Virus record (IMG/VR): IMGVR_UViG_3300030372_003529
Coordinates: 1-32,450 of that record
Strand: one strand, 5' to 3'
From: a virus
Taxonomy: Duplodnaviria > Caudoviricetes
DNA length: 32,450 nucleotides
This document shows positions 1 through 32,450 of this stretch, piece after piece; the stretch's first letter is position 1; every line of letters begins with the position of its first letter. The notes under the pieces are model-generated. The model searched no databases, had not been told where the DNA came from, and worked only from the letters and a program-made list of their open reading frames with translations. The translations under genes were made by a program, and so were the position numbers.

Positions 1-98
1 GGCATTCTATAACCAAAGTCTATTGAGCAAAAAGTTGGATAATTCGGATTATAGGGAAATTCACCCATGTCAAGATTCCTATCAAAAGGATAAACTCT
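1..98. repeat. Terminal direct repeat, copy 1 (circular assembly overlap)
   Basis: 1-98 (ggcattctataacc...ggataaactct) is identical to 32352-32449; only the last base differs (a99 vs g32450). Implies a circular unit of 32,351 bp. Confidence 0.97.
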
Positions 99-797
99 AC
101 CTTCAAACGAAGTAAACATTGCACCATATTCCTGCTCATACAACTCCTTCGACATATTTCTTTTACGCTCAATTAAAAAAGGGTCTTGTTTGCCATCAGG
201 GAAGACTACATTATTATCCCATGTTGGTGCTTGATGAGATTCCCATAAATCATCTGCTTTTCCAAGTAGGAACAAGTCGTAAATCCAATTAAACCCCTCA
301 GGCGTTGTTATAAATATACCTTTACCCCTTCTATCTGATAAGGTTGGAGAAAGATACATATCCCATATCTTTCTTTTCATTTTAGCAACCTCATCCATTA
401 TAAGCAAGTCCAACCCTTCACCAACAAGAGAATCAGGGTTATCAGCAGACTTTGCTTCTACAGTAGTTCCCCACTTAAACTTTATAAATCTTTCTTTCTC
501 AGAAGCTCTTTCAATGTCATTAGCTTTACCAATAACCATCTTCTTCCAAACTTCTCTAAACATTAAGTCAGCTTTATCGTAGGATAGCCCAACTAACCAT
601 ATCTTTTTATTTGGTTGAGAAGCATAGTAAGTAGCTTCCATTGCAGATGCAGTTGTTTTGCCAAATCGTCTTCCACATACCATCACAAAGAATTGTGCTG
701 TTTCCTTATCAGGGAAATGGAGTTTCCTTTGACCTAAATGAGGTTTATACCCCATGTAGTCAAACCATCGTTCTTTATATTGTGTTTGATTATCCAT
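1..797 (-). CDS. terL: Terminase large subunit, N-terminal ATPase part (continues across the join into 32351..31838; 436 aa in total)
   Basis: Hand translation from ATG at 797: MDNQTQYKERWFDYMGYKPHLGQ...VMVCGRRFGKTT (Walker A)...GEGLDLLIMDE (Walker B)...IFITTPEGFNW (motif C). Same frame as ORF 31838..32419 via the repeat. Confidence 0.95.
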   Translation of the reverse strand, partial: MDNQTQYKERWFDYMGYKPHLGQRKLHFPDKETAQFFVMVCGRRFGKTTASAMEATYYASQPNKKIWLVGLSYDKADLMFREVWKKMVIGKANDIERASEKERFIKFKWGTTVEAKSADNPDSLVGEGLDLLIMDEVAKMKRKIWDMYLSPTLSDRRGKGIFITTPEGFNWIYDLFLLGKADDLWESHQAPTWDNNVVFPDGKQDPFLIERKRNMSKELYEQEYGAMFTSFEGRVYPFDRNLDMGEFPYNPNYPTFCSIDFGYRM

Positions 798-803
798 TAA
801 TAC

Positions 804-870
804 TTGCATCTTACAAGTAAGTTAATTTAAGTTATCGCATCTGTATTATGCAACATATTGTATGATACAA
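804..870. promoter_or_regulatory. Divergent terL/scaffold control region with three TTGYATnWTRCAA-like palindromes and a sigma70-like promoter
   Basis: TTGCATCTTACAA 804-816, CTGTATTATGCAA 841-853, TTGTATGATACAA 858-870; TTGCAT(804)-18 nt-TAAGTT(828) on +. Confidence 0.55.
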
Positions 871-900
871 TTTTTCAATAACAACATATAGGGGGACAGA

Positions 901-1425
901 ATGTCCGAAGAAAAAACTGTAGCTACCGAAACAGTAAGTGAGGAAACTACACAAGAGGCAACTACGGATTCGACTGACGTAGGTGCATTAATTGCAGAAA
1001 GCAAAAAGTATCGTAAAAGGTCGCAGGATGCTGAGGCAGAGCGTGATGCCCTCAAATCTCAATTAGCAAAGGCTGAAGAGGCTAAGCTAAAAGAGAAAGA
1101 GGATTTCAAAACATTGTACGAAAAAACAGCAAGTGAAATGGAAACATATAAAGCACAGGCTGATAAATGGACAAGTTACGAGGCTAAAAAGCGTGAAGCC
1201 CTTTTAAATAGCGTTCCTGAAGATGAAAGAGAATCTTTGGTAGACTTACCATTTGAAACTCTTGAATATGTAACTAATAAAATTAATAACATGAAGCCAA
1301 ATGCTCCTGAAGTTGTTGGAAACCCACGAGAAACATCAAAGCCAATCGGTAATTGGGCTGAGATGGATGCTGAGGAAAGAAGACAGAATTGGGGAAGTAT
1401 TGTTAAAGGCTTTAATAAATCATAA
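901..1425 (+). CDS. Capsid scaffolding protein
   Basis: Acidic N-terminus and coiled-coil (ESKKYRKRSQDAEAERDALK...), directly upstream of the major capsid gene. Confidence 0.8.
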   Translation: MSEEKTVATETVSEETTQEATTDSTDVGALIAESKKYRKRSQDAEAERDALKSQLAKAEEAKLKEKEDFKTLYEKTASEMETYKAQADKWTSYEAKKREALLNSVPEDERESLVDLPFETLEYVTNKINNMKPNAPEVVGNPRETSKPIGNWAEMDAEERRQNWGSIVKGFNKS

Positions 1426-1436
1426 AAGGATAAAAA

Positions 1437-2324
1437 ATGGCAAATAATATTACAGGTGTAGGAACAGCCAATGTCGATGCAGATGCTTTTGTACCTGAGC
1501 TGTGGTCAGCAGGCGTTGAAAACTACATAAAAAAGAAATTCGTTTTAGCAAACCTAGTTAATGATGTTAGCTTTATGGTTGCATCTGCAGGAGATAAAAT
1601 CAATATCCCTCGTGTAACAGAGAATACTGCAACAACTACTACAATCTCATCTTTTACAGAAGGGACTGCAGCAGTAGGATATACAAGCCCTAACGATTCA
1701 ACAGGCACATTGACAGTAGACCAAATGGCTTACTATGCAAGAATATATCCTGATATTGTAGAAATACAAGCTAATCCTGACTTATTAAATCTTCATGCAG
1801 AAGCTATGGGTTTTGCTATAGGCAAAGCTATTGATTCTCATATAGCTTCATTGCTAACAACATATAGCTCTGACTTTACAGAACATTCTTTAGCTGCTGA
1901 TAACGCATTAACTGCTGCTGAACTTCAGTTGGTTGTTAAATCTTTATATACAGCAGGTATCGACCCTAATGATGGCTATGTAATGGTTGTTGGTGCTGAA
2001 TTAATTTCAGATTTAATGGGTATAGACCAATTTACAAGTGCTGATTATGTTAAAGACCAATATGTTTGGAAAAATGGTCTTTTAGGTTCAATTATGGGTA
2101 TGCCTGTATATGCGACTAACTCTATAGCAGCTTCTGATGGAACTGCTGATCATGTTGTTGGTTGTATTTACAAACCAAGTAATATCTTTTTAGCTTACTC
2201 TCAAAAGCCAAAAATGGTATCACAATACTCAGTAGACTTTCTTGGTCATAAAGTTGCAGCTCACGCTTATTATGGCTCTGCTGTTGCTGTACCTAAAGGT
2301 CTTGTTCAAATTACCAATCCATAG
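1437..2324 (+). CDS. Major capsid protein (HK97 fold)
   Basis: FVPELWS N-terminal motif, GDKINIP, NGLLGSIMGMPVYATN, YG near C-terminus; AAGGA RBS; follows the scaffold gene. Confidence 0.9.
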   Translation: MANNITGVGTANVDADAFVPELWSAGVENYIKKKFVLANLVNDVSFMVASAGDKINIPRVTENTATTTTISSFTEGTAAVGYTSPNDSTGTLTVDQMAYYARIYPDIVEIQANPDLLNLHAEAMGFAIGKAIDSHIASLLTTYSSDFTEHSLAADNALTAAELQLVVKSLYTAGIDPNDGYVMVVGAELISDLMGIDQFTSADYVKDQYVWKNGLLGSIMGMPVYATNSIAASDGTADHVVGCIYKPSNIFLAYSQKPKMVSQYSVDFLGHKVAAHAYYGSAVAVPKGLVQITNP

Positions 2325-2340
2325 GATAGGTAGATAAAGT

Positions 2341-2371
2341 ATATAGGGGGGGGACATTCTCCCCTCTATAT
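2341..2371 (+). promoter_or_regulatory. 14-bp hairpin after the capsid gene, overlapping the next start codon
   Basis: ATATAGGGGGGGGA-CAT-TCTCCCCTCTATAT (two G-U pairs); the 3' arm includes the AT of ATG 2370; no U-tract. Confidence 0.6.
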
Positions 2372-3161
2372 GATTGTTATTAAAGAATTAAGAAAATTTA
2401 AAGAGTCGGATAGGGTTTTAGTTTTAGGGCATAACGCTCTCGACTATAAAAGTGTTTTAAAATACCCCTTTCCATATAAGACAGGAAGGGGATTTCATCC
2501 ACCTGCACCGACAAGTTTGCTTTTTGATAATTGGCAGGATTTTGATGGGGATTTAATTACTTGTCATTTCCAAAACTATAATTCAAAATTTGTAGTAGCC
2601 TCTGAACACTCTCCAAGATTTCATGCAAGTAAAGGCATAAAAGTTTCTAATTGCCCTGCGTATGATAAAGAGTCAAAAGAGGCATATAAAGGGATGATGG
2701 AGATTGGTCTTAATCCTAATGACTTTAATTACTTTAACATTTCAAAGATATTTAGCTATAAAGACTTTACATTAAACCTTTATTCAGGACACCTTGCGTT
2801 AATTTTTGCTTGTGATATGGGCTATAAAGAGGTCTATACAGCAGGGATTGATGGTAATGTAATAGGCTATGAGGGTGGCTTTTCTTATAAAAGAAAGCAT
2901 ATTAAAGCCTTAAAGCAGTTTGTAAGAAAAGGTAAAGGGAAAAAGGTTGGAATCTTTAATCATAAAAAGCCAACAACAATGGCTGAATGGAGCGAATGGA
3001 AAATATATAGCAGCTTTGGAGAAAGGGTCAAGCCTTTGATTGAGTATTGTAGTGAAAAATACCCTAATTCAAAGATTTACAAATCTCACAAGCTATCCCT
3101 TATGCCTGTTGAAATCAAGAATCCAATGGAGAATTATGAAAGACTTATTAGAAGATATTAA
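2370..3161 (+). CDS. GT29/Maf (DUF115/MptE-like) family putative glycosyltransferase
   Basis: N-terminal VLVLG strand and SGHLALIFACDMGYKEVYTAGID, matching the sialylmotif-S-like S-G-x-x-A...G-x-x-E-V-x-x-x-G-x-D pattern. Confidence 0.55.
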   Translation: MIVIKELRKFKESDRVLVLGHNALDYKSVLKYPFPYKTGRGFHPPAPTSLLFDNWQDFDGDLITCHFQNYNSKFVVASEHSPRFHASKGIKVSNCPAYDKESKEAYKGMMEIGLNPNDFNYFNISKIFSYKDFTLNLYSGHLALIFACDMGYKEVYTAGIDGNVIGYEGGFSYKRKHIKALKQFVRKGKGKKVGIFNHKKPTTMAEWSEWKIYSSFGERVKPLIEYCSEKYPNSKIYKSHKLSLMPVEIKNPMENYERLIRRY

Positions 3162-3558
3162 AAAGCACGAGGGATTCGTTGAACACGTTTATGACGACTC
3201 TCTTGGTATTCCTACTATAGGATATGGCTTTGCAATAAAAGATTTAACTTTAGATGAGGACATCGCAGAAGAAATCCTTATCAGAAAATTAGAAAAATTA
3301 AAGCGTAACGCTATTGCTCGTTTCAAGTGGCTCGAAGATATGCCTGTAGAAGTGCAAGAGGTAATCCTTAATATGTGCTATCAGCTTGGCGTTACAGGAA
3401 CTTCAAAATTTAGAAAAGCAATATCAGCATTACAGGAAGGCGATTGGGAAGAAGCTGCCAATGAAATGCTTGATAGCTTATGGGCAAGACAAACGCCCAA
3501 CAGAGCAAAAGAATTATCAGATACAATAAGGAATCAGGTTGAAAAAATCGGCTCTTAA
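3136..3558 (+). CDS. Endolysin, T4-like lysozyme (GH24)
   Basis: HEG...YDDSLGIPTIGYG catalytic motif and AANEMLDSLWARQTPNRA; start moved to ATG 3136 with GGAG RBS. Confidence 0.92.
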   Translation: MKDLLEDIKKHEGFVEHVYDDSLGIPTIGYGFAIKDLTLDEDIAEEILIRKLEKLKRNAIARFKWLEDMPVEVQEVILNMCYQLGVTGTSKFRKAISALQEGDWEEAANEMLDSLWARQTPNRAKELSDTIRNQVEKIGS

Positions 3559-4315
3559 AAGAGCAGTAGTAACTCCTGATAAGCATTTCCCCTATGCAGA
3601 TATGCCTGCCATTAATGTTGTATGTAAGGCAATAGAATTAGTAAAGCCTGACATCTACATTGACTTAGGTGATACAGGGGAGTGGGAAAACTTCTCACAT
3701 TGGAAGTGGAAGCGTAAGCGTAAACCTCCTCTTGAAATGCTTATACCACAGCTTGAAACAGATGTTATAGACGTGAATGACGGAATGGACATCATTGATG
3801 AATCTCTTGATAAGGTTGGATGCGAAGAAAAACATTTCTGTGAAGGCAACCATGAGTTATGGCTGCAAATGTTTGTTGAAGAACACCCATATGTGTCACA
3901 ATATGCTACCGAAAATGCCCTAAAGCTTAAAGAGCGAGGGTATAAGTTCCATCCTTGTGGAAAGCTTCTTAAAATAGGTAAAATGAACTTCTATCATGGG
4001 CATCATTATGGTGGTCAATACCATGCTGCTAATCATCTTCGTAAATTAGGTGGCAATGTAATGTATGGACATTGGCATGATGTTCAGTATATGACAGCTA
4101 CCCACATGGATGGAGCAAAAGGTGCATGGAGCATTGGGTGCTTAAAGGATATGAGTGCTGATAAGAATGCTTGGCTTGGGAATCGTAAGATTAATTGGGG
4201 TCATGCTTTTGCAATAGTTGATTTTTACGACAAAGGTAGATTTACTGTAGATGTAGTCCAAATAATAGATGGTAAAGCAACTGTTTGGGGTGAATTAATA
4301 GATGGGAACAAATAG
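3539..4315 (+). CDS. Calcineurin-like metallophosphoesterase
   Basis: PDKH, LGD, GNHE, HGH and GHWH motifs. Confidence 0.88.
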   Translation: MKKSALKRAVVTPDKHFPYADMPAINVVCKAIELVKPDIYIDLGDTGEWENFSHWKWKRKRKPPLEMLIPQLETDVIDVNDGMDIIDESLDKVGCEEKHFCEGNHELWLQMFVEEHPYVSQYATENALKLKERGYKFHPCGKLLKIGKMNFYHGHHYGGQYHAANHLRKLGGNVMYGHWHDVQYMTATHMDGAKGAWSIGCLKDMSADKNAWLGNRKINWGHAFAIVDFYDKGRFTVDVVQIIDGKATVWGELIDGNK

Positions 4316-4609
4316 ATGGAGTTTATTGATATAGTAGAGAAGCTTGGAGTCCCTGTTACTGTTGCAGGTGCATCTATGTGGTTTATTTGGAAGCAAACTC
4401 AATTCATACAAAAGTTCTTTATGGATGACTTGCAAGAATCACAAAATAGATTGGAAGCAATTATCGTAACTTTGATTAGCCAACAAAAAGAATTGCAGAT
4501 AGATATTAAAGAAAGCTTAGCTGATATGCGTTCTTCCTATGAATCTTTAGTAGAAATTGTCAAAGCCTTGTCAGGCAATGGATTAAAGAAAAGGGTTAAA
4601 AATGACTGA
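4316..4609 (+). CDS. Putative holin (single TM helix plus coiled-coil)
   Basis: N-terminal LGVPVTVAGASMWFIW transmembrane segment; next to the endolysin. Confidence 0.55.
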   Translation: MEFIDIVEKLGVPVTVAGASMWFIWKQTQFIQKFFMDDLQESQNRLEAIIVTLISQQKELQIDIKESLADMRSSYESLVEIVKALSGNGLKKRVKND

Positions 4610-4778
4610 TATGCTTAGAAGCCATCCACAAATAGGTATGGCAAGTTCATTTGGAAGTGCTTTTTTAGGTTGGGTTGATATTATGACCCCTGTAGCAACA
4701 TTTGTTTCTATATGTATAGGTATCGGCATTGGACTGATTACATTGGCATTAAAATATAAAGAGTGGAGGTCTAAGTAA
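4602..4778 (+). CDS. Small membrane protein (58 aa), possible second holin
   Basis: Hand translated MTDMLRSHPQIGMASSFGSAFLGWVDIMTPVATFVSICIGIGIGLITLALKYKEWRSK; overlaps both neighbours; basic C-terminal tail. Confidence 0.7.
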   Translation: MTDMLRSHPQIGMASSFGSAFLGWVDIMTPVATFVSICIGIGIGLITLALKYKEWRSK

Positions 4779-4936
4779 TGCTTCCTGTTGTTTTAAGATT
4801 ACTGACACCATCTGTGGTTAAAGGCATAATGGATTATGTCTTTAAAAAGAACGATTTAGATTATAAGATGGAAAAGTTAATAGAAAGAGTAGAAGAATTA
4901 GAAACAAAAACTAAATCTTTAAAGGAGAAAAAGTGA
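4778..4936 (+). CDS. Hypothetical protein (52 aa)
   Basis: TAATG coupling, GGAGG RBS; MLPVVLRLLTPSVVKGIMDYVFKKNDLD...EKK. Confidence 0.7.
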   Translation: MLPVVLRLLTPSVVKGIMDYVFKKNDLDYKMEKLIERVEELETKTKSLKEKK

Positions 4937-5133
4937 ATAAATTGACAGGTTTTTTAAAAGGGTTTGCTATTGATTATGTGATTGGTTACATGAAAGACAA
5001 TAAGCCTTTATTAATTGAAAAAGCTAATAAGAAGTTAAATGTACCTATCTTAAATGAAAAGCAGGAAGCAGAACTTCTTGAGGCTTGTTTTGATATAAGC
5101 ATGAATATGGTAGAGGGTATAAAAGACAAGTAA
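4933..5133 (+). CDS. Hypothetical protein
   Basis: GTG start with AAGGAG RBS; coupled to both neighbours. Confidence 0.7.
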   Translation: MNKLTGFLKGFAIDYVIGYMKDNKPLLIEKANKKLNVPILNEKQEAELLEACFDISMNMVEGIKDK

Positions 5134-5714
5134 TGTCTAAAGCGTTGCATATAGATAAAGCAGTTGATTCCAATCTAAAACCTGTAAAGGATTCAGATGG
5201 CTCATTGACTGCTTTAGAAATATCTACTGATAAAGTCAGAACTAAATCTTTAGATGTAATAGGTGATGTTAATGTAGTGGGTGAAGTTAAAGCCTCATCA
5301 CAAAAGTTAATTAGCGTAATAAATACAGGTTTCTATGGAAACTCATCAAAGATGTATATACCATTGAATGGTTATGTTTTTGAAAAAACTGCTACATCTT
5401 CAAATAATGAGTTTGTTGCTATGCCTGCTCCATATAGTGGCAAAGTGCTAAAGGTTATTGCAAGGAGTGAAGCAGCTTGTGGCAGTACAGTAGTAGGTTT
5501 CCATAAATCAACAGAAGGAACAGAAGTTCCAAATACAACTGCTACTTCTGAGGTTACTGTTAGTATGACTAATGATGATACTACATTCACATTTGATTTT
5601 ACAAATTTAGATAACACTTTTGGCTCAGGGGATATAATGGCATTTTCATTTGACCCTACAAATAGTAGCTTTGATACTAATGTAGTGGTTGTTTTAGAAT
5701 ATGAGGTAATATGA
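5133..5714 (+). CDS. Virion structural protein (fibre or decoration-like)
   Basis: Ser/Thr-rich, beta-rich C-terminal domain; shares an N-terminal VKDxxG motif with the next gene. Confidence 0.55.
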   Translation: MSKALHIDKAVDSNLKPVKDSDGSLTALEISTDKVRTKSLDVIGDVNVVGEVKASSQKLISVINTGFYGNSSKMYIPLNGYVFEKTATSSNNEFVAMPAPYSGKVLKVIARSEAACGSTVVGFHKSTEGTEVPNTTATSEVTVSMTNDDTTFTFDFTNLDNTFGSGDIMAFSFDPTNSSFDTNVVVVLEYEVI

Positions 5715-6493
5715 GTTTTACAGGCAAGACAAAAGCAAGTACATATAAAGATATCTTGCAAATAGATAATAGTAATAATGGTATTGATGCTACTACAAGA
5801 ATTGTTAAGGATGGTGAAGGTACAGAAAGTGCTTTACATCTTTCTGATGACCAAGTTGCAATAACTCCAAAAGATTCTGATGGAAATTCCATATTAAAAG
5901 TAACAAATAAAGCAGGAAGTTCAATATTAACAGTTGATTCTACTAATAGTTTAGTTAAAGCAAACGATACTTCTGTAAATACCCAAATTAAAATATTTGG
6001 CTTAGATTCTAATTCTGCATCCCCTGATACTGCTGATACTTGGCATGCACTTGTATCAACTTACAATTTATCAACATCAAATGAGTTGGAAATGGGAACA
6101 GGCTCAACCCCTGCAACAAGTTTAACTATATCTAATACTGCATATTTAGCTATAAAGCATTATTGGTATGTACCTTTTAATATTACAATAGATTCTTGTA
6201 ATGTGTGGGCAGCAGCAGATGCAGCAAGTGGTGATACATTTAAGTTCTCAGTAATGTCTTATACTGTAGATAGTGGAAATGGAAGTACAAGTGGGGATTT
6301 ATCATCAGGTGTAGAAAATTGTGTTTCACCTTCTACAATAGCAGGTGCAGGTAGAGAACAGGCTTATTATCAAGCCTTAACAGTATCTACTGCTGATGTA
6401 GATGCAGGAAAAGTAATTATGGCTTGTGTTCATCAAGATGGCACAAACGCAGATTTAACAGTTAATATGCAATTAGTATATCATATAAGATAG
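5711..6493 (+). CDS. Virion structural protein (fibre or decoration-like)
   Basis: Ser/Thr/Ala-rich, beta-rich; coupled start; late operon context. Confidence 0.55.
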   Translation: MSFTGKTKASTYKDILQIDNSNNGIDATTRIVKDGEGTESALHLSDDQVAITPKDSDGNSILKVTNKAGSSILTVDSTNSLVKANDTSVNTQIKIFGLDSNSASPDTADTWHALVSTYNLSTSNELEMGTGSTPATSLTISNTAYLAIKHYWYVPFNITIDSCNVWAAADAASGDTFKFSVMSYTVDSGNGSTSGDLSSGVENCVSPSTIAGAGREQAYYQALTVSTADVDAGKVIMACVHQDGTNADLTVNMQLVYHIR

Positions 6494-6503
6494 GAATAAA
6501 ATT

Positions 6504-8033
6504 ATGGCAAGATTTACAACAAATTTAACAGTAACAACTCCTAATGAAACAGTTAGTGCAGTTAAGGCAGGTGATTATGATGTTGCATTAAAATTAAATG
6601 CAGAGGTAGATAGCAGCGATACACCTATAACCTTAGTATCAGCATCTGCTACAGCAGGGCAAAACACATTAAGAGGTTGCAAGGCTCTTTTAATGAGAAA
6701 TTCAGGACAAGTTGGTGTAGAGATAGTGTTTAAAGCTGAGGAATGGGCAGATGCCTCACCTGATACTAATGGTGGTGCTTCACATCAATCTTTTCTTATT
6801 CCTTCAGGTGATTTTCTTTATCTTCCTAATTTAAGGCAATTAAATTATGAAACTGCTACAACAAGTGCAGCTAATGGTGAAACATTGGATAATCAAGCTC
6901 CTGATTCAAATATGTATGTAGATAGTACAGCAGACTTAGACCATTCAACATCAGGTACAATGGGTTCAGATGCTACACATACAACTTTAAATTTAGAAAA
7001 TGGACATTCTAAGTTCTTTAAGGTTGGGGATTTAATTAGAATTGAAAATGAAATATGTGAAGTAACTGCTGTAGGCACAGGTGCAGATTTAGCAAATAGT
7101 ACCTGTACAATTAAAAGAGGGATGTATGGTTCAACTGCTGCAACTCATGCTGATGATGTAGCAATTAGGTTTCCATTCTTTAATGCTTATGCAGATTTTG
7201 ATAAATATTCAACGGCTCAAACAGATGGCTCAGGTAGATTTAAAGCAATGAACTTGTTTGGGTATGGTAGAAAAGGCGATGCAATTGCAGATGGCTTTGT
7301 TGCAGGTTCAATTAGTGGCAAGTTTTATACAGCAGGTTATCAAGAATTAGGTATGTCAGGTATAACATCATCGACAGAATCAGGATTAACTGCCTCAACT
7401 GCTTATGCTTTTGATATAGCAGTAGATGGTGGTTCAGACTACACACTATCATTCACTACTTCAAGCAATACTAAATTTGGTGGCTCTGATGGAATAGTTC
7501 AAAAGATTCAAGATGCTTTAGATGCAGGATATTATGCTTCAGGCAACCTATTAGAAAAAAGAGTTACAGTTGGAATTGTTAATGGTGATATTAGATTTAC
7601 ATCAGGGCAACATCTATCAACATCTGCAATATCAATATCAGCACCTGCAAGTGGTACAACTCCATTTGGTGTAGGCAGGTTTGTAATGGCTGTAGGAGAT
7701 ATAGAGGCTGCTGTAGCTGCAAAACTTCCTGATGATGTTGTTTATGATAAGAAAACCAATCAATCTAATCCTAATGTAGGTGCAATGTTCCATGATGATG
7801 GGCATGGCAATATATCAGGAGCATGTACAGGTACTATAAACTATGAAACAGGTGCTATTGACTTAAATGGATGTCCACCTAATGCACATTTTGTTGTTAG
7901 TGCTGCTTATGGTTCTGCTCATTCAGGTGGTGAAGAATATGGGGCAACTTTTGGGAATACAATTAGCTCGATTACAGCAAGGTCAGTAAATCCAAAAATC
8001 AATTCAAGTATTGAAATCATAGGATTAAAATAA
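6504..8033 (+). CDS. Large virion structural protein (509 aa)
   Basis: Gly/Ala/Ser/Thr-rich; FKVGDLIRIENEI...IKRGMYGSTAATH and GTINYETGAI segments of the kind seen in phage virion proteins. Confidence 0.6.
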   Translation: MARFTTNLTVTTPNETVSAVKAGDYDVALKLNAEVDSSDTPITLVSASATAGQNTLRGCKALLMRNSGQVGVEIVFKAEEWADASPDTNGGASHQSFLIPSGDFLYLPNLRQLNYETATTSAANGETLDNQAPDSNMYVDSTADLDHSTSGTMGSDATHTTLNLENGHSKFFKVGDLIRIENEICEVTAVGTGADLANSTCTIKRGMYGSTAATHADDVAIRFPFFNAYADFDKYSTAQTDGSGRFKAMNLFGYGRKGDAIADGFVAGSISGKFYTAGYQELGMSGITSSTESGLTASTAYAFDIAVDGGSDYTLSFTTSSNTKFGGSDGIVQKIQDALDAGYYASGNLLEKRVTVGIVNGDIRFTSGQHLSTSAISISAPASGTTPFGVGRFVMAVGDIEAAVAAKLPDDVVYDKKTNQSNPNVGAMFHDDGHGNISGACTGTINYETGAIDLNGCPPNAHFVVSAAYGSAHSGGEEYGATFGNTISSITARSVNPKINSSIEIIGLK

Positions 8034-8233
8034 TGCCTCGAAAAAAAAGTAAAACTAAAAAAGCAAAAAGTAGAGTAAACCAAGCAGGGAATTACACTAA
8101 GCCTACTATGCGTAAAAGACTTTTCAATAAGATTCTTCGTGGCAGTAAAGGTGGTAGAGCAGGTCAATGGTCAGCACGAAAAGCTCAAATGTTAGCAAGG
8201 CAGTATAAGGCTAAAGGTGGAGGCTATAAGTAA
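8033..8233 (+). CDS. Small basic protein, DUF5872-like N-terminal half
   Basis: GSKGGRAGQWSARKAQMLARQYKAKGGGY motif; very K/R-rich with no acidic residues. Confidence 0.7.
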   Translation: MPRKKSKTKKAKSRVNQAGNYTKPTMRKRLFNKILRGSKGGRAGQWSARKAQMLARQYKAKGGGYK

Positions 8234-8481
8234 TGGCTTTAAAAAAATCACAACGCTCACTAAAGAAGTGGACTAAACAAGATTGGGGATACATAACTAA
8301 AAGTGATTCTAAAAAACCTCGTAAGAAAAGAGGTAGATACTTGCCAAAGTCTGTTAGGGCAAAGCTAACTAAAAGTCAGAAAGCCTATGAAAACAGAAAA
8401 AAAAGAGCTGCATCTGCTAAAGGTAAGCAGAGAGCTAAATACTCTAAAAAGACAGCAAAAAAAGTAAGAAAGGCAAGGTAA
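8233..8481 (+). CDS. Small basic protein, DUF5872-like C-terminal half
   Basis: QRSLKKWTKQDW...RYLPK...NRKKR motifs; TAATG-coupled. Confidence 0.7.
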   Translation: MALKKSQRSLKKWTKQDWGYITKSDSKKPRKKRGRYLPKSVRAKLTKSQKAYENRKKRAASAKGKQRAKYSKKTAKKVRKAR

Positions 8482-8660
8482 TGGCAAAGAATTTAAAAGG
8501 TGTCAGTTTAAAGGGACTTACAAAAACACAAAAAAAACAAATGTCAGCACATAAAATACATCATACAAAAGCTCATTTAAAAACAATGGCTGCTGCTATG
8601 AGAAAAGGAAAGACATTTAAACAGTCCCATAACATAGCTATGAAAAAAACAGGGAAATAG
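8481..8660 (+). CDS. Small basic His/Lys-rich protein (59 aa)
   Basis: Hand translated MAKNLKGVSLKGLTKTQKKQMSAHKIHHTKAHLKTMAAAMRKGKTFKQSHNIAMKKTGK; TAATG coupling. Confidence 0.75.
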   Translation: MAKNLKGVSLKGLTKTQKKQMSAHKIHHTKAHLKTMAAAMRKGKTFKQSHNIAMKKTGK

Positions 8661-8669
8661 GAGGTTATT

Positions 8670-8741
8670 ATGCCATATCATTATGGAAAGAAAAAAACAG
8701 GCAAGAAAAAAAAGAAGATGACTAAAAGAAAGAAGAAGTGA
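8670..8741 (+). CDS. 23-aa poly-Lys micropeptide
   Basis: Strong AGGAGGT RBS; MPYHYGKKKTGKKKKKMTKRKKK; fills the gap between neighbours exactly. Confidence 0.65.
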   Translation: MPYHYGKKKTGKKKKKMTKRKKK

Positions 8742-8742
8742 A

Positions 8743-9000
8743 ATGGCTAAGTTTAAAGGTAAGTCAGTTAGACTGAACAAGCCATCTCGTATTCGTAAAG
8801 GTCAAGCAGGATATGGTCGTAAAAAGTTTCAAGTATATGTTAGTAGTGGTAACAGGGTAAAAAGAGTTACATTTGGCGACCCTAACATGACTATTAAAAA
8901 GTCTAACCCTGCAAGACGAAAATCATTTAGAGCAAGACATCGGTGTGCTACTGCAAAAGATAGGACAACTGCACGCTACTGGTCTTGCAAGATGTGGTAA
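8743..9000 (+). CDS. Small basic protein (FGDPNM...RRKSFRARH...YWSCKMW type)
   Basis: Highly basic; motif resembles small basic proteins of marine phages and large DNA viruses (DUF5754-like, from memory). Confidence 0.7.
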   Translation: MAKFKGKSVRLNKPSRIRKGQAGYGRKKFQVYVSSGNRVKRVTFGDPNMTIKKSNPARRKSFRARHRCATAKDRTTARYWSCKMW

Positions 9001-9004
9001 AATG

Positions 9005-9024
9005 TTGTATATTACAAGTATAAT
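9005..9024 (+). promoter_or_regulatory. Palindrome TTGTATATTACAA followed by TATAAT, upstream of the head-tail genes
   Basis: Same 13-bp motif as in 804-870; TATAAT at 9019-9024. Confidence 0.5.
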
Positions 9025-9049
9025 TTTATATAGATTTTAAGGGGGTTGC

Positions 9050-10009
9050 ATGGCAACTGCACCAATTTACTGTACCCATAAAGAATTAAAGCGTGTCTTT
9101 GAGGACTTAGATAAGTTTGACACTAAAGTTCAGGTGTTTGGTTGGACAGAGGTATCAACTAATAAATATGCCTCCCATAATAGTGGTTTAGTTACACAGC
9201 TTTTTGTAGATGGAGAAGATTTAGGGGCAGCACAATCTGCTCATACTGACCTTAATGTTGAAGGAGAATGGTTTTACAATTCAGCAGAAGATGTCCTTTA
9301 CTATTTTTCAGCAAGTACGCCTGCTGATAAACTAATGGAAGCAGGTGAAGAATTTACTGCTATGGTTACTCAATTTAGAACCGATGCAAGTAGATATTTA
9401 GATTCAAAGTTAGACCCTAATCTTCCTAAAAGCCAATTAAAGGATAAGTCAGGAAATTTTGACTACATAATTATTAGGACTACTGCTTTATTGGCTGCTG
9501 CGTTTATGATTAGAGCTTCAAAACCTCTAAGCGAAGAAGCTGATAGATACATGGAAGAAGCAGAAGGCAATATAGATGCACTTAATAATGGGAAGGCTGC
9601 TCTATCACATCAAAATACTTCTGATGCATCTAAAGGTGTTATCAGGGATGTTAGATATGATGGTACAGTTAGACCTGTAGATACTCGTGGTCATTATAGT
9701 GGCACATATGATTTAATAAAAATACATATAGACACTACAGGTGGGGCTATTGGAGCTGCTACATATTCTGTATGGGTTAAGGATGGCGATAAATTAGGAA
9801 TGAATGAAGGCAATCAAGTTATCGATAAAGAAATTATAAATGGAGATTATCAAGCTTTAGCAGGTGGTCTTCAGATAAGATTTGCAGGGACAGATTTTAA
9901 TTCTACTGCTGCTGTTGATGATATATGGGAAGTAGAAGTTATGGGTTGGTCAGAAGAAGTAGATGCTAATAGCTTGCAACCAATTAGAATGACACGAAGG
10001 TATCAGTAG
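9050..10009 (+). CDS. Head-tail adaptor protein with inserted domains
   Basis: YCTHKEL N-terminus and ASRYLDSKL helical adaptor-like segment; position before tail genes. Confidence 0.6.
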   Translation: MATAPIYCTHKELKRVFEDLDKFDTKVQVFGWTEVSTNKYASHNSGLVTQLFVDGEDLGAAQSAHTDLNVEGEWFYNSAEDVLYYFSASTPADKLMEAGEEFTAMVTQFRTDASRYLDSKLDPNLPKSQLKDKSGNFDYIIIRTTALLAAAFMIRASKPLSEEADRYMEEAEGNIDALNNGKAALSHQNTSDASKGVIRDVRYDGTVRPVDTRGHYSGTYDLIKIHIDTTGGAIGAATYSVWVKDGDKLGMNEGNQVIDKEIINGDYQALAGGLQIRFAGTDFNSTAAVDDIWEVEVMGWSEEVDANSLQPIRMTRRYQ

Positions 10010-10462
10010 ATGCCTACTTTATCATCAGGTGGAACATTTGAAAATAATTGGAAGAATATTCTTGATAAACTAAGGAGTGTTCTTCGTAATGAATATGGTA
10101 ATACTGTACCTGTATTTATAGGGGATGAGGAAGCCAATGCAGGGAGTCAGTTTATTCGCCTTGAACCTGTAGGTAGTGAGTTAGTAGAGTATGCAGTTAC
10201 ATCTGAAATAAGGGAATTTACTATAAATGTTTATTATGTTTTTTCAGGTGCAAATGTTAAGAAAACTGCTCTTGACCATATTTTAAGATTTGTATCAAGA
10301 ACTGAAGCATTGATCCATGATAATGTTACTATGACACTATCTGATAATAGTAGTTCATATAATTGCAGGTTTGATTCTACTGAGCTTGGTACAGATGATG
10401 AAGAAAATGTTTATATAGTTAGTTGGGTGTGGAAATGCCTACATAGAGCAAATTTATCATAG
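10010..10462 (+). CDS. Tail terminator or completion protein
   Basis: About 150 aa alpha/beta pattern; position upstream of the tail tube gene. Confidence 0.55.
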   Translation: MPTLSSGGTFENNWKNILDKLRSVLRNEYGNTVPVFIGDEEANAGSQFIRLEPVGSELVEYAVTSEIREFTINVYYVFSGANVKKTALDHILRFVSRTEALIHDNVTMTLSDNSSSYNCRFDSTELGTDDEENVYIVSWVWKCLHRANLS

Positions 10463-10470
10463 GAGATAAT

Positions 10471-10656
10471 ATGAAAAAATATAAGGCAAAGAAATCATAT
10501 TTTGACCTTCCTGATGGGGAAAATCTTCTTTCTCTTGGGATGGCATCAAAACATGTTTGGCTATCAGAAGGATTAGAAATAGCATTAAATGATTTACCTA
10601 AAGATTTAGAAGGACATTTGTCTGAAGTAAAATCAAAAAAGAAAGAGAGTGAATAA
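10471..10656 (+). CDS. Hypothetical protein
   Basis: AGGAG RBS; coupled to the tail tube gene. Confidence 0.7.
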   Translation: MKKYKAKKSYFDLPDGENLLSLGMASKHVWLSEGLEIALNDLPKDLEGHLSEVKSKKKESE

Positions 10657-11666
10657 TGGCAAGTGCAAACTTTCAAACAACTAAAAATACAAGAGTCCTT
10701 ATAGGCACAGAGGTTACTTTAGGGACTGCTGCTGTAGCAGACTGTGCAGCAGTTGCTATTCCTGTAACTGATTATAGTTTTGGAGAAATAGGGGCAGGAG
10801 GTCAAACTTTAGATGTTGCTCCACTAAGGGCAGGAATAGGAGGGCAAAATTTAAGCGATGATATGGTTAAAGCAAAACGACATGATAGAATGTATGAAGT
10901 GTCTTTAACTTTTCATTGTACAGATTTAGCTGTAAAAAGAGTTACTAAAAACCTTTTTGAAGATGGGGCTGCAGGTGGAATAGCAAGTCTATTGGGTAGT
11001 ATGCCCACAACAAGTCATTACAAACATGGTGTTAGCAATGTACATCCTGTAAGTATTATTATCGAGAATGCAGGACACGCAGGTAATGCTACTGATATGG
11101 TATTTTTTGGGGCAATGTGTACCAATTTAAGTTTTAGTGGAAGCATAGATGGTGATGGTGGAGTTGTTATGTGTACAGCAACATTTGTAACAGGTTATCT
11201 CCCAACAGCAACAACAAATCTAACTTATACTGTTGCTACTGCTATATCGGCTCAGCAAACTGTGTTTAATATGCACGACTTGACAGCTAAAACCTTAAAT
11301 TCTCAAGACTTAACTCTTTATGGTTTTGAATTAAGTATTTCAAGAGAGGTTAATAGAATCTCATTTGATAGCAGCTCTAATTTTGCTCCTTCAGGGTATT
11401 CTATTGGAGGTTATGATGTTTCAGGAACTTTAACTTCAAAAAGAGATGACCTTTCATTGGCAGCATCAGTAGAGGGACATGCTCCTGTCGCTCTTGATTT
11501 AGATACAGGAGTTTATCAAATATTAGCACCTACTTGTATAATTGATACTACATCTATAAGTTTTGATGAAGATGGATGGAAGCAGAGTATTCCATTTAAG
11601 TGTGCATATACAGGAGCAACTTCATCTACTATAGTATCATTTGCAGGTACAGCATCAGATTCATAA
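10656..11666 (+). CDS. Major tail (tube) protein
   Basis: IGTEVTLG N-terminus, beta-rich; precedes the chaperone and tape measure genes. Confidence 0.75.
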   Translation: MASANFQTTKNTRVLIGTEVTLGTAAVADCAAVAIPVTDYSFGEIGAGGQTLDVAPLRAGIGGQNLSDDMVKAKRHDRMYEVSLTFHCTDLAVKRVTKNLFEDGAAGGIASLLGSMPTTSHYKHGVSNVHPVSIIIENAGHAGNATDMVFFGAMCTNLSFSGSIDGDGGVVMCTATFVTGYLPTATTNLTYTVATAISAQQTVFNMHDLTAKTLNSQDLTLYGFELSISREVNRISFDSSSNFAPSGYSIGGYDVSGTLTSKRDDLSLAASVEGHAPVALDLDTGVYQILAPTCIIDTTSISFDEDGWKQSIPFKCAYTGATSSTIVSFAGTASDS

Positions 11667-11679
11667 AATAAGAGGTAAA

Positions 11680-11967
11680 ATGAAGTTAAAACTTGACTCA
11701 GGCAGAGAAGTTAAACTTAAAGATGTATCTTTAGATGATAGAGATGCAATGTTAGATAAAGTGGAGTATCAGTTTAAAGAAGATGGTACTCCCAATGGTG
11801 TAAAGATGATGCACTCAACTATTACCTTTTGGTTGCGTAAAGGATTGGATGGTGATACATCTGATGATTTTATTAAAGGATTATCATTCGAGGAAAGAAC
11901 ACAAATCTTCCTAAAGATGCAAGATAGTTTGCTCTTGGGGGAAGAGAAGCCCTCCAACTCGAAATAA
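11680..11967 (+). CDS. Tail assembly chaperone (gpG-like, 95 aa)
   Basis: ATG 11680 with GAGGT RBS; between tail tube and tape measure; ends just after a slippery site. Confidence 0.8.
   Translation: MKLKLDSGREVKLKDVSLDDRDAMLDKVEYQFKEDGTPNGVKMMHSTITFWLRKGLDGDTSDDFIKGLSFEERTQIFLKMQDSLLLGEEKPSNSK
11937..11943 (+). other. -1 programmed ribosomal frameshift site G GGG GAA
   Basis: The -1 frame is open from 11928 through 12395 and joins ORF 12057..12395. Confidence 0.75.
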
Positions 11968-12395
11968 ATGTAATCTCTGAAGGGTGTGGAGGGTGTCATT
12001 ATTGTGAATACCCATATAAAGCTCAAATTCCTGTTAAAATTAATGGTAAATACACAATGGGTGAATTTACCTGTGATGAGGATGTTTGGGATGTAATTGA
12101 CCTTTTAATAGAGGAAACAAAAGAAATGAATAGTAAGGGTAATGAGTTTGATATTGCTAAATCAGTCAATTCTCAATTGCCCTTTTTTTCGTGTAGAAAC
12201 AAAATTTTAAAGAATGAATATCAAAAAGACATACAAAGATATATTTATTGCAAGGAGTTCGGAGTTCCTGCATATAGTGGAGCATATGGTGATCAACCTT
12301 CTAAGTGGGTTGAGAAATCTTTTGTAATTAAAAATGCTCTGGCTAAAAAAGAAAAGGATTTAATAGATGGCAGCAGACAAAACAATAACGATTAA
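11937..12395 (+). CDS. Frameshift extension (gpT-like part of the gpGT fusion)
   Basis: 40 sense codons precede ATG 12057 in frame (GGREALQLEINVISEGCGGCHYCEYPYK...). Confidence 0.7.
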   Translation, partial: GGREALQLEINVISEGCGGCHYCEYPYKAQIPVKINGKYTMGEFTCDEDVWDVIDLLIEETKEMNSKGNEFDIAKSVNSQLPFFSCRNKILKNEYQKDIQRYIYCKEFGVPAYSGAYGDQPSKWVEKSFVIKNALAKKEKDLIDGSRQNNND

Positions 12396-14202
12396 TTTTG
12401 TCCCTAAAGGGGATGCCAAATTAATCGCAGCCTTTCAGGGTCTTGCAAAGGCACAAAAAAAGTTTAATGGGGCGACTAAAGATGGAGAGAAAGGCTTAAA
12501 AAGCTATGGCAAGGGTCAGGGGGGGCTTCTTAGGAATAATAGGCTTCTTGATAATTCTTTTGCCACTCTTCGCTCTAAGATGTTATTATTTAATTTTGCT
12601 ATGGCTATGGGTATTAAGCAGCTTGGTTCATTTATAAAAGAGTCTGCAAAGGTAGAGTCAATGGGCAGGGCATTCTTTACATTGTCAGGAGGGGCTGAAT
12701 CAAGCACTATTGCAATGAGCAGGCTAAAAGAAGCTACAAATGGAACAATGAGTCAATTTGATTTATTTCAACAAGCTAATAATGCTATGGTTCTTGGGAT
12801 TACTAAAAATTCATCTGAAATGGCTGAGATGTTTGACATTGCTCAAAGACTTGGTAGGGCATTGGGCAAAGATACAGCATCCTCTGTTGAGTCTTTAATT
12901 ACAGGTATTGGTCGTCAATCTCGGCTCATGCTTGATAATATTGGTATTATAGTAAAGGCAGATGAGGCCTATAGAGATTATGCAAACAAAATTGGTACAA
13001 CTGCTGATAAATTATCTGATGCAGATAAGAAAACAGCTTTTTTACAAGCTACAATGTCATCGGCAAGGGCAAAAGTTGCATTATTAGGAGATGAAGTTAA
13101 TACATCGCAAGATTCTTTTGATAGGTTAGCTACAGCAGTCAAAGATGCCTCTATTGCTTTAGGATCTACATTTAAAAGTGCTTTATCAGGGGTAATAGAT
13201 GCTTTTTTATTAGAAGAAGAAGAAGCTAAGAATAATTCAGAAGCTATTGACGATACTGTAAAATCACATGACCTCTTATTTAAGTCGTCAAATTTTTTAG
13301 AAAATGGTTTAAAGAATTTACAAAAATCACTAAGTGGTAATACAGAAGCTGTACAAGACAATGTTAATGCCAACATAAATCTTGCAGATTCAATGACATT
13401 TGTTGATTTAATTGGTAAAGCAAGAGATGAAGAGAATCGTGCAAGAACATTAAGAACACTTGCAAGACTTGATGCCGAAGAACAGGCAAGAATAAGAAAT
13501 GATATGGGGTTAAGGGCATCTCAAGAAAACGCTATTGCTAAAGATATAGAGTTCTCAGATGGACTTACACAGAGGAGTAGAATGGTTGCTCAAGCTCAGA
13601 GGCAAACCTCAGAAGAGTTCAAGACAGGGTTGCTGACTGAAGAAGAGGCGATGGAAAGATTTAAAAATAAAACTAAGGTGATTGATGCAACTATTCTTCA
13701 ATCTAAAGCAAACTCAGTTTCAGGCATGATAGGGGCTTTAGGAAAATTAAATCAAGCAGCAGGTGGAAGCTCAAAGGCATCAGCAAGAATGGCTCAAGTA
13801 TCTGCTACGATTGATGCTTTAGCAGGTGCTAATAAGGCATTTGCACAAGGAGGTATATTTGGATTTTCTACAGGGGCTGCAATACTTGCTTCAGGGATGG
13901 CAAATGTTGTTCAAATTGAGAAAAACATAGGAAAATTTGAGCAAGGTGGACTTGTTGGTGGTCGTAGACACTCACAAGGTGGCACTATGATAGAAGCAGA
14001 ACAAGGTGAATTTGTTATGTCCAGAACAGCAGTACAAGCTGTAGGTGTAGAAGCCATGAATAGGATTAATCAAGGTGGTGGTGCAGGAAACATTGTACTT
14101 AATATTAGTGGTAATGTAATGAGTGATGATTTTGTTGAAGACACAATTGCCCCAAAACTTAAAGAGGCTATCAGACGAGGTGCTGATATAGGAGTGTCTT
14201 AG
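12367..14202 (+). CDS. Tape measure protein (611 aa)
   Basis: Long Ala/Gly/Ser-rich helical protein, GIGRQSRLMLDNIGI segment, C-terminal FEQGGLVGGRRHSQGG...EAEQGEFV motif. Confidence 0.9.
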   Translation: MAADKTITINFVPKGDAKLIAAFQGLAKAQKKFNGATKDGEKGLKSYGKGQGGLLRNNRLLDNSFATLRSKMLLFNFAMAMGIKQLGSFIKESAKVESMGRAFFTLSGGAESSTIAMSRLKEATNGTMSQFDLFQQANNAMVLGITKNSSEMAEMFDIAQRLGRALGKDTASSVESLITGIGRQSRLMLDNIGIIVKADEAYRDYANKIGTTADKLSDADKKTAFLQATMSSARAKVALLGDEVNTSQDSFDRLATAVKDASIALGSTFKSALSGVIDAFLLEEEEAKNNSEAIDDTVKSHDLLFKSSNFLENGLKNLQKSLSGNTEAVQDNVNANINLADSMTFVDLIGKARDEENRARTLRTLARLDAEEQARIRNDMGLRASQENAIAKDIEFSDGLTQRSRMVAQAQRQTSEEFKTGLLTEEEAMERFKNKTKVIDATILQSKANSVSGMIGALGKLNQAAGGSSKASARMAQVSATIDALAGANKAFAQGGIFGFSTGAAILASGMANVVQIEKNIGKFEQGGLVGGRRHSQGGTMIEAEQGEFVMSRTAVQAVGVEAMNRINQGGGAGNIVLNISGNVMSDDFVEDTIAPKLKEAIRRGADIGVS

Positions 14203-17200
14203 TGAAAAACACACAAATATATCCTGTTATAAAGATAGGTGATGATTATTTCTCTACTAACAATACTACATTTGAAGGTAATTACTGTAAGCCTATTCTT
14301 TTAAACATACCTTCTATTAAACAAAGTGTAGATATTGAAAGCAGGAAGTTTAAGATTTCTAATGTATCTTTAGACTTATCTAACTTCCCTGTTAGTGGTG
14401 ATAGGTTTTCAGACAGACTATCTACCTCATCTTTAATTAACACAGAAGTTGTTGTATATTTTGTTCATCATAATACATCTCAAGAAGTGTACAGAGGTCA
14501 AGTAAGAAGAATATCCCACGATGATGAAAAGGTTAAAATTGAACTTGAAGATTTAACAGAACAAAAAGCACATAAGCCTTTGCCAAAGCAATCTTTAGGA
14601 GATGGTATTAATGTGCCTGATAGATATAAAAATAAGCCTATTCCTATGGTATATGGACATGTTGATAGAAGTCCTTGTGTGGTAGATTTGTCATTAGGTA
14701 ATCATATTATTCCTGATACAAATATAATAAAAGGATATGTAGCAAGTGAAAACAGTTTAATAGGTAATTGGATTTATCCACTATATATATCAAATGGAAG
14801 TTCATATGTTAATGTACCAAGATATATGCTAAGTAATTCAAACAATTTAAATAATAACTTTGGATGGGATTTAGACCAATATATAGTGGCAAATAATACA
14901 ACTGAAATAAGTTTTACAACATCCACAAAACAATATTCCTATAACTCATCTCCATTTAATAATATAGATTGCAATATAATAGAGCTTGAAAATACAGACC
15001 TTTTTACAAATAATCTTTTATTTGTAGCAAATCTATCAAGGTCAAAAACTTTTGATGTATTGCTACCTCCAAGTAATTGGGTTGGTAGTCAAGTTAATTC
15101 ATCAGTAGAAGCTACTTCAATAATAGATTTATCTCCTGATGATTTTTCAAATTTATCTAAGAATAATGAAGAATTTGTACTATTTGATAATTTTAGAACA
15201 TATAATAGTGGTAGTGATAGTTCACCTGATGATTCAGCATATCCATTTTTATTTTTTAAATATTTTATAGATAGAAGCTATGCTTTTGAGCAGGAAAAAG
15301 TATATTTTTATTTTAATGGTGTTGATATGGAAAGAGATGATAGTTTTAGGTTAGATGGCTATCATGAAAACTATGAATATACTGATATAACAGGAACATT
15401 TACTCACGATAACACCTTTTTTCAAGGTTCACCATTAGTAGATACAGGTTATCAAATGGAGTATATTGATATACAGTCTGATTTCTTAATTCAGTATAAA
15501 GTTCATCAAGAATCTGAAGGATTGGTTGAAGATTTTAATCTATGGAATATAAGTCATCTTGCAGGAACTCAAGGAACAGGATTTCAAATTAAGACAGGAA
15601 CTAATACAGATGAAGATTTAAACAATTTAACACCAACATCATTTGATGGGTTCAAATTAGGGTTTGCATTTGTGCCATTTGGTGATAGTCGTAGTCCTGA
15701 AAAAATAACTATAAAAGTAAGAGCAAAAAATTTAGATTATTGGAGATGGGGAATATCAAAAGATGTAATGAGTAGAGATTTCTATGTTAATGTGGAAGGC
15801 AGAAAAAACACACTAACAAATACTCCTCTTAGCTCTGAACAGTATCTTATCCAAAATCCTATTGATATTATTTATGATATATTAAGAAATGAACTTGGAT
15901 TAGAAAGAAATCAAATAAATGAGGTAGATTTTTTAAATGCAAGAAATCAGCATAATGATTGGAAATTTGGTTTTACTGTAAATAAAAAAATTAATTCTAA
16001 AAAACTCATAGAGGAGATTGCTAAATCTACTAAATGTTTTCCTAATTTTAGAAATGATGGCACATTTTCATTTAATGCAATAAAAGATGAGTATTCACAG
16101 CAAGATATTGACAATGCAACACTTATTAAAGAAAGTGAACTAATTAATTATTCTTTCAAGAAAACTAAGCCTGAAGATATTGTAAGTGAGGTTGGAGTTA
16201 AGTACAAAAAAGATTATGCTCAAGATTCTTACACAAAAGATGTTTTTAGCTATATAGAAGAAGAATATTATTATAGTAAATTTAGTTTATATAATAATAA
16301 TCCTGATAGGTGGGCATACTATGGGATTGAAAATCCTGAAGATGCTTTATTAGAAATTGAATCTGACTACATTAGGGATGATGAAACAGCAGCTAATTTA
16401 AGGCAATTTTTATTTGAACATCATAAGAATGACCATTTAATATTCAATGTAAAACTCCCAATATCTTATAATCAATTACAGGTTGGTGATTTAGTAAAGT
16501 TTGATAAATTGTTTAATGGGATAACTGCCTATGGAATTGATTATACACAAGAAGAAATTGTAAATGGTCAAACAAGATACCCTTTATTTATGATTACATC
16601 TATTGCAAAAAATTTAGATTCAATATCTATTGAATGTATGCAGTTGCATGAATTAAAACCTGCTGAACAACCATTTTATATGACCTATACGAATAATCAA
16701 CTCAGAATTAAAGGAAATATGATAAAAATTCATGATGAGCTGTATGAAATTCAAGTTCGTAATGGAATTGATTACAGAAATATGATTGAAAACTTTATTG
16801 GAGCATCAACTTCAACAGTACAAGATGTAAGTTACCTTACTGAACCTGAAGCATATGTTGTAGAAATAGATAATGCTCCTGAAGGAGAGAAAAGAATATT
16901 TGAAATTACCAACTTTGGATATTTAGAAGGGGAATATACAGCTTTAAGTCTTGTACCTAAAAAAGAGCATGATATAAATGATGATGGAGTTTATGATGTA
17001 CTTATAAGAGATAGTGATGTACATTATTTTGCTGATACTTCAATTAGTGAACCTACAGATACATTTATATTTATGTTTCAACCCTTTAATCCTGATTATT
17101 TAACTGACCCTGATACAAGTGTTGTGCCTACAGGAGATGTTAATTATGATGGAGAATTAAATTTGTTAGATATAGTGCAGACTTCAAATTATATAATGGG

Positions 17201-17309
17201 GAATATAGAGTTTAATGATGACCAAAGATTTCAAGCTAATTTAAATTTTGATGCAGGTGTAGGTGTACTCGATATAGTATTAATGGTAATAGCAATACTT
17301 GGTGAATAA
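14202..17309 (+). CDS. Tail hub/tip protein with a C-terminal dockerin type I domain
   Basis: PIPMVYG, NPIDIIYDIL and LQVGDLVKF tail-hub motifs; the C-terminus has a duplicated Ca-binding loop-helix. Confidence 0.8.
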   Translation: MKNTQIYPVIKIGDDYFSTNNTTFEGNYCKPILLNIPSIKQSVDIESRKFKISNVSLDLSNFPVSGDRFSDRLSTSSLINTEVVVYFVHHNTSQEVYRGQVRRISHDDEKVKIELEDLTEQKAHKPLPKQSLGDGINVPDRYKNKPIPMVYGHVDRSPCVVDLSLGNHIIPDTNIIKGYVASENSLIGNWIYPLYISNGSSYVNVPRYMLSNSNNLNNNFGWDLDQYIVANNTTEISFTTSTKQYSYNSSPFNNIDCNIIELENTDLFTNNLLFVANLSRSKTFDVLLPPSNWVGSQVNSSVEATSIIDLSPDDFSNLSKNNEEFVLFDNFRTYNSGSDSSPDDSAYPFLFFKYFIDRSYAFEQEKVYFYFNGVDMERDDSFRLDGYHENYEYTDITGTFTHDNTFFQGSPLVDTGYQMEYIDIQSDFLIQYKVHQESEGLVEDFNLWNISHLAGTQGTGFQIKTGTNTDEDLNNLTPTSFDGFKLGFAFVPFGDSRSPEKITIKVRAKNLDYWRWGISKDVMSRDFYVNVEGRKNTLTNTPLSSEQYLIQNPIDIIYDILRNELGLERNQINEVDFLNARNQHNDWKFGFTVNKKINSKKLIEEIAKSTKCFPNFRNDGTFSFNAIKDEYSQQDIDNATLIKESELINYSFKKTKPEDIVSEVGVKYKKDYAQDSYTKDVFSYIEEEYYYSKFSLYNNNPDRWAYYGIENPEDALLEIESDYIRDDETAANLRQFLFEHHKNDHLIFNVKLPISYNQLQVGDLVKFDKLFNGITAYGIDYTQEEIVNGQTRYPLFMITSIAKNLDSISIECMQLHELKPAEQPFYMTYTNNQLRIKGNMIKIHDELYEIQVRNGIDYRNMIENFIGASTSTVQDVSYLTEPEAYVVEIDNAPEGEKRIFEITNFGYLEGEYTALSLVPKKEHDINDDGVYDVLIRDSDVHYFADTSISEPTDTFIFMFQPFNPDYLTDPDTSVVPTGDVNYDGELNLLDIVQTSNYIMGNIEFNDDQRFQANLNFDAGVGVLDIVLMVIAILGE
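17133..17306 (+). other. Dockerin-like domain
   Basis: GDVNYDGELNLLDIVQTSNYIMG...QANLNFDAGVGVLDIVLMVIAILG: canonical GDxNxDGxxNxxD repeat plus a degenerate second repeat. Confidence 0.8.
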
Positions 17310-17329
17310 ATTATAAATAGAGATTTATT

Positions 17330-17989
17330 ATGATAACTTATGGAAATGGTGAAGTTTTATTTGATGGCAATGCCAAAGGATTTGAATTAAGGTATAAAGG
17401 TACAATTAGAATTACAAATAGCCCTGACAACCTTTTCTTATCTGCAAATAAAAACAAAATTATAGGTGTAATGCTTGATGGTACAGACATGCCTTCTGAA
17501 TTATTTAATTATGTAGGTAAACTTAGAGTTTTATCTTGCAAATCTGTAAAAGGCAATGATTTACAAGGAGAAGAAATCACATTACAAGGAGTTGATTATT
17601 GGGAGTTAGACAATGAAAAATGGGAAGATGATGGTTCATTATGGGGTACAAGAAATGGCACTTATTTAGTAGGCTCTGAGCAAACATTTAACAAACATAG
17701 TATTGTTGTAAATAATAACATTAAAACACAATTTGAAGGTCAATATGAATATAGTGATGGTACACCTGTACCTGCTAATGAGTTAATACATATACACGCA
17801 GATGGTGTTACTATGACAGGTGGAGTGCATACTGAAGATTCAGTTGAAATATATCCTCCAAAAGATAGAAAACCAATAACAAGACAACAAATTTTACAAA
17901 TTAGACAAGCCACAACTCCTACAACTACAACTTATACAAGTTCAGGTAGTAGTTCAGGTAGTAGTTCAGGTGGTGGAGGAGGATATTAA
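17330..17989 (+). CDS. Tail-associated protein with a putative cohesin-like N-terminal beta domain and a Ser/Gly tail
   Basis: First ~87 aa (GNAKGFELRYKG...NKIIGVMLDG...LFNYVG); His motif HIHADG..MTGGVH; ends TTTTYTSSGSSSGSSSGGGGGY. Confidence 0.55.
   Translation: MITYGNGEVLFDGNAKGFELRYKGTIRITNSPDNLFLSANKNKIIGVMLDGTDMPSELFNYVGKLRVLSCKSVKGNDLQGEEITLQGVDYWELDNEKWEDDGSLWGTRNGTYLVGSEQTFNKHSIVVNNNIKTQFEGQYEYSDGTPVPANELIHIHADGVTMTGGVHTEDSVEIYPPKDRKPITRQQILQIRQATTPTTTTYTSSGSSSGSSSGGGGGY
17939..17971 (+). repeat. 12-bp coding tandem repeat AGTTCAGGTAGT x2.75
   Basis: Copies at 17939, 17951 and 17963 (partial); encodes SSGS repeats. Confidence 0.8.
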
Positions 17990-19125
17990 TGGCTTATCAG
18001 AATGTAGGAACACCAAGATTTTATGTAGATATACTGCAATGGCTAAAGTCACAGGGGCAGTTATCACAAGATTCTTACACAAGTCAATTTTTGACAGATG
18101 GAGATTTTATGGATTTAGTTGGCATAAATCCTACTAATCAATTAACCTTTCCTGATGGTGATGGCAATAATGATTTATTAAGATTTAAATCTGCATTAGA
18201 CTTTGACAAGATAATGCCTAATGAAAAAAACTTTTCTATGGTATTAGGACATAATTTTGGTTCAGCCAATTCATCTTACAAGACTTCTATCATAGATTCT
18301 AACGATGTTTATTATACAGTATCTTCAAGTGAACTAATAAATAATACTTCAGGCACTACTTCAGGCACAATAGCACTTGATGGATTTTCCATACTTACAG
18401 GTAACGATGCACAGGAAGCAGAAAACTGCAATAGGATGCAATTTAGGTTTGATTATCAAGGGACAGGAGGAACATATAATAACAATCCTCTTAAAATAGG
18501 CTCTTTATTGTATGGAACATATTATGATATGCCACATTCACCTGATTTGTCCCTAAAATTATCTTATGACTATGATGGCATAAAAACACAGCAAACTAAA
18601 GGTGGTGCTACCTTGTCTAATGCTTTATATAGTAAGCCTGCTGATTGGGGTATATTAAATACAGGTGTGTACGCAGATAATCCAAGAACATTGGGGTGTT
18701 GGCAATTAGAGCATCCTAATGATACTCATGTAACAGCTCCTAATTATCGTACAGGTCGCAGGGTATGGGATTTATCTTTTTCTTATTTGTCTGATAGAGA
18801 GGTGTTTCCTGCTAATGCAAGTAACAATCAGTATTACTCAGATATTTATGATAATAGTCAAATGCAAAATGTATTTGGGTATCATGAAGATGATATAACA
18901 GCACAGGGACAATTTAATTCAAATATCTTAACAGGTACAGATTTCTTTTCACAGGTATGGAATAAAACTATGGGTGGACATTTACCATTTATATTCCAGC
19001 CCAATAAAGATGTCAAATTAGCTGACCAATTTGCAATTTGTAGATTCGATATGGATTCGCTACAATATGACTTAGTAGCACACAACACTTACAATGTTAA
19101 AATAAAAATAAGGGAGAGTTGGTGA
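17989..19125 (+). CDS. Tail protein (distal-tail-like)
   Basis: TAATG-coupled; GRRVWDLSFSYL, HLPFIFQP and C-terminal YNVKIKIRESW segments; last large gene of the tail operon. Confidence 0.6.
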   Translation: MAYQNVGTPRFYVDILQWLKSQGQLSQDSYTSQFLTDGDFMDLVGINPTNQLTFPDGDGNNDLLRFKSALDFDKIMPNEKNFSMVLGHNFGSANSSYKTSIIDSNDVYYTVSSSELINNTSGTTSGTIALDGFSILTGNDAQEAENCNRMQFRFDYQGTGGTYNNNPLKIGSLLYGTYYDMPHSPDLSLKLSYDYDGIKTQQTKGGATLSNALYSKPADWGILNTGVYADNPRTLGCWQLEHPNDTHVTAPNYRTGRRVWDLSFSYLSDREVFPANASNNQYYSDIYDNSQMQNVFGYHEDDITAQGQFNSNILTGTDFFSQVWNKTMGGHLPFIFQPNKDVKLADQFAICRFDMDSLQYDLVAHNTYNVKIKIRESW

Positions 19126-19138
19126 TGGGGACGTATTA

Positions 19139-19321
19139 TTGGGGTTCGTTTTCGTATTCGTTATGTGGGCAGGACACTATCTTGATGACAATGGAATGGG
19201 AAACTACACCTGTCCATTATATTGTGAAGTAGAACACAACCACTTTAACGACCACGAGGGTCTTGAACGGGAAATCCAAGTTGAGCAAAGTAAATTATTA
19301 GTTGGTCAAGGAAATCACTAA
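19139..19321 (+). CDS. Small membrane-anchored protein with CPxYCxxxHxH motif; start uncertain
   Basis: Hydrophobic N-terminus and Cys/His cluster; the coupled ATG at 19125 is one base out of frame. Confidence 0.45.
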   Translation: MGFVFVFVMWAGHYLDDNGMGNYTCPLYCEVEHNHFNDHEGLEREIQVEQSKLLVGQGNH

Positions 19322-19586
19322 ATTCATGTTGCTCTAAATATTTTGTTGATTCTATTTGGAACTTTCTTTTGACTTCTTGATGTAATTCATCTTCAGTATA
19401 ACCAAGTTCATTCGCCACCTGCTTTATAACTACCCTATAATATGAGTTCTGCTTAGGAGAACGCTGTTTAACAGCCTTTTTAATCTCCAATGATACTTCA
19501 CCCTCAAAATTATATAAACTGCGTTTAAACCCCTGCCTATCATGTAGTTTTAGAACACCATCTTTAATTGTTCCAGTAAATTTCAT
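19245..19586 (-). CDS. NinB/DUF1367-like protein
   Basis: RSPKQNSYY...LGYTEDELH...STKYL...EFSDFLDQL pattern. Confidence 0.65.
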   Translation of the reverse strand: MKFTGTIKDGVLKLHDRQGFKRSLYNFEGEVSLEIKKAVKQRSPKQNSYYRVVIKQVANELGYTEDELHQEVKRKFQIESTKYLEQHEFSDFLDQLIIYFAQLGFPVQDPRGR

Positions 19587-19590
19587 ACAA

Positions 19591-19863
19591 TCAATCCTTT
19601 TTCTTAAATAGTTTATTCATTTGGTAGCAAACTCTCCAAAGATTAATTCTGTATTTTTTATAAAATTCAGTATCTCCACATTGATGCCATTCATTGTGAT
19701 GCTGACGACAAAGGGGAACACAAGAAAAATCTTCATAAGAATCTTTTTTCCTATTGCTCCCCATACCTATCGTATCCAGATGATGTGCATCAACTGGTGA
19801 ACTCCCACATACGCTACAACCAAAAGTTTTGACCAGATTTATAAACTCTTTATTTTTGCTCAC
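19591..19863 (-). CDS. HNH-like (DUF968-type) Zn-binding nuclease
   Basis: CSVCG..DAHH...VPLCRQHHNEWH. Confidence 0.75.
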   Translation of the reverse strand: MSKNKEFINLVKTFGCSVCGSSPVDAHHLDTIGMGSNRKKDSYEDFSCVPLCRQHHNEWHQCGDTEFYKKYRINLWRVCYQMNKLFKKKD

Positions 19864-20230
19864 GATAAAGCATATCTTTCATGTCTTTATTTTCTGCTTC
19901 CAATGATTCATTGTGCTGATATAATTCGTTCATTCTATTGATCATTTCTGCTAAGGTCTGGACACTCATAGTTGCGAATGTACCTGTCCTATTGCCTTTA
20001 AAGATTTGAAAATCAACTTCTTCATTTGGGATATAAAAAGGCGAAATTTGTGCTTTACATTTAGCCTGCCATTTATACTCCTCATTAAGCGTTCCGTCAA
20101 CTCCTTCAGTAAGACCCATAGAACGACCATCACTCCCCCAAGCACGCCTACAATGTAAGCCGACATTTTCAAAAAAATTAACAATCCATCTTTCAAAATT
20201 ATTCCCCTTTACTTTACTTTTACTTGGCAT
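19850..20230 (-). CDS. Holliday junction resolvase-like PD-(D/E)xK nuclease
   Basis: SKSKVKGNNFER...RAWGSDG...VD...QAK. Confidence 0.7.
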   Translation of the reverse strand: MPSKSKVKGNNFERWIVNFFENVGLHCRRAWGSDGRSMGLTEGVDGTLNEEYKWQAKCKAQISPFYIPNEEVDFQIFKGNRTGTFATMSVQTLAEMINRMNELYQHNESLEAENKDMKDMLYREQK

Positions 20231-20600
20231 CTTTTATTTCCTTATTTTTTAATCTTCTTCTTTTACAATCCTCTAAATTTGCTTTAGTACATAACTCACA
20301 TCTACACCCATATTTGTATGTTGATATTTTACCACAAGTCCTGCCCAATCTTTTGCCATGAACCTTGTAATGACAACCTTTGCACAGCACGATACATTTT
20401 TCTATCTCTGCGTTTCTTCTTTCTTCTCTCCATGACCAAATAGCATGATGCTCTTTTTGTGTAGGATCAACATGATGTAACTCTAAAGACTCCTTAGTAT
20501 TGCAATGCTTGCAACTTTTATCTTCAAAGTATGCCTTTCTTCTTTTAGCATGCCAAAGTCTTTGATATTCTCTTTGCTTGTCTTTATCTTTGTATGGCAT
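20220..20600 (-). CDS. HNH endonuclease
   Basis: CKHC...LELHHVDPTQK...EIEKCIVLCKGCHYKVH, plus C-terminal GCRCELC; start moved to MPYKD at 20600. Confidence 0.8.
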   Translation of the reverse strand: MPYKDKDKQREYQRLWHAKRRKAYFEDKSCKHCNTKESLELHHVDPTQKEHHAIWSWREERRNAEIEKCIVLCKGCHYKVHGKRLGRTCGKISTYKYGCRCELCTKANLEDCKRRRLKNKEIKDAK

Positions 20601-20811
20601 CTTCCCACTCCTTATACCTCTTACTTTGCTTCCATTTATTCCCAAATTCTTCTTTCATGGCACACGTCTTGCATACAATTCTGTTTTCAGGATTTTCAAG
20701 CAACTTTATAATCGCAGGGTGTGGCATTAACATATAAAATATCGCTTTGTTTTTATAAATCCCACAGAGTTCACACTTCCTACTTTGCTTTTCCGTTGGT
20801 GTAATTCTCAA
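20584..20811 (-). CDS. Small Zn-finger protein
   Basis: CELC...CKTC pairs; overlaps neighbours in the operon. Confidence 0.6.
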   Translation of the reverse strand: MRITPTEKQSRKCELCGIYKNKAIFYMLMPHPAIIKLLENPENRIVCKTCAMKEEFGNKWKQSKRYKEWEDAIQR

Positions 20812-21034
20812 GTGGTCTTACTCCCCTTCTTTTTAGGCTTTGGTTTGCTAACTCCATTAATCGCTTTTCAGTAATTTTAATCAAGTTTTCAGTAACCTTA
20901 ACACCAAACTCTGTAGTTTTGCCAAATAAGAATTTCCCATTATCGTCATATACAGATAACTCTTTAAACTTTTTTAATTGACTTCTATATACATACATTA
21001 TAACATCTCTTGTTCTTTGGCTTGACGACCTCAT
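20780..21034 (-). CDS. Hypothetical protein
   Basis: ORF track; ATGA-coupled to the upstream micro-ORF. Confidence 0.65.
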   Translation of the reverse strand: MRSSSQRTRDVIMYVYRSQLKKFKELSVYDDNGKFLFGKTTEFGVKVTENLIKITEKRLMELANQSLKRRGVRPLENYTNGKAK

Positions 21035-21150
21035 TTGTTTCCTTTACATTTATCTGTTGTTAGGTGCTTTTCATGGAAATTACAATCATCGCAGATTGGC
21101 TTAGTTACATTAGGCTTACTGCAAGATTTACATTTAATTAATTTTATCAT
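21031..21150 (-). CDS. 39-aa Zn-ribbon micro-protein
   Basis: AAGGAG RBS; MIKLIKCKSCSKPNVTKPICDDCNFHEKHLTTDKCKGNK. Confidence 0.65.
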   Translation of the reverse strand: MIKLIKCKSCSKPNVTKPICDDCNFHEKHLTTDKCKGNK

Positions 21151-21164
21151 TTTTCTCCTTTTAA

Positions 21165-21335
21165 TACCCAATAGCCACAAGACTTTTTGTAGTTTTTTAC
21201 AAGCAACTTACAGCCTTGTAATTGTCTGTGTGTGCGATAACCCTCTTGAGCGACATTGCTCGTTATCTATGTGGTCAGTAACTCACTTTACTTTTGGTAT
21301 TCTAAGTTACTTATGCTTGTGGCTCTCTATGGGTA
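21165..21335 (-). ncRNA. Candidate multi-stem structured RNA (or ssDNA structure)
   Basis: A closing stem encloses three hairpins; the region fills an otherwise gene-free gap on the coding strand; a G-U pair favours the minus strand. Confidence 0.55.
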
Positions 21336-21352
21336 ATTATAGGGCGTTGCCC

Positions 21353-21580
21353 TTAATTCTTTATGTTTTTTATCTCTTCAAGCGTTTTCTTCGCAATGGA
21401 ATGTGTATCTGCATAATCAGATATATTGGTTAAACCTTGAATCGCTAAGTCTAACTTTTTCTCCAGAGCATCAATCCTTTGTGATAAACGTCTATTTTCA
21501 TTAGATAGTTCTTCTAACATACTGTTTTTTCTCCATAAATCTAATATAGCTTCCTTTAATTGAGATTCAAGCGTTGGCAT
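21353..21580 (-). CDS. Coiled-coil hypothetical protein
   Basis: ORF track; heptad pattern. Confidence 0.65.
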   Translation of the reverse strand: MPTLESQLKEAILDLWRKNSMLEELSNENRRLSQRIDALEKKLDLAIQGLTNISDYADTHSIAKKTLEEIKNIKN

Positions 21581-22043
21581 CTTTTTTTAGCACTCCATCC
21601 ATAATACTTTTTATGTCTTGTGGAGATGCGTAGTCTTCCCTCATACGCTTCTCTGCTTCACGCTTTCTTCTTTGAAAACGCTCCTCATCATCAGCAATCC
21701 TTTTATCTGTCGTAGCAGTAGTAACATTGGTTGGATTTTGCATCGCTCTTGAAAGCCAATTATTAACAAACTTTTTAAAATCTTTTTTAGCATTATTAGG
21801 ACTCGATATGAGCCAAGCCTTTGCTTTTGCAAGCTCAGATTTTACGTTAATGTTAGGATATGCCTCTTTCCATACATTCATTATAGTAGAGTCAATCGCT
21901 TCAAAAAACCTTTCAACCCTTTGAGTATATGGTAGTGGCATTTTACCAGATATTTTAACTTGTTCTGGATATAAATACTCAAATACTTTTTTGGCATCTG
22001 CCCAACGCTCTTTGCCATTTACTCTAACATATAATTCTACCAT
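21567..22043 (-). CDS. Putative replication protein (initiator C-terminal-like domain)
   Basis: WKEAYPNINVKSELAKAKAWL...KKFVNNWLSRA resembles the C-terminal domain of phage replication initiators; AAGGAG RBS before ATG 22043. Confidence 0.55.
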   Translation of the reverse strand: MVELYVRVNGKERWADAKKVFEYLYPEQVKISGKMPLPYTQRVERFFEAIDSTIMNVWKEAYPNINVKSELAKAKAWLISSPNNAKKDFKKFVNNWLSRAMQNPTNVTTATTDKRIADDEERFQRRKREAEKRMREDYASPQDIKSIMDGVLKKDANA

Positions 22044-22063
22044 ATACTCTCCTTTAACAAAGT

Positions 22064-22270
22064 TTACCACAACCTTGCACTTTTCTTTTTACCTAACTTT
22101 TTATTGTAATCATTTTTACACTTCCTGCACCAAGTGTTGTTGCTCTTATTATAATCTTCCAGAGGTTTATCTTCCTTACACTTATTGCAGATTAAACCTT
22201 TTTCTGTAACCCTGTTTTTATACTTCTGTACCATTGTGATAGGGCGACCACTTTTACCTTTATCTAACAT
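22064..22270 (-). CDS. Small Zn-binding protein
   Basis: CNKCKEDKPLEDY...WCRKC; likely start MLDK at 22270. Confidence 0.6.
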   Translation of the reverse strand: MLDKGKSGRPITMVQKYKNRVTEKGLICNKCKEDKPLEDYNKSNNTWCRKCKNDYNKKLGKKKSARLW

Positions 22271-22281
22271 AATTCCCTTAT

Positions 22282-22305
22282 AAAAAAGGGGCAAATTAAT
22301 GCCCC
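22282..22305 (-). terminator. Intrinsic terminator after ssb
   Basis: Minus strand GGGGCA-TTAATT-TGCCCC-TTTTTT. Confidence 0.75.
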
Positions 22306-22323
22306 AATTTATAATTACCAGAT

Positions 22324-22608
22324 TTAGAATGGTAAGTCGTCATCTACTAATGACTCTTCTACAGGTGCACTTACCTGTCCGTTATTAAAAACAAACTCTT
22401 TACCATTCCCTACAAAGTTTTTAGGTGTTTTTGCTTCACGCTCCTCTTTGCTTTGAGATTCAAAAACATAATGAGTGTCACCATATTGGCTTTCACCATC
22501 CATGTTTTCTGCTACAGTTAGATTTGCATAAGTTCCTTTTTCACCTTTATAGAACTTTGATTTGTCGAGTTTAGTTACATCAACTTTTATATTGATTATT
22601 TTACCCAT
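22324..22608 (-). CDS. ssb: Single-stranded DNA-binding protein (small type)
   Basis: Acidic C-terminal DDDLPF tail; GEKGTYANL and FVGNGK segments; adjacent to a putative annealase. Confidence 0.7.
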   Translation of the reverse strand: MGKIINIKVDVTKLDKSKFYKGEKGTYANLTVAENMDGESQYGDTHYVFESQSKEEREAKTPKNFVGNGKEFVFNNGQVSAPVEESLVDDDLPF

Positions 22609-23161
22609 TCTGATTTTCCTTTACTTGTCTGTTTAGTTTATTTATATATTTACTTGCTTGTTCTGAAGTCAATCCCTCAAAACTTATAGGTCTTTTGACA
22701 TTAGCCTGTAATTCAAGTTGCATTATAAGACTACGTTGTTTTTCAGAAGATGGTTTATCTTCCTTCTCAACTGGCTTTTCAAACGCATCTGCTTCAATCT
22801 CAGAGTATATCTGATATTCATACGCATTTATAAGTTTTAGGGTTAGCCTATCCTTTAATCGTTTTTCAGCCATAGCATTCATATAAGGCATCTTACAGTT
22901 AGTAGGGTTGGCTTCACCATTAGACCATTCAGTCCTATCTCCAAGCGTAGCAGAGCCATACAACGTAACATTGGGTGGTGTAGTACAGCTTAGTTCTGGA
23001 TTAGGCATATCAAATATAATCCCTTCCTTGTAAGCAATACGCTCACAGGCATCATGGGTTAATATCCACATAGACCTGTTCCCACGTTTCATTTCCCAGA
23101 AATCATCTTTAGTAAGATTGTATTTCTCTTTTATCTCTTTTAGTCTGTCCACATTAGACAT
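22601..23161 (-). CDS. Putative single-strand annealing recombinase (Sak/Rad52-like)
   Basis: WILTH...GEA...YMNAMAEKRLKDR...IYSEIEADAF and C-terminal SEKQ motif; upstream of ssb; start MSNV at 23161. Confidence 0.55.
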   Translation of the reverse strand: MSNVDRLKEIKEKYNLTKDDFWEMKRGNRSMWILTHDACERIAYKEGIIFDMPNPELSCTTPPNVTLYGSATLGDRTEWSNGEANPTNCKMPYMNAMAEKRLKDRLTLKLINAYEYQIYSEIEADAFEKPVEKEDKPSSEKQRSLIMQLELQANVKRPISFEGLTSEQASKYINKLNRQVKENQNG

Positions 23162-23342
23162 TGTAAATCTCCTCTGCTTTACATCCAAGTTCTTTACATA
23201 GTTTGGCTATATAAATACCACTTGGTTGTCTGTGATTGTTAATCCAGTAAGAAAAAGCAGTATCTGACACCCCTACAAGTTTTGCAAGAAAACTATGTTT
23301 TACGCCTTTCTTACTGACTATTTCTTTTAAGTTATTTTCCAT
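23154..23342 (-). CDS. XRE/Cro-family HTH regulator
   Basis: NNLKEI...LAKLVGVS...YWINNHRQPS...KLCKELG. Confidence 0.85.
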   Translation of the reverse strand: MENNLKEIVSKKGVKHSFLAKLVGVSDTAFSYWINNHRQPSGIYIAKLCKELGCKAEEIYNV

Positions 23343-23460
23343 AATTACTCCATGTTTTTAGAATGTAGTCTATCGTTTCTGCCCCTATGTAGATTAAGCA
23401 TAAAAATGTAAACCATGATATAAACAGAATTGCTACATAAACTAATATATTGTTAATCAT
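23332..23460 (-). CDS. Small membrane protein (42 aa)
   Basis: MINNILVYVAILFISWFTFLCLIYIGAETIDYILKTWSNYGK; AAGGA RBS. Confidence 0.55.
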   Translation of the reverse strand: MINNILVYVAILFISWFTFLCLIYIGAETIDYILKTWSNYGK

Positions 23461-23478
23461 CTTCATTCCTTGTTGTTA

Positions 23479-23507
23479 AATTTATAAACACTATTTAAAA
23501 TTATCAA
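23479..23507 (-). promoter_or_regulatory. sigma70-like promoter with operator
   Basis: TTGATA-17 nt-TAAATT on minus; 14-bp operator 23485-23498 abuts the -10 box. Confidence 0.6.
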
Positions 23508-23515
23508 GCAAAATT

Positions 23516-23540
23516 ATAAGAAGGGGGAAATTTTCCCCCT
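23516..23540 (-). terminator. Intrinsic terminator-like hairpin
   Basis: Minus strand AGGGGGAA-AAT-TTCCCCCT followed by TCTTAT. Confidence 0.65.
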
Positions 23541-23556
23541 AATTATAAAAACCTCA

Positions 23557-24357
23557 TTATTTTGTCTTAACATTAAGAACCAACTGTTCTTCAGGCAATG
23601 CCCTATGATTATAAATATCATGTAGCATTTGAATATGACCTATTTGCCTATCTCCAGAGTCATAAATTCTGCCCTTATATCTTTTTGCTTGTTTTATCAT
23701 ATGTGCAGTATTATATCCTTTTCTTGCAACGCATTTCGACAAGGCTCTTAAAAAGTTTGTCTTATAGGAAAAATCCATATATTCATTAAGGTCTGTTGCG
23801 TGTCTGATTGTTTTATTGCCCAAATCCAGAGTTGTAATTCTCCATTCACCAGACTCAAACATACTTTTTCTTACAGAACACGCTAAATCGCAACTATATA
23901 TTTCATATAATGCAGGTATTGCAAACTCGGTTTCTTCCCATACATCATTTAATTTAATATAGTCTGGTGATTTATGATAAACAACTCCATTGTTTAGATA
24001 GTCTTCTGGTTTCCATTTCTTTGGAGTAATATTAAGCCAAATCATCAACTCATTCTCTGTCATGCCTGTTGACTTAATATCCACAATGTTAGCAGTAATA
24101 GAAAAATGGTTCTCACGAGCCACTTTTATTCTATGGTTACCATCAATCGCCAAATATTTAGTCCCACTTTTTACCAACGTGGGTGATGTTAATACACCAT
24201 TTCTTGTCATAGAATCTCTTAAATCCTTTAATCCAGATGGAACAAATCTTCTGTTCCAATCTGGAGTAATTATATTTGAATAGTCATGGATGACCATAAT
24301 GCTTTTAACATGATTGTTATCACAGGGTGTTTTTAACTTTATTATCTCGTTTTTCAT
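23557..24357 (-). CDS. ParB/Srx N-terminal domain protein
   Basis: NR...LRDSM..NGVLTSP...AIDGNHR...NITPKKW; likely start MKNEII at 24357 (AGGAG RBS). Confidence 0.75.
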   Translation of the reverse strand: MKNEIIKLKTPCDNNHVKSIMVIHDYSNIITPDWNRRFVPSGLKDLRDSMTRNGVLTSPTLVKSGTKYLAIDGNHRIKVARENHFSITANIVDIKSTGMTENELMIWLNITPKKWKPEDYLNNGVVYHKSPDYIKLNDVWEETEFAIPALYEIYSCDLACSVRKSMFESGEWRITTLDLGNKTIRHATDLNEYMDFSYKTNFLRALSKCVARKGYNTAHMIKQAKRYKGRIYDSGDRQIGHIQMLHDIYNHRALPEEQLVLNVKTK

Positions 24358-24530
24358 TCGTACTCCTTTTTTGTGTAATATTTGTTCAGACAATCCAAAC
24401 AAACTTCTATTGTACCTCGTTTCATTCGAGGATATTTAACTTCATAGTGACTCTCATTATCGCAATCATTACATTGTCCATATTGCCAAGTCCAGAGAAT
24501 CCTAATTTTAATTTTTAGTGGCTCATACAT

Positions 24531-24746
24531 TTATATTAAGTCATTACTTCTTCTGTATGGGTCAGAGTGTTCCATATCTAAATATATCTCATTTAATATA
24601 AATCGACGTTCTCTCTCTGTTCCAGACTCTAAATCTTTATACAGACCTTCAGCATCTTCATCGTAGTAAGTGCAGTATCTGTAGTCACTATAATATATAG
24701 TAATCTCTTTTTTAGTATCATCGTATTCCCAATATGGATAATTCAT
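24531..24746 (-). CDS. Hypothetical acidic protein
   Basis: ORF track; AGGAG RBS. Confidence 0.65.
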   Translation of the reverse strand: MNYPYWEYDDTKKEITIYYSDYRYCTYYDEDAEGLYKDLESGTERERRFILNEIYLDMEHSDPYRRSNDLI

Positions 24747-24747
24747 T

Positions 24748-24960
24748 TTAATCTCCTATTTGCTTTTTATATTCATTTTTAATATCGCTTTGCAATTCAT
24801 CAACCCATTTTATTTTGTCATGTTTTTGCAATCCATGTTCTAATTTTATGTGATATTCAGAGGTTTCTTTATCTGAGGTGTATATTATAAGACTCCCATC
24901 TTTCCACCTTTCAAAGCCACCTTTAAAATCCTTACTATATACTAAAAAGTCCATCATCAT
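24748..24960 (-). CDS. Hypothetical protein
   Basis: ORF track; coupled to the upstream micro-ORF. Confidence 0.6.
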   Translation of the reverse strand: MMMDFLVYSKDFKGGFERWKDGSLIIYTSDKETSEYHIKLEHGLQKHDKIKWVDELQSDIKNEYKKQIGD

Positions 24961-25112
24961 TTTACTTTACCTTTCATAAGTGTGTAATTAGGGTTTAATC
25001 TTAAATATAACCTGTCAATTATAATTCCTACCAACATAAATAAAAACGTGGCTAAAAATGGATTTAAAACGATAAAAACATTGAGCCAATTTATAAAGTC
25101 ATATATAATCAT
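24957..25112 (-). CDS. Small membrane protein (51 aa)
   Basis: MIIYDFINWLNVFIVLNPFLATFLFMLVGIIIDRLY...; ATGA overlaps at both ends. Confidence 0.6.
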   Translation of the reverse strand: MIIYDFINWLNVFIVLNPFLATFLFMLVGIIIDRLYLRLNPNYTLMKGKVK

Positions 25113-25279
25113 TTGTCTTCCTTTGGAAATAAGCCATTAATCATATCGTCAATTTGTTTTATCGGGTCATCATTATCCCAGACATCCATAATAGATTCAC
25201 CAGTAGAATCATCTATGTAAAATGTCTTATTGTTAATCTCTATATAAACACAATCTTTACTTCTAATATCTATTTTCAT
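25109..25279 (-). CDS. Hypothetical protein (56 aa)
   Basis: MKIDIRSKDCVYIEINNKTFYIDDSTGESIMDVW...; fills the operon gap. Confidence 0.65.
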   Translation of the reverse strand: MKIDIRSKDCVYIEINNKTFYIDDSTGESIMDVWDNDDPIKQIDDMINGLFPKEDK

Positions 25280-25280
25280 G

Positions 25281-25505
25281 CTATTCTTCTCCTAATGTAA
25301 AGCCTAAATGCTTTATTGCTTGTTCAACTTCTTTTGGTAGTTCGTACACACCATCATAATCCACAAGTTCCCAGTCATAAAACCATATCCCACCACCTTC
25401 ACCATAATCATCATGCTCAAAGTAACCTCTATGCTCTTTATCGCCATCTTCACATATATAGGTAACCCACTTACCTATTCTATGGATGTTGTCATACTCC
25501 TTCAC
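25281..25505 (-). CDS. Hypothetical acidic protein
   Basis: GYFEHDDYGEGGGIWF...LVDYDGVYELPKEV; GGAG RBS. Confidence 0.7.
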   Translation of the reverse strand: MKEYDNIHRIGKWVTYICEDGDKEHRGYFEHDDYGEGGGIWFYDWELVDYDGVYELPKEVEQAIKHLGFTLGEE

Positions 25506-25696
25506 TTATCCTCTCCTGTTAGTGTCTGTTGAAACATTTCTAAACATTCAATCCAACCCTGTAAGTTTTTATCAGATTCTCCACCATTAGCATATGATTC
25601 TCTTTCACATTCTAATATATCGTATACTTGCATCAATAATTTGTTTCTGATGTCAGATACACCATCTGCATAGCCTTGTTTATAGTCAGCATTCAT
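25502..25696 (-). CDS. Hypothetical protein
   Basis: AGGAGGAG RBS; ORF track. Confidence 0.65.
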   Translation of the reverse strand: MNADYKQGYADGVSDIRNKLLMQVYDILECERESYANGGESDKNLQGWIECLEMFQQTLTGEDK

Positions 25697-25697
25697 T

Positions 25698-25853
25698 TTA
25701 TAGCTCCTCCTTTAAGGTTTTAACGTCATCTTGTAAAGTTTTAGTCGCAAATATAATACTATCATTTATATCTGATTGTTTTTTCTGTTGACTTTGCAAC
25801 TCTTTAACATTTGATTCTATATCGGTTAATAGTTTTAGTATTACGTTATCCAT
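25698..25853 (-). CDS. Small coiled-coil protein (51 aa)
   Basis: MDNVILKLLTDIESNVKELQSQQKK...; TAATG-coupled, GGAG RBS. Confidence 0.6.
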   Translation of the reverse strand: MDNVILKLLTDIESNVKELQSQQKKQSDINDSIIFATKTLQDDVKTLKEEL

Positions 25854-26122
25854 TATTTACTCCATTTATGAGATTTGCGATTTGCTTTTAATTCCAGAAC
25901 AGAATTACAATTTATAGTACGGAATCCATTTTTCATCTCGAATACAACCATGTTACCTACAGACTCTGGATTATACTTTAATCCCTTACCCTTAACACCT
26001 TTAGATACACCTTTACGAAATACCATCTTGCGTACTGAACCATCTTTTTTTACAAACCTAACAGAACAGATACGACCTCTGGATTGGTTTATAACGTCTA
26101 TTACTTTTTCTACTTTATTCAT
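25853..26122 (-). CDS. SH3/Sm-like beta-barrel protein (WYL_2/DUF2693-like)
   Basis: SVRFVKKDGSVRKM...VVFEM..GFRTI; first gene behind the leftward promoter; AAGGAG RBS. Confidence 0.65.
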   Translation of the reverse strand: MNKVEKVIDVINQSRGRICSVRFVKKDGSVRKMVFRKGVSKGVKGKGLKYNPESVGNMVVFEMKNGFRTINCNSVLELKANRKSHKWSK

Positions 26123-26153
26123 TACACTAACTCCTTGTTTTAATTGATGTGAT

Positions 26154-26183
26154 AACTTATTAACTATTGTTTACCTAAGTCAA
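26154..26183 (-). promoter_or_regulatory. Leftward early promoter with operator
   Basis: TTGACT-18 nt-TAAGTT on minus; operator 26160-26173 abuts the -10 box. Confidence 0.65.
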
Positions 26184-26249
26184 GTATTATTTTCACTTTT
26201 GTTAAAGTTTTTTTAATCTATAGAGGAGAGAAATATATTTCTTTGTGGT

Positions 26250-26434
26250 TAATTTTAATCTGTTGTATATTTTCAACCCTTATTCGTTTGGGTACTACGC
26301 TTTTGGGGATAAGGATATAGAAATTGGCTACCAAAAGATGACGACAAAGCCAGTAAGGTATTCCGAAGTAGATAACGCCTGTCGTGGTACAGAATCACCT
26401 GTAAATGAATCTGCCAACTTTAGATTGTGAATTG
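26250..26434 (+). ncRNA. Candidate highly structured ncRNA with three loop-mediated pseudoknot or kissing pairings
   Basis: A closing stem, four internal stems and three long-range complementarities were found by eye; many G-U pairs work only on the + strand. Confidence 0.6.
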
Positions 26435-26585
26435 ATACTAAAGTTACTTATATACTGCATGGGCTCGGCTCGGTAGGTAAAGTAGAGGGTTCTCCGTCTT
26501 ATATTTATATAGGATGTAGGGATTCCTCTACCTATTCCAACATTAACTCTCTCAATAGGTAAAGTAGTTTTAAAAGTATAAAGGG

Positions 26586-26658
26586 AAATTATAATTCAAA
26601 ATTATAAGTAAAAAATATAATTATAAAAACATGTTCAAAATTATAGGCATAAATTATA
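26586..26658. repeat. AT-rich tract with five AATTATA copies
   Basis: Copies starting at about 26587, 26600, 26619, 26639 and 26652. Confidence 0.55.
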
Positions 26659-26932
26659 ATTTTAAGAAATTCCAGAAAAATAGCCTCACTTTTCGGTGAA
26701 AATCGACTGAAAAAATCCAGATAAAAAACACGTCAAAAAACATTTAGTTGTATTATGCAACTATGACTATTCAAATCATGTGATGTAATTCTGACTATTT
26801 TGTGATTTACATTGTATAAAATACCCTTCAAATCTGTAAAAATAGCCTAAATTTACATTAATTTACAAGTTAACCAGATACACACCATAAAACCAAATTA
26901 ATTAATTTTTTAATCAATTGTTAATTTTTTAC

Positions 26933-26962
26933 TTGTAATTAATAAACTATTGTTAATATTTT
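26933..26962 (+). promoter_or_regulatory. Rightward early promoter with operator
   Basis: TTGTAA-18 nt-TATTTT; operator TAAACTATTGTTAA 26943-26956 abuts the -10 box. Confidence 0.5.
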
Positions 26963-27000
26963 TTACAGTTACTTAAAATTAATTATTAAGGTTTTTAATT

Positions 27001-27246
27001 ATGTTGAATAAATATTTAGTTATGGATTATGTCAATAATGAAATTGAAGAGGTTTCACAAATTACCATAAAAGACTTAAAAAAATCAAAAGAGAAATTTT
27101 TCAAACTTTCTCCAAATTCAAATTCTGTTTTCATATGTGATGGTTATGATAGGAAATACAAAGAGTACACAATTACAAATTATGAAACAGGGGCTGAAAA
27201 GTTTATAAAATCTAACCGAAAAATTTACATCGGTTTCACATACTAA
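27001..27246 (+). CDS. Hypothetical protein
   Basis: ORF track; AAGG RBS; first gene of the + early cassette. Confidence 0.7.
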   Translation: MLNKYLVMDYVNNEIEEVSQITIKDLKKSKEKFFKLSPNSNSVFICDGYDRKYKEYTITNYETGAEKFIKSNRKIYIGFTY

Positions 27247-27263
27247 AAATAAAGGGTTAAAAA

Positions 27264-27971
27264 ATGAAATATACACAATTACTTTCAATCAATGCAGACA
27301 CTAAAACAAGTAAGGGTAAAAAATACGGATATTTAACAGGGATTTTATATTTAGCCCCTCACAAAATATCTGGTCGTAATTTTTGTCCCAATGCTTCAAA
27401 AGGATGTGCTGAGGCGTGTTTATATTCTGCAGGCAGGGGTAAATTTACCAATGTACAACAGGCACGGATTAACAAGAGCCGTTATTTTATAGAGAATAGA
27501 CATGAATTTATGTTGAATTTGATTAATTCAATTGAAAAATTGATAAGAAAATCGGAGCGAGAAAATTTAATTCCTGTAGTACGCTTAAATGGGACAAGTG
27601 ACATTGCATGGGAAAATATTAAAATTAATCCGTATAGATTAAATATTTTCGAACTATTTCCAGCCGTTCAATTTTATGACTATACAAAGAGCTATAAAAG
27701 GATGATAAATACAGGTATTAAAAACTATCATTTAACTTTCAGCCGTTCCGAATCTAATGATTATGAGGTAAGGATTTTAAATCATTATGAGCCTAATGTT
27801 AATATTGCAATTGTATTTGATAAATTGCCGTCTACTTATTTAGGACGTAAAGTAATAAACGGTGACCTATCTGATTTACGGTTTAAAGATGATAAAAGTG
27901 TAATTGTAGGTCTATTGGCTAAGGGTGACGCTAAAAAGGATTTTAGTAATTTTGTAATTAGGGGGGCTTAA
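27264..27971 (+). CDS. Gp88-like protein (Cys-triad, radical-SAM-related phage family)
   Basis: LYLAP...CPNASKGCAEACL...GRG, VRLNGTSD, FYDYTK, NYHLTFSRSE, GDLSDLRF. Confidence 0.75.
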   Translation: MKYTQLLSINADTKTSKGKKYGYLTGILYLAPHKISGRNFCPNASKGCAEACLYSAGRGKFTNVQQARINKSRYFIENRHEFMLNLINSIEKLIRKSERENLIPVVRLNGTSDIAWENIKINPYRLNIFELFPAVQFYDYTKSYKRMINTGIKNYHLTFSRSESNDYEVRILNHYEPNVNIAIVFDKLPSTYLGRKVINGDLSDLRFKDDKSVIVGLLAKGDAKKDFSNFVIRGA

Positions 27972-27972
27972 T

Positions 27973-28080
27973 ATGGAATTACTTATTCATAATATACTTG
28001 TATTACTTTGTGCTATTGTAGCCGTAATACCATTAACAATAGATTTAATACTTAATAATAAAAAAGGCGGTAAAAAATGA
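27973..28080 (+). CDS. 35-aa membrane peptide
   Basis: MELLIHNILVLLCAIVAVIPLTIDLILNNKKGGKK; ATGA-coupled to the next gene. Confidence 0.55.
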   Translation: MELLIHNILVLLCAIVAVIPLTIDLILNNKKGGKK

Positions 28081-28280
28081 AAAAAATAAGAATAATAATA
28101 GATGTATTTGAAACTGAGGACGGATATAATACTTATAGAATAACAGACACAAGCGGAAACCCTGCAAATTTCTGTTTAAATGGTGGATGGGTCTATTACT
28201 CTGATAATGTGGATGATATTATACAAAATGCGCGTAATGAATACCAAATTGAGATAGTAGAAGATTACAGACCAGAATAA
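28077..28280 (+). CDS. Hypothetical protein
   Basis: ORF track; followed by a terminator. Confidence 0.65.
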   Translation: MKKIRIIIDVFETEDGYNTYRITDTSGNPANFCLNGGWVYYSDNVDDIIQNARNEYQIEIVEDYRPE

Positions 28281-28316
28281 AAAGCCGTACCAGAATACAC
28301 ATAACAAAAACACCAT

Positions 28317-28348
28317 AAAAGAGAGTCTACAATTTAGGCTCTTTTTTT
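28317..28348 (+). terminator. Intrinsic terminator
   Basis: AGAGTCTA-CAATT-TAGGCTCT followed by a T-run. Confidence 0.8.
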
Positions 28349-28933
28349 ATATCCAATACAATACCACTACTATAAAACAATCTAATTAAATACGCACGTT
28401 TTAACACGTTTTAAAAGTATTCTGTTATTCAATGTAACATCATGTTATTTAATGTTATTTAGAAATATATATAAACAGTTTAAATATAGGGTCAACGCGC
28501 CTCTTATAATCTTCAAAACATCTACTAAATTAGATATATCCTGTAAGGCTCACAGATAGCCCTTAAAAGGCGTAAAAATCCTCAGGGTATACCATAACAC
28601 CACCAGAACAATTTAACGAGCTTAAAAGGCTAATATTTAAAGCCGTTTTATTTATTGCATTGAATTTTACATTGGATTGCGTGACGTACTGAAGAAATTT
28701 CTCTGATATGGTTAACCAATTTACACCCAAATTTTACCCTAATTATTAGGCAATTTCCATGCACGTTTTGAACGTTTTTTCAGACCCCCCATTAGGGGGA
28801 TAAAGGCGTTTTGGTGTCGTGGGCTACTGTTCCTCAAAAAATGTAAAACTTAACTACCAAGAAAAAAATCAAAAGAACTACGAAGTTATCTACCATAGTA
28901 GTTAAATTACAGATATGGTAGTTAGGAGTTATT

Positions 28934-29611
28934 ATGACTAAATTAATAGAGAACCCACGTAAGGCACATGCTGCTGAGATATACGCATTAAATCCTGATA
29001 TTACTGCACAAGAAGTAGCAGACCAATTACAGATGAATGTGCGTACTGTGGTGAGTTGGAAGAAAGACCCTAATTTTATAGATGCTATATATGAGAGGTA
29101 TATGGTTGAGTTTGGTGGGGAGCTTCCTGCTGTGCTTAATGCTATGGTAAGAGAAGCTAAGTCTGGTAATGTACAGGCAGGTAGATTGGTATTAGAGCAT
29201 AGTGGTAAATTAGTTAAGAATGTTAATGTAACTGTAGATTCGCCTTTTGAAAAATTTATGAAGAAGATAGAAGTTGCTGATGTTGTTGATGGTGAGATTG
29301 AAGATGTGGTAGTTAATGAAATCATAAATGAGATTCCAGAAGAAGTGGTAGATTTATCTACCTTACCTGAACGTAATACTGAAAGTCAGAAGATGCGTGT
29401 TACTAATGAAAAGCGTAAGGTTAAGAAAGCTATTAAATCAGAAAAGCAAAAGGTTAAATATTTAAATCAGCGTAAGAAGTGGTACAAATGGAAGAAACGT
29501 GCTGAAGCTGTAGGAGTAGAACCATTATCTGCTAAACGCCCTACTAAAGGTCAACGTGTAGCATGGCAAGAAGAAATAGTAAGGAGAGAGAATGAAGAGA
29601 AAGACTCGTAA
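28934..29611 (+). CDS. terS: Putative terminase small subunit (N-terminal HTH)
   Basis: ITAQEVADQLQMNVRTVVSWKKDPNF HTH followed by AKSGNVQAGRLVLE, typical of phBC6A51-type small terminases; AGGAG RBS. Confidence 0.65.
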   Translation: MTKLIENPRKAHAAEIYALNPDITAQEVADQLQMNVRTVVSWKKDPNFIDAIYERYMVEFGGELPAVLNAMVREAKSGNVQAGRLVLEHSGKLVKNVNVTVDSPFEKFMKKIEVADVVDGEIEDVVVNEIINEIPEEVVDLSTLPERNTESQKMRVTNEKRKVKKAIKSEKQKVKYLNQRKKWYKWKKRAEAVGVEPLSAKRPTKGQRVAWQEEIVRRENEEKDS

Positions 29612-29753
29612 GGAATTAGAAGTAGAAATGCAGGAGCTTAGAGTACAGTTAGCTTCTTATAATACTTTGTTTAGTCTATATGTAGGGTATAAAGGTGATT
29701 CGGCTGAATTTCAAGCGTATCTAAAGGATAAAATAGGCAAAGCTAATGGTTAA
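29592..29753 (+). CDS. Hypothetical protein (53 aa)
   Basis: MKRKTRKELEVEMQELRVQLASYNTLFSLYVGYKGD...; AAGGAG RBS. Confidence 0.65.
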   Translation: MKRKTRKELEVEMQELRVQLASYNTLFSLYVGYKGDSAEFQAYLKDKIGKANG

Positions 29754-29901
29754 GTGCTATAATTGTGGTACAGAAATGATTTGGGGTAATGATTTTGACT
29801 TTGAGGACTTCGATTATGAAGGTAAAGGTGTAGTTTCCTGTTTTACTTGCCCTAAATGTGATACCTACGCTGAATTTGTAGTGCCTATGAAATCCCCATA
29901 A
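29746..29901 (+). CDS. 51-aa Zn-ribbon protein
   Basis: MVKCYNCGTEMIWGNDFD...FTCPKCDTYAEFVVPMKSP. Confidence 0.7.
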   Translation: MVKCYNCGTEMIWGNDFDFEDFDYEGKGVVSCFTCPKCDTYAEFVVPMKSP

Positions 29902-30142
29902 GCTGTATATCTTCTTCATCTAAGTATTCACACATACTTCTGTAAACTTCTTCTGTTATCTGTATATCGCCATCCATGCCTTCAAAGGATGTTTCTACTA
30001 TAGGCTCTACATTTAATTGTATATTGTCTAATTGGGATTGCATTGAGGAGAGTTTGTGAGTTAATTCTACCTGTTGAGTGAATATCAAGGTTAATACATC
30101 TCTAATTGCCTGTATTTCCCTAAAAAGCTTAAATATCTTCAT
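29885..30142 (-). CDS. Hypothetical protein
   Basis: GAGGT RBS; last gene of the terL-portal operon. Confidence 0.65.
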   Translation of the reverse strand: MKIFKLFREIQAIRDVLTLIFTQQVELTHKLSSMQSQLDNIQLNVEPIVETSFEGMDGDIQITEEVYRSMCEYLDEEDIQLMGIS

Positions 30143-30150
30143 GCTACCTC

Positions 30151-30549
30151 CTATAAAGCTTCATCTATTGCTTTTAAAAGCTCTTCTGTTAGCTTGTCTT
30201 GTTCTTCTTTGTCTATCTTAATAAATTCTCTTTGAGTATTCTTCCCAAACCCATCATTATGCATTTTACCATAGTCAAGCATATGCAGACCTTTTGAGTT
30301 GCCTTTTATGCTTTTATATAAAGCTCTTGTTTTGTAAAGTGGTTTTTTGCCATACTTAGCAAATTCAGCTTTAGTCCTTGAACGAGGTTTCTCTTTTGTA
30401 AGAGGTGGTAATACTTTACCTTTTTTAAGCATTTCTCTTGCAGTTTTAGCAGCAGCTTTGTAAACGCCAGTATCCATCTTCTTTTTAATCTTTTTATACT
30501 TTTTTAGAAGATTAGGAAAACTGAAGTTAGTTTCTATTACTACCTTCAT
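30151..30549 (-). CDS. Virion morphogenesis/neck protein-like
   Basis: PLYKTRALYKSI...YGKMHNDG...REFI resembles the Mu gpG/P2 gpS-type virion morphogenesis motif. Confidence 0.55.
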   Translation of the reverse strand: MKVVIETNFSFPNLLKKYKKIKKKMDTGVYKAAAKTAREMLKKGKVLPPLTKEKPRSRTKAEFAKYGKKPLYKTRALYKSIKGNSKGLHMLDYGKMHNDGFGKNTQREFIKIDKEEQDKLTEELLKAIDEAL

Positions 30550-31841
30550 TCTTTTTCACCACTCATAGCTTGTAGATGTGGGTCTTCCATAGCTTTTCTG
30601 TTAGATGCTATTATGGATTCGGCTTCTTCTCGTGTTAAATCTTTATTATACTTCATTAATAGCCCTTCTTCATCAACCATGTGATGCCTAAGCATATGCT
30701 CATCAAGTAATATCTGGTCTTGAACTGTTTTTGGATATTCTGGCTCATTAAAATCAATTTTTAACTCTTCAGGAAGAGAAATATTGTTGTATTGTGCAAT
30801 CTTTTTCTCAATTTCGTATAAATCATGCTCATACATGCGATATAAGTCTAAATCATCTTGATAATCTTCAAATCTCTCTAAGTCTTTAATCTTGAGTGCA
30901 ATCCCTGATGGAGTTTCTCCACCATCTTGAGCAAATTGCACATATAGATGATTATTCTGGGCAACCAAGTCTAATTGGAACTTAACTGACTCAATTACTG
31001 CCTGAATATCCCCTTCAGGAGCAGCAATACCAAAAGTAGAGCCTTCAGGCAAGTCAAGTATTGTATCGCTCCCTGCTCTTTCTAATTTTTTATCTCCATA
31101 CATTCCTGTAATGAATGGCTGACCAAACATCTGGAATCGTAAACCTAATTGAAGCTCTGTCATTGTAATATTTACCTGCTCATTACAGCTAACAATGTCA
31201 TTTGCTCCCTCTACAAAGAAAGAATCAACCTGCTCTTCTCTGTGAGAGAATAAAAATGGAATTACTCCATATCCATGCTCATATTCAGACATTATATTGC
31301 CATCTTCATCGTAATGAATGTATCTTTTATCATCCCAATACGCATATTGCAGTTTTTCTGTATTTGAAACATCATCTACATTCATTAAAATAGGATATGT
31401 AATTGCTACAGGGGTGAAGGGGTTCTCGTGAAGATGCACATCGAAGTAATACACAGGTCTGTAATCAAAGCAAGGGTTTGGGAGGTCATCACGATAAACA
31501 ACCTGTGTAGCAACAGAACCTACAAGACGAGTCATTCTTTCTACATGCTTCATTTTAACATCTTTTTTGCGAGTTAAGGAGGAGTACGAATCGCTCACAT
31601 TACGAGAAGCCCCTACAGTATAAATTCTTGACATTTTATTAATAAATCTTCGAGTAAAGTTTGCATTATACAAGGGAATTTCTCTAAAAGCATCAGCAGA
31701 AAAGTAATCATCAATATACTTATCTGTTTCTGTGCCTGTATAGTAGTCAAGAAGCTTGCGAATCTCGTTTCGTCTTTCTTTTGCTATATGCAGTTTATAT
31801 TCTTTAATTGACTCTTGTATGATGTCTATTGGATTCATCAT
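30546..31841 (-). CDS. Portal protein (SPP1-like)
   Basis: 431 aa, directly after terL; DYYTG, EHGYGVIPF, SGIALK and LKIDF motifs. Confidence 0.88.
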   Translation of the reverse strand: MMNPIDIIQESIKEYKLHIAKERRNEIRKLLDYYTGTETDKYIDDYFSADAFREIPLYNANFTRRFINKMSRIYTVGASRNVSDSYSSLTRKKDVKMKHVERMTRLVGSVATQVVYRDDLPNPCFDYRPVYYFDVHLHENPFTPVAITYPILMNVDDVSNTEKLQYAYWDDKRYIHYDEDGNIMSEYEHGYGVIPFLFSHREEQVDSFFVEGANDIVSCNEQVNITMTELQLGLRFQMFGQPFITGMYGDKKLERAGSDTILDLPEGSTFGIAAPEGDIQAVIESVKFQLDLVAQNNHLYVQFAQDGGETPSGIALKIKDLERFEDYQDDLDLYRMYEHDLYEIEKKIAQYNNISLPEELKIDFNEPEYPKTVQDQILLDEHMLRHHMVDEEGLLMKYNKDLTREEAESIIASNRKAMEDPHLQAMSGEKE

Positions 31842-32450
31842 CGTGAAATTACTCCTAATTCTCGTTGTCTAATTGGAAATCTGTTTAAAAAGAAATATCT
31901 AAAAGCATCCATTGAATGGTCATGCCTTCCATCTTTTACAGGGTCAGGCTTCAAGTCTTTGCCTTCTCCTGATTCAGGGTATCTGTAGTTTTCTAAGTCT
32001 TCTGCAAGCCCCATACATTTCTTATCTAAGTGTACAAACCTTTGCCCTTGTGCATTTTCTATGAAACCTCTAACATGGGTTGTACCTGATGCTATGTTTC
32101 GTGAAACTTTATCTCTTATGCTTTTTACATGTATGCCTTTACGCCTAAAAATTTCAATATCACCTAATCCTGATTGTCCCTGTGCTTGCATACCTGCAGG
32201 GTCGCCATAATACTCTCTAACAGCATATCTTTTTTCTTTAATCATTTCAGCAAATTCATCAGTTTTGATATTTTGTTTATGTACAATCTCATCTATTACA
32301 TTTATATGAACTAAACCACCCACAACATATGTCTGAAACCATAAAGCTGCAGGCATTCTATAACCAAAGTCTATTGAGCAAAAAGTTGGATAATTCGGAT
32401 TATAGGGAAATTCACCCATGTCAAGATTCCTATCAAAAGGATAAACTCTG
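31838..32450 (-). CDS. terL: Terminase large subunit, C-terminal RNase H-like nuclease part
   Basis: SIDFGY, YYGDPAG, DHSMDAFRY; continuous with 797..1 through the terminal repeat. Confidence 0.95.
   Translation of the reverse strand, partial: RVYPFDRNLDMGEFPYNPNYPTFCSIDFGYRMPAALWFQTYVVGGLVHINVIDEIVHKQNIKTDEFAEMIKEKRYAVREYYGDPAGMQAQGQSGLGDIEIFRRKGIHVKSIRDKVSRNIASGTTHVRGFIENAQGQRFVHLDKKCMGLAEDLENYRYPESGEGKDLKPDPVKDGRHDHSMDAFRYFFLNRFPIRQRELGVISR
32352..32449. repeat. Terminal direct repeat, copy 2
   Basis: Identical to 1-98. Confidence 0.97.

Follow-up and report, generated by a model that had tools for sequence, protein, structure and literature searches.

What is encoded in the gap between the leftward early operon and the rightward gene block of a marine-type tailed phage, and how may it act? 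The window, by which we mean the whole stretch of DNA that was analysed (32,450 bases), is a virus record that is 95% complete, has 34% GC and overlapping ends, and carries genes for capsid, tail, lysozyme and both terminase subunits along with ParB-like, Cro-type HTH, RusA-, NinB- and HNH-like genes. A preliminary description had placed in this gap a multiply pseudoknotted phage non-coding RNA of ~190 nt (26250..26434) on the + strand, of no recognised family; this much has stood, with no match in Rfam, and all the segments which it quoted are present where it put them. The boundaries had to be moved, as the element extends to about 26567. The predicted gene is now ~290 nt long (26276-26567, + strand) and is preceded by a conserved sigma70-like promoter (Table 1). 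What had been overlooked is the hairpin H4, the ~50-nt hairpin P5 and the ~32-nt direct repeat flanking P5; the 3' module made up of P5 and the two repeat copies is the most distinctive part. That the RNA itself is real is close to certain, and its architecture is new.

Table 1. Features of the RNA gene and its immediate surroundings in the window
Feature	Position	Strand	Remarks
89-aa gene	25853..26122	-	divergent; phrog_2267; look-alike of WYL_2 (Sm-like SH3 barrel)
Predicted promoter	26243..26271	+	-35 TTGTGG at 26243-48, 17-nt spacer, -10 TATATT at 26266-71
Predicted transcription start	about 26276-78	+	from promoter position
H1	26278..26314	+	26278-85 with 26307-14; own-versus-cross z 15.7 (26 representatives)
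PK1 kissing helix	26300-06 with 26331-37	+	CUUUUGG/CCAAAAG; z 8.4 (26 representatives)
H2	26323..26354	+	26323-29 with 26348-54; z 12.6; loop holds PK1 3' strand and PK2 5' strand
PK2 kissing helix	26341-46 with 26380-85	+	p<=5e-5 (18 representatives); two-sided change in 4/6 pairs (5-homologue alignment)
H3	26368..26414	+	26368-73 with 26409-14; p 0.09 in fixed windows, p<=5e-5 in parse-anchored windows
H3b (within H3)	26388-92 with 26399-403	+	covaries; missing from short subgroup
H4 hairpin	26417..26444	+	26417-27 with 26433-44; two-sided change in 11/11 pairs (model-fitted alignment); missing from short subgroup
Repeat copy 1 (R1ext)	26445..26484	+	core AGGTAAAG at 26475-82; G-rich, weakly self-folded; proposed guide
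P5	26482..26531	+	~50-nt irregular hairpin with conserved purine-rich 3' strand; z 11.0 (26 representatives)
Repeat copy 2 (R2ext)	26529..26567	+	core at 26557-64; A for copy-1 G; mostly unfolded
AT-rich block	26582..26668		three imperfect 35-nt repeats with iterated AATTATA, origin-like; window's subgroup only

Collection and distribution of the copies

The copies of the RNA gene were tracked by pattern scans and iterated nhmmer, which gave a first-round set of 39 distinct sequences including the window. The working set, drawn from viral and metagenome contigs, has 51 distinct members of 219-300 nt, with 26 representatives below 80% identity; a further member (L501) was read and left out of the 51. 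The covariance model built from five close sequences alone recovered divergent members, and L325 was added for a second model. The yield of the pattern scans was mostly chance, with real loci at 1/13 and 3/67, 6/34 in the metagenome scan and 0/38 in cellular genomes. The L223-type and L274 model matches, as well as L296, L288 and L330, fall within coding sequence and were rejected as members.

Another search was anchored on the small terminase protein and was independent of the RNA motif; the best 80 of its 247 loci were kept. In 21 of these relatives the full 8 kb upstream of the small terminase gene is available, and 20 of the 21 have the RNA there. Nine of those 20 loci are on contigs absent from the earlier set. 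By this search the gene is single-copy and near-universal in the clade, and it is placed 2-8 kb from the small terminase gene, at the early operon. The one record without an RNA match (L475) is a fragment, 31% complete. The members L321 and L325 belong to two unrelated GC-rich phages, and the L321 record (62% GC) has only a methyltransferase and an Erf-like protein in common with the clade, so that the RNA is found in phages with almost no proteins in common. In this abundant clade of uncultured, marine-type phages it is a core gene, and it has also crossed into unrelated phages.

No copy was found in cellular genomes, either by the pattern scans or by the covariance model against 151 Marinimicrobia genomes and 5 others. 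Portal homologues of 27-29% identity occur in 3/201 Marinimicrobia genomes, which names no host; blastn against cultured phages gave short chance matches only, and tblastn with the capsid gave 25-27% identity among the matches listed. Within 28934-32419 of the window the small terminase gene (+ strand) runs towards the large terminase and putative portal genes, which are on the - strand, while the head-tail block returns to the + strand.

A short subgroup of about 220-245 nt (L290, L286, L303, L300, L348, L314, L320, L278, L309) is without H3b and H4. It retains PK1, PK2, P5 and the two repeats, and TATAAT is found in its repeat cores. Three phages of this subgroup have in their early operon a homologue of SpoVG, a nucleic-acid binder (L348, 3300-3584), which is a possible host hint. 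Separately, an early pattern brought up a hairpin-rich stretch (L032 500-650, also L038 and L055) that is unrelated to this family; in L032 it has no Rfam match, and it is possibly another structured RNA.

Structured core of the RNA

A folding energy better than shuffles, which the preliminary description had proposed as a check, was not obtained for the window (nested MFE z -0.21 on the + and -0.08 on the - strand); a single sequence alone is therefore no evidence, and the homologues decide. When 5 close homologues were aligned with MAFFT, without fitting to the structure, pairing was seen in 94.5% of 238 cells and two-sided change in 20 of the 50 pairs, a level reached in 0/500 shuffles, so that the covariation looked for among homologues is present. 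Two-sided change is seen in 36/37 pairs of the model-fitted 29-sequence alignment, which leans towards the structure. Global MAFFT misaligned the helices of divergent members, and the own-versus-cross pairing tests of Table 1 were done on thinned representatives with a null that ignores the tree.

The stems H1 and H2 covary as formerly proposed, and so does H3 with its inner H3b, the p value of H3 depending on whether the windows are fixed or anchored. The choice of the + strand from G-U pairs is upheld by 15 G-U against 3 A-C in 234 H1/H2 cells. The overlapping ORF 26245-26430 is unconserved: 18/18 representatives have stops in every + frame (3-5 for L001). The closing stem P1, in contrast, finds no support (p 0.28), as its 5' arm (26250-65) falls in the promoter spacer, which separates the -35 from the -10 box, and the bases of its 3' arm are used by the covarying H4, with which P1 is mutually incompatible.

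Three loop pairings had been drawn on these stems. Covariation bears out PK1 and PK2 but not PK3 (p 0.47; 0.03-0.48 in another run). PK1 has 7/7 Watson-Crick pairs in 50/51 sequences, with 7 sequence variants; its apparent invariance came from the pattern searches, which demanded it, and the terminase-anchored search lifted this bias and gave most of the compensatory variants. PK3 is unsupported because loop U2 changes without a change of the facing linker A. The H1 loop contains, besides the 5' strand of PK1, a near-invariant GUUUGG (26286-91) as candidate third strand, of which U3 and U4 are invariant in 51/51 sequences. Loop U2 is lost in all 4 sequences (2 lineages) in which PK1 pair 4 is not U-A and is kept in 45/47 others; L459, with PK1 pair 3 altered and the loop unchanged, is an exception to the pattern. 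By analogy with the telomerase and SAM-II pseudoknots, this is suggestive of a U.A-U major-groove triplex on PK1, which may fit the loop U's better than PK3. Telomerase RNA is known to contain a U.A-U triplex.

The kissing helices may also be read as contacts between molecules, by which the RNA would oligomerise through PK1 and PK2 into a ring or cage like pRNA, ROOL and GOLLD; the preliminary description had considered an oligomer of the pRNA kind. Their covariation fits intra- and intermolecular pairing alike, and in ROOL and GOLLD kisses first taken as tertiary proved intermolecular, according to the part of PMC12286853 that was consulted. However, the H1-H2 linker is 4-11 nt in most members, which makes an intramolecular kiss possible, and together with the constant loop lengths it suits an intramolecular fold; 2-8 kb separate the small terminase gene from this gene, which is located at the early operon, and an oligomer would leave the repeats unexplained. 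We consider such an assembly very unlikely.

Repeat-hairpin-repeat module

After H4 follow repeat copy 1, P5 and repeat copy 2, and the repeat unit starts at the ends of H4 and P5. The best direct repeat of the region falls at these two places in 39/39 first-round sequences, 65-92 nt apart, and the later-found members carry it too; L333 and L350 are among the few in which it scores no better than shuffles. Over the 26 representatives the unit has a mean of 32 aligned nt with 77% identity and ends in an 8-nt core, where the copies are identical at 169/176 positions. The part upstream of the core is lineage-specific (own score 17.1 vs cross 10.4). Close relatives alter both copies at the same base, and the change is concerted in every lineage.

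The differences which remain between the copies have a direction. G in copy 1 against A in copy 2 is seen 60 times vs 1 reverse in the 26 representatives, and 37 vs 0 among 13 sequences below 66% identity, and the bias is also present in the GC-rich phages L321 and L325. T/C vs C/T stands at 12 vs 7 (p 0.36). Wobble-compatible differences outnumber the reverse in 25/26 representatives, while 118/190 of the mismatches are not wobble-compatible. When copy 1 is paired with the complement of copy 2, the duplex energy has a mean of -29.1 kcal/mol vs -19.6 for the reverse, and it is lower in 26/26; copy 1 folds on itself at -5.2 vs -2.0 kcal/mol for copy 2. Only one strand is able to pair with both, namely the minus-strand copy of repeat 2, which matches copy 2 perfectly and copy 1 through wobble pairs; it is the proposed target of copy 1.

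No consistent partner of the repeats was found within the RNA (linker-linker p 0.95; linker 1-core 2 p 0.09), and the motif is not enriched elsewhere in 11 genomes. An alternative helix is possible between the P5 5' arm and the first block of copy 1 (p 0.0004), and it explains this block only. P5 has a mean of -24.7 kcal/mol and at least 4 T in the following 8 nt in 6/26 only, for which reason an intrinsic terminator was rejected; it is not a canonical one. Some other roles of the repeats were set aside: a cis switch with copy 2 displacing copy 1 on an upstream strand is weak (p 0.02, then 0.09), self-complementary repeat kissing is rejected (p 0.45), operators or iterons elsewhere in the genome are not enriched, and -10 boxes or Shine-Dalgarno mimics fit some lineages only.

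Concerted change could be produced without a guide, if template-switch gene conversion across the P5 inverted repeat kept the repeats alike and position-specific selection acted on them, with the function lying in the core and P5, which would bind polymerase or ribosome. Mosaic alleles are seen, and the setting is suitable, since slippage is promoted by phage annealing proteins and by a strong hairpin set between direct repeats. But all 51 sequences retain both repeats and P5 with no deletion product, and conversion alone gives no 60-to-1 direction, which makes this explanation decidedly unlikely in our view.

The two copies may otherwise be one binding site presented twice, once masked by a hairpin and once exposed, spaced by P5, in a trans-acting decoy which titrates a host or phage RNA-binding protein or nuclease while the core gives stability. 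The near-identity of the 8-nt cores, the folded state of copy 1 and open state of copy 2, the resemblance of the core to the phages' own ribosome-binding sites and the occurrence of the RNA in phages with almost no common proteins speak for it, and a phage RNA that mimics an antitoxin has reportedly been published (PMC3475682). On the other hand, a site of ~32 nt that shifts by single bases among close relatives requires an equally fast-changing protein, no neighbouring protein is constant, and the GGA which CsrA requires is missing from most cores. The probability of a decoy is taken as low.

The layout of the repeats also recalls a template. The core could be a ribozyme or the scaffold of a host reverse transcriptase acting at the repeats, either by excision of P5 or with an A-B-A' template as in DRT2, DRT10 and telomerase. 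Invariant nucleotides in the core agree with this, as does an A-B-A' layout downstream of a stem, as in DRT10 (PMC12632851) and DRT2 (PMC12039810), both in the portions used here. Against it, RVT_1 (PF00078) was found in 0/11 records, the window and 10 relatives (control positive 3/14; a very divergent reverse transcriptase could escape this search), a copy-1 cDNA is disfavoured from realigning onto copy 2 by the direction of the wobble, the repeat spacing is divisible by 3 in 7/26 only, and there is no ribozyme family match. Activity of this type appears highly improbable.

Promoter, expression and neighbouring genes

A promoter-like match is present in the 5' flank in 32/39 loci vs a shuffled mean of 7.5 (max 16), and on the minus strand beyond R2 in 3/39 loci. 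A stricter promoter scan of the window did not list the promoter at 26243-26271. In an RNA run from a seawater metatranscriptome (X1), one 174-nt contig, which was found together with the window stretch, covers the core at depth 3.2 with 90-95% likeness to the window; the flanking genes are uncovered and the contig shows neither strand nor ends, so it is a hint only. The sole leftward promoter match in the window (26840-26811) is within chance (2 found, 6.4 expected). A leftward promoter-like TTGACT-18-TAAGTT at 26154-26183 (-), unlisted by the scan, points toward the early operon and is divergent from the RNA promoter. L234 and L016 have the RNA in common and not the promoter.

The Sm/SH3-like product of the neighbouring 89-aa gene had been suggested as a partner of the RNA. 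It falls in atlas clusters in which 22-67% of members carry PF10902, so that WYL_2 is a lead, but a WYL_2-like gene adjoins the RNA in 4/39 loci only, which does not favour this partnership. Across the 39 loci no neighbouring protein is constant; the usual neighbours are a ~200-aa family including Sak-like annealing proteins (25/39 loci), initiator, HTH and SSB-like proteins. In the slot of the Sak-like/Erf-like annealing proteins the window has a 195-aa protein (22604-23188, -) with no Pfam, PHROG or NCBIfam match, which clusters with the Sak-like ones and is a candidate new annealing-protein family. Tyrosine integrase was found neither in 5 complete relatives nor in the scanned ORFs of the window; the ParB-like gene (23557-24402, -) makes a plasmid-like prophage state possible.

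The nearest downstream ORF is convergent on the minus strand in 38/50 loci with enough flank, some of these being the antisense frame or chance ORFs. The minus strand is stop-free over at least 90% of the RNA in about 9-10 of the 26 representatives, and its frame beats dinucleotide shuffles (p<=0.05) in 14/26; the frames fall in all three phases and show no protein conservation across subgroups. In several loci the antisense frame has its ATG 13-45 nt before core 2 and its stop no more than 25 nt from the next ATG ORF. In L275, L257, L287, L283, L329, L350, L306, L340, L058 and L431 the antisense frames run for 90-140 codons without a stop, and they often end close to the following early gene. 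The window is without such a filler frame (longest 56/96 codons, p 0.16) and its layout is divergent; over the loci the filler frame and convergent layout have no significant association (p 0.41).

From the stop-free frames in 10/26 representatives it may be argued that the functional molecule is a minus-strand mRNA leader or an overprinted small protein, the + strand fold being its mirror image. The excess of G-U over A-C pairs in H1 and H2 and the + promoter in 32/39 loci contradict this, as do the variable phase of the frame and its lack in the window, and we hold it to be extremely unlikely.

The comparison of L001 with the window concerns the exchange of alleles. Their flanks are 93% and 97% identical, while the RNA after PK1 is 70% identical (window 26314-26565 vs L001 1835-2080), from which it follows that alleles are exchanged as a block.

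Proposed mechanism

We tentatively propose, as possible rather than probable, that the RNA is an antisense-type controller of early genes in which one repeat serves as guide on a knotted scaffold. The RNA would be transcribed rightward where the early replication/recombination operon begins. H1, PK1, H2, PK2 and H3 would lie next to one another in a compact fold, with U.A-U triples from GUUUGG as the probable lock, and this core may stabilise the RNA or bind a conserved host machine. Copy 1 would then pair with the complement of copy 2, with G.U where copy 2 has A, most likely in a leftward mRNA crossing the locus; the pairing site would lie just past the start of the antisense filler frame, where this frame exists, and for the early genes downstream, pairing may uncouple translation or end transcription. 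By changing jointly, the two repeats would give rise to specificity groups, as in the P1 C4 and P4 CI RNAs, where such groups arise from jointly changing guide and target sites.

Pairing of copy 1 with the complement of copy 2 by wobble fits the 60-to-1 direction of G/A. The wobble excess in 25/26, the duplex energy in 26/26 and the concerted change count in favour of a guide, as do the lack of a partner within the RNA and of motif enrichment in the 11 genomes, the convergent ORFs in 38/50 and stop-free minus frames in 10/26, and the L001 swap, which is as expected of an exchanged specificity allele. Several observations count against it. The window has no filler frame, a divergent layout and a leftward promoter match within chance; filler frame and layout are not associated, the T/C class is weak and 118/190 mismatches are not wobble-compatible. 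Self-folding is stronger in copy 1 than in copy 2, so that the G's of copy 1 may be there for a local hairpin. Why an RNA that is antisense over its full length should need a second site is not obvious, the evidence for transcription is one contig at depth 3.2, and since there is no integrase in the 5 complete relatives, a role in immunity is hypothetical.

The same pairing could take place on DNA. Copy 1 would then invade the template strand of copy 2 during the passage of RNA polymerase and form an anchored R-loop, as a ColE1 RNA II-like primer, a pause or a self-targeting guide, with the core binding polymerase or a helicase loader. This would explain the concerted change and the G/A bias in cis without an antisense transcript, and it covers the window too. 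The gene is single-copy, near-universal and beside HTH, Sak/Erf annealing, SSB and initiator genes, an AT-rich iterated block lies downstream in the window, and priming by the persistent hybrid of ColE1 is a precedent (PMC5043065, in the part consulted). Yet most of 15 pieces have no GC-skew switch at the locus, a gene often has its end less than about 30 nt from core 2, a wobble hybrid has to outcompete a perfect DNA duplex, and the iterated block is restricted to one subgroup. Taken singly, the R-loop is unlikely; the two readings on the opposite strand, antisense mRNA and R-loop, jointly hold about half of the weight.

In the wider form of our proposal this would be a new phage RNA class, in which a triplex-locked double-kissing scaffold carries a guide that reads the opposite strand of its own gene by wobble, and the duplicated repeat is a co-evolving, exchangeable guide/target allele. 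Specificity would be switched by RNA, through antisense control, an R-loop or a self-targeting guide, and no dedicated phage protein would be needed in hosts that range from 30% to 62% GC. We put this picture somewhat short of an even chance.

Significance

Only a few known phage non-coding RNAs are as large and complex, and several RNAs that were once orphans have turned out to be guides, templates or cages. The natural variants suffice for a covariation-backed structure, and the RNA is a ready cryo-EM target. From the asymmetry of the repeats one would expect pairing between copy 1 and the complement of copy 2, and rescue of mutations in one repeat by mutations in the other. If true, this would be a further way in which a single gene carries a guide along with its target, and exclusion or compatibility between marine phages may have a basis here.

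Comparison with known systems

The literature searched has no description of this RNA. In the parts consulted, it is not described in PMC12286853, in the preprint 10.64898/2026.09.22.753630 or in PMC2864571, the last of which lists the C4 antisense RNA family RF01695. Six motif spellings and six contig names were unmatched in the part searched of PMC10690425 (10,006 candidate viral RNAs), where a fragment may be listed unnamed. Rfam 15 gave 0 matches at the gathering threshold in the window and in 6 loci (3 of them family members), none to RF01695 in the window, and unrelated sub-threshold matches only in E-value mode (window and ten other members tested overall). ARAGORN found 0 tRNA/tmRNA genes, and there is no conserved + strand ORF as tag frame.

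The pRNA of phi29 is likewise a phage RNA with complementary loops; the present RNA differs in belonging to a tailed phage with large and small terminase, in its early location and in having two kisses and extra domains. The SAM-II and SAM-V pseudoknots, common in marine bacteria, resemble it in a U-rich loop across a U-A-rich stem. Here, however, the PK1 purine strand has no unpaired U for a SAM pocket, and there is no constant downstream gene and no Rfam match.

The P1 C4 and P4 CI RNAs may work in a like manner, as phage RNAs at the early operon with repeated targets that change with the guide and a small ORF coupled to downstream genes. They are ~80 nt long and on the same strand as their targets, whereas this RNA is ~290 nt with a double-kissing core and has its complement on the opposite strand only; a guide complementary to targets in the same transcript was not found, the repeat having no consistent in-strand partner. 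ROOL, GOLLD and OLE are larger than this RNA. Together with raiA they are alike in being large structured RNAs of orphan function with covarying kissing loops (PMC12286853, part consulted), and they differ in that ours has no Rfam match, another topology and a twin-repeat 3' module. ColE1 RNA II, as given in the part used of PMC5043065, is also a promoter-driven structured non-coding RNA, and like it the phage RNA could pair with its own template strand; ours is about half as long, is without an RNA I partner, has a 32-nt wobble-biased internal repeat, and would belong to a putative origin only.

The DRT2 (PMC12039810), DRT10 (PMC12632851) and telomerase RNAs have in common with it, as far as the parts consulted go, a pseudoknotted scaffold and a repeat-flanked segment bounded by a stem, and with telomerase RNA also the probable U.A-U triplex. 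They differ in that no reverse transcriptase was found here in 11 genomes, the asymmetry is the wrong way for realignment and the spacing is not codon-phased, the repeat unit length being divisible by three in 7/26 only. In its layout, the A-B-A' template of DRT10 and DRT2, as presented in those parts, is the closest to the RNA described here.
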